A DNA stretch of 64,000 nt from Parasitella parasitica NRRL 2501 (Eukaryota; Fungi; Mucoromycota). The stretch's first letter is position 1. Each line of letters starts with the position of its first letter. Of this stretch, positions 1 through 64,000 are shown piece after piece. A program made the position numbers and the translations under genes. The DNA is taken from contig MU619261.1 in assembly GCA_025201805.1 (NCBI GenBank), forward strand, positions 65,593 through 129,592. The letters are read 5' to 3'. The notes under the pieces were generated by a model, which was not told where the DNA came from, ran no database searches, and was given only the letters and a program-made list of their open reading frames with translations.

Positions 1-2025
1 GAATGCCCCAATGCCTTCAAGACAATGTGCCGCGACCAAGTCTCAGCACTTGCAATTGGTCTTGCTGGTCTTGGTTGCCTTTTGTTTAGAGTAACTTTTC
101 CCTGCTTCGACCCAAACCCCACCACTGCCAAGCGCATACAATTCAACAATTTAGCCCTATCTTTTTTGTACAGAAAACAGATACTGGGCTCGCCTTTCGA
201 TGGAGGCAATACTCTTTGAAGGTTAGTAAAGAAATATAAAACGTGGATATAACTCAATATTAATCGAGCGCTGCATCTTTGACTTTGACCTTTTAATACT
301 ATTGGGTAAGTGACATTCCCACTTATAAATTGTTTATAGAAAGTAACCAGAATCATCTGTTTCTTCTTTCGGGAATTTAGCTTGATATACCGTTACAGTA
401 TATATATATCATAGGCCAAGAGACTACTCAGTGTAATTTGGTAAATTATATAATACATCATCAGTGTGATTTGTTGAATTGTGCCTGGATTCGACATTTC
501 GTGAAAGTGAACTGATAATTTTCAACAATATGATTTGAGCCAACTCTGAATCATTTTGTATACGATACTGTAGTTTGGGCTGATCGGTGAGTGGCTACAT
601 GAGCTGTATATTGCATGATGAACATTTCAAGATATCATCTTCTCTTATATCCTGCAAATTGCTCATACGAGATACACCAAGATTACGTACATCAGAAAGT
701 AATCATTATTTGTTTGAAATCTAAAATGCCCTACTAAAAGTGCTACCTGCTATTAATTTATTATACGTAGGCGAACGCATAAAGACATATTTTCAACAAC
801 ATGTGCACCTTACATGTATTTATATTGTACTTGGTAAATAAAATAGGAGAAGTTCACATTATGCGTTAACCCTGAAAATACTCTATAGAGTAGCATCTAA
901 GAAAGGCTGATACGCATTAAAATGAAAGCTCGATACATCCATACATACATTAAAAAACATGATTTTTCCCCTCAGTTGATGATGAATTAATAATCGAGTG
1001 AAGGCCCTTGAGATTTATTGCCATTTGAAAAATAGGGAATGCACGCAAATATACCAGATACTACAATATATATAAGTATTGCGACATGCAAATTATGCTT
1101 AAGCTTTACAGGATTATGCATGTTTATTTCAATTCCCTTGAGCTGCTTAAGAGCGTGGCTCAAATCTAATCGAAGGTTAGATGAAAATGGCAACTTTCAA
1201 GTAAAGAGATCATTTACTTAATTTTTCGATCGATGACGACAGGGTAAACCAGCTGGTGAGTGATTCAATGTTTTGTTTCCCCTTGATTTGTGCTTTTGAT
1301 CGGACACTTTTTAAACGTCGTATACATACATTAGCTTTATTAGATATTATAATTGTCGATTACTTTTAAAGTTTGTTAATATACATGTGCAGTTTCAGAA
1401 TGAGACATGTACATTGATCAAAAGAAGGCAAAAAATAAAAAAACTAGGCTGCTAATGGTGGAATCACACGCATTCAAATGTTGTTATAGTGGCGGCATCA
1501 CCATGAGTGATCCTTTTTTTTTTATACATTGTAATAGCTTGCATATAGATCTTAATAAAGACAATCATCATTACTCATACATGAATACCCATTTTCATGT
1601 TACACTGAGGGGCGGATAGAGAGGGGGGGTTAAGTTTAATGTGTAGACATAAAATGACTTTTTGACAGAGGTAGTTGACAAGCATTTGAAAAAATAAATA
1701 ACAGAGGAAGGTGCTATGCAGACAAAAAGAAAACAGCCCTGATATTGGTTAGTTCAGGTTGTAGCCCTTTATGCAACTCCTTTTTTGTTTTTCGTTTTTG
1801 TTTTTACAATAGTTGATCACTTTTTTCCCCCTTTCTTTTGACAGCCTATTCTTGAGTTTACTGAGCGGTAAGACCCTCAGGAGCCCTTTTTATGTTTTGT
1901 GTGATACTTAAAGTGTGAAGAAGGATGTTCTACACATGTCCCTTTAATTTTCTAGTATAAAAAGTCTCATTTACTTTTTCCTCTTCTTTTACTATTTTAC
2001 TTTATCAGTTTTTTGCTTGCAAATA

Positions 2026-2595
2026 ATGGACATCAAAAATTTACTCTGCCATACTACACAACGCTATAACGAGGAGGAATATGAAAAGGAGGTCTTTGAG
2101 TATTGCCCTTCATCGCCATCGTCGTGGTCAAGTGCTTCATCCAAATCATCAATTGACTCGCCCATACTATCACCTATAACACCTTCTCCTATCAACACAG
2201 GCGCATTCCGAAAGAAGCAGCACCAAACACGAACTCCATGGACATCTTCCGAAGACTATCTGCTAGAAAAAGGGTATTTGCAAGGTTTATCTTGGGCAAT
2301 GATATCTTCAAAGTATTTGCCTCATCGGTCTCGCGGCTGCTGCTGGGGTAGATTCAAGACATTGCAAACAAAATGCAACGAAAAGAAGAATTGGACAGAA
2401 TCCGAAGATCGAGTTTTGCTGGGTGCTATAAAGAAACAGACTCGGCTGTTCAAGCAAGCTTGGAGATCAGTCGCACTTGACTTGAATGACAGAGATTGGA
2501 GAGAATGCGAGATAAGATCTGCTCGTATATCAGGATTGATAGTACAACGACAAAAACAACAAGGACAACAAGAACAACAACAACGACAAGATTAG
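2026..2595 (+). CDS. Myb/SANT-domain transcription factor (two Myb repeats, Q-rich C-terminus)
   Basis: Single-exon ORF with Myb repeats PWTSSEDYLL..GLSWAMIS..LPHRSRGCCWGRF and NWTESEDRVLL..WRSVA; ATG at 2026. Confidence 0.85.
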   Translation: MDIKNLLCHTTQRYNEEEYEKEVFEYCPSSPSSWSSASSKSSIDSPILSPITPSPINTGAFRKKQHQTRTPWTSSEDYLLEKGYLQGLSWAMISSKYLPHRSRGCCWGRFKTLQTKCNEKKNWTESEDRVLLGAIKKQTRLFKQAWRSVALDLNDRDWRECEIRSARISGLIVQRQKQQGQQEQQQRQD

Positions 2596-3113
2596 CTGTA
2601 TATACCAACACACTCATGTTTCGCCAGCGAAAAATGAGCATATGTTATTTCATTGTTTACAATTGAATATCATATACTACCAACACATATATTTTCTTTC
2701 TCCTTTTTCTTTTGCTTCTCCCCAACAACTTTCTATATTGTTTATGATTTTTTTTCCGGCTTTCCCTTTCCCTCCCTAGAGAGCTACGCAGCACATTAAC
2801 AAAACCCAAAAAAAAATTACACATGTAAGAGCTCTTTTTTTTTTTTTTTTTTTTTTTCACGAAAAGAGACGCTATATTCATATGACATTAATTTAATACT
2901 ATACTACATTCGTTTTGATTTTTTTTTTCTTTTTTTTATTTACACCGTATTCATATAAAATAGCGTGCTTATTTTATAACATAATAGTATCATGGATCAT
3001 CAATTCTCGGTAATTTTGGCATCGTAAAGTTAGATTCAATTAAAATCATCCCGATATTAAACATAGTGGGTGTGTGCTCCCTTTTTTTTTCCTTTTTTTG
3101 CCTGTTATTACAA

Positions 3114-6100
3114 ATGATCATGATTGGGAGGTATTTAGTAATCATTACACTCAGTATACTCTCCCTGAATTCTGTACAATGCCATATTCAGCACTATAAA
3201 CGTAAAGAAGACTTGACTGAGTTCACTCTAGCCTCATGTGGTATAACGCCAACAATGCCCAAGAAAAGACAGCGCATTGCATTTATCTCGCATGAATCTG
3301 CTATCGCCACTTTTTTTCATAACCCAGAACAAGGCTCACGGGATGCTGCAAATCTTGTTGATGTCGACGTAGAGTGGAACCACTACTTGGCCAAATCAGA
3401 ATCCAAGATGGCACAAGATATTCATGATGCAGTCAACAAGGTAGGCCCAATTGCTTGCTGCTACTGCTGCTACCATTGTTGTATCGATCAAAATTTAACA
3501 TTGAAGCAGGGGATCGATGGTATTATTACCTCTATACCGAACGATTCAGTGTTTCAAGCTGTCGAATATGCAGTAGCAAAAAATATACCAGTCATTGTAT
3601 TTAATACAGGCCTTGATTATGCCAGACAGCTGGGCTTGACTCGAGTCTTGCAAGATGATGTTGAAGCGGGGAATATGCTGGGTGAAGAGCTATACAATGC
3701 TAATTTCTCAAAGCCATTAGCAGTGCAACTATCATCCCTTGACGACTACACAAGCAAGCGCAGAAGACTAGGCATTGAGCAGGCCATAGGCTATAGTCCT
3801 ACCGTGTTAAAGATATACGAAGCATCGAATATGAGTGCAGTGAACAGACCAGTGCAGCTTGTGCGCGATGCTTTTTTATCAAACGCAGGTGCGTATGACT
3901 CGATTATTTCGCTGGGAGGATCAGTAAGTTCAAGGGGTCTGTGCAAATTCATGCTTGGGCTGCATACTAATACTCCCAGATTTACGACTTAGTCATGCGC
4001 AGATATTGTTGCAGCTTCAGTTTTAAGCCTGAAACGTGATTCTGCTTCACTAAATATAGCATCCGCTTTTTTCGATGTAGGTGGAGTGAATGTATCTGCG
4101 CTGTTTCGATTGGAAAGGAATACCTTTGCAGTGACACAACTGCCTTATTATCAGACTGCTTTGCCCGTATTCTACATATACTTGAGAGTAAGATGTGAAC
4201 GTAAATACAAATGATGAGCTTATATAGACTCTGAAAAAAAAACACTAGCTGCTGACTGGGCAAGATGTATATAGAAACCAAACCATCAAGACAGGCCCTA
4301 ATCTCGTCACCAATGCAACACTATCCTACTTTATGCAGAACGAAGCAAACTCGCTGATGTCCATCAATGACAAATCGGGGTCTATAGGCGCACTTGTTCC
4401 ACATACCCGAGGAGACACATATAATGCAGCTATGATGGCTGGCGTTACGAATCTTGCTCAAAAACTAAACTGGACAGTATACAATCCTAAAGAGGTATTT
4501 AAGTCCATGCTGTTTGCATACCAAGATAGCAGCTTACTAAAACGAAATGAGCGAGCAGGAAGGCTTGTTGGTGTCTGCTGAAAAAAATAAAAAAAACATC
4601 GACTTTTTCGTTAATAAGGGCGTGGACGGCATACTGGTGCAATCCAGTAGCAATCAGGTCTTGGAATATGCCAATAATGCAGTCGCCAAAGCCAAGAATG
4701 CAGTGGGCGTTGTGGCATTGGGTTCATTTTTCGAAAAACACAATACATCATACTCGTAATGTAGTTGGAGAATACAACCACGTCAAGCTGTAAAACTGAT
4801 ATACTTCTTTTTTTTTTTTTTTGTATTGCTTGTACAGACATCTGTCCAATGTAGCGCTTGATATGGTAGATTTATCGAAATCTATTGCCAACAAGATAGC
4901 TGCTGATGGCAAGACCAGGCCTGTCTGCATTACAGAACGATCTACTCAAGTGGCAAGTCCATTTTGTCATTATTTTTACGAAGCTTATCAGCAACTGCAG
5001 GGCAACAGTGCTGCGGCGACGGCAGACCAAGTGGTGAAATCTGTCAACGTCTCCTATCCTGGCGCTATGGAGAACGAGTTTATGACAATCATTCAAAGAC
5101 TATATGAAGACGATTCTTACGAACCCGATAGCTTCGTTACTTTTTCAGAATATGTGTTTACAATTATCAATAGTGTAAGCTTATGCCCAAGGCTTATTAC
5201 GAAGTTTACTAACTAGGTTATTAGCGAATTTTGAAAGGATACTTGGACAACAACACCATGTCTGTCTACACAGCAGGCGAATTATTCGACCAGAACCAAG
5301 CCTATCTAGAAGGTCGGGTCAAAGGGTTATGGGCTACCAACATGTTCTCAGTTGGCTTCATGTCATTACTTCATATAGTATTCAACAAAATGATAGATTT
5401 TCCTTCTTGGGAAGGTGCATTGATTTCAACACCATACATAAAAAATATCTGCGATCCAGGAACATATCATTCCAATTTCACAACTACTGCATACTGCCAA
5501 GACTCCGATGGCCAGATTCAAAAATCAATTCAATGTATACAATGCCCTGAAAATATGTACACTGACTTGCCTGACCAAGATCAATGCAAAGCATGTGCAT
5601 CTGGTTATTTTTCATTACCTGGATCATTATCATGTACCTCTTGCTATGATAAATCTGATAACATCACCATTAGCGCCATCAACAATAGCTGCTTGGCGTT
5701 CCTTGGTAATCAGTCTGCTGAAAAACGTCAATTATTCATGTCAATTTTTATACCTATTGGGGTTGTACTAATCTTGCTTGCTGCTGGATTGTTATTTCGA
5801 TACGCAAGAAAACACTGGTTGATACAGCGTACTTTGGGCGGTGATAAGGATTGGCTACTCTCCTTTAACGAGCTGGTCAAGCCGCCAATCCACAGGCTAG
5901 AAAGCAATGATGATGGAGATAAAACTACTCAGAATACACCATTATGGAGACCGAGAGAAACAAGTACTCCTGTCATGGCTGCAAATGATTGGAATTCTTT
6001 TCACAAAGTAGGGGAAGGAGGCACTACTGCTCGAAAAGCAAATAGTGCATGTTACAGTAAAGAAGTTGAAAGAACAATAGCATCTCCATACAATGGATCA

Positions 6101-9100
6101 CGATCTGACACTGATCTACATGTCAATGAGACCCACCGTCATCAAGGAGCAAGGGACGAAGGAGGAGAAAGAAGACGAGATGATGGAGGAGTAATGTCGG
6201 GAGGGGGAGAAGCTGCAGAGGAAGGGGTATTCGGATTAAATGCATTGTCTTTATCGTCTGCAGCTGCTGCAACAGGCCTAGTAGGAGGATCATTAGTCAC
6301 TCATAGCAGCAGTAATCGAAAATCAGGAGCAACTACGGCAACGTTAGTAGGAACCCATGGTAGAGTAGACGATAAATCGATGGGCGTAAAGCCGGAATTT
6401 TTACACGCCCTTGGATTCCAGTAGGTTTCTCTACATTGAAATGTAATCTTTTTCTTTTTTTTTCTTTTTTTTACCCACCTTTATGCTTTTATAGTCGAAA
6501 CCTACCGGTCTATATCAAACAGATTGGTCATAAGAAAGTGCGTATAGACAGCAATTTACGTAAAGAAGTGTCGTTGATAAAAAATGCAAGACATCCAAAG
6601 CTAATCGAGTTCGTTGGGCTGATATTGGAGCCTCAACGCACATGTATTGTTGAAGGTAGCAGTTTTTCTTTTTTTGGTAACAAGGCGATGCTGTCTTACC
6701 ACTTTATTTATCTAGAACACTGTTCAAAGGGGTCTTTGGCGGATGTATTGGCCAACCCTGATATCGACCTAGCTTGGATATTCCGATTTGCTTTGATTAA
6801 CGACTTAATTAGTGGCATGTTTTAATCCCTATGTATAAAATCTCCCTAGCAAATTCTTATCATTAACTTTCATAGGGATGAGGTTTTTGCATCGATCGAA
6901 GTTTCAATACCACGGATGCCTAACTTCAGATTGCTGCATGGTCACTGGTAGATGGGAATTGAAGATTTCAAATTATGGCCTTAGGCAGCTTCGACATTCG
7001 CAGGTTGTCGACACAATAGGTTGCTCTCCAACCACATCTAAAAGAAACAATAGTCTATTCCTAAAAGATCCGTCATTGACTGATGAAAATCCTCGTGTGT
7101 TACGATCAACCGAGACGCTTTTATGGCTTGCTCCTGAATCTATAGCCACAACGCTACCAAACACCTATTTAACATATCCAAGCAAACAAGCTGATGTATA
7201 CAGGTACATATTAATGATACTTTTTTTTTGTGTTTATATCATGTAGTAAATCTATCTAAACACAATTTCAAAGTGCTGGCATTATTATAAATGAAATCTT
7301 GACAAGGGAGAAGCCTTATGCAGACAGACATCTATGTCCGGAAGATATCTTTCAAGACGTCTGTGCTATCGATCTTAGGCCTCGTATGCAGCCACCAGAC
7401 AAAGATGACTTTACGCAAGGGATGAATTCTATTGTTTCCGATTGTTTACAAACGAATCCATTCACTCGTCCAACATTTGCATCGATAGAGGTAACATATA
7501 AGCTCATCTTTTATTTCATCTGACATTCTAATAAAAAAATACGATTTAGACCCGAGTAGAGGAGCTAGATCCTTATTTCTGTGGCTCGGATTCCATGATT
7601 GATAACATGGCAGTTTTGGTATGTATACTCAGTACCTCTGTTTCCGATTCATGATTAATATTATATATATATATACATATATACATATATGTAGCTAGAG
7701 GAATATGCAAACAATATGGAGATTTTGGTGAAAAAACGCACATCGAATCTGCAGCAGAGAACACTCGAGTTGGAAGAAGAAAGGGCAAGAACAGAGACAT
7801 TATTAAAAGGTACTTTTCTGAATCAGAAGGATATGCTGATACATTATCTAATAACTTATCACAGATCTGAAATCTGCAAAGGAAGTGGCTGAAGCTGCTG
7901 CCGCATCAAAGCAAACCTTTCTAGCTAACATGTCGCATGAGATTCGAACCCCCATGAATGCGGTTATTGGCATGTCGAGAAGTTTAATGGATAGCTTAAT
8001 GGAAGGCGACTTCCATCCTGATCTTTACGATTGTGCTGAGACTATAGAGTCATCAGGTATTTATATATCACATGTGTTTGTTTTGAGCATAAAAGATGCT
8101 AAATTGTTACTAAAACGTCTATTGAAGGTAATCATTTAATGGCTCTGATCGACGATATTTTGGATTATTCAAAGATCGAATCTGGAAAATTGACACTGGA
8201 AAATAGCAACTTGGATTTAGTAAGTACATATTGCCAATAATTCAAGTGCACATATGTAAATTAACTCTTTGTCATTGATACAGACTTATGCCATTGAAAG
8301 CGCCATCAAGTTGATTTCAAATAGCTATATTAGTAAAGGTCTAGTACTATGGTATACGATCACTCCTGAATTGCCCACACATGTATTGGGAGACCTTGTG
8401 CGATTACGGCAAATCCTTTTGAACTTGTAAGTCCAGAGGGCAGCAAATGTAACGAGTACTCATTCATAATGTAATAGACTTTCAAATGCCTTTAAATTTA
8501 CAAAAGAGGGTTATGTTTGCATATCGGTTATGCCTTACCATAACAGCAGCATCAATCATCCTGATGAAAGCACTGACGTTCCTGACGTCTCAACGCCTCT
8601 TGGAATCAGCCCGAACTTTAGAGATGATAATTTTGACCGTGAAAGTTTGGTCACCTATTTGTTTTCTGTGAAAGATACCGGCATGGGTATACCTTCAGAG
8701 AAAACAAACAAGCTATTTAAATCATTTTCACAAGTGGATGCTTCGACAACTCGCAATTTTGGAGGAACGGGTATGCAAACGCGATATGTTCGTACTAACC
8801 CGTCAGACTAAACTTTGCACATCAGGGCTTGGTTTGGCCATCAGTAAAAAGCTCTGTAAAATCATGGGAGGCGACATGTGGGTGGAATCAGAGGTTGGAA
8901 AGGGATCTACCTTCTTTTTCAAGATTGATTTGCAAAAACAAGCCGAATCTCTTACTTACAGCAACGAAAACCGTTTGCTTGAATTATCAGCTGCATGTCC
9001 TCGACCTCTGTTAATAGCAGAAAAAGAGACCATTAGGCTGAAATGGAATTCAATATTAAATAACTTTGGCATACGAAGCCAGACTATTATGGCTATCGAT

Positions 9101-10147
9101 GAAGCAGTGGAGCTCTTTTCAAATGCTCAGGCTCACATGGCTCATGTAGACTTCTCAATTATTATCATAGACGTGGATTTTATTACAGAAAACACGCAAA
9201 TTAATAGCACAGGTGTATTGGAAATTTTGAAGACTTGCCACAGTCTTATCAGACAAATACCAATTTTATGCGTTATTGATAATCGATTGAAAAGGCCAGA
9301 CTCTAAACAGACAGGGCAAGAAAAAGCAGAAAATTTATCCTCATCTTGCATTCAACATCCAGTCGGGTCTTTTGATCCAGTCCCTACACCCACTGAAGAA
9401 AAGTCTGATCCACTTGCCACTGATACTGCTCACACGCACCATCATTTAGCAACTGCAAACTTGGAAATGACTGAATTAGAAACGTGTCAACATGCAATTA
9501 TTACGAAACCCTTCAAAAATTCAAGACTCATTAGCATCATGCACGAGTTGTTAAATTGCGAAAAATCGCCTACAACCAAAAAACGACGACCGAACAATGC
9601 AATTCGCCGTGGCAGTGTCCAACATAAAGCCCTATCGACCTCATCATCCACTAATAATAGTCGACGAGCTAGTAGCAATCATGAAGGCACAGCGCCAGAA
9701 GAAACGACTAGCTCAATGAAATCAGAATCCTCGGACAATTTGGCCAATATAAAGACTCTTGTCGTCGATGATAACCCTGTCAATCTTAAGGTACTATCTA
9801 GAATGCTGACACAAATGGGCATCCAATCCCAATCTGCGAACAATGGCCGAGAAGCATTCGATATAGTATCCAAAGAGCATTTTGATCTAGTCTTTATGGA
9901 TATCTGGATGCCTGAAATGAACGGACTAGAAGCAGCGGAGAAGATCCGCAAAGAAGTAGCTACTTCAGAAACCCATCCATATATCATTGCATTGACAGCC
10001 TGTGTCATGCCAGGAGATAGAGAGAAATGTATCCAAGCAGGAATGAACGGGTATGTGAGTAAGCCTATACGGAAGCAGGAATTGGAGGCTTCTATTCATA
10101 CCTTTACGCAAACTGTAACAAGCACATCATCATCATCGCCCCAGTAG
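3114..10147 (+). CDS. Multi-exon transmembrane hybrid histidine kinase: signal peptide, 2x periplasmic-binding-protein-like domains, Cys-rich repeats, TM, guanylyl-cyclase-type pseudokinase, coiled coil, HisKA, HATPase_c, receiver
   Basis: Consecutive + strand ORFs joined by GT..AG introns. Motifs: [15 protein letters not shown] (PBP); CPENMY..CKACASG (Cys-rich); [24 protein letters not shown]; [22 protein letters not shown] (kinase-like); [14 protein letters not shown] (H-box); [23 protein letters not shown] (G/F boxes); [24 protein letters not shown] (REC). Confidence 0.88.
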
Positions 10148-10254
10148 AATGTGCATAAGTCACGGTTATGCAGCAGGATACCGTATAAAAGCATTGCGCG
10201 TCCCTTCATTTTTTTTTAATATTCTATCTTTCTTTTCCATAATAAAAAGCAACA

Positions 10255-13200
10255 ATGACATACTCTCCATTCAAATTAGAATCGACTCTACAAAATCACG
10301 AGCAAGATGTAAAATTTTAATGAAAATCCCCCCCCCTCCTCTTCCCTAAAACCCCTCTCATAACATTTATTTGTCTGTAGGTCAGAGCAGTGGCCGCTAT
10401 GTCAAATGATGTGATAATTTCAGCTGCTCGTGACAAGACTGTGCGCTCTTGGACTCGCATTGGCCCAAACACCTTTTCTCCTGACAAAGTCTACTTGGGC
10501 CACGGCCATTTTGTAAATGCATTGGCACTGATCAAGCCAAACCAAGATTACCCTGAAGGTTTGTTTCTGTGTTGATTGTGCCCGACTGACATGGTAACCC
10601 ACCACTGACACATCACTGACACATATTTTTATGCAGGGCTGATTGTATCTGGTGGGTCGGATAAAGTCGTCTATGTACACGATCCTAGTCGTCCTGAAAA
10701 CCCAAAATATAAGCTCATTGGACATAGTGAAACCGTAAGCGCACTAGCGACAACTCCTTCAGGTCATATTGTTTCCGGATCTTGGGACAAGTAAGTTTGT
10801 AATATTTGTTCAGCAGAGGAAATACCAATGCATGACGAATAGTAAAGCAATCGTGTGGAAAGGGTTTCAACAAGCATATGCGCTTGAAGGCCATTCTGCC
10901 TCTGTTTTGGGCATTCTGCCTATTGAAGACGATTTGATCTTGACAGGTTTGCTAGAATTGGCTAAACACATCCCCAGGAAAATTGCTCAAGTACCTTTTC
11001 CCGTTAAATAATAGCTTCCGCTGATAAATCAATTCGTTTGTGGAGAAATGGAAAACTGGTTCGTGTGTATCAAGGCCACACAGATGTTGTCAGAGGGCTT
11101 GCTTTAGTCCCTGGTATCGGATTTGTATCATGCTCCAACGACGGGTAAGTGTAGGGTTCAAAAAACGCACAACATTTGACACTGAAATATAGCCTTACAG
11201 AACTTTGAGAGTGTGGACATTGGAAGGAGAGTGCGTCCAACAGTTGTACGGCCACACATCGTTTGTTTACACTGTCGATGTTTTGAGCACAGGTGAATTT
11301 GTATCCTCAGGCGAAGACCGAACAGTTCGTATTTGGAAGGAAGGACAGAATATTCAAACTCTTCAGCAACCATGTATTTCAGTGTGGACAGTTGCTGCAT
11401 TACCAAACAACGATATTGCTATTGGAGGTAGCGATGCTGCTGTTCGAATTTTCACTCGTGAAACTGAGCGCATGGCTGCAGCAGAAGCGCAAAAGGAATT
11501 TGACGAATTGCTAGCAAGCCAGATGATTCCCTCGTAAGTACCAAGTGCTCTTGACACGGCATCGACTGATATAATAGCACAGCAATCAAATCGGCGATGT
11601 AAAGAAGGATAAGCTGCCTGGACCTGAGGCTTTACAAGCAGCTGGTAAGCAGGAAGGCCAAGTCATTATGGTTAATATGGGTGCTGCTGTAGAAGCCCAT
11701 CAATGGAATGCTCAAGATCAGAGCTGGAAAAAGATTGGCGAGGTAGTTGGCGGTAATGAATCAAAAGCAGTATTTGAAGGAAAAGAATACGACTATGTTT
11801 TTGACATTGACATTGGCGCTGGCCCCAATGGCAACCTCAAACTACCATACAATGTTTCAGGTTAGTCTCTAGTTAAAAAATATTACTCTGCAGGCGTAAC
11901 TCACATTATATTTTCACTTTTGATATAGAAAACCCATACGATGCTGCACAAAAATTCTTGATGAAAAACGGCCTCGAGCAATTTTTCTTGGATCAAGTAG
12001 CCGATTTCATCATTAAAAATGCAGAGGGTGTTAATTTAGGTAGCGGATATCAAGACCCTTTCACCGGACAAAGTAGATACACTCCTCAGTCAAATCAGCC
12101 TACTATCGGCCAAGCTTACATGGACCCCTTTACTGGTAGTGGGTCGTATCGTCCTGCCACTATCAATCCTACATCTTCACTAGGTTCTTCCACTTATTCC
12201 GATCCATTCACTGGCAGTGGCTCTTACAAACCCGGCGGAAGCGTGTCTGCCACCCCTACAGCAACATCACCATCACTAAAGCAAGCCAATGTATTGCCTA
12301 TTGTAAGTGCTTTGCTCAAAGTAATTTTAATCTGATCGTAACAATAACGCCTCACTCCCCCACCCCCCTCCCACCCGCTCCAGAAATCTTATTTAACCTT
12401 GAAGCAAGCTAATCCTGATGCCGTTGTAAACAAGATCCGCTCTCTCAACAAAGAAATTTCCGCCGAAATCAAACTTTCCGAGGAAGAACTTGAATCTTTG
12501 ACCTCCTCGGCTTTATTTCTGAAGGATCCAATGGCTTCAGGGATGACTGCCGCAAATTATGGTTCTGGTTTACTAGCTCTTATCAAGATGGCCAATGAAT
12601 GGCCTCAAGAAAAGCGATTCCCAGCACTTGATTTAATACGTCTATTTGCACTTTATGCACCTGAAAACTTGGCAGCTGCTGTATCTGAAAGAAATATTCC
12701 TGCTCTCCTGATGAAAGCTGGCGGTTTATCTGCAGATGATGTTGCACCCTTTAACGAGACAAATGCCATGTTGGCTTACCGTGGTTTAGCTAATCTTTTC
12801 AACCAAGAAGCAGGCCGTCAACTGATTTATGAGAGACGTAACATTGTTGCTGATATGATGTCGGTTGAAATTACTGGCAAATTCAAGGGCAAGAATACTC
12901 GCTTAGCACAGAGTACATTGGCAGTGAACTTTGCCGTTCTACTAACTAGCAAAAAGGAAGGAGAAGTTGAGCTTGGGTTGACTGGAACTTTGGTGGAATT
13001 GCTGAAGGATGAACAAGACGATGAAAATTTGTATAGATTTGTCATGGCCTTTGGAAGCTTAGTAAGTTGTTTGTTGTTTTTGTAACTAGCAAAAATTTAG
13101 AACGTTTTCTGCTGAATAGGTTTGTCAATCAAGCGCTTGTCGTGAAGTTGCAAATATTATGGAGGCCAAGACAGAAATTGGACGCATCCAATCGCAAAAA

Positions 13201-13257
13201 GCTGGCCAAGATCGTATGCAAAAGGCAACTGCCGAAATCCTTCAGATCCTAGCATAA
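10255..13257 (+). CDS. DOA1: Doa1/Ufd3/PLAA homolog (WD40, PFU and PUL domains), multi-exon
   Basis: WD40 repeats (GHTSFVYTV..SSGEDRTVRIW), PFU motif FEGKEYDYVFDIDI..LKLPYN..NPY, DPFTG repeats, PUL motif WPQEKRFPALDLIRL. Confidence 0.92.
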
Positions 13258-14077
13258 ATTGCCTCAACAAGACAAGTGCAATGAAAAGTAGGTACTACAA
13301 ACAGTGGAACAGTGGTATCGAATATTTTTGGTTAGTAATGAAATAAAATAAAATAAAATTGCTTGAAACGAACAATACTCGCTGTATTAAGGATTTAATT
13401 CGGTAGCAATGTCAATAACTGTGTCCCATTTTGTAAACATAATAACACATTAGTATGGAGCATATACCTATTTTCAGTTGGATTTCACTGCTAAAAAATA
13501 TTTCGTTTGGGAGTCTCAACAAAAATACATATTGTGCAAAAGTTACAATTCTTACTGCTTTTTTATACTGATGCGGTATGCACGATATTATTTATTGTAC
13601 GGAAAAAAGGATGTGTCACATTTCTAGCAAAATCACTACAGAATATCACTACTTTTTGCTGATTGCTCTGGATAGAGACATCACGCTTGCATGAAACTGT
13701 ACAGGGGAGTATAGGTAAAGTAGGCGATTACTGCACAGAATTTTGGCGGTATACGGGCTTGATTTACGCAAGTCATGGAGGATAGTATTCTGTATCCACA
13801 ATCACTGTTATCTGTTAGCTGGTTGTTCTAGATACACAGGTTATATGATCTCAAAAGCGTCTATGAACTGGTTTTCTATTTACGACAAGGCTCTTTTGTA
13901 TTCGGCCGACATCCATACTTTATTTGGCTGTTGGCGCATAGCAGTATTATTATAACCACATGTTTTCCAGATGCTGACATGTGGTCTTTTAAATAGATTG
14001 TTTTTGCTTTGAGAATGGTTTATTTTTAAGAAAGAATCAAAAAATGTCATATCTTCATGTAAATACACAACGGTTAA

Positions 14078-15849
14078 TTATATAGCAGAAGGCTTGGTTG
14101 TAGCAGTTGGAGACGGTATTTGTTGACCTCTTTTGGCCAACATGGATCTTAATCTCAAAGTAGAGCCAGGACCACGCTGGCTAGGAGGTTTCAGCAATGA
14201 CTTTTTCGAGTTGTCAGGAGATGTGGCATTGTTGGTAGATGTAGCAGAGGAGCTAGTTGATGTGTCTGTGGCTGTAGTAAAAGTCGCAGCCGCTGCTGAT
14301 TGTGTTGGCGGCAAAGGAATATGTGATTGTCTCGTAGAAACTGATGATGGCGAGGCAGTTTTTAATGTTGCAGAGGGCCCCAACGATTTTTGATGCTGCT
14401 GTTGTTGCTCTTTTTGCTGAACAATGCAAGGCGTACGCACACGTGGCAAACCTATGCTGGCCTTGACTTGAGTCAGACGATGACCTGCTGATTGGCGGTT
14501 ATGCTTCTTGGTGATGGTTGCTGGCAGTGATGTTGCTGGCGCTTCTGTTGCCATAGGAATTACTTGAAATGATGCTAAAGAAGGCGTGTGGTCAGCAGAA
14601 GGAGCCATATCTACTACGGACACAGCAGAAGGTGTTCGACTATGTGTTGGTTTTTTGATTGCGCCGTCGTTTATCGGGCTACTTCTGATGGAAGATGCGC
14701 GGGTTTGTGCCGAGATAGAAGGTGCCAGAGCAACCCCAGCGCCTGCATTTATTTTCCCGTCATATGCTACTCGAGTAGAAGGTATTGGTAGCTTGTTGAT
14801 TTATCAGTATTAATATATCGATTTTGATACTACCAAATCTATGCCAAACTTACATTTCTCGCCAACAGATTATCCTCACGATCTAAAATAACAATAATAT
14901 CCTCGCCATTCACTAGCAATGGTGTATTTCTGGTGTAATTCATCCAAAGAGATACGCCTTCTCGAATTTTATCCCCGAGCTGTTGAATTTCATCCATATT
15001 ATTTCGTCTTCTTTGGCTCCTCATCAAGATGTTTCTTCGTTTCATATTGCTCTTTGCAGATAATGAGATCGTTTTAGCTATGTCCAGATCAACATAGGCC
15101 TTCTGCAGGACCTCAAAATCATCTGTATCGAATGCAAAAAAAAAAAAAAAAAAAATTGATATCTATGCAGTATTACATAATTCAGACTAAACACTCACCC
15201 GTTGTCCCAACATTCGAGAAGAATTTGCCAGAATCTAACTCCAAATCCCTGAGAAGATTATTTAGTTTTCTCAATATGTGCTTGGTATCCGGTTTATATC
15301 TGATGCGTGTAGTGAACAGCCGAGCATTACTCTAATGATAAGCAGTGTTACATGTAATATACCGTGTAAAAAGATGAGAAAATACAGTACGAGTCGCTTA
15401 GTTTCAACGCTTTCCATAGCGCTTCCACTGTTTGTGCTTGCAATAGAAGGCCGTCTCATCAAATTCTGCTTCATCTGTTGAGGATAGATGCTAGCAGCTG
15501 TTTTTATAGCTGAGTCAAGCGAAGCTTCTGCGTTGATGAGCAGACTTTCTTTGGAATTGTCGGCAGATAGGCCAAACTCTTTGAGCATAGCTTCAATTTG
15601 GGTGGTCGTAGATTCTACGGTTGTGATGGCTTGGTTTGTGAGCTCCAACTGAGCCAGCAGCTCATTCAGTTCAGCGGTTTTAAGAGTGAGAATAGAACGA
15701 AGGTTAATGATGGTTTGAGTTCCTTCGTCTAACTTTGCTAAAAGCATATTCACAGCATCGCCATTGCTGGTGGCTCCTATTGGAGAAGTTTCCGATAGCA
15801 TTTTGTTGCTGGCAGTAGCAGGTTGAGGATCGTAAGTCATGTCTATCAT
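14078..15849 (-). CDS. Hypothetical protein with N-terminal coiled coil and S/T/P-rich C-terminus, multi-exon
   Basis: Minus-strand ORFs 15271-15921, 14839-15045 and 14078-14623 can be joined by GT..AG introns; no recognised family. Confidence 0.65.
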
Positions 15850-16206
15850 TGTTTCTTCTGTGTTGCGATAAGAAAAAAAAATAAAAATAAAAAGAGCAAA
15901 AAGAGGTTGTGAATTTTCCAAGTGCTCTCAAGTGAGCGAATTATATTTTGCCCAAGAAGAAAAAAAAAAATGATCAGCAACAAACAAAAGCTACAGACTA
16001 AAACAAAGAGATTTTAGAATTAAATTTATATGAGAGTGTTGAATTTTTATTTAAATCAGAGTGTGTATATTGAGTGCATGTAATGGAGAAAGTTGTTGTT
16101 GTGTAGTATAAATGCATGTTTTGTTAAATATGAAATATCACTTTCAGAAGATGGAGGAAAGTGGCAGGGGACGAGCATGTATTCTATTTATTTTTTTAAG
16201 CATTAT

Positions 16207-18165
16207 TTACAACAACATTTTGAGAGGGTTCTCCATATATCCCTTGAAAGATTGCAACCAAGTGGCACCAACAGCACCGTCAACAACGCGGTGATCAGCA
16301 CTCAAAGTGACCTCCATGACATTGCGAACGGCGAATCCGCTTTCAGTGGTCTCATCAGCAACAACCTTCTGCTGAGCACCTCCAACAGCCAAAATACATG
16401 ATTGAGGAGGATTGATGATGGCAGTAAAGTTGCTAACACCAAACATGCCAAGGTTGGAAATGGTGAAAGAGCCGCCTTGGTATTCTTGAGGCGACAATTT
16501 GCCGTCGCGAGCACGAGTGGCCAAATCCTTGACTTGAGAAGAGATAGTAGACAAGCCCTTGGTTTCAGCAGCTGTGACAATGGGGGTGATGAGGCCAGCA
16601 GGAGTGGCAACAGCAACACAAATATCAGCAGACTTGTATTGTCTGATGAAATCTCCTTGCCAGGCAGCATTGACTTCAGGAACTGCCTTGAGGGCCAGGG
16701 CGGACGCCTTGACTACGAAATCATTGACAGAAAGCTTATATTTGCCTTCCGCAGACTTGTTGAGGACTTCACGCAACTTGCTAGTCTTGTCCATGTTAAT
16801 CTCAACAGTCAAGTAGTAGTGAGGAACTTGCTGCTTGGACTCGCTCAAGCGAGTTGCGATAATTTTCCTCATGCTGGTGGTAGGGATATCAGTGTAAGCT
16901 TCACCAGATGCACCTTGAGGGGCATAAGCGGCAGGGATTTGCACGGTAGTGGCAGCACTGGCAGCAGGGGAAGAGGCAGCGGGGGCTATTGTTTCGAAAA
17001 GAAATGGATTACCAATTGATATCCCATTGTTTTACATAATTCAGCTTACCCTTAAAGTTTTCAACATCTTCCTTTGAGATGATACCGCCGGGGCCGGAGC
17101 CCTTGACCTTGGAGATATCGAGACCACGCTCCTCAGCAATTTTCTAACGGAATAGATCAGTATTAATGCCGTCAAAATACACATATTTCGTGCGGTTAAC
17201 TTACTCTCGCAAGAGGGCTAGCTAAAACACGACCACCATGAGAGGGAGTAGCGGAAGATTCGCTCTTAGTAGATTCGACCACAGGAGAAGCGGTTTCCTC
17301 AGACTTGGCCTCAGACTTGGGGGCCTCTTCAGCAGCTGCAGGAGCAGGAGAATTGCCTTGAGCATCAGCAGCAGTAAAGTTTTCGAAAGCTGCAACATCA
17401 GCCTCATCATCAACAAAGATAGCAATGGGCTAATAAGCAAAAAAAAAATCAATCCCAATGTCTCCCGATTATTTCTCAAATGCAACTTACCTGGCCAACA
17501 GCAACATCCTTAGCACCAGTGTCTACCAAGACTTTAGCAAGGAAACCTTCTTCTTGACACTCAAAGTCCATTTGAGCTTTATCGGTCTCAATTTCTACCA
17601 AGACATCGCCAGGTTGGATCTCATCACCAACCTTCTTTTGCCAGGTACCGATACCACCAGAAGTCATACTAACATTCACGACAAGTCAGCTACTGTTACT
17701 GCCTTGCAATCTTAATCAACAACTTACGTAGGAGACAAAGCAGGCATGGCAATGACGTTGTGAGAAGGGAAGGCTGCAGCAAGAGGAGAGTCGTTTTAGT
17801 TTTCCGAATTCGGTTCCGAGTTACATGTAGCAAATCACACTTACAAGATGAGCTATAAAGTCTAGAGTCTTTTACAGAAACTTGGTTGCCCAATGTACGG
17901 AGAGCAATGAATCTGGGAGCACTATATCATAAGAGTCTTTAATTCAATACTCTTCAAACTAAAGCGAATTCAAAATTCGGGACAGGATTGAAAATTATCC
18001 CCACATTTTCTGGTCATATTCTTTTTTTTTTTTTTTTTCTTACCTTGATGAAGTGAAAGCGCGAGTAGCGGCATGCTTGACAAGAACAGGGGTGGTTCTA
18101 GTAGCTGTAATGCGAGCAGTGGAGGCAATTCCTCTCATAACTTGGCGTCTAATGGCAGCGGACAT
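16207..18165 (-). CDS. LAT1: Pyruvate dehydrogenase E2 (dihydrolipoamide acetyltransferase), mitochondrial
   Basis: Lipoyl domain ([19 protein letters not shown]), E3-binding ASPLAR and catalytic DHRVVDGA motifs; N-terminal mitochondrial presequence. Confidence 0.95.
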
Positions 18166-18855
18166 TGTCTGTAAATGTAGCAAAATAAATAAAGAGAAAA
18201 GTAGAAGAAACAAGGGGGAAAGTGAAAGAAGAGAAGATCAAAACAATAATTGAAGTTTTAAAGCTGGAAAACCCAGGATATCTCGGTTAAAATGGACCCC
18301 AAAACTGACGCTTTGGAAAGATCATTCGTGACTCCTTTAGCGGATCTTTTCGTATGCTAATGATTGTATTCCTGGAAGCATTTTGGCCCTAAAATACTTT
18401 TCTCAAGATGAAAAGCTTTTATGTTTTTCCTAATTTGTTTGATTCCAATTTATATATTCTGCTTGATCATTTCAAATCTGAGGACCCCTTATTCCCCGGA
18501 TTTATCTTTTCTTTCAGTGATTTTTGTTTTGTTCTTTCTGATCCAGAAAATTTTAGCATCTTGTCCCAAAATTTGGCTTGAGTTGAGAGCTCATTTTACG
18601 TCAATCTCTGCTGTTGCAGCATTCAATTTGGTCGTTTGACAAATGATTTCATGAAATCTGGAAACTGTGCTCGAGTTCCCATTGGCCATGGGCAAAGGAA
18701 GACCTTTGATGCAGCGCACTTGAGAGTGATGACGTCTAGTGAAGGGAGATGTTGAAGCCTAATTTCGGTTTCCCCTGTTGAAATATATTATTTTTATTTC
18801 ATCCAAACCTTTCTCCACCTTTTTTATTCCTTCAACCTAATAAAATACATTAAAA

Positions 18856-19122
18856 ATGGCAGGTCACTACGTTATCGCTGGTAAAACAATCCCCAACCAC
18901 AAGGTAATAGCTTATCCAACATATGATGTAAACCAATCACTCACATATTCGCAGATTGCCATGTTCTTCATTGGCGGTTATGCTGCTCTTGGAGCAGCTG
19001 CCATCTTGAAGCCCAAGGCTCCTCAAGCTGCCACTCCTCCTATTCAAGCCAGCTCTTCTGATGAAGAAGCTTTCATCCGCGAATTCCTCCAAAAGGCCGA
19101 GGCTGACGAGAAGAAGAACTAA
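18856..19122 (+). CDS. ATP19: ATP synthase subunit k, with a 51-bp in-frame intron (18904-18954)
   Basis: MAGHYVIAGKTIPNHK..PPIQASSSDEEAFIREFL matches the Atp19 family pattern. Confidence 0.85.
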   Translation: MAGHYVIAGKTIPNHKVIAYPTYDVNQSLTYSQIAMFFIGGYAALGAAAILKPKAPQAATPPIQASSSDEEAFIREFLQKAEADEKKN

Positions 19123-20858
19123 ATTTATTTTTCCCAAGTAAAAATAAAACAAATGAACGCTATACACTTCAGCAATACTATATATACGTATACACAATCA
19201 ATCGCTCGGTATAAGATTTCGTTTTCAATGGAGTTCGACATTAACTGTAGTAATGTAGTTTAGGATTTATAATTATGTCTTGACATTTCTTAGGGGGGTT
19301 GTATTTGAGTTACTAGCATAGGTCATGGCAATTGACGGGGTATGCTCGAAATTTCTCGAGTATAATGCAAGCGCAACTTTATTTGTGTCAGATATGTGCA
19401 TTTTGACATTTGATTGCTAGATTATGTTGATTGTAATAATGTCACATTTTTTATTTGGACCCGCTTAAAGTGTCGTGTTGATCAAATAAATGTAATGTAC
19501 GCACGTATTATCAGATGGAGCATTATCTTTAGGATGTCATTTATCCAACAAATCACTTTTCTCTTCATTGTGGCTACAATTACCAATTAGGTACTATTTC
19601 AAGCCCTTCTGCTTTCGATCTTGAACATTTACAGTTTATCATGAAAAAAAAAGCTCGAATTCAACGCTTTTTGGGCATCATTTTTTTTCGCTCACTCAGT
19701 TTGCTAACATTAGCATGATAATCCTACGAAAAATGAACACTTTTAACGAAATAAAGAGCATTCAATGTATTACATAATCAAATAGAAATCTGTGTCGATT
19801 CAGTCTGTAATTGACAAAAAAAAAAATATGTCGACTATGGTCCCAAAAACTAGCAATTGTCTTTTCAAGAAAAAAATTGCTTACAATCCTGAAAATCAGA
19901 CAGTCTAAAGTATGCCAAACAAAGAGAAATACTGAGAACAAAGAAGGAGTATGGCATGACAGTAATTTCCAGCTTTTCATATATACCCGATGTCTCCAAG
20001 GTCATACATTCATTAAATTACTGCCAGTTAATAATATTCATACATCAAAAAAGCAAACTCGCCCCACTGCTTTGTACGACATTCGAATAATCTTTGATAA
20101 TTTGGTACATTGTTGAACATTTTACTTGAAATCAGCTGGTGTGTATGCGGAATGGGCACGATTTATTTAATTTTTAAGAACGCAAAAATGAAGATCATGC
20201 GATTAAACTGGTTGATTATTTTCCAGGGGCCGTTAAGCAGGATGATAAGAATTATTTGACATATTGTATATGCCAAAGTAATGGAACATCATCAGACATT
20301 TCTTAATATTGAGAGATGTATCATACTATAAACGCCACTTTGAAGTAAATCGAGGCCCTTCTCCTACTGCGGCTTTCGTAAAACAGTGTGTATGTTGGTC
20401 TTTCTACGTACAAATGAAGTTAATATATTTATATACACATAATTTTTGACTTTGCTATGTGATGATGAAAGGTGGTGGAACATGCATTTATGGAAGCACA
20501 ATTGATTTATCTACATGAGCATATGTATATGGCGGCAGAAATGCATTTAGCTTCCCTTTGGGTTCTGTTCATTTGAAAGCAAGAAACTCTTAATTTAATG
20601 GCTCAGTAATGGCGCTGTTCCGGTACCTTGATTCACAAGGTGAAAACGAAGAAGCTCACCCTTATGATCATGAGCAAAATTTGATGGATCCAGTGTCGCT
20701 TTCTGTTTTAACCATGTGATGGTATAGTTTCGACATGAAGCTCCTTTTCACTTCCTTTAAAAAGGCAACAAAATACTCTTAACTTCTCAAGTTTTAAGCT
20801 TGATATTCAGTTAACCCTTTCCTTAGAACCACATATACTTTTTTCATTCACAACTCAT

Positions 20859-21488
20859 ATGAATTTCTTTATTTACATCCCTCTTTTTGCACTTGCAGTT
20901 GCACATCTTATTAATGTCACCAATGCATTCGAAATCCGTGGTCGCGGCATTGCCACCATTATGGAATTCAATACTAGTCCTAATATTAGCCCTGCTGGAG
21001 TTTTGCAAAGACGCGGTCGTGGTACTTGGTAAATTTCTAGTTTACTCAAAGCAGTAGGACTTCACTGACAGTAACATTGGTTATATTAGGTACGACGGCG
21101 ATGATTTGGGGGACGCTGCTTGCTATGGACGTAATGGTCTTCCCTCATTCGATGCCAAAGAATCCCATATGATTGGGGCTATGGTAAGAAGTATACTGTG
21201 TTTACAAGCATCTGTTAACCATATCCATAGGCAATGAACGGGTTTGAAAACTGCTATAAATGTATGAAGATTACGAACAACAAGGACAAAAAAAAGACCG
21301 TTGTTGTCAAGATTGTTGACAAGTGTGCCGGTTGCCAGGTTGGGAAGGCAATTGACTTGACTCCTGCTGCATTCAAGAAACTTCATAGTGATCTTAACAC
21401 AGGTGTTCTTGACATCTCTTGGAAAATCGTCGATTGTCCTAGTAGTATCAACAACATGATGCCTAAAAAAAAATCCAAGGAAGACTGA
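20859..21488 (+). CDS. Secreted RlpA-like double-psi beta-barrel (expansin/loosenin-like) protein, paralog 1
   Basis: Signal peptide, dibasic site, GRGTW|YDG..AACY, VKIVDKCAGC..AIDLTPAAF; two introns. Confidence 0.88.
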
Positions 21489-22463
21489 GCTTTTCAGTAA
21501 ATCAGACTTGAAATGTTTTTAGATAACCCAAATAAATAAAATAAAGCATATTTATACTTGCCATGTACTTCTATTGTTGTTTTTTCTCAAACTACGCTTG
21601 TTATGATTTTCTTTGCTAATGATAACACCATAAATATGAATTGACTGTATTTTTGGCTTATATGATATTGTAGGAAGAGTGCAGATATGGAATATTATTA
21701 AATAAGCCATTTATGCTATTTTATTAATTTTTTCATTGACTTGCTTGGTTTTCAGCAAAACCAGATTCGCAATAATTTCTCAATTGATCCATTTTGAAGG
21801 AATGCCCAACTGCTTACTCTAAATACTATCCGTCTTTTTTATCATCTTACGAGTACTGGCAAATAAGAGACGTATCAAGTCATTTCGAAGCAAAGAAAGA
21901 ACCGGTAGAATAAGCACATTACTATCCTTTAATGGTCAAATTCTAGACCTTTACTTTCCTACGGTTATTGGATGTGAAGTAATATTTTAGTACAGTCATG
22001 CTGTTTAAGGTTTCTAGTTCCACAGACTTCCTCACCTTAACATTAATGAAGCATTATGTTATACATTTGCATTTATACGATGGCTAAATTTGTGAAAACC
22101 TCAATATATGAGAGAATACATTACCCATTTCTTAAAGTATTCATTTTCTTGTTGCATTTGTATAGAAAAAAAAATGAGTAACTCATTGTGTTTATTGGTT
22201 CACAGTGAACATAGTTTCTAGGCCTTCACTTTGCAAGGTAAAAATCAATTTAGTAGTTCTTTATGATCATCAGCAAAGTATGATAGCTTCATTGTCGTTT
22301 TTAAACCTTGTGATAGTGTAATCTCTGTATGAGGGTCCCATTTTCATCTCTCTTGTTAAAAGGCGAAGATAATCGCCTGTTTTCATGTGTTTTCTTGATT
22401 TTACAATCTTGATATTTTTCAACCATTTTAAAGCCTTATAAACTTTTCTCATCCACATTTTAA

Positions 22464-23090
22464 ATGAAGTGTTTTGTTTATATGTCTCTCTGTGCATTTT
22501 TAATTGCATTGCTCATTACTAACACCAAAGCGTTCAACATTCGTGGCCATGGTGTTGCCACTGTTATGAAATTCGATAATTCTGCTGTCACTAGCGCTTT
22601 AGAAAAACGTGGCGGCGGCCGTGGTACCTGGTAAAATCAGCTTGTCTCTCAACACATTATATTCCTCCTTAACAGCATTTTTCGATTTTAATGTATTGCT
22701 AGGTACACCGGTGGTGACTTGAAGAACGCGGCTTGTTTTGGCCGTAAAGGTCGCCCTGATTTTACCCCTAAAGCTTCAGATATGATTGGGGCTATGGTAA
22801 ATGAGATATCTTGTACCAATAAGCATTGTCTAACATGAGATCTATAGAAAATGCACGGATTCGAAAACTGTGACAAATGTATGAAGGTTACCAACACCGA
22901 GAACAAAAACACTGTTATTGTCAAGATTGTTGATAAATGTGCTGGCTGCGATAACAATAGCGCAATCGATTTAACTCCTGCTGCATTCAAAAAGCTTGAA
23001 AAAGACCTCGGTGAGGGTGTTCTTAAAATCTCCTGGAAGGTTGTCGATTGTCCTAGTAACATTGAAGATATTGGGCCTAATGATGATTAA
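22464..23090 (+). CDS. RlpA-like/expansin-like protein, paralog 2
   Basis: Same exon structure and motifs (LEKR, GRGTW, VDKCAGC, AIDLTPAAF). Confidence 0.88.
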
Positions 23091-24018
23091 GCGGATACAC
23101 ACTAAAATATGCCTAGATGGTACACTTTCTTACCTCACTAATCTAATATAATAGTCTTTTTCTTTCGTATATGCTTGAATAAATGACAATAAAAGCTTTT
23201 AGAAACTCATTTCATAATATCCTGATAGTTCTAGAGGCATTCAACAAAAAAGTAATACATATCAGCAAACGGATGTACCCCTTGTAAAATACAGTTTCAT
23301 TCAAATTGATCAAAGTCTTCAATTCATAATGATCCGCTATCTTTTTTAACTGTTTTTAGGCAAATATGCTGTCCTGGCATAAGTATATAAATTTCAATCT
23401 GTTGTTTACTTGCTCTTCGCTATTGGAAATCATTACGCATGATTAATATCTGGATTACATAAATAACTTTAGAGACCTGATGTTATCAAGAATAACAATC
23501 TTCATCACCTTGGCTTGATTGTAGAATTAATAAAGAATAAATTTCCAGAGATCATCCCCAAAATATCTACAATTATTCTATAATTAATCTCTTTTTAGGT
23601 ATGATTCTATAAGCTTCTTGATACCAGGACATCTATTAGTGTTACTCTTTACTTCTATCAGTTTATAAGAAGTTAATTCATACATGGGCATATAGTAGCT
23701 TAAATACGTCAACTAAATTCTTTAGTGTTGTTTGTTTGAGCAACTGTTGCATTTTGCTTTTCTAAATATGGATAAAAAACAAGCTGTTGTTCATTGTGAG
23801 TTCAGTGTTTAATCAACAGTTCATTGTAATCATCAGCAACAAACTATTCACGGTTTCATTGTGTCCATTGTTTTGGGCATGGTGGTAACACAACAGGAAT
23901 ATCATTTTTGTTAAAAGGCAAGTACAATTTTTCGTCTTCTTCTTTTCTTGACCTTTAATCTTGTTCTTCAACTAATCTTTTCATCAAAGCCCAATCCATT
24001 CCTTAATTCACATCTCAA

Positions 24019-24723
24019 ATGAAGTTTGTTACTTGTATCTCTCTTTGTACACTTGTAATTTTATCTCTTGTTAAAGCTTCAAAGGCATTTGATATGCATG
24101 ACCCTAATGACGCCACTGCATACTTGAATCTTACTGATATCAATACTGGTATTTTGGAAAAGCGTTATAAAAGACCAGAGTTTCGCGGTACCTGGTAAAA
24201 TCAAGTTTCATGAAATCATTGGAACCTTTGCTGACACATTTTTGGTTTTATTAGGTACGACGGCGAGGATTTAAGGAACGCTGCTTGCTATGAACGTAAT
24301 GGTCTTCCACAATTCCATGCTAAAGACTCTTATATGATTGGTGCTATGGTAAGGGAATCTTGTAGGAGCTACATTTATAAAAATTCACTAACCCGATACT
24401 CATAGAAAATGCACAAGTTTGAAAACTGCTACAAATGCATGAAAATTACTAACAAAAAGAACAAGAAGTCCATTGTTGTCAAGATTGTTGACCATTGCGC
24501 TGGCTGTATAGTCGGTAAAGACATCGATTTGACCAAGACAGCATTCAGAAAGCTTGAAAGCAATTTAGATGTTGGTGAGCTTGACCTCTCCTGGAAGGTT
24601 ACCGATTGTCCCAGTGATATCTATCCTCAAATGGGCCCTCATAAAGACTCTGGAAAGTCCAAAAAGCCCAATAAATCTCACAAATCCAAGAAATCGAACA
24701 AAGCTCACAAGTCGAAAAAGTAG
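24019..24723 (+). CDS. RlpA-like/expansin-like protein, paralog 3, with Lys-rich tail
   Basis: Same exon structure; VDHCAGC..DIDLTKTAF; tail KSKKPNKSHKSKKSNKAHKSKK. Confidence 0.88.
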
Positions 24724-25218
24724 AAGCCAAAAATTCAAAAAAAGGCCCTTAAAAAAAAAGCTCTAGAGAATCCAGAAAGCATCAAGCACTTCATGCTTCC
24801 CATGTTCATAAACTTATTAATAGCTTTCTTTTCGTAAATACTCTGTATCATTTTTTTTTTCATTTGAATAAATAACATGTAAAAAGTACTTTTTCATTAT
24901 TAATGATTTACACTCGGCCTTGGCAATCCTACTTGTTAATATTTTCATAGGCTTTATAAATCCGTATGGCCTTAACATAAGAAAAGCCTAGTAGTATATG
25001 ATTCATTGTGCTATGTCTGTTATAAATTATGTGACGATAATTTGAGACAATAACAAATTAAATAATTTCATTGTGCAAAAATTCACTTTATGTTTGCGTG
25101 TTTTTCTTCGAGTATCGTTCATGAGTTTTGCTATTTATATCTTTGTACCATTACGCATATTTATTGGTGTATTTATTCATACCCATATTAATAATTTAGC
25201 CCTTTTGACACCATAATA

Positions 25219-26896
25219 CAGTCGTTACGGAAATCATTGTCGTTCTTTTTTCAGAAAATTGTCGTTCTTTTAAAAATACATTGTCGCTGATTGAATATAA
25301 ATTGTCGTTTTATAATTTTGATTTGTCGTTATGAGTTGGTTAAATTGTCGTTTTAAGAAAGGTTATATTGTCGTTTTTGTTTCTGCCTTTTACTGGATCG
25401 TATTTTTCTTTTATTCAAATTACAATGTCAAGTGTTTTTTATTATGAAGATGGACAAGATAACCTTTACGATGAGAATGGGATGAAAGTAGATGATCCCA
25501 TGGAAGATGTCCTGACTGAAGTCAATGACCCCAACATTGTCTTGGAAACACTAACTAATCAGAATACGTACTTTGATCAAAAGCCTCTCGAGAAGCTAGT
25601 TGTAGACAAAGTAACAAATGGTGTTAAATCAGAAAAACGTACAACTACAGTCTCCGTTTACACGAATTATAGCGATAAAGAAAGAGAACAGTTTATTGAT
25701 AAAATGATTGAGTGTGCACAAGAAAAGGGAGTATGGGAATTAATGTTCGAAATGCACAAAGATGGTGGAAACAGTACAGAGAAGACGGCACCATGCCATA
25801 CAAAAAAAACAGTGAAATGAAAGGTCGTCCTAGTACTTTTACCGAGGAGCATGATAGTTTCCTCATCAAATTGATAGACAACGATCCCCAAATCATTGTC
25901 AGTGATATTATGGAGATGTTGATTGTAGAATTTGAGGGTTTCAGCATTTCTAACTCTCAACTTAACCATCATTTGAAAAATGATTTATGCCTTACCATGA
26001 AGAAAGCTACCCTCGAAGCAGAAGCAAGAAATTCACCAGAAAACTTGCAGGAAAGATTCGATTGGTTTATGAAATGGAAAGACTCTGATCTCGACTTCAC
26101 AAGAAATTGTGTCTTCATAGATGAGGCCGGCTTTCATGTGAATATGCGATTTAATTATGCAAGATCTGCTGCTGGAACTCGTGCCCGTGTTAAAACCGAA
26201 AAAACTAGAACACCTTCGCATACAATCATTGGTGCCATTCACTCAGGCAGTGTCCTTCTTGTTCAGTTAAGAAAACCTCCTTCTAAGAAGGAACTACTGG
26301 GTCAACAAACCCCTAAAAAGCGGAAAACAACTATTAAAGGGGTAAAGAGAGCTGCCTCACCACCACCAGAGGATAAAGCTAATCCCCCTAAAGGTACTAC
26401 TACCGCTCACTTCATTAAGTTTATAAACGAGTTACTTGATGTAATGGACTTGGATGAGAAGTTAAAAGGATGTTATCTGGTACTAGACAACGCATCAACT
26501 CATAAATCGCAGCCGATGAAGCGGAAGATTGAGAAGAGAGGATACAAATTGATGCATTTACCGCCCTATTCACCAGAGCTAAATCCTATAGAGCAATTTT
26601 GGGCTTTAGTTAAGAGAAAACTTAAACGAGATCGTATGATGAGTGAAGAGAACCTATCCAGTAGAATTGCCGATGCATGTAATCAAGTTTTGATTAGTGA
26701 CCTTTACGGTTTCGCTAATCACTCTAAACATCAAATTAGAAATTGTTTTAATAAAACCCCTATGTAATCGTTCCATCTGCTGTTTTTTTTAGAGATATAC
26801 TGTTGTCATCAAAGTTAAAAATTAAGACGAAAATACAGATAACTAAAAATGACAATATAACCTTTCTTAAAACGACAATGACTTCCGTAACGACTG
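25219..26896 (+). mobile_element. Tc1/IS630-family DNA transposon, copy A (26-bp TIRs, TA TSD)
   Basis: TIR CAGTCGTTACGGAAATCATTGTCGTT and its inverted copy ending at 26896 (1 mismatch); TA on both sides; DD34E transposase inside. Confidence 0.95.
25425..26767 (+). pseudogene. Tc1/IS630 DD34E transposase, frameshifted near 25730
   Basis: VFIDEAGF, LVLDNASTHK and PPYSPELNPIEQFW (34 residues between D and E). The N-terminal ORF (MSSVFYYEDGQ..IECAQEKG) and the HTH/catalytic ORF (SMGINVRNAQRWWK..) are in different frames. Confidence 0.85.
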
Positions 26897-27688
26897 TATT
26901 CGCACAAAAAAAAAAAAAATTGGGTCAAAATTTGAGAACCAATTCGCGCACGCCTGGAACAAAAATGAACCATATCGTAAAGTTGGTGAGATTCCAGAGT
27001 AACAAATATACAAACCAAAGATCCGGTGCTGATGTTTATGTGGAGCTTACAGCAATGTTTGTTCTTTAACATATTATTAATTAGAACGGAGTGTACAGCT
27101 AAAAAATCGCCTTTTTTGGATTTCGAATCTCCTAATTTGATTGATTCAAGCTATTTCGCCCGACTTTCAACATGATTTATTCTGTTGAAAGAGTTCTTAT
27201 TTCAAATCAAAATACACGACCATTTATTTCACGCTTTGTTGCTTACGCGCATATTTTTTTTATAGTTTTCTAAAACTTCTATATATTTTTAATTAGTTTT
27301 TGAAAATGAGATATACTTGATTTAACGCCGACTTCTCAAAAATTCGAAACTTGAATGGGAATTACAAAACCAAACAAAGCATTTATACACTCTATTCCTC
27401 GCTGGATTGTGTTTATTTTGCCGTGTTCTTGTCACCGATATAGATTTTATAAAATCAATATACAACAAAAAAATGTGCTCTTCGATAATAAATCAATAAG
27501 GTCTTATTTATTTTATTATAATGATATTTATATCACCCCAGCGCTAGCATTGATAGTCCTTGTACTAGTAAGAGTTTAATATCACTAAGCTTTTTCCGCT
27601 TGACTTTGATTTTATAGTAGCCCAAATCTGTCCAATGAAATTGAGTCTGGAGTATTAGGAGAAAGGAGCAATTAATAAAAATTAATAG

Positions 27689-27925
27689 AGAAGGGCCCAG
27701 AAACAGACGCTTACATGGTACCAACAGAGGAGTTGCACACTGCACACTGCTAGATTCCTTCTGCTCAAATAAAAAAAAAATAGTAATGATGAATAGAAAA
27801 AGATGAAGAGAAGAAGGGCCCAGAAACAGACGCTTACATGGTACCAACAGAGGAGTTGCACACTGCACACTGTTAGATTCCTTCTGCTCAAATAAAAAAA
27901 AAATAGTAATGATGAATAGAAAAAG
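27689..27925. repeat. Tandem duplication with 123-bp period, followed by an (AAT)n microsatellite (~27934-27961)
   Basis: AGAAGGGCCCAGAAACAGACGC.. at 27689 and at 27812, near identical. Confidence 0.92.
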
Positions 27926-28073
27926 GTAATGACAATAATAATAATAATAATAATAATAATAGTGATGACGTTATCTTTTGTGGCTTTTTCTGACTTTAAA
28001 AAACGCTGGGTTAGTTTTAAGTTGGATAAATGTGAAACAATCTCATCCGGCTATTTTGCAGGAAACACTCAAT

Positions 28074-29960
28074 ATGTCTGATGTACTAACTCGTAAGTAT
28101 ATCACCTTTTTTGTGTCGAGCTTTGCAATAAAAAAATTATGTTTTTAGTTATGGAAGACTTTATTAAGGCTGAAAGATACCCCAGCTTGGTCAAATTTTG
28201 TGCTGCTCACGAGGATCCTATTAAGGCATACATTAGTCATTTCGAAAACGCAGTAGCGGCAAAAAAAAATCTACAAGTTAAAATGAAATTAGCTTTTAAT
28301 AATGTGCGCGGGAAAAAGAAAAGAGGCCCAGGAGTTGAGATAAACCTAGAATCATCATATGCTGAAGCAAAAGCTGTGGATGCAATCACTATAGCTGGTT
28401 GGGAAAGCTTGGCTACCTCTGTTCAACAAGCAAAAGAAAAGCTTATTTCAAATCAGGTCAGCTTATAAAATATGCAAAAATACAAAATTGCACCTACTAA
28501 TAATGTTTAATAGAGAACTGAGGGTCATGAACATAATAATACTGATGTTGAAAGCGCGAGCAGCACCCAAGAAGAAATTGTTGATACTTCCAGTGAACAG
28601 AGTTATGATGAGCAGGATGATTCTAGTATACTACAGCAATTCTATAAATATAAAAAGGCAACTGAAGTTTCAGCAAAAAAACGAGGTTTTTATGTTGATG
28701 GTAACCTCCATGAAATCCTGTAAGTTTAATACTCCTAGTTGCAAAAAGATCAGCATTAACATTAATTGTATAGTTGCTTATCGGACGTTCTATTTTTGAA
28801 AGAAAATGAATATAGCGATGAGCAAATCAGTCATTTTGGGGCTACAAATTTGGATAGACTACGAAGTACTTTAATCACAAAATACATGGATTCGAAGGTG
28901 AAATTTGATACCAATTTATATAACCAAGTATCAGAAATATTACGGGTAAGACTTAGTGAAAAGATAGTTTTTATGCATTATTTAAGCGTTGATAATTGTT
29001 TTTTGTTTCTCCATAGGATTTTCGTTCCCAAGATGGCACACGGAAAACAAAAGAGAAACTCAGCGAGTTGCTAAAAGAAGCTTGCGATGATGACTACAAA
29101 TTAATCGAAATTATAATCAACTGGTGAGTTCTCAAAATAATTCGATAAAAGTAAATGACTCACATTGTACTTTTCATTATGGTAAGAATAGCTTCAATAA
29201 GCTCCCTCTTTTTACCCGGATGAATGAAGAGATTGGTGAAGCAGAGTTGCAAGGAAACTACATTGATCCCATAGTATATCCCATGTTTCACAATCCACAG
29301 GAGAACATATATTTTCGATGGTATATGAATACGTTGCACTGTTAAAAATTACATTCTTGATTAATAGTTTATTGTATATATTTTCCTATTAAATTAGGTT
29401 AAATAGGCAAACCCCAGATACGGAAACACGAAGACCGGATGTCACATTTACAAAATGAAGCAAAGAAGAATTGATAGCTCAATAGGTTTCGTTGAAGTTA
29501 AACCTGAAAAAAGTGATTCAGTCAAGAGACATGAAGATATGATTCGGCTGGTCGCCTTTTGTAAAGATGCGTTGGAAAAGCAAAGTAGAAAAACTATGAT
29601 TGCAGTGCAAGTTGTTGGTAAGAGTTTACAGGCTGATGAGATGTGTGAAGTGATTTTCAAACTTTCTTACATGCTGTAGGATTTTATATTTCCTTCTATA
29701 TCTTTGTTTCTGTAGATGGATTACATTTAATGGTTGAGCTTTATTCCTTCGAAACGGCAAAGTATCTTGATCAACTTTCTCACTTACTCAGCTCGTTCGA
29801 TAAATTAAAGCAAGTTATAATTTGCAGCAGGGATAATTGTGTTGAATCTCAAGGTAGTGCCAGGAAAAGAAATTCTAGTCTAGATATATCAGAACTTCAT
29901 CGGATTATCAACATTAAGAAACCAAAAGGTTTAAGAACATCCCTGTCGTTCAAAAAATAA
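28074..29960 (+). pseudogene. Spliced (~8 exon) gene with a C-terminal PD-(D/E)xK restriction-endonuclease-like domain (Crinkler/REase-like); apparent 1-nt frameshift near 29441
   Basis: Exons give GEAELQGNYIDPIVYPMF..YFRWLN..RRPD followed by IGFVEVK..HEDMIRL..CKDAL..AVQVVG; the PD and EVK segments are out of frame by one base. Confidence 0.65.
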
Positions 29961-30003
29961 TTTATATTTTCAAGCAGAAAATATTTTACATGTTACTACG
30001 CTG

Positions 30004-30095
30004 TATGCCGTGTTTTTATATAATTATATGCTAGCTTTTATGCCGAGTTTTTATACAATTACTAATTTGCTTTTATACCAAGTTTTTATATAATT
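30004..30095. repeat. Three imperfect tandem copies with 35-bp period
   Basis: TATGCCGTGTTTTTATATAATT (30004), TATGCCGAGTTTTTATACAATT (30039), TATACCAAGTTTTTATATAATT (30074). Confidence 0.8.
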
Positions 30096-30345
30096 CTCTC
30101 TCTTTATCATTATTTTATCAATATTCATAGTCTTATTTTTATATATTATAGTTACAAAAAAAATTATAAAGAATAAAGAACAAACATTGCTGTAAGCTCC
30201 ACATAAACATCAGCACCGGATCTTTGGTTTGTATATTTGTTACTCTGGAATCTCACCAACTTTACGATATGGTTCATTTTTGTTCCAGGCGTGCGCGAAT
30301 TGGTTCTCAAATTTTGACCCAATTTTTTTTTTTTTTGTGCGAATA

Positions 30346-32023
30346 CAGTCGTTACGGAAGTCATTGTCGTTTTAAGAAAGGTTATATTGTCATTTTTAGT
30401 TATCTGTATTTTCGTCTTAATTTTTAACTTTGATGACAACAGTATATCTCTAAAAAAAACAGCAGATGGAACGATTACATAGGGGTTTTATTAAAACAAT
30501 TTCTAATTTGATGTTTAGAGTGATTAGCGAAACCGTAAAGGTCACTAATCAAAACTTGATTACATGCATCGGCAATTCTACTGGATAGGTTCTCTTCACT
30601 CATCATACGATCTCGTTTAAGTTTTCTCTTAACTAAAGCCCAAAATTGCTCTATAGGATTTAGCTCTGGTGAATAGGGCGGTAAATGCATCAATTTGTAT
30701 CCTCTCTTCTCAATCTTCCGCTTCATCGGCTGCGATTTATGAGTTGATGCGTTGTCTAGTACCAGATAACATCCTTTTAACTTCTCATCCAAGTCCATTA
30801 CATCAAGTAACTCGTTTATAAACTTAATGAAGTGAGCGGTAGTAGTACCTTTAGGGGGATTAGCTTTATCCTCTGGTGGTGGTGAGGCAGCTCTCTTTAC
30901 CCCTTTAATAGTTGTTTTCCGCTTTTTAGGGGTTTGTTGACCCAGTAGTTCCTTCTTAGAAGGAGGTTTTCTTAACTGAACAAGAAGGACACTGCCTGAG
31001 TGAATGGCACCAATGATTGTATGCGAAGGTGTTCTAGTTTTTTCGGTTTTAACACGGGCACGAGTTCCAGCAGCAGATCTTGCATAATTAAATCGCATAT
31101 TCACATGAAAGCCGGCCTCATCTATGAAGACACAATTTCTTGTGAAGTCGAGATCAGAGTCTTTCCATTTCATAAACCAATCGAATCTTTCCTGCAAGTT
31201 TTCTGGTGAATTTCTTGCTTCTGCTTCGAGGGTAGCTTTCTTCATGGTAAGGCATAAATCATTTTTCAAATGATGGTTAAGTTGAGAGTTAGAAATGCTG
31301 AAACCCTCAAATTCTACAATCAACATCTCCATAATATCACTGACAATGATTTGGGGATCGTTGTCTATCAATTTGATGAGGAAACTATCATGCTCCTCGG
31401 TAAAAGTACTAGGACGACCTTTCATTTCACTGTTTTTTTTGTATGGCATGGTGCCGTCTTCTCTGTACTGTTTCCACCATCTTTGTGCATTTCGAACATT
31501 AATTCCCATACTCCCTTTTCTTGTGCACACTCAATCATTTTATCAATAAACTGTTCTCTTTCTTTATCGCTATAATTCGTGTAAACGGAGACTGTAGTTG
31601 TACGTTTTTCTGATTTAACACCATTTGTTACTTTGTCTACAACTAGCTTCTCGAGAGGCTTTTGATCAAAGTACGTATTCTGATTAGTTAGTGTTTCCAA
31701 GACAATGTTGGGGTCATTGACTTCAGTCAGGACATCTTCCATGGGATCATCTACTTTCATCCCATTCTCATCGTAAAGGTTATCTTGTCCATCTTCATAA
31801 TAAAAAACACTTGACATTGTAATTTGAATAAAAGAAAAATACGATCCAGTAAAAGGCAGAAACAAAAACGACAATATAACCTTTCTTAAAACGACAATTT
31901 AACCAACTCATAACGACAAATCAAAATTATAAAACGACAATTTATATTCAATCAGCGACAATGTATTTTTAAAAGAACGACAATTTTCTGAAAAAAGAAC
32001 GACAATGGTTTCCGTAACGACTA
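30346..32023 (-). mobile_element. Tc1/IS630-family DNA transposon, copy B (inverted relative to A)
   Basis: Reverse complement of copy A; TA at 30344-45 and 32024-25; outer TIR has two substitutions (32008, 32023). Confidence 0.95.
30475..31817 (-). pseudogene. Tc1/IS630 DD34E transposase, copy B, with the same frameshift as copy A
   Basis: ORFs 30475-31530 and 31422-31874 translate identically to those of copy A. Confidence 0.85.
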
Positions 32024-32684
32024 TATAGCACGTCTACCAATCTACATTTTTTCGCGAAGAAGTTTGTCTTGTTGAAATTATCGTGCATTCAACACATACG
32101 TATCCTTTTATTAAACTACATTTTGTTACAGACAAGTCTCCAATTCATCGAAATTTTGGGAACAGATTTGTCTTATAATCATGAATTATAAGAATTTTAA
32201 TTGCTATAAGAATATTACTTGAGAGCAGATCGTTAGATCAAAACCTCAGGTAATTCAAATTGCTATTTTAGGCAATTTTGTCTCGGTTAAAGCCAGAACT
32301 AAAATTGGATAGATAATGAATATTTCGCACACCTTTCCCATTTAACCGTGTAAAATGCAGATAATATTTAGCTTGTAGTTTTGATTCAAAGTGTATAATT
32401 TAATAAATATCTAACATGCACCAAAATAAATCACTGTGACAAATAAATCTTTAAAATATTATCATCTATGATTTTACCATCAACATAGAATTACAAAAAA
32501 AAACTAGGTATGAATGATTAAATATGTCAGGGAGAGGAAGAGGCTCGCTTGTGTGTGGAAAACACTGCGCTTTTTTCTAATTACTTGTAGTTTTACCAGG
32601 AAAAAAAGAAAGATGTATAAGGTAATAAAGAGGAGAAGGGATTTATAGAAGCATGTAATATTAGTACAGAAAGAGAGAAAAACA

Positions 32685-33312
32685 CTACTTTTTCTTGGGA
32701 CCATATTTGGGCGAAATGCTCTTTGGGCAAGAGACAGTCTTCCAAGAGATGTCAAGAACACCAGTATCAAGGTTACCAAGTTTTTGGAATGCGGCAGGGG
32801 TCAAATCAATAGCTTTACCAACCTTACAGCCAGCACACTTGTCAACAATCTTGACAACAACTGTCTTTTTCTTGTTCTTGTTGTTGGTAATCTTCATGCA
32901 CTTGTAGCAATTTTCAAATTTCTTCATAGCCTGTGAGTATTACATTAGCGAGAGATGTTAAGAAAAAAATGCGTCCTTTTTTATTTTTACCATTGCGCCA
33001 ATCATGCTATGGATTGTGGCAGAGTAAGCAGGAAGACCATTACGATCATAACAGGCAGCGTTCTTCAAATCATTACCACTGTACCTAGATAAGCCGAGAA
33101 ATGGTGTCAGTGAGAATTTAACATGTTGAGATAAAAAGCTGATTTTACCAGGTACCACGGCCGCCACGCTTTTCTAAGGCGTCATTGATGGTAGAATTAT
33201 GAAACCTCATAACGGTGGCAATACCACGACCATGAAGTTCCACCGCCTTGGCAACATTGATGAGCGTTGCAATTACAAGTGCACACAGAGAGACACAAAC
33301 AATAAGCTTCAT
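32685..33312 (-). CDS. RlpA-like/expansin-like protein, paralog 4
   Basis: MKLIVCVSLC signal peptide, LEKRGGRGTW, VDKCAGCKVGKAIDLTPAAF; same two introns. Confidence 0.88.
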
Positions 33313-34561
33313 GTGAGATGTGAGTAAGGAAAGGTTAGTATTAAGGAAAGGGTTGATTGAATATCAGGCTGAAAATTGGAAGAAGAAGGAGAAAAGATAG
33401 TTTTATATTGTTCAAACCTTTAAACGAAGACAAAAAGCGGACCCGCCATCATGTTGAAATTGAGTTATATGATCCATATGAAAGGTGATGCTTATGCTAC
33501 ACAAAAATAAATTGAAAATGTTCGGTAGGAGTTTTTTACGCCTGGTTTAGCAAAAGATCTGCTTTGGCCTTTTTTGACTTTACAAAAGGCATTTATTCAA
33601 AAGGCTTTGGTCTAGATTTCAACATGATTAAGATAAAAACAACAGTAAAATGTTAGCGTTGGAAATTAAACACTTTGAAGTGAAATGTATTCAATAGAAA
33701 AGCTATTCCTGTGAGGTTCACTGTGTGTCTCTTGAAGTGCGCTTTCGGTTGCTGTTCCACTTCAAATGTCCACACATGAGAGAGAAAGGAGGTGAAGATT
33801 TGGGTGACTTAAACTACCGAGCAAAGTTGACAGTTGTACAAAACTGCTTTAAAAGAAGCCAACATGCGCACCATTTCTAATTTCAATTGAATAATAAACA
33901 CAACAGATATTGCTTGGTCCAATGACAGCTTTCAAGTTGAGAGTTCTTGTTTACTTTGAACACAAAAATTGCCTTGAAACAGATTTATTACGCTTTTTTA
34001 GTCCTTTTACTTGTGAACATTAAAAGTATCTATTTCCATCGCAATTATTGATCAATGCTAAAAATACACCAATGTATATCAAAGGGCGTCACTGTTGTTG
34101 TTTTTAATTAAAGCAACAACTAATATGCACTTCTTCTCGCCATGATGATTATCTTTCAATATAGCATACAGCGTGTGTCGGCTTTTTTGAGTGTAAGGCG
34201 CTTCGCCGTCTGTTAAATGTGTATCACTTTGTGTCCACTTTGCTGGTGCAACTGTAGACAAAGGGATCATAATATATTGCTCGTTTCTCCCAAAAAAAGA
34301 AAAAAAAAAAAAAAATCAGGATAGCCCATCAGTATAGGACGTTCTTAAAGCCAAGGACACTTTATAGGCAATATACTGTAAACTGTCTTTTTGATTGTTA
34401 ATTATGTGTACACATAGAAACAATACCGCCATATTTACTTTCTTTTTTATTGATGAAAATGATTCAGTTCTAATCTCAAGACATGCTGCTTGATAAACTG
34501 ATTGCGACAGTTTAAATGCTTATGATTATTATATATTTGTGTAAGATCACAGCTGTACAAT

Positions 34562-36113
34562 CTAATTATGACGGCGCTTCACCTTCCTTCTGTCAAATTC
34601 ATGAGATGCTTCGTATTTCGGCAAACTGACAACAAATGTTAATAAAAACCGATTAGTAACACTCTGCCCAACTTACTCTGTAGGGTCTGCGGGAAGGGGA
34701 GTAGTGTAAAAGTAATCGTGCTCCAAAGCCTCCAATGCAGTCGGGCGTTTTGTAGGGTCTAATACCAACAGTTTATCCATCAAATCACCAGCGAGTGCAT
34801 CGTAATGTCCATACTCTTCTCGGACATGACGAGGCGTTACATCGAATCTTACTTTATTGGCGTCTGGTAGTTTGTCCCAGTTCGGCATGCTGTCTTGGGT
34901 TGGTGAGCCACACAGGTAAAATATCTTTTTCAACTGATCAATGTCATCCTGTCCTTGCAATATGGGCCTGGATTTCAATAACTCACCAAACACACATCTA
35001 TTCAAAAGGCTAAGCAAATTGCTGTGTGCCTCAAATAATGACAAGAATAACGTACCCTACACCCCACATGTCAATTGCACTCGTATATCTCCTCTCGCCG
35101 AGAAACAACTCTGGTGGTCTGTACCATCTTGTCACAACACAGTTGGTATATTCTCTGTTCTCCTCCTCAATTCCACGAGCTAAACCAAAGTCTGCAATCT
35201 GTAAAATCCCTTCGTTATTGATAAGCAAGTTGGCAGCTATCATATTGTACAAGTTAGCAAACGATTGCTACAATAGGCCCAATTTCATTATTACCTTTCA
35301 TGTCACGATGAAGAATTCGATTCTAAACAAAATTTAGCATTCACGCAACCACAAAACTAATAGAAACTTTACATGATGAAGATAGGCTGTGCCTTCTAGT
35401 AACTGCTTGAGATATGTCTTGATTTGAGGCTGTGTCAGTCTTACTTTAGGATTGTCTAGTAAACCAGCTAAATCGTGATCCATATAAGGAAACACCATGT
35501 AAATTCCACCCTTCTCCTTTCTGCTAATATCACCTAATGTCCATTTTTCGTCTTTAATAACTTGAGATAATATATTTTGGCTCTTTTGAATACCTCTTTC
35601 CACAGCAATATCACTCAAGGGAACAATGTTTTTATGACATAATTGCTTCAAAATCTTGATTTCTCGAATAGCCGTAATAGGAATCTGATAGATAACATTG
35701 TGAATAATTGCCTCCAGAGCCTTTAATTCAGGTACAAAATCCATTAATACATACACCTTCCTTCTCGTTGTGCATTAAAATCCTCTTTAGCGCAACGAGT
35801 TGGCTTGTCTGTCTATCTCTCGCCTTATGCACCTCACTGTAACGGTTGTTTGTTTATTAATTTAGCGGTAATCCGACCAGCAAAATACGTACCCAAATGT
35901 ACCCTCGCCTAGCTTGTCCAGAAACTCATAATCAGTTATCTTGGAGCAGCCTTTAAAGTGTCGGTTGTTCTTTGGTTGCGGTCTGTAGGCTGGTGAAGCG
36001 GAGGGCGCCGTCCACAAAGGAGATGCCACATTGCTTAGAGGCGATCCTTCATATACTCTGTGTAGTTTATTTGCGCGTTGATCGTCTCTTGGTTCGTCAT
36101 GAGCTCGCTTCAT
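34562..36113 (-). CDS. BUR1: Cyclin-dependent kinase, Bur1/Sgv1/CDK9 type, multi-exon
   Basis: [54 protein letters not shown] motifs. Confidence 0.9.
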
Positions 36114-36307
36114 CAGTACGGTGTTGATTGGAAAAGTAACCTTGGAGCAATGCTGTAACAATCAACCAAAGAAAAAGATTTGTAATTTCATAGAAAGCTA
36201 CTGTTGCCATTACCAACATGGCACAAGGCGGTCACGAATACAAACAACAATGTGGTTGTTGTGGTGATTCCAAATCCAAATTCATTCTACTGCGTTATTA
36301 TCTAACA

Positions 36308-37089
36308 ATGGCTCGAGATTCAACTGATGCTCTCCCTGACGACAACAAAAGGATACTGCTAATTTCTTTTCAAAATGGTTTACTTTTGACGACAAAGGCG
36401 AACGTTAGGCTGAAATGTGTCTGCAATGGTGTAAGCAGAAAGCCAAAGCCCGGAATGAGAATGTAAATTCAAATTGTGCCATGCTTTGCTTCAGCCGCCC
36501 TACGAAAGAAGCTACAATCGACGAGAGTGGTGAATGCAATCCTTTCAAAGGATATACTGTTTCAGTTCTCAACGCAAAGAAGGAATGCACAATGCACCCG
36601 AATGGTATAGCTAGAAATTACGCATTTTCAAGATTATTCACAATCTTGCTTTTCAATAGAAATGGCTGGATCAAAAGATACAGCAAAGCAAGAGTATGTA
36701 ACGCTGTGTTATTTTCATATTCTTTGAATATCTCATTGTTTTAGGACAAACAATCTAGAAACAACATATAAGCTTGATCTTGGGGACATTTGGACACAAG
36801 CAGATGTTACAGGTCCGTTCGTCATCACCCATGTCAGTAAAAACCACCTTGCTAATCATTCTATACCTATACAGTCAAGCAGGCCATCAATGACAAGATA
36901 GACCCTCTTTATAACTCTTCAATTGAGCAAGTTGTTACACTTAAAGATAGCCCTCAGGCTACTAGGCTTCAAGAATATGTTAAATCCAAATCGAATGATT
37001 TATTAAGCCAGGTTTATCCAATGTCTCCATTCAAAATCGATGGCAAATCTAATGCTACTCCATCTGTAAATCCAGATGAGAAGAAATAA
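36308..37089 (+). CDS. Hypothetical protein, multi-exon, divergent from the BUR1-like gene
   Basis: Open exons (MCLQWCKQK..CAMLCF..; YKLDLGDIWTQAD; KQAINDKIDP..DEKK*) separated by intron-like segments; start uncertain. Confidence 0.5.
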
Positions 37090-38012
37090 TGTCCCTATGA
37101 TTTATGTATGATAAAGCAAGAGATAGCAACCGCCAAGGAAATAGATTAATTTGGAAAATGCTCTTTCATTATAGTCTTCAAACATAATATCTGAATACAT
37201 TCATTATCAAATGTACAACAATTAATCACTGCTTCCAATATCCCAATATCCCAATATCTTGCTGTTTTTTGAGAAAATAAAAACATTACACCACGAAATA
37301 CTTGTCAAAAATCACTCAATAGCGCCCAAGGTGTGATGAGCACCTTAGACCAGACCGAAAGAGACGGGGAACGAGAGACAAAAGTAGGACGGGTAATATA
37401 CTGCGTTGGACCATATAAAATGGCTACTTTGCACAATACACTACTTGATGCATTTATGACAGAGGTAACAATGTAGCGTTTATCTAGTAAAATCTCCGTA
37501 TCCACCAGAAAAGACCATAGACTCAGACTCATTATAGCACAATGTTTGGTGACCGCAAGGAAATAACGAGAAAAAGCAGCCTAGTTGAGATTCAGTGAGG
37601 ATCTCCACCTTGGTTGCCGTAAAAGTTGAAATATGAGCATATCTGAAGTACAAGCTACTGGTTAATTGCTTCTTCACTTGCAGAGCCATCTCTTCTACGA
37701 AACCCTTGTCTTCACCAACATAACCTAGAAGCACACCCTCATCTAAATCCGTACAGTTGGTGATTTGTATGATTATGATGAAAAATGTTGATCTCCGATA
37801 GTCAAATCCGTCAGATTTAAGTCAAGATATCGTCAGCGCTATATGTACACTGCACAATATATTACATATTTGTTATGTAACTTTTTTCTTACACCATTGC
37901 TATGCAAGTAGATTAATATTGCATGAATAAACATGAAGAATAAATAGGCTCTCGTTATTGATTTTCTCTCTCTTTATTACACATTGAAAACTACCAAAAA
38001 AAGAAAAGAAAA

Positions 38013-38431
38013 ATGACCAACGTTGAACAATTTGTCGAGGACACAATCAAGAATAACAAAGTCGCGATTTTCACCAAGAGCACCTGTGGTAAATTACATA
38101 TTTCAGTATAGCAAGGATCGTATTTAAAAGCTCTTAAAAAAAAAGAATTTTGCAGGAAGGCAAAAACTCTTTTAGATGGATACAATATCAAATATGAGAA
38201 TATTGAGTTAGATAAAAATTGTAAGCAATATACATGGCGTATGCATGATGATTGTGGGACATTGATAGTAAATAATATGTAGCCGATGGTGAAGCTATTC
38301 AAGAGTACTTGACCAAGAAGACAGGTCAAAAAACTGTACCCAACATTTTCATGAATCAAAAGCATATTGGTGATTCTCATGACCTGACCAGACTTGAAGG
38401 TGGTGGTGAACTCCAAGGATTTATTGCCTAA
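38013..38431 (+). CDS. Dithiol glutaredoxin (3 exons; absent from the ORF track)
   Basis: MTNVEQFVEDTIKNNKVAIFTKSTC|EFCRKAKTLL..IQEYLTKKTGQKTVPNIFMNQKHIGD; Grx TVP motif. Confidence 0.88.
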
Positions 38432-38633
38432 GTAGCACCAGTCCTAGTGTATAAATATTAATAAAACAACCTTGCGTTCCATCCTTGAGGGATCATTTAT
38501 GTTGTATTATGATAATTGTGTATTTAGTAGTATATTATTTTTTTAAAAAATTAGGGTAAAATTCGGGCGTGCAAGTAAACGATGATATTACATTGACGGG
38601 AGAGAATAGTAAAAATAATGTTTCTTTTAGCGG

Positions 38634-41600
38634 TTAGAAGGTATTGAGGATAGGCATTCGTTTTCTTCCATTTGTAGAGGAGCCTTTGACTTCTTTGCTA
38701 TCGATATGTGGAACGCCAATCTCATCACATTTACTCAGAGAGAGGCTTAATCTGACAGCCATACGATATTCAAAATCGTACTTTGTAAATGTCATTGCCA
38801 ATTGCCATAGCTTGCGACTCTTTTTGTAGTTTCCTAATCCCCAACTAGTGACGCCAGATTCTAGGTAGAAAAAAAAAAAAAAAAAAAAAAAAAAAGCATT
38901 AGATGTCTTGCAAATGATAACCGCCAAAACTTCTGTTCGTACCCCAATATGTAAATGGAACAACCCAATTTTCCTCTTTGATGCAGTCTTTGTGGTCGAG
39001 AATCCAATTTAAATGAGCAATAGTCTCATCATATCTACCTAGCGAGTTCTGCACGGACGCTTTAATCAACAACAAAACGGCTCTTTGATCATAGTAATCA
39101 GGGGGCGTTACGGTTGGCACGAGTTCCTTCAGTCGAATGTTGTATTCAATCTTTTCTCTTTCATAAATCAGCTCTAGTGTATGCTGAACTAGGTCTAGGC
39201 ACTTTTCAAGGCCTTCTTTCTCCATGTGCTCAAATGCATTCATCACCAGCAAAATCTCTAGTGCGGGCAAACTAAAATCCATATCTTGGTATCCACTCTT
39301 TTGGAAAAACGCTACTTTTTTAAGCACATAGGCATCTATATAAGTTTTTTTGTCGTTTGTGGGATCTTCAGCTAAAGCAGGGACCTCAGCAAATGCTAAA
39401 ATGGCTTCCATACGCTGGCCCATCATCTCGTAGCAGGTGCCCACAAAGTATTTGGAGAATGCAGGCGACCAGTAATTTTCGCGGCTTAGTTGCTCAAAGT
39501 ACTGGGCAGCGCCTTCCCAATTCAGTTCCAAAGCTAGATTAAAGCCGATCTCATAGTCTGACATTTGCTTCATGGCGACTTCTGCCCATTCTCCTCTGCT
39601 TGATTCAGCTGCAAATGTAAATGACTGGGTTGAGAGAGGCAAGTTCCGCGCCACTCGAGCTATGCGAGCCGCAAAGTACAAGAAGAAGCAGGAATTTGGG
39701 TGGTTGCTTTGTGCGTCTAGTAGGCATTCAATGGCAGGACTCATCATATCTTTGGTGAACAGCTGAGGGGCAAACGAGGTCAGCACCGAGTAGTAAGCTA
39801 ATAACCTATGATAAAATGTCAGCATTGCATAGCCAGCATCAGTTTCTTACCTACGTAAGCGATGCCAAGGGAGCACGAATGCCGCGCCCTTCGAGACATA
39901 ATTTGAGCAAGGCAAAGCCAAGCTGTTTGTCACTCTTCCACCCGAGAGCAGAAAAAATCTTGAGGATTTTGGGAGGCATGGATGATAAGATGAGATGAAC
40001 AGCGCCAATACCAAACTGAATAGCAGAGACAGTGTCGCAATCCATGTATTTCGTGTATTCTTGTCCCATCCTTTTGTACTCTTGCCAGACAATACCATAA
40101 CTGTTGTAGGCTACAGGTGGTGATTAGTAAAGTCCCGTGGGTAGAAATGAGATATCCTTACCTCTTCTTATGTTTAATCCGCATTTAAGATATCCAACAA
40201 CACTCTCTTGGGTCATTTGAAGAATGCCCATTAATAGGCAGCACTCTGCTTTCACAACATGGGCTCTTAATACACCGTTGGGGATGAATGCACTAGGATC
40301 AGAAGTACCGCCACTGCTGTTGGGCATCGACATGGCGGAAGGATTTGCTGGTAACCCTGTATTGTTGGAAGAGAGCAAGGACGTAAAGTACTGACTCACT
40401 GTATCTTTGAATGGCTTTTTGAATGAGGTGTTGTCTATTTGCGTCTTGGCTATAGTATATGCGGTTGCTAGTGCACTCATGGCTATCTCAATATCTGAAT
40501 CATGGTATGTCTGCAAAAAGGTGGTTAGTAATTGCTTGTGAGTGCTGGTTCGATATGGATTACCATGATTGCTATTTAAAAAGAAGGTGAGTATATACAT
40601 CCAAGGGTATAATTTGCTCAAATTCTTCGCCTACCTTTGATGAACGCCATTGCACCGAGCCCCAATGCATACAGAGGATCACTAAAAGTCCTTGTCAGTG
40701 TTCCACATCTCTATTAACAAATAACCGCACTTACACGCTAGCTTTGGTCTGAAAAGCGTACTTTGCCTTCATAAATTTGTTGTCAAACAAATACTTTATT
40801 CCTTCTCGCACAGGTTCATCTAAAGCCCAGTTGTTAACAGCTCGAATAAGTCTGTATTCTGTATGCTTACTTGCCTGCTTTTTCTTGCTCGTAAGGCTTT
40901 AGATTATTAGCCGGAATGTCTTTGGGGTCTATTGCTTTAATAGATATGACATTATCCCTGAACATGTCCAAGTCAATTGGCTCCTCGATTGGGTACTCAA
41001 ACTCTGTGCTGTACTTTGCACGGTCGTAATCCTCTGGCGAAATATGATCATCTGCCTCAGCTACTCTTGGTTTTTCAGTAATGACATGTTTCGCTGACTC
41101 CTCCACAGCAGGTAGAATGGCAGCCAAATGATTGAACGCTGGTTTTTCAGCTTCAGATTCTTCTTGGCTTATTGTAAGGGTTGATTCCGCTGTAGTTGAC
41201 GTATCGTGAGATGATCTGGTCGTTGCGGATTGCTGGTGAGTCTTTGTATCTTTGTCGGTGTGATCTATGTTTGGTTCTTCACGAGTGCCTTGAATAGTCT
41301 CATCCTCAATCATAGTAATGGGAATCACAGCAGCTTGTGTTTCCATTGCGGGAGGTGTAGCTTCGTTCTCCTCTTTGTGCTCTGGTTGTTCTGCTGTCGT
41401 GAGAATTCCAACAACAACTGATTGTTTGAGGGGCTCCTCAGAAATCTCAGCGATAGGTTCGGGAGGAACATATGAATTCTCGGCTGGAATGGGTTCATAT
41501 GTTGCGGGTCTTTCAGGAACAGATTCTTCCACGGCAAAGCTCTCTGCTTTTGCAGGAGTATTGATAGGTGCCGAAACTACTTCCAGTGCTTCAACCACAG

Positions 41601-42211
41601 CAACAAGATCAGATGAAGGTGGAGGAGATCCATTCTGCTCCTCCTTCACTTCTGCATCCTCTTGTTTCTCGTTTTCCTGGGGATCCATTAACGAAGCGTT
41701 GTCTCCTTCATCGTCATCATCCGAAAGTCCATGATTTTGTAAGGCTGGTAAGATGACTGACATCCGGGTGGGATTGTTCTTGTTTGGCGGCTCTGCCTCC
41801 TCAACTGCTTGTTCTTGTCCGTCGTCATTGTTTGTTGTATTATGTCTTTTATCTCGGGCAATAGCCATCTTTTTCATCTTTTCAACCTCTTTTCTCCTCT
41901 CGTCTTCCATAGGGTCTTCGTCTTGGAAATAGTTGTCGTCTTCGTCTTCGTCCTCTTCCTCTTCCTCACTTAGGGCATCTTCAAAATTATCGCTTGTCAA
42001 AGAAGATGATCGAGATCTGCTTACGATGTCTTTTGATTTCTATAAAAGTTGTTAATCATGATGTCTCAGAGCACTGTTGTGTTTTGTAAATCACCTTTGA
42101 TTCGGCAGTCTTGCGCGACTCTTGAGATGCAATGGAGGCGGGTTTGTCTTCATCAGTTGCCTTTTTTTGAATACCTTTCCAAGCAGTCTTTTTGTTTGAG
42201 CCTTTCGCCAT
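38634..42211 (-). CDS. Iml2/TTC39-family TPR protein with a long acidic low-complexity N-terminus, multi-exon
   Basis: AHVVKAECCLL..GYLKCGLNIRRAY, FGIGAVHLILSSMPPKILKIFSALGW, WVVPFTYW, YDFEYRMAVRL motifs. Confidence 0.8.
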
Positions 42212-42705
42212 CTGATTGTGTGGATTGTGTTGGTAGATTGATTGATTTTTGGGCTACTTTTTTAAAAGAAGAAGAAATAGAAAGAAAAAAAAAAAAACAA
42301 AGGAGGAATATTTTTACTTTGTAAAGCTTAAATGGTATAATTTGTGTGCACATGAAATAAATTGCTTTGTGTTGCACAGTTTGTAAATTAAACGGAATAC
42401 AGATTTCTATATAGTTGTTATGACTATGTAATGTCTTGAGAGCTTGTTTACCACAGGGGCGGAAAGGAGATTCAGCATATGCTTAGATTAAATGTCTCCT
42501 TAAACCCTGGCTTGAGTTATTGGGTATAGATCATTACGACTGATGGGATAAGGCTATCATATGATAAATTGATCCATTTCAAAACTCGGAACTTCAAGTC
42601 CTGAAACGCCATCCACCACAATTGCGATGCTTGCATGAGTATAAAAATTCGCTTTGTTTCTTGTCTTCCTTTTACTTTTAAACATAACACCTCGAGATAT
42701 TAAAT

Positions 42706-44039
42706 ATGCCACAGAATAATCAGACAAAGCTTGTTATCCTGGGAGGCGGTGCAGCAGGATTGATGGTTGCTATGCAACTTGCAAAAACAAAATACCTCGA
42801 AATCACATTGATTGATAGTAAAGTAGGGTTGCTCGAACTGTGGGTCATCCTATAAGAGTAGCTGTTTAACGCTTGTATAGTCTTTTTATGAATACACTCC
42901 GGCTCTCTGCTCTGTTCTATTTGAACCTACAGATAAAGCATTTGAAAGACACTTTGATAGCATCACTTTTGACTATGCACCTTATCTGGCCAGCCTTAAA
43001 ATCAAGTTTATTCTCGGCAAGATTGCTTCCGTCAAAGAAGGAAAGGGTATATATTTATTAAGCAATATTGATGTAATATTTGTTTAAAAGGCAAATAGTT
43101 AATTTGGTAGGTCAATCACAAGCAGTAGAGTACGACTATGCTGTTATATGTACAGGATCAAGCTACGCCGATCCATGGAAAACAGCCCCATCCGAAGATG
43201 GCAATACTCTGGATGCTGCAGCAAGACTCGATTTTTTGCGTCAACACAGACAAAATTACCAAGCATCTCAGGATATCCTTTGCATTGGCGGCGGGCCTGT
43301 TGGCGTTGAAACTGCTACCGAAATAGCCTGCCGATCACCCACCAAGAAGATTACCTTGATAGACTCCAACGAAACAGTGCTTGCTAGTGCACCTGCCAAT
43401 TTAGGTCAACACGCACAAACCATTATTGATGCAAAACCTTCCATCCGCAGTATTCACAACGAACGAGCCTATGAAAAGGGGAAAAGAGGAGACAAGTCGA
43501 TTTATGAGACAAATCAATCTCACACTATTATTGATGCACATCTTGTATACAACTGTATAGGCACAACTCCCAATTCCACTTTCTTGGATGGCGCCTGGTT
43601 GGACAACAAGAAACAAGTAATTGTAGACGATACACTTAAAGTCCATGGGACCGCAAATTTGTTTGCTGTAGGCGATGTAAATTCTGTACGGGAGCCCAAG
43701 ATGTTCTACACGGCGCATATGCAGGCTGTTCATTTTGCTAAAAACATGCGTCGTATTCTCAAGAATACAGCCCGAGAAGAGCTACTTCTTCCATACCAAG
43801 GCTCGAAAATAAACATGGTGGTATCTTTGGGACCTTCGCATGCTGTGGCCCATGTTTCTGGTATCAACTTGACCGGCTGGCCTTTTGGGACTAAACACGG
43901 TAGTCGAATTGCAGCCTTAACAAAGTATTTTATTGAGCGCATTACAATGGACGATCTTGGGTTAAAGATTCCTGTGAATAAGCTGTTATATTACACTCAA
44001 GAAAAAGGACATGGAGGTCTTCATCTGCATTCATCTTGA
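42706..44039 (+). CDS. AIF/AMID (FSP1)-like pyridine nucleotide-disulfide oxidoreductase
   Basis: VILGGGAAG (FAD), YDYAVICTGS, IGGGPVGVETATEI (NAD), LFAVGDV. Confidence 0.88.
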
Positions 44040-44227
44040 ATACAATTTAGTTTTTTTTTTACGCTTAATAAACCATGCAAATCCCAAATATCATTGAACA
44101 TGTACATGTACAATCAATATGAAATCGCGCCTACTAGCTGGTTTTTTGTGCCCAGTTAAAATCCAGAATTAGCATTTGAAATAGGGAATTTATTGTGTTC
44201 TTTTTAATCATATTATCTTTTTGAAAA

Positions 44228-45931
44228 ATGAACAATCCGGCAGCACAGAGCACACTATCTGTTCTATCACTCAATTGTTGGTAAGTCAGAGTGAAATCAC
44301 TCACATGCATTAGCTTGAATACATGATGAACAAATATTTGCAAAGGGGCCTAAATATTGTTGCCAAAAAGCGTAAATTTCGACTTGCAGCTATTGCCGAC
44401 CGCGTGAGCCAAGAAGAATATGACATTGTAGCCTTACAAGAAGTTTGGATGTGGCAAGACTTTGACTACATCAAAGAAAAGTCTCGAGACTCATTACCTT
44501 TTACAAAATACTTTCATAGGCAGGTATATAAATATATAAATATATGTATTTGTATCAAAAGCCCTCTTAAGGCAGCTTGTATTGATTGCTTATTATCATA
44601 GTGGAACGCTTGGCAGTGGATTAGTCATTTTATCTCGCTTCCCAATTTTATCATCATCATACCTGAAATTCACCTTGGCTGGCAAGCCATTAAAGATATT
44701 CCAGGGAGATTTTTATGTTGGAAAAGGTTGTGGTTCTGTATGCATTGATCATCCTGAAATCGGACTAATGGATGTCTACACAACGCATGTATGCATATGA
44801 ATTGTAATGTTCGCTGCGCACTCGATACTGATACATGTCTTTATGCAGTTGCAAGCTAGTTATGGAAATCACGATGATTATGAGGCACAAAGGATAACTG
44901 AGTGCTGGCAAATAGCCAATAGCGTAAGATCATCAGCTGCCCAAGGTAGACATATTATTCTGGTGAGTCCATAATGGGGACAAAGTGACAAACAGACCAT
45001 TCACATAATTCAGGCTGGTGATTTTAATAGTATTCCTACCAGCTACTGCTACCAAATACTCAAAAACCATGCATTTATGGCAGATTCGTGGCTGGAATTG
45101 CACAAGGATACAATGGCAGACAGTCTTGACCAACTCAAGAGAAACCAATTGACCGCTTCCGAATGTATACAATTATTTGGAATAACATGCGATTCTCCGT
45201 TAGATACATGGACTAAGCATTTACTGAAGCAGCAGCCATACGCTAAAGACGTTGGCGATAGACTGGACTATATCTTTTACAGACGTACACCAGAAATCAA
45301 ATGCCAGCAATCCAAAGTGTCCTTTGAAGAATACATACCAGATACACAGATGAGTTTTTCTGACCACTTTGCTGTTCACTCCACATTCACTATATCTGCA
45401 AAAGCAAACAGTGCATTTGAAAACGATTATGCACCTGTTCCAAAGCAAATTGCCAGACCTGATTACACAAAAATATTACCAGAAACTCTCCATCCCATCA
45501 TTCGCATCCTGGAAAGAGATCTGCTAAGGGCCACATCAACAGCAAACAGTCTGCTATTTCTCTTTGCCCTTTCAAATGTCACTGTGTTTGGTTTATATGC
45601 TTCTCAAATTGCAATCCCAGTCTATTTTACAAATCAACCTCAAATTGCGGTGATATCAAGCGTTGTTTGTGGATCGCTCATCATTATTCTCTCAGTTATT
45701 AGCGTTGTGTCACTCATAGTAGGATTTGTATTCGGGAGAAACGAACAACGGTCTTTACGGCAGTATTTGATTGATATAAATGTATGTTTGGATAACTTAC
45801 AAGAGACAAATGGAAGAAGTGGGTCTATCACGGCAGCAGCAGCAGCAGCAGCAGCATCTGCTTCGAGTATGCATTCATGTTCTACATCGGATGGACTAGT
45901 CATCAAACACATCGGCATCAATAGAAAATAA
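44228..45931 (+). CDS. ISC1: Inositol phosphosphingolipid phospholipase C / neutral sphingomyelinase
   Basis: SLNCWGL, VALQEVW, GSGLVILSRFP, AGDFNS, RLDYIFY, SDHFAV; two C-terminal TM helices. Confidence 0.9.
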
Positions 45932-45942
45932 ACCTTCATATT

Positions 45943-48882
<2,940 letters not shown>

Positions 48883-50744
48883 GAATAATTTTGTTAATGA
48901 AAAACAAAACAAAAAAAAGCAAAAAAAAAAAAAGCAACTCATTTGGTTTATATAGTCACTTGCTCTGTACAATCCACCGCGTTTTCATAGCTAATCTCAA
49001 GATGTACTTTACACAATACACTTTAAAAAAAAAACTTCCCATATTGTACATAGTATAGATCAAGTAATTATACTATTGAACTTGAAAAGAATATTTCAGT
49101 GATTACATTGATTGCTCCTAATGCAGACATGTTGTTGAACAATCCATTTGAAAGGTGTTCTTCATATCGCATCCGTACTGGGCTTGATGCTTACACCTCA
49201 AAAAAAGAATAATAAAAATGTGGTGGAGCGCTGAATATCATTTTTTATGGTAATTGTGCACTCCCACTTTGAATTTAATGAAAGATTTAATTGATCATGT
49301 ATGCGATGACACCATCGTGGTATTATGATGCATATAAAATGTATGACAAGAGGGAGACTCAAAGTAATAGTATAGGCCATGCGAACGCATCTCTCTACAT
49401 GACAATATAAAGTTCAATTTAGCTTTTATCTTAAAAGATAGACAGTGTGTACACATAATAGCACATATAATATCCACGTTTTATACATCGATCATCCTTT
49501 CATGCGATATAGGATCTTGAGTTACCACATTTGTTGGTTCTACGAGTGCATTAGCTGGATGTGGAGGAGTATCTGTTTTTGGAAAACTTTCTGCATTTGG
49601 TGTGGCAGCTGTATTTGTACAAACTTTACCATTCGGCTCAATAAGCGCATTAGGTACTGTAGTAATTTAGCGTTTGGATCTACAAGCACTTTGGGTAGCG
49701 GATCAGTATTGGGCACAGCAACGTCAACTTCTGCTTTTGGTGGATCAGCATAATGTAAAATATAACAAAGGGGTTTAATATTCAAGACTTGTGGAGTATA
49801 TCAGGACTAACCATGAGACCTTGTACAAGAAGCTTTGAAATAACCGTGATATAACAATTAACAATGTTGCGAGAAATTTTTCGTTCTTCGACTTCTCTCC
49901 TTCTAATGACACGCCACTCATTGTTCTTCTCATCATCGCGCCATACTTGATGAAGGCGACCTTTTTAAAAAATTATTGTTCTTTTAATAATGATATGATC
50001 GTGGCCCAAATATTATGTAGCTTTCAAAAAGCCTTTATTTTGCTACGACGAATACACCAACATTTTGAGGTATCAATTCTAAAATCCGGATGCCATTATA
50101 ATACGGATCCCATATCAAAGAATAAAACATCGGATCTTTAAATAATATATTTTCCATATGATAAATCTGAACATGACATGACATATGAGATAGTTTACAA
50201 TCTATCCCATCTCCCATATACCATCACTTGAATTTTTATCTTTACATTGCTTCACTCAGTTTGTAGAAAGTATAAATCACTTTATTTTAGAATATAATAA
50301 ATGGATCTTTACTTTGATTTAAGGATTCAATTTTTAGATGAAGGTTTTTCAGATATAGCAATTGATCCAGCTTTATTGTAGTATTAATATTTGTTAATAT
50401 AGATAATTTAAATGACATTTACCGATTCCAATTTTTGGCTAATTAATAAGTTGCTTTTTTGAAGAAAGAGATGGAGTGATAGGTTGTGTTTTTAGATTAT
50501 TTATATATATATAAATATGGTAAAGCAATGGCAATTTCATTAGTTCAGTAATTCTCAAGTACTCAGTTTAATCTGTTTAACCTGTTTCCTATCTCATAAA
50601 TATCACTTGCGTGTGCTGCTATTTTCGAGTAGAATACAGGATAGATATCTGCTGTAGATTTTTTAGTATGTGTTAAGAAAAAAAATAATAAAACGTTCAT
50701 AATTTGTTTTTTTTATTTTTTTATTATTATTATTTAAAACATCT

Positions 50745-52296
50745 CTAAGCTGTAGAGCCCAAGACACCCATCTTTTCCAATGAGCGAGAGCCCATTTCCT
50801 CCCATTCTTGTTTAGTAACCCACCAACTATCCTTATCCTTCATGATATCAGCAAGCACAGCGCCACCGAGATATACCATATGTTTACGTCTAGGAGGATC
50901 CTCGATACGGATTTTAAATTTCTATATGAAAGGGTTACTTTTACAAAATCAAAGATATGCAAACTGTCCACCCACATTTAATCGACTTGCATCACCGTTT
51001 AATACATTTGTAAGATAGAGTTGCTTCATTTCTTTTTCTAGACGACTGGGTAAACCAGGATACATGGTTGAACCACCAGAAAGAACAATATGTTTATAAA
51101 GATCAGCACGAATGTCAATATCAGCAGATTGGATTGTGTTGAAGAGCATTTCTATAATTCATTTTAGCTTTGCACTTTTTTTTTCCTTCGTTCTAAATTT
51201 ACCAGCCATGCCAGGTGCTTCGACATCAATCAAATTAGGTTGGAATAAACACTCGGGAGCTTCGAAACGTTCAGATCCCACCTTGATAACACGACCATCC
51301 GGAAGCTCGTAGCTTTCGACTAATGTTGTTGTCTCATTACCTAATTTTTGATCTAATTCGAGATCGTAACTAGATGCGTGATATCAATAGGGCTGTCCTT
51401 GGGTTGGGTGTGATCATTCATGAATATCTCTCTACCTGACATAACTGAATTTCTCTTTAATTTGACGAACAGTTTCAAAATCAGCGGTACGATTGAATGC
51501 ATAACCTCGCAAAAGTAATAATTTGATCAAATATCTTGTAACATGACGGCCAGCAACATCAAGACGACGTGTCAAATTAGCAGGCGCATATCCTTGATAA
51601 ACAGGCACCTACATATGCAAATCGCATGAGTTTCAAAGGTAAGTCTTGGCTTTTTTTTTAATCAAAGATGTCTACTCACAATATGTGTAACACCGTCACC
51701 AGAATCCACAACTACACCAGACATAAGGCCTAATATGCATATAAAAAACTAAATAAACTACCACAGCGCACGCATAATTATAAAGCGTCAACAAACCTTG
51801 CGCGAAAAGAGTCAGTACAGCTTGAATAGCTACATAAATACCCTGGAATCCGTACTCTTCAAACATAATTTGGGCCATTTTTTCACGATTCTGCTTGGGA
51901 TTCATGGGAGCTTCGGTTAACAAAATCTTTGAATCTCTTGGATCAATCTTGAGCTGTTCATCGAAGGTGTAGTTCCATAAGTGGCGCATATCTTCCCAGT
52001 TACGAATGATACCATTTTCCATAGGATAAGACATTTGTAGGATGTTTCTGAGCTGAGCAGCTTCCTCGCCGACCATAATGTCTTTTACTTGAAGGTTGCC
52101 AACTCGCTCTTCAGCACGCAAGATGGGTCGACCGACAACACTAGGAAATACATGCTCAGGAAAGTTGGAGCCTGCATAACCGCACTTGACAAACTAGCAA
52201 AGAACGCGTTTTAAAAGTTTGGTTGAATATTAGCTATTTAGCATGTTCACTTACACCTGTACCGTTATCTACAACAAGTGTATTTGTGGCATTCAT
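50745..52296 (-). CDS. ARP2: Actin-related protein 2, multi-exon
   Basis: [63 protein letters not shown]. Confidence 0.95.
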
Positions 52297-53051
52297 TTTC
52301 AAAGTAGAAATTGAGAAGAAGAAGAAGAAAAAAAAAAAAAAAAGAAGATGAATGTGTGAGTGGCCCCACTAGGCAAGAAGCAAATTAATATGTTGGCAAT
52401 ACAATAATTGAAGCTCCATTTCAGCTTTTTGAATGGTTTCTTAAATTTCCGCATCATATATACCAAATTACGTCAATGGGTAATGACAAGATGAGACACT
52501 GTATTGTTACGACAAAAGAAAGAATTTGTGCCTGGTTCGTGTTATTGTTAAATAAAGATTTTAATGACGGCAAGAGTGAATATACATTTTAGTAATTTTT
52601 TGTCTGTGTCAACGATACTGAATGTTTGTATGCGACTCTTGTATACAAAAAACGAGCGAAATAATCGTATATCTATATGAAGCTTGCATAATGAGCTTCT
52701 TGAACATGTCACCATGGCAACCTTTTAATCCATGGAATGCGTAAGATATGATAGGCAATGAGTGCTTTGAATTAGGATTGACAAAACAGTCTGATTATCG
52801 CTAATATTTATCTGATTTTTGGCGCATTGCTAGTAGAATGAATCGATGGGATGGCCTGAACCTATTTATCAGATTGGAAGCATCTTCTTTAAATTCATGA
52901 CGTAGACAACAACAAGATGTTTAGAGCCCCACCCCCCTCCCCTTCAATTCAAAGACCCCTCGAAAAATTCTGGGGAAGCTAAAAACGTTAAATAGATTGC
53001 AAAGGAGGGATAGTCTTCACTCTTTCTTGTTTTAAACATTATCTTACAACA

Positions 53052-53260
53052 ATGCTTAGAAACGTTGCTCGTATCGCCCGTCCTTTAGCTGTTCGTAGCT
53101 TGGCTCCTGCAGTAAGCATTCACAGAAACAAAGAAACAGAGAAAAATGTGATTGCAAAAAGATTCCATCTCGTATTATTAGCCACCACATCCCAGAAGAA
53201 AAAAAAAAAAATCCAACTTACACTAAAGACCAACACATGGTTACCAACACACATCCGCAG

Positions 53261-53291
<31 letters not shown>

Positions 53292-55192
53292 CATTCGCTT
53301 ACTGCAATTTTCATTTATGACATTTGGCAGGGGAAATATCCATACATTTTGCTAGACATCTTGGTTCTGCTACAACCCAATTCATTAATAATGTGGAATT
53401 TATAATGATACGAGATGGACTTTTTGATCATATTTTTTTTTGCCTCTGTAAACAATTGCAGTCAACTAATTTCTTCTTTTAGGCCCGTCTTAATCTCGGT
53501 GCTATTGCTACTGCCGCTCGTGGTTATGCTTCTGCCAAGCCTTCCACTTCTGAAGTCTCTTCTATCCTTGAACAACGTATCTTGGGCGCCAACTCTGAAG
53601 TCGACCTTCAAGAAACTGGTCGTGTCTTGTCCATTGGTGATGGTATTGCTCGTGTCTACGGTCTCAAAAATTGTCAGGCTGAAGAGATGGTTGAATTCTC
53701 CAGTGGTCTCAAGGTAAATATCACCGTTTTTTCAATGTTTAATTGGAAAAAAAAACTCAATCAATTGGCTTGTAGGGTATGGCTCTTAACTTGGAAGCTG
53801 ATAACGTCGGTATTGTCGTTTTCGGTAACGATCGTTTGATCAAGGAAGGTGATACTGTCAAGCGTACTGGTGCTATTGTCGATGTCCCAATTGGCCCTGG
53901 TATCCTTGGTCGTGTTGTTGATGCTCTTGGTAACCCCATCGATGGTAAGGGCCCTCTTGACACTGTTGGCCGTTCTCGTGTCCAAGTCAAGGCTCCTGGT
54001 ATTTTGCCCCGTCACTCTGTTAACGAGCCTATGCAAACTGGTATCAAATCCGTTGATTCCATGGTCCCTATCGGTCGTGGTCAGCGTGAATTGATTATTG
54101 GTGATCGTCAAACTGGTAAGACTGCTGTTGCCCTCGATACCATTTTGAACCAAAAGAACTGGAACAACGGTTCCGATGAGGCCAAGAAGTTGTACTGTAT
54201 CTACGTTGCTGTTGGCCAAAAGCGTTCTACTGTTGCTCAACTTGTAAGAACTCTCGAAGAGAATGGTGAGGATATTCTTTTTTTCTTTTGATGTATTGTT
54301 ATTGACGTCAGAACTAACGTCGTGTCGATTAGATGCCATGAAGTACACCATTGTTGTTGCTGCCACCGCCTCTGAAGCTGCTCCTCTTCAATACCTTGCT
54401 CCTTTCTCTGGTGCTGCTTTTGGTGAGTGGTTCCGTGACAACGGTCGCCACTCTTTGATCATCTATGACGATTTGTCCAAGCAAGCCGTTGCTTACCGTC
54501 AAATGTCCCTTTTGCTTCGTCGTCCTCCTGGTCGTGAAGCTTACCCTGGTGATGTTTTCTACCTTCACTCTCGTCTTTTGGAACGTGCTGCCAAGATGAA
54601 CAAGAACTTTGGCTATGGCTCCATGACCGCTCTTCCCATCATCGAAACCCAAGGTGGTGATGTCTCTGCTTATATTCCCACTAACGTCATCTCCATCACT
54701 GATGGCCAAATTTTCTTGGAAGCTGAACTCTTCTTCAAGGGTATCCGTCCCGCAATTAACGTCGGTCTTTCCGTCTCTCGTGTCGGTTCCGCTGCCCAAA
54801 CCAAGGCTATGAAGCAAGTTGCTGGTTCCATGAAGCTTTTCTTGGCCCAGTATCGTGAAGTCGCCGCCTTTGCTCAATTCGGTTCTGATTTGGATGCCTC
54901 CACCCAATTCTTGTTGAACCGTGGTGCCCGTCTCACTGAATTGCTGAAGCAACCTCAATACTCTCCCTTGTCTATCCAAGCTCAAGTCCCCATCATCTTT
55001 GCTGGTGTCAACGGTTTCCTTGATAAGATCCCCGTCAACAAGGTTGTCGACTGGGAAAAGGACTTTATTAGCCACGTTGCTACTCAACACAGCGATGTCC
55101 TTGAGGAAATCCGTACCAAGGGTGTCATCTCCAAGGAGCTCGAGACCAAGCTCCGTGATGTTTGCGATAACCATGCCAAGGGTTTCTATTAA
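53052..55192 (+). CDS. ATP1: Mitochondrial F1 ATP synthase alpha subunit, multi-exon
   Basis: [48 protein letters not shown]. Confidence 0.97.
53260..53287. repeat. (TA)n microsatellite in ATP1 intron 1
   Basis: About 14 TA units visible. Confidence 0.9.
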
Positions 55193-55337
55193 TTTATAAT
55201 GTGATGACCAATCTTTTTTTCCCTCGTAACTATGTAAAAAGAGATGAGGTATGAAAGAAAAGAAAGAGAAGATAAAAAAAAAAAGCAACTCTACACTTTG
55301 TTACAAGATTAAAACCATAATAAACTTTTTGATTTTA

Positions 55338-57795
55338 TTAAGAGAAATCATGCGGCGTGTTTGGCATTTCACTTGTTGCGACTTCCAAAGACTTCCAATG
55401 CTCGCTCCACTGCCTTGCGTACCTGACTTCATCTCTAACATATTTGTTGTACATGACTGATACACTGGCTTGTTGTTTATGGAGGTATGACAGCTCCTCA
55501 ATCAAGCAGTGTTTAATGAATATGTCACGCTGTCTGACAAGCGACAGCCCGCCAGTGGCTTCATCGAATGATGGGCCTGAGGATGTATTGTCATGTCGAG
55601 TGTCCTGTTCATCATGCGCAATAAACGGTTGCACTTGTCCTTTTTTGTATCTGGCCACCTGTCTAGATAGCGTTTCATTTTGAATGGGACCCATTTTTTC
55701 TCTGCGCTCAAGCAATTCCTACCCAATGTTCAAGTTAATATCGTCAGAAAAATAACAGCCATATCCACACATATACTCTAAACGATTCAAGTAGATCGCG
55801 CTGTCTTTTTAAGCCTTCTACAATACTATCGCCGGTTGCTTTTGCCTATGATATCCGCAAATTTTAGTAAATATATATATATATATTTGCATTGCGTTAA
55901 AGTCGAGTTGTTCAGTTACTTGTTTGTTCAGCATGACTCCTGCCTGCTGCAGAGATTTGACAATGCTGCTGTATCCGCGTATCACCTCTGGACAGCCCTG
56001 GCAGTCAGGCACCCAGCAGTTCTTGTCCAATTCACTCACAGAACTGCGCAATTCGTCACTACTATCATCACACATGCCCCATTGCGCTATACTCACTTTA
56101 GAGTGGTGCTATATCGCATATAGTCAGTGCCCAATGCCTTTTTCAGTCGATTCATCTGATTCATGATGACACACATGCGTTCGTACTGCTGTATTGATAC
56201 AGACAGTCTCTTTTTCATCCTAACAATTCGATCCTCCAAGTCCATGGGTATAGTTTGTTCTAGATACGCTATGTTGTGTGATTTCCTAACAAATTCCTCG
56301 TCTAGCGCAGGCGAATTTACTCTTTTCCATGAATTGATTTCCTATGCAATTGTTAGTAAGATTATCTTTTGAAGATCGACCAACGTGCCCCAAGTACATA
56401 CAGAAGGATGACTTAAAAATGCAATGACGACTTTATCTTTTCCCAATACAGGATGTCTTGCAACAGAGTTGATAAATCGAACAAGGCCCTTTCTTCTTCT
56501 CTCTTCAAACATGTCATTCCCTATTTCCATATAGCAATAAATACCTAGTGTGTAAATTATTAATTTTACGGATTATCAAACTTTACTTCCTCCAAGCTTT
56601 TTCGGGGGCAAATTTGGAATGACTCGATAGGGATATCTTTTCAGCAAAGTCTCCCATAACCACCAGAAATCACTGAATCGACGCAGCACTTTGTTGCCTA
56701 GCTTTTCGCTCTCCACTTCGTAATTGACGTGTTTGAATAAAAAGCCTTCCTTTTCAAGCGTGCGAGAAACGGTGATATGATCTAAATCCCGAAACCATTG
56801 GTTCATGGCTTCTTGTTCCTGCTGATGCCTCGAGCGATTGAGCTGCAGCAGATGTTGGTCGTCCGCTTCTGGCTGTACAGCAGTGTTCGTGCTTGACACA
56901 TCAGAAGGATCTGCTTGCTTTGTTTGATTGTTTTCCCAAGGATCTTCGTTTTTTGTTGGAGACTCTCTGTTTGCTTTTGGTATCTCTTGGATATTGTAAG
57001 ATTCCATGTCGGTTATCGTGGGGATAGGTAAATCTATCAGGGTCCGAGCATTTAATATAGAACTGGCTGTTATTTGCTAAATATTGCATACCATTTCTAT
57101 GCTGATACACTGTCTCCAATGAGATATCTAAGATAGCAAACGTTCCATTTGAGATTTTTTAATAGCTAGGCATACCGCTGGCTTACCCATATTTTTCTGG
57201 GCACAAGCAACGAGGGCTAGATAAGCATTGAATTCGTTCCGTGTCACCGAGCTTTCTCCAGTAGCGACAATCAGATTCATAATCTATGCACACATATACT
57301 TTGAAAAATTAGCAAAAAAAGTACATGAACGCACTGGCATACTTGCTTTTTGTTGTTGAAAGAGAGGTATACTGGCTAAATGTAGAATAATCTGCAGTGG
57401 TTTGACATTGATTTCCTCGCGATGTGGGTTTGATTTACTGTAAATATCGAGATAAACATCAGGAACATCCGCGCCCACTAATAGCCTTATTGTTAAACAT
57501 CTCAATATGTGTGATTTCAACAAGCAGAATACCTACAAAGGACATTGTTAGCAGTCAGCCTTGATCCAAACCCCCCATTTTGCTCGTCTAATTCTGATCC
57601 CATCATAAAACTAGAGTCTATGGCATAGGCATTGCTGTTCCTGGTATCAGTAAAGTCAAAGGAAGCATTACTGCTGGTAGTCCAAGGGTCGTCAGCGTAG
57701 ATGGGAGGTGTCGTTCGAGATAAAGACTGAGAGCTAAAGTATTGCAGTGGATTGCTATAGTCGGGACTTAGTATGTCGTCGCTGGGTGTTTGCAT
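55338..57795 (-). CDS. MVP1: Sorting nexin Mvp1/SNX8 (PX-BAR), multi-exon
   Basis: EKEGFLFKHVNY..RRFSDFWWLWETLLKRYPYRVIPNLPPKK, FEERRRKGLVRFIN..RHPVL; BAR region with CWVPDCQGC. Confidence 0.88.
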
Positions 57796-58192
57796 TACCT
57801 GGTCAAACGAAAATAAGAGTATAAGAGAAAGGGAAAAAGAAAACCGGAAGTATTGCGCACAAAGGAACATCTTGTAGTAATACATGTGTTTTAAGAAGCC
57901 GCGCAATGCAGACTAGGAGTAAAACATCAACAAAAAGAACTTGCACCTGAAACTCATTATCGACATGTGGATTCTTGTATCTTTTATTGGAAGCATTGTG
58001 TATTCTCCTGGCATGCTTGATGCTATTTCAGAATGTCTAGGCAAAGCCCTGCAACATCATTCCAAGCCGACATCCCATATTGGCTTTGCGTACAAGCGCC
58101 GTACAAAACAACGCCCAAAGGTGGGGAAGGGCGCTCTTTGCAATGTAACAGTGCTTTCAAACGACCGGACCGGAAGCTACAGTACAAGACGC

Positions 58193-58267
58193 ACGCGATT
58201 CGTACTAGAAACCCGCTCCTCCTCCTCCTCCTCCCCCCCCCCCCCCATTTATAATCCAAATACGCGT
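58193..58267. promoter_or_regulatory. Putative MCB-like G1/S elements upstream of PCNA
   Basis: ACGCGA at 58193 and ACGCGT at 58262; further TCGCGT (58744) and ACGCGT (58755) in the first coding intron. Confidence 0.5.
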
Positions 58268-58394
58268 CTTGGTTTTATATTTTCTTCTCTTTCCCTTTTC
58301 TTTTCTTCATCCCTTGAAAACTATTCAAATGTAAGTTGAGATTACAGCGTCTCTAATGAATGGTCTCAGATGTTGACTGTTGCATCTAGCTATA

Positions 58395-59323
58395 ATGCTC
58401 GAAGCCCGTCTCCCTCAAGCCAAGCTCCTTAAATCCTTACTTGAAGCTGTCAGAGAACTCGTTACAGAATGCAACTTTGAATGTAACGATTCTGGCATCG
58501 CCCTTCAAGCCATGGATAACTCTCACGTCGCTTTGGTTGCAATGTTGTTGCGCTCTGATGGCTTTGATCCCTATCGTTGCGACCGTAACTTACCCTTGGG
58601 CATCAATTTAGCTAATTTGGGTAAGATCTTGAAGTGTGCTCGCAATGATGATATCTTGACCATTAAGGCTGATGATGACGGTGACATCTTGAGCATGGTT
58701 TTTGAGAGTAAAGGTAATGTAGTGGTCGTGCAAGAAAGTTAGGTCGCGTCTTTAACGCGTGTTGGTTTAATAGAAAGTGAAAAGATCAGTGAGTACGATC
58801 TCAAGTTGATGGATATCGACAGTGAACATTTAGGTATTCCTGATACCACATATGAAGCTGTTGTCACTATGTCCTCTGCTCGATTCCAAGAAATCTGCCG
58901 TGATTTGCAAACTCTTAGTGATTCTGGTATGTTTTTTTTTTTCGTATCTTCTAAGCTTGATCGTCTAATTGACTCTTTTTCTTTTTTTTTCTTTTTTCTT
59001 TTTTTTTATTTCAAGTTACCATTGAATGTACAAAGGAAGGTATCAAATTCTCCAGCGATGGTGAGATTGGTAAGGGTGCTGTCACTTTGAAAGCCAACAG
59101 CTCTGTTGATAGCGAAGATGATGCCACCGTTATCGAACTTCAACAAAGTGTCTCTATGACATTCTCTATCAAGTACCTCGTCAACTTTACCAAGGCCACA
59201 CCTCTTGCACCTCGTGTCAGCTTAAACCTATCAACAGACGTTCCTCTGTTGGTTGACTACAAGCTTGAGAATCTGGGTTATGTTAGATACTACTTGGCTC
59301 CCAAGATTGGCGATGAAGAGTAA
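58395..59323 (+). CDS. POL30: Proliferating cell nuclear antigen (3 coding exons; probable 5'UTR intron ~58331-58389)
   Basis: [40 protein letters not shown]. Confidence 0.97.
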
Positions 59324-59712
59324 AACAAAGAAAACCAACCACAACAGCCCCATCCCAAAAATTAGTGTAAATTGCTCTCACTTTATACAAAATACGCATT
59401 ATTATATATATATATATTACTACTAGCATCAATTCCACGTCAAATAATGAATGCTCTTGAAAGAATAAAAAGTCAGCTTGAATCAACATTGGAATCAAAG
59501 ACTTTATAGATGGGATGTTTGCTATCAGCAGTGAGCGATTTAGAAAGGCGTGCCTTTCACATGAATGTGTCTTACTGCCACATACACGAACCACGGATGT
59601 CATGCTGCAAATATGGAAAAAACCATTGCGTGGAAGCGTAAATTTATTTATAGAATATCATTAATTAGTCGGTTTCTTTCTTTTTGAAGTTTGTATTTTC
59701 TTTATTAGTAAG

Positions 59713-59812
59713 ATGACTGCCCGTTTTTATCATGACAATGGTCAAAGTAGAATAGTTGATGAGCAAAAGAATGATTCAATGGACTGGGATGAGGAAAACT
59801 TTGACCTGTATG
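59713..59812 (+). pseudogene. Relic of a Tc1-like transposase N-terminus
   Basis: MTARFYHDNGQSRIVDEQKNDSMDW resembles MSSVFYYEDGQDNLYDENGMKVDDPM of the element at 25425. Confidence 0.5.
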
Positions 59813-60059
59813 TAGTCATTTCGCAGTTTCTGAAAGAAAGAAAAAAAAAGCTCAAGTAAATGATAAAGGTTATGGTGATTGCGATAATATATAAAAGCGT
59901 TTCTGGTTACAAACCTTTTATTTCTGATAAAAGCTAACAAGCTCCTGAGAGAAGAGAAATATCTCCCTAAATAGACCTCTTACCATCATTCATAGTGAAA
60001 ATACAAAAAGAATGAGTTGTGAAATAAGCTATATAGATCACATCTATAAGCTCCAGGTA

Positions 60060-60200
60060 GTCTTTGAAAAAGGCCACAGTTGTCTATTGACAAACATCTG
60101 TGATTCTGGGTGTAAGTGTGTCTGTTGGCTTTGGATCAAAAACCTTTAATTGGATTCAGGAACGAAGAGCAAGGTTAAAGATAAACACATTTATGTCCTT
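60060..60200 (-). pseudogene. Degenerate Tc1/IS630 transposase C-terminal relic
   Basis: Minus strand reads GHKCVYL*PCSSFLNPIKGF*SKA, the decayed form of the GYK..LPPYSP.LNPIE.FW motif. Confidence 0.65.
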
Positions 60201-60971
60201 GACATTTCATAAACTTCTATATAGATAATCTTTTATGAAAGGGTGTATTATCCTGGTGGTAAATTGTTTCCTTTTCTTTGGCATTTTCTTATTCCTTCAG
60301 TTGATCTGGTGTCTTCTAGTGTAGAGGGTCTTGTCAGACAAATACCAAGCTGGATTATGTATACCCAGTTGCACAGTAGAACAGCTAGTCAAACCTGTTC
60401 CATCTTTATGGTATTAAGATGGCTCAAAAGTGTGTGTCTTTGCAAAGTCAGGTATGTAGATTTCAGGTGCCTGATTTTTTTTTTTGGGTCTACGCGAACT
60501 TTAGTGTGTTAATGTCTGTTTTGTCAGAAGAAAGACAAAAACTACGAGAAAACAATGTTTAACGATCTCTAACATAAAAATAATTAATGCAAAGTAATGC
60601 ATCAGACTAGAAGACATCTTTTAATAAAATACTTGCATAGTTTAGAGCAAGTTTTTGTACTTTTCAAGTTGACATCAGATGACGGTGGCGACTTTTCTGA
60701 AAAAATATTTTTCAAGATCGGAGCGTGAGATCGTCAGGCCAGGTACAGACATGCAAGTGCTATCATTAGAAAGTTAAGAAGCACACAATTTAAATGAAAT
60801 AAATTTTGATTGTTTTTCTCTTGAATTGAGTAAGCTATGGCTTCTCAAAGCTAATGCTTTCTTCAAAAAAGCACCATTTTTCTTTGATAGCGGAGATTAA
60901 ACGCTTCCAAAATCAGGAAGTAAAAAATCTTTCAAAAACTCCATTTGGACAATTAGAAAACAAAATTCCTT

Positions 60972-63239
60972 AAGGATCTTGCCAATTGGAGGCCCATCTC
61001 CCTGATAAATACTGATTGCAAGGTATTCACTAGAATTTTGAATTCTCGGGTGATTGATGCTGCTAATCAGGTGATTACGCAACAACAAGCGGGTTTTATG
61101 CCTAACCGTTTTATTGGCGATCACGGCCTCGCTCTGCGAATTCTGATGGAAGACGCTCAACTATATTCCAACCGAGCTCTTGGGGTGGCCATCGATAGCG
61201 CTAAAGCATATGATTATGTCAACGAGAACTACATTTGCAAAGTATTGCAAAAGTTTGGTTTTCCCTCCACATTCATCACAAGCATTCGCAATTTGTTCTT
61301 TAAGAACCAAATAGTGATTAACGTTAACGGGTTTTTGACAGATTCTGTACAGCAGAAACGGGGACTACGCCAGGGGGATTCCATTTCTCCAGTGCTCTTT
61401 AACTTTGCCTTGGAACCTCTACTGCTAGCCATCTTAAATGATCCCAATATCAAAGGATACTCCTTGAACACCAAAGCCGTCAAATCATCGAACCTTCAAG
61501 TGCCATCTCCTGCTCCCATTAAACTGTTAGCTTATGCTGATGATTTATTAGTCATTGTCAACAGTAGTGCCGAGATGCAGGCCATTCAGGATCATATATC
61601 ATGCTATGGCCGTGCATCCAATGCTAGGGTTAATTATCATAAGTCGGTCGCTTTCCCCCTCTCTGGGGACAGGTCCGTCGTACGTCCAGATTTGTTCCGC
61701 CTCTCACGGCGCCTTCAATTCCAATGGCACGATTCAAATAGTGCGTCCTATATGAAATACCTTGGGTACCCCATCTGGTTTGGTGTCCACCAAAGGACGA
61801 AGTTTTGTGAAGAAAGTATCCTCAAGTTACAGGCGTCCCTCGACCGCCACTTAACGCGTAATATCTCTGTGTACGGCCGGGCAAAAATGGCCAATACTTT
61901 GTTCCTGGCTAGATTCTGGCACGTATTGAGGATTACTACGTTCCCTTTGGCCTTTATCAGGAAGATATCCTCTATGATTTACCAATTTATATGCTACAGG
62001 ATCTTTCCGCCTATGAGGAAATCTGTCATTTACTTACCCAAAGAAGATGGTGGTCTGGCAGTTTTCGACATAACTGTGCAACAACATATACTACAGCAGC
62101 GTTATGTCAGGGCTCTCCTGATAGACGCCCCAGGTGAGCAGCAGCTGCCTAGTTTCCTCCTGCAGCTCCTCTCAACGTTCATACAAGTAACGTATGGGGC
62201 TCCCTACGTGCAGTTACCATTGTTGTTTAAGAACTTTCGCTGGGGCTCGCCTTTGACTGGCCTACATTGCCTCCTCCCAATTTTGCGCTCTGTCGATGCC
62301 TTTTATATTGATGATTCCTGGGATCAAAGCCAACTGTCTTTTGACACGCTGCTGAACTTTCCTCTCGTTGCCCTATGTCAACAGGATGACGCTGCCCATA
62401 GCATTGTTCAACACAGACAGATACGACAAAAACCGGCCAGCACTTTCTTAGAACCAAGTCGCTTATCCGAGGCTCTAGTCTTTAAAGCTCGAAGCAGCTG
62501 TCCCAACCCTGGCCTGTTGACAAAGATTCTTCGAGCGGTAAATTCGGGTGCTCTGTCCTTCATCTCGTCCATCAACGTATACTTGTCTTCTCCCTCTGGC
62601 CCTTCTCTGAGTGCCGCGGGCAGTGGTGTTGACTTCTCGCCGTATTTTCGTTCTAAGTTCATCTACCAAGGAATATTGGTCTTGTCCATGACTAATTCTC
62701 AGCTGCGAACGATGTATATGCGAGATCACCCACCAATCAACCGCCCAGCGCTGGATGTTCATCGCTTTACTGCTATATCCTCCTTCCTCCATACGCGGAT
62801 GCCCAGCTCAGCGCGTAATCTTTGGTTTCGTTTGCTACATAACAAAGTCTCATCTAAGGTGAATTTGCGGCCTATCCTCAAGCTGCCGGATGAAATGTGT
62901 GTTTTCTGTGGCGGTCGTGAGACTACTGCCCACATGTTGTTCACTTGCCCATCTCATGCTGATGCTTGGCAAAACTACTTTGCCTTGGTCTTTGTGCCTT
63001 CTGGTCCACTGAATATGGATCAGGTATCTCAAGATGTAATGTCGTTAAACCTACAGGGATACCGTCTTCTGGACTCCGAATTGAAAGTTTCTGTTTTCGA
63101 AGCGGTTACATGTCTACTGACTTCTGTCTGGCGTGCCAAATGGCAACACTATTTTGATGCAGTTGCCCCTGACAACCAATCCATCGTGGATCGTGCCATG
63201 GTCAATTTGCGACACTTATCGGCTCTTAACATTTTGTAA
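60972..63239 (+). CDS. LINE ORF2 fragment: reverse transcriptase plus C-terminal zinc knuckle (endonuclease domain missing)
   Basis: NWRPISLINTDCK, QQQAGF, DSAKAYD, GLRQGDSISP, AYADD, KYLG, CVFC..ETTAHMLFTC; open frame from the truncation point. Confidence 0.9.
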   Translation, partial: KDLANWRPISLINTDCKVFTRILNSRVIDAANQVITQQQAGFMPNRFIGDHGLALRILMEDAQLYSNRALGVAIDSAKAYDYVNENYICKVLQKFGFPSTFITSIRNLFFKNQIVINVNGFLTDSVQQKRGLRQGDSISPVLFNFALEPLLLAILNDPNIKGYSLNTKAVKSSNLQVPSPAPIKLLAYADDLLVIVNSSAEMQAIQDHISCYGRASNARVNYHKSVAFPLSGDRSVVRPDLFRLSRRLQFQWHDSNSASYMKYLGYPIWFGVHQRTKFCEESILKLQASLDRHLTRNISVYGRAKMANTLFLARFWHVLRITTFPLAFIRKISSMIYQFICYRIFPPMRKSVIYLPKEDGGLAVFDITVQQHILQQRYVRALLIDAPGEQQLPSFLLQLLSTFIQVTYGAPYVQLPLLFKNFRWGSPLTGLHCLLPILRSVDAFYIDDSWDQSQLSFDTLLNFPLVALCQQDDAAHSIVQHRQIRQKPASTFLEPSRLSEALVFKARSSCPNPGLLTKILRAVNSGALSFISSINVYLSSPSGPSLSAAGSGVDFSPYFRSKFIYQGILVLSMTNSQLRTMYMRDHPPINRPALDVHRFTAISSFLHTRMPSSARNLWFRLLHNKVSSKVNLRPILKLPDEMCVFCGGRETTAHMLFTCPSHADAWQNYFALVFVPSGPLNMDQVSQDVMSLNLQGYRLLDSELKVSVFEAVTCLLTSVWRAKWQHYFDAVAPDNQSIVDRAMVNLRHLSALNIL

Positions 63240-63245
63240 TATAGT

Positions 63246-63335
63246 NNNNNNNNNNNNNNNNNNNNNNNNNNNNNNNNNNNNNNNNNNNNNNNNNNNNNNN
63301 NNNNNNNNNNNNNNNNNNNNNNNNNNNNNNNNNNN
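63246..63335. other. Scaffold gap (N run) in the LINE 3' UTR
   Basis: 90 N bases. Confidence 1.
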
Positions 63336-64000
63336 AAAAAAAAAAAAAAAAAAAAAAAGAAAACAAAATTACTTCTTTGAGGAAGATATCATCCTCTTAT
63401 ACTATGCATACCACGGCTGTCAGTTTATGATAATAGCTGTATTGTTGGGCTCTCTACACAATGGTGTCATTTTCATAATCCCCGTATACTTATGGAAGAA
63501 ATTCTGCCAAAAAACCTCAAAAATGAATTAAGAGCGAAAAGTCAACATTTTGCTTAATCAGAGCGGCATTTCCAATCTTTCAGATCAAGGAATGACCTTT
63601 TACGGTCATTTTCTTCTAATATATGACATAGTGAAAAGTTGCATTTTTGAGGTCAAAATCGAGGATATTGCATAGTCAATGATTTTGGATGTGTGGATAC
63701 AAGGAAAAAATCGAAAAAATCCGTCATTTTGCATCGAAAAAAAAATCATGCTCAAATTGCACCAAAATCATATATAATATAGTTTTTTCCCCATGGATAC
63801 TATTTCTGGCGTTTTCAGGGCATTTTAAATAATAAAAATCAGTCAAAAGATGGCACACGAAGCTAAAGTTCTAGCTTTTAAGCTGTAAAAATTATCTATC
63901 TGGAGATGATATCACGTCAATGTCAATTTTAGTACATGACAAAGCCCTACAAAGTAAGCATTTTTGATGCCACAAGAATACCTTTCTTTAAAAAGTACTA

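Follow-up and report, generated by a model that had tools for sequence, protein, structure and literature searches.

A group XVI hybrid histidine kinase of Parasitella parasitica with sugar-type binding domains and a receptor-guanylyl-cyclase-type pseudokinase

Results

We analyzed a 64,000-nt stretch of the Parasitella parasitica NRRL 2501 genome (contig MU619261.1, positions 65,593 to 129,592; hereafter the window). A single gene, its 18 exons separated by 17 short introns, lies on its forward strand at 3114-10147. Checks of splice sites and reading phase yield a coding sequence of 5943 nt, without an internal stop and with its sole stop codon at 10145-10147, for a product of 1980 aa (Table 1). 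An earlier note, made from the sequence alone, had described one gene running from a signal peptide, two sugar-type binding-protein-like domains, Cys-rich repeats, one transmembrane helix and a WLLSFNEL motif through a kinase-homology domain and a helix to HisKA, HATPase, a degenerate receiver and an intact receiver. All of these elements are present on the + strand, and in-phase exons and colinear full-length orthologue models bear out the single gene, whereas the exon structure had to be corrected to 17 introns. These include an in-frame 69-nt intron within the first open reading frame (3441-3509) and a GC-AG intron at 6815-6875, for which GT donor alternatives alter one codon.

That 3114-10147 is one gene is supported by colinear orthologue models, among them the 1976-aa protein P0129 of Mucor bainieri. 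Over exons 12-18 our gene model agrees exactly with the public model P0253. The public annotation of the P. parasitica genome leaves the gene fragmented, with at least two models at the locus: P0001, a 445-aa ectodomain fragment, and P0253, a 726-aa protein that begins inside the helix. Pfam was run on the gene one exon at a time, and the other searches used single exons or database orthologues standing in for the spliced product.

Table 1. Features of the gene, in window positions
Feature	Position	Strand	Basis
Whole coding region, exons 1-9 of 18	3114-3440, 3510-3923, 3993-4187, 4249-4494, 4559-4755, 4838-5174, 5225-6420, 6495-6655, 6716-6814	+	Splice/phase check
Whole coding region, exons 10-18	6876-7203, 7274-7490, 7550-7618, 7695-7809, 7865-8056, 8128-8219, 8284-8426, 8478-8770, 8826-10147	+	Splice/phase check
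GC-AG intron within kinase-homology domain	6815-6875	+	Sole splice keeping the conserved ...ISGM... reading of orthologues
Signal peptide, 23 hydrophobic residues ending ...SVQC	3114-3182	+	Direct reading; orthologues P0129 and P0002 begin alike
First type-I periplasmic-binding-protein domain (Peripla_BP_4 / CUT2 sugar type)	3273-4187	+	Pfam; split by introns 3441-3509 and 3924-3992
Second, divergent binding-protein domain, exons 4-7	4381-5392	+	Weak Pfam match 4541-4756; hhalign; P0002 model
Cys-rich, beta-rich stalk domain between sensors and membrane	5447-5707	+	Weak VSP / Ephrin_rec_like; conserved Cys columns
Single transmembrane helix, 22 hydrophobic residues	5732-5797	+	Direct reading; long helix in orthologue models
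Juxtamembrane motif WLLSFNEL	5852-5875	+	Motif search
Kinase-homology domain (pseudokinase), exons 8-11	6495-7490	+	Pfam kinase pieces; PDB matches; BLASTP
Pseudokinase landmarks	beta-3 Lys 6508-6528; HGC 6911-6919; NYG 6971-6979; APE 7130-7138	+	Motif reading
Cyclase-type signalling helix, exons 12 and 13 (intron 7619-7694)	7550-7809	+	GC-A alignment; BLASTP; model
HisKA / DHp domain, exons 14-15 (H-box SHEIRTP 7933-7953)	7865-8219	+	Pfam HisKA, E 3e-11 and 0.0018
HATPase_c domain, exons 16-18	8284-8932	+	Pfam HATPase_c on two exon pieces
HATPase_c boxes	N 8482-8502; G1 8674-8691; F 8713-8736; G2 8828-8845	+	Motif positions
Degenerate receiver with long insert	9005-9553	+	hhalign; P0133 model
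Intact receiver: DD pair, phospho-acceptor Asp (9890-9913), Thr, Lys (10052-10069)	9758-10105	+	Pfam Response_reg, E 1.5e-30

The first binding-protein domain matches Peripla_BP_4 with an E-value of 5e-10 over 3114-3989, exceeding the curated cut-off. The top PDB sequence match of orthologue P0002 is 4RU1 (E 3e-7), a myo-inositol binding protein (PMC10747050). The same structure leads by fold (Foldseek TM score 0.85), followed by binders of glucose, xylose, galactose and ribose; identity to any solved sugar binder is about 20%. From these matches, an inositol- or monosaccharide-like ligand is a weak guess. Copy 2 is divergent, and hhalign comparison of the family alignments relates its profile to that of copy 1 with a probability of 97% (E 9e-11). 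The AlphaFold model of P0002 likewise shows a second alpha/beta module at a pLDDT of about 90. The two-lobed alpha/beta fold of the Peripla_BP_4 profile is thus recognized by Pfam and TM score in the first copy and by hhalign in the second. Pfam found Peripla_BP_4 and Peripla_BP_1 in the ectodomain and did not find ANF_receptor (PF01094) there. Across the P. parasitica genome, Peripla_BP_4 is confined to this gene and its one paralogue, both of group XVI (see below).

Between sensors and membrane lies the Cys-rich stalk, with weak VSP and Ephrin_rec_like Pfam matches over 5225-6421. PF07699 is precomputed for many orthologues, P0101 has a weak NCD3G match, and the equivalent region of the P0002 model (642-720) is beta-rich. 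The gene has one transmembrane helix and no 7tm_3 membrane domain; the 7tm_3 matches of the genome are on other contigs. The juxtamembrane motif recurs as W-[LQ]-L-[SD] in 17/20 family members. It is followed, up to 6420, by a poorly conserved linker whose equivalent in the P0133 model has a pLDDT below 50.

At the other end of the protein, the H, N, G1, F and G2 boxes and the DD, D, T and K residues of the receiver were all located, placing HisKA, HATPase_c and a C-terminal receiver in one protein. The region between the ATPase and this receiver aligns to the true receiver by hhalign (probability 84%, E 7e-6). It has lost the acidic DD pair (AEKE) and retains the Asp column (9158-9181) and Lys-Pro (9500-9553), and the P0133 AlphaFold model shows a (beta-alpha)5-like fold there at a pLDDT of 85-90. 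Foldseek matches of the cytosolic part are the kinases ShkA, GacS, RetS and HK853. The best, aligned across 569 columns, is ShkA, which also has a pseudo-receiver ahead of its receiver. A gene for a Ypd1-like HPt protein is present in the genome.

The kinase-homology domain comprises three colinear protein-kinase Pfam pieces (6376-7520), with HGC in place of HRD and NYG in place of DFG. Among all PDB sequences, exon 10 matches only the receptor guanylyl cyclases (rGCs) GC-A and GC-C; the C-lobe exon, searched by itself, had no significant match there. Orthologue P0125, searched against all of the PDB, scores 137 bits with GC-A and 74 bits with GC-C, the next kinases reaching at most 62 bits, and it aligns to GC-A (E 5e-39) from strand beta-3 of the domain through the E-x-Y-A-N-N...E-R-T portion of the helix. 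With an HMM of the domain only, the rGCs score 182 and 157 bits, compared to at most 85 bits per domain for other kinases. The family search returned rGCs at E-values of 6e-37 and 2e-29, followed by a gap down to 6e-11, and exon-by-exon BLASTP to the rGCs P0148 and P0149 is colinear. A small maximum-likelihood tree with two rGCs and seven outgroup kinases joins the fungal domains and the rGCs with support of 100/99. By these comparisons the pseudokinase, together with the helix over its first half, belongs specifically to the rGC type, in agreement with the proposed rGC chassis.

The proposed output, a histidine kinase instead of a cyclase, also holds: Pfam did not find a class III cyclase domain (PF00211) in the gene, and a complete hybrid histidine kinase is present. 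We considered a cyclase-bearing sibling in the same genome and rejected it, as its Guanylate_cyc matches number just two, both of them adenylate cyclases of the Cyr1 type encoded on other contigs.

The pseudokinase and helix could have reached an ancestor of the Mucoromycota horizontally, as a piece of an rGC gene from an animal or other holozoan that was fused there to a resident histidine kinase, instead of by inheritance from an opisthokont ancestor. The relatives that the searches returned place the cassette in Mucorales, Mortierellales and animal rGCs and nowhere else; this distribution would fit a transfer, as would the lack of a cyclase-bearing sibling in the genome and a junction that coincides with an exon boundary, also kept in the paralogue. 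However, nothing in the identity of about 30% or in the long branches speaks for a recent event, the two rGCs form no donor clade, and a position of the fungal group within animals has no support in the tree. Word-limited searches, moreover, cannot establish absence from other lineages. We regard such a transfer as unlikely.

Beyond the pseudokinase, the helix quoted in the earlier note proved correct once the intron at 7619-7694 was removed. It is placed between the pseudokinase and the DHp domain, aligns to the GC-A helix and qualifies as an S-helix, the coiled coil that links two signalling domains and has E-R-T at the centre of its roughly 40 residues (PMC1592074). In this gene, KRT (7734-7742) replaces the ERT signature; R and T are invariant across the family and the rGCs. 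BLASTP of exon 13 to rGCs gave E-values of 2e-5 to 8e-5, and the helix exon has a weak Pfam match to the C-terminal end of HNOBA (E 0.06). A phmmer search of the 38-aa helix exon against the PDB returned designed coiled coils only. The AlphaFold monomer of an orthologue shows the helix, with a pLDDT of 46-65 in the region.

S-helices are common to histidine kinases and rGCs, and the ERT-core form is frequent upstream of histidine kinases (PMC1592074). The rGC likeness might then be superficial, with an ordinary TKL-type fungal kinase having decayed next to a common histidine-kinase S-helix, and on the structural side ESM Atlas look-alikes are generic kinases, scoring below 0.9 and uninformative, and Foldseek, by fold alone, barely separates GC-A from RIPK1. 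We consider this highly unlikely, since the GC-A/rGC sequence scores are about twice those of any other kinase even without the helix and the tree unites the fungal domains with rGCs. Furthermore, the rGC-specific stretch before ERT and the LE-E-x-x-x-T-x-x-LL after it have no counterpart in the remaining histidine kinases of the genome, and database pipelines have independently labeled family members "RGC/RGC protein kinase".

Domain swapping at the signalling helix, as previously suggested, fits the data. The cyclase similarity stops at ...TLL, and the approximately 25 residues that follow, up to the H-box, form a generic pre-H-box helix common to all other histidine kinases encoded in the genome. 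YAN and the H-box are a fixed 58 residues apart in 5 orthologues, and counting by eye gave the same 58 in the translation of the window.

This invariant helix length from pseudokinase to H-box also bears on whether the locus should be divided into two genes (or three), one for a sensor-pseudokinase that is secreted or membrane-bound and another for an independent cytosolic hybrid histidine kinase starting at the internal Met of SMIDNMAVL. Such a division matches the public models P0001 and P0253, which cover different parts of the locus, and the orthologue models P0002, P0007, P0034 and P0066, which end in the pseudokinase. Yet the supposed kinase start lies 59 nt past the pseudokinase exon, in the middle of the conserved helix; all exons are in phase via short canonical introns with no stop between; the truncated orthologue models stop at introns or by read-through; and dozens of independent Mucorales and Mortierellales models are fused. 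Separate genes are therefore very improbable. That the kinase-like domain is catalytically active, so that the protein would phosphorylate Ser/Thr (or Tyr) as well as His, is scarcely credible: the beta-3 Lys, alpha-C Glu and APE are retained and one Mortierella member has HGD, but the catalytic Asp and the Asn of the HRD loop are Cys here, the DFG Asp is Asn, no glycine-rich loop is recognizable, and the model shows only one strand before helix C.

The gene is a member of fungal hybrid histidine kinase group XVI (MS-HKII), which is already catalogued, and the family is therefore not new; the earlier caution that lineage-specific histidine kinases are known from early-diverging fungi was justified. 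MS-HKII was reportedly defined by Defosse et al. in 2015. Group XVI comprises transmembrane histidine kinases with a Ser/Thr-kinase domain (PMC8510515), and the present gene has both a transmembrane region and a Ser/Thr-kinase-like domain. It is further tied to the group by the motif series that it shares with the published sequences of MeHHK11 and MeHHK12, labeled MS-HKII (PMC5285503 Text S1); Linnemannia (= Mortierella) elongata P0193 and P0238 are among the family matches. A placement of MS-HKI/II in the cytosol, guessed from N-termini, was dropped on the full MeHHK11/12 sequences. The architecture recurs in the best 120 database clusters, all from Mucorales and Mortierellales, most of which carry Peripla_BP_4, kinase, HisKA, HATPase_c and receiver, and the P. 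parasitica paralogue has the same layout. In the literature searched, we found no paper discussing an rGC link or a sugar-type ectodomain for this family, and nothing relevant on RGC kinases of Mucor or on fungal histidine kinases that contain a kinase-homology domain.

Discussion

The protein is very probably a single-pass, likely dimeric cell-surface receptor of group XVI that couples sugar-type sensors, through an rGC-type pseudokinase, to a His-Asp relay. We propose that the tandem Venus-flytrap domains on their Cys-rich stalk would bind a small polar ligand outside the cell, most likely a monosaccharide, inositol or a similar polyol. The resulting conformational change would pass through the one transmembrane helix to the catalytically dead kinase-homology domain, and from there to a rigid coiled-coil signalling helix of fixed length. 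In animal cyclases this helix leads to the cyclase domain; here it would enter DHp helix 1 directly and set the rate of autophosphorylation on the SHEIRTP His. Phosphate may then move to the Asp of the C-terminal receiver and, via the Ypd1-like HPt protein, to response regulators. Placed between the ATPase and the true receiver, the degenerate one is probably a regulatory or docking module.

MeHHK11 and MeHHK12 share with this protein the signal peptide, binding-protein ectodomain, Cys-rich stalk, one transmembrane helix, W-x-L-S motif, rGC-like pseudokinase, helix, H-box context and receiver. The Mucorales paralogue studied here is shorter (~1980 aa versus 2100-2800 aa in Mortierellales members) and has NYG where the family consensus is DYG. 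Animal rGCs (GC-A/NPR1, GC-C) are likewise single-pass proteins with an ectodomain of type-I binding-protein fold, an H-G-x pseudokinase and a cyclase-type helix, at ~30% identity along ~310-350 residues. In contrast to them, the fungal protein has two Peripla_BP_4 domains and a Cys-rich stalk rather than ANF_receptor, a longer helix and no recognizable glycine-rich loop, and its helix feeds DHp, HATPase_c and receiver domains instead of a class III cyclase.

In bacterial XylFII-LytS, too, a histidine kinase is informed of a small molecule by a binding-protein fold, and XylFII is among the structural matches of our ectodomain. ChvE-VirA and LuxP-LuxQ are further such pairs. In these systems, however, the binder is a separate protein and no eukaryotic pseudokinase stands between membrane and kinase. 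BvgS-type proteins combine two tandem flytrap domains, one transmembrane helix, a kinase and a receiver, but the binders of BvgS are of type II, its linker is a PAS domain, and a eukaryotic pseudokinase is absent from this kind as well. EvgS (PMC5573083) is another tandem-Venus-flytrap kinase of the BvgS kind. Among the matches listed, the closest non-fungal ectodomain relatives are class C GPCR-like diatom receptors (Seminavis robusta P0060 and P0072), in which two sugar-type binders (tandem Peripla_BP_4) likewise precede the membrane part, in their case 7tm_3 with seven transmembrane helices and without kinase parts. The order DHp, ATPase, degenerate receiver, receiver is that of Caulobacter ShkA and plant cytokinin receptors, whose sensors differ. 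ShkA is regulated by c-di-GMP, which is specific to it, and nothing points to such control in this gene.

In 2006 Anantharaman, Balaji and Aravind stated that animal cyclases are the only proteins in which a kinase domain is followed by an S-helix (PMC1592074). We tentatively suggest that the pseudokinase and cyclase-type helix may be an old, output-independent cassette, ancestral to opisthokonts or exchanged among lineages, and that group XVI proteins, as its sole known non-animal carriers, may be inositol or sugar receptors feeding a His-Asp relay. If so, this statement would be overturned, and signal passage through the cassette could be tested with tractable genetics. How a ligand signal travels through the kinase-homology domain and helix of rGCs is still debated; the same cassette with a different output in a natural protein would point to a general transmission unit, for which group XVI offers chimeras and simple phosphorylation read-outs. 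Fungal histidine kinases, moreover, are mostly cytosolic with unknown stimuli, and group XVI is a rare membrane kinase whose ectodomain is recognizably of a ligand-binding kind and whose ligand class can be tested. The group is present in Mucorales, the order that includes agents of mucormycosis. Several relatives are misnamed "guanylate cyclase".

Single-gene structure of the locus

At 3114-10147 on the forward strand, sixteen stop-free stretches are joined through short introns with fungal-type ends. In the resulting model, 18 exons are separated by 17 introns, each 50-82 nt long (16 GT-AG and one GC-AG, at 6815-6875), and by the sum of exon phases its 5943-nt reading frame encodes 1980 aa, with the sole stop at the end. 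Intron 3441-3509 lies in frame within the first long ORF; its 23 residues are absent from orthologs, apart from one ortholog model that keeps them as a low-confidence loop. The GC-AG intron falls inside the pseudokinase, where the conserved residues are kept by that splice only, and it may be one cause of gene callers breaking genes of this family (group XVI of fungal hybrid histidine kinases) or truncating many of them in the pseudokinase.

In the public annotation of Parasitella parasitica, to which the exon-identical fragments P0001 and P0253 point, the locus is divided, implying separate genes for the ectodomain and the kinase. P0001 covers 445 aa of ectodomain, omits exon 3 and terminates through read-through of intron 5175. 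P0253, of 726 aa, holds the kinase part and begins within the helix, at an internal Met of exon 12; the pseudokinase exons are covered by none of the public models returned for this species. However, P0253 is identical to our model over exons 12-18, every exon joins in phase, and the Mucor bainieri ortholog P0129 is colinear with 3135-10099. The best 120 clusters, Mucorales or Mortierellales without exception, mostly combine Peripla_BP_4, kinase, HisKA, HATPase_c and receiver in a single protein. The one paralog in the genome (contig C182, stretch L003, gene about 3021-9815) has the same full architecture. Together these observations indicate a single gene. The paralog is 43-44% identical to it across the binder and pseudokinase exons, and keeps DYG; its H-box is interrupted by an additional intron, beside a long T run.

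Domain architecture

Searches used single exons or database orthologs as stand-ins for the complete joined product.

Features of the locus, with domain rows from Pfam run separately on each exon
Feature	Position	Evidence
Myb/SANT-like small protein gene, unrelated upstream neighbor	2017-2595	
Peripla_BP_4		Pfam, above curated cut-off
Second binding-protein match		Pfam, weak
Cys-rich matches		Pfam, weak
Kinase, three colinear pieces		Pfam
HNOBA C-terminal end (coiled coil preceding cyclase domains), on helix exon		Pfam, weak
HisKA		Pfam
HATPase_c, two pieces		Pfam
Response_reg		Pfam, strong
WD40-PFU-PUL (Doa1/PLAA-like) gene, several introns, unrelated downstream neighbor	about 10390-13100	

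The H, N, G1, F and G2 boxes are intact, as are the DD, D, T and K residues of the receiver. Comparison of family profiles with hhalign showed the two ectodomain modules to be homologous to each other (probability 97%, E 9e-11) and aligned the stretch between ATPase and receiver end to end with the true receiver (probability 84%, E 7e-6); this stretch retains the Asp and Lys columns and lacks the acidic pair. This layout agrees with predicted structures of two orthologs. In the AlphaFold model of P0002 (mean pLDDT 77, pTM 0.73), a pair of alpha/beta binder modules is followed by a beta-rich Cys domain and a TM helix; in that of P0133 (mean pLDDT 74), the kinase fold leads to a ~90-residue helix, which continues into the hairpin of the HisKA domain (DHp), and then come the ATPase, a receiver-like fold and a receiver. 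The helix is of low confidence in the P0133 model, as expected for a coiled coil modeled as a monomer. The earlier note's reading of one receptor-kinase gene, with binding-protein domains leading through a kinase-homology domain and helix to a histidine kinase with one degenerate and one intact receiver, is thus borne out.

A pseudokinase of receptor-guanylyl-cyclase type

Among 177,635 distinct PDB sequences, kinase exon 10 matches only GC-A and GC-C, two animal receptor guanylyl cyclases (rGCs), and exons 9, 10, 11 and 13 align colinearly with two animal rGCs. The ortholog P0125 matches GC-A from strand beta-3 through the helix to the ERT core (E 5e-39, 137 bits) and GC-C at 74 bits, compared to 62 bits or less for RIPK1, MLKL, LIMK and ABL. 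When 5.8 billion proteins were searched with the pseudokinase and helix of P0114, another family member, Mucorales came first and two animal rGCs next (E 6e-37 and 2e-29), with nothing further before 6e-11. With an HMM of the fungal domains without the helix, the rGCs reached 182 and 157 bits, and no other kinase exceeded 85 bits per domain. In a maximum-likelihood tree of the kind the earlier note had suggested, fungal domains and rGCs were joined with 100/99 support. With 25 fungal domains, 2 rGCs and 7 other kinases, the sampling is thin and the outgroups were picked by similarity, and the tree supports the grouping without settling the question. Judged by these sequence comparisons, the chassis is really of rGC type.

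The kinase-homology domain is a pseudokinase: HRD is replaced by HGC, the catalytic-loop Asn by Cys and DFG by NYG (family consensus DYG), and it contains no recognizable glycine-rich loop. Both the rGC-type homology and the loss of catalytic residues noted previously therefore hold.

The helix feeds a histidine kinase

No cyclase domain is present in the gene. Likeness to cyclase-type helices stops at ...TLL, and the ~25 residues from there to the H-box form a generic pre-H-box helix common to six other histidine kinases of the genome, which lack the upstream cyclase-type part. These results agree with the proposal that the helix runs into a histidine kinase in place of a cyclase. The junction coincides with the exon 13/14 boundary (intron 7810-7864), and the paralog keeps this intron (L003, about 7310-7365). 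This shared position hints at exon-level assembly, but with 17 introns within 7 kb the coincidence of junction and exon boundary is only suggestive. YAN motif and H-box lie exactly 58 residues apart in five orthologs, and a count by eye in the translation of the window also gives 58. Such a spacing is consistent with a rigid coiled coil in which register is important.

The genome has only two Guanylate_cyc matches, and both belong to adenylate cyclases of the ordinary RA-LRR-PP2C kind, encoded on other contigs. These are paralogous Cyr1-type genes (RA, LRR, PP2C, cyclase; L004 on C26 and L005 on C22), one with a polyglutamine run of ~70 residues.

Ectodomain and proposed signaling

Peripla_BP_4 is confined in this genome to the two paralogs. 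The nearest non-fungal ectodomain relatives are diatom receptors (P0060, P0072, P0157, P0116) in which two sugar-type Peripla_BP_4 modules are joined to the 7tm_3 domain of class C GPCRs; bacterial binders rank lower. The nearest solved structure by both sequence (E 3e-7) and fold (TM 0.85) is 4RU1, described in PMC10747050 as a verified myo-inositol binder, followed by glucose, xylose, galactose and ribose binders and by XylFII, whose signal is received by the kinase LytS. At ~20% identity, these matches suggest a ligand class without establishing it.

Extrapolating from what is established for rGCs, S-helices and phosphorelays, we propose that ligand would close or reorient the flytrap modules, and that this change would be relayed via the stalk and TM helix to a pseudokinase dimer. 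The coiled coil would carry the signal onward to the DHp bundle and set His autophosphorylation, with phosphate passing to the receiver Asp, to a Ypd1-like HPt protein (one gene in the genome) and to response regulators. The degenerate receiver may gate phosphotransfer; a similar degenerate-receiver arrangement occurs in ShkA, to which the cytosolic part is structurally closest.

Relation to group XVI

The earlier note's caution about novelty was justified, as the gene is a further member of an already cataloged family. Mortierella elongata MeHHK11 and MeHHK12, labeled MS-HKII by Herivaux et al. 2017 (PMC5285503, Text S1), carry the same motif series from ectodomain to receiver. MS-HKII became group XVI, found in Mucoromycota only (Kabbara et al. 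2018, PMC6324907) and described with a Ser/Thr-kinase domain and TM regions (Bourret et al. 2021, PMC8510515). These three papers mention neither guanylyl cyclases nor binding-protein domains. The rGC-cassette homology and sugar-type ectodomain of group XVI appear to be undiscussed in the literature searched; both are open to direct testing, and in them lies the remaining interest. The S-helix is common to histidine kinases and rGCs, and a kinase domain followed by an S-helix was ascribed to animal rGCs only (PMC1592074), a statement to which group XVI is an exception.

Database entries label family members "RGC/RGC protein kinase", and UniProt auto-named P0007, P0034, P0131 and P0132 "guanylate cyclase". 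That name is wrong and appears to derive from the RGC-type pseudokinase: no cyclase domain was found on Pfam re-scan of P0007 and P0034 or in the precomputed Pfam lists of P0131 and P0132.
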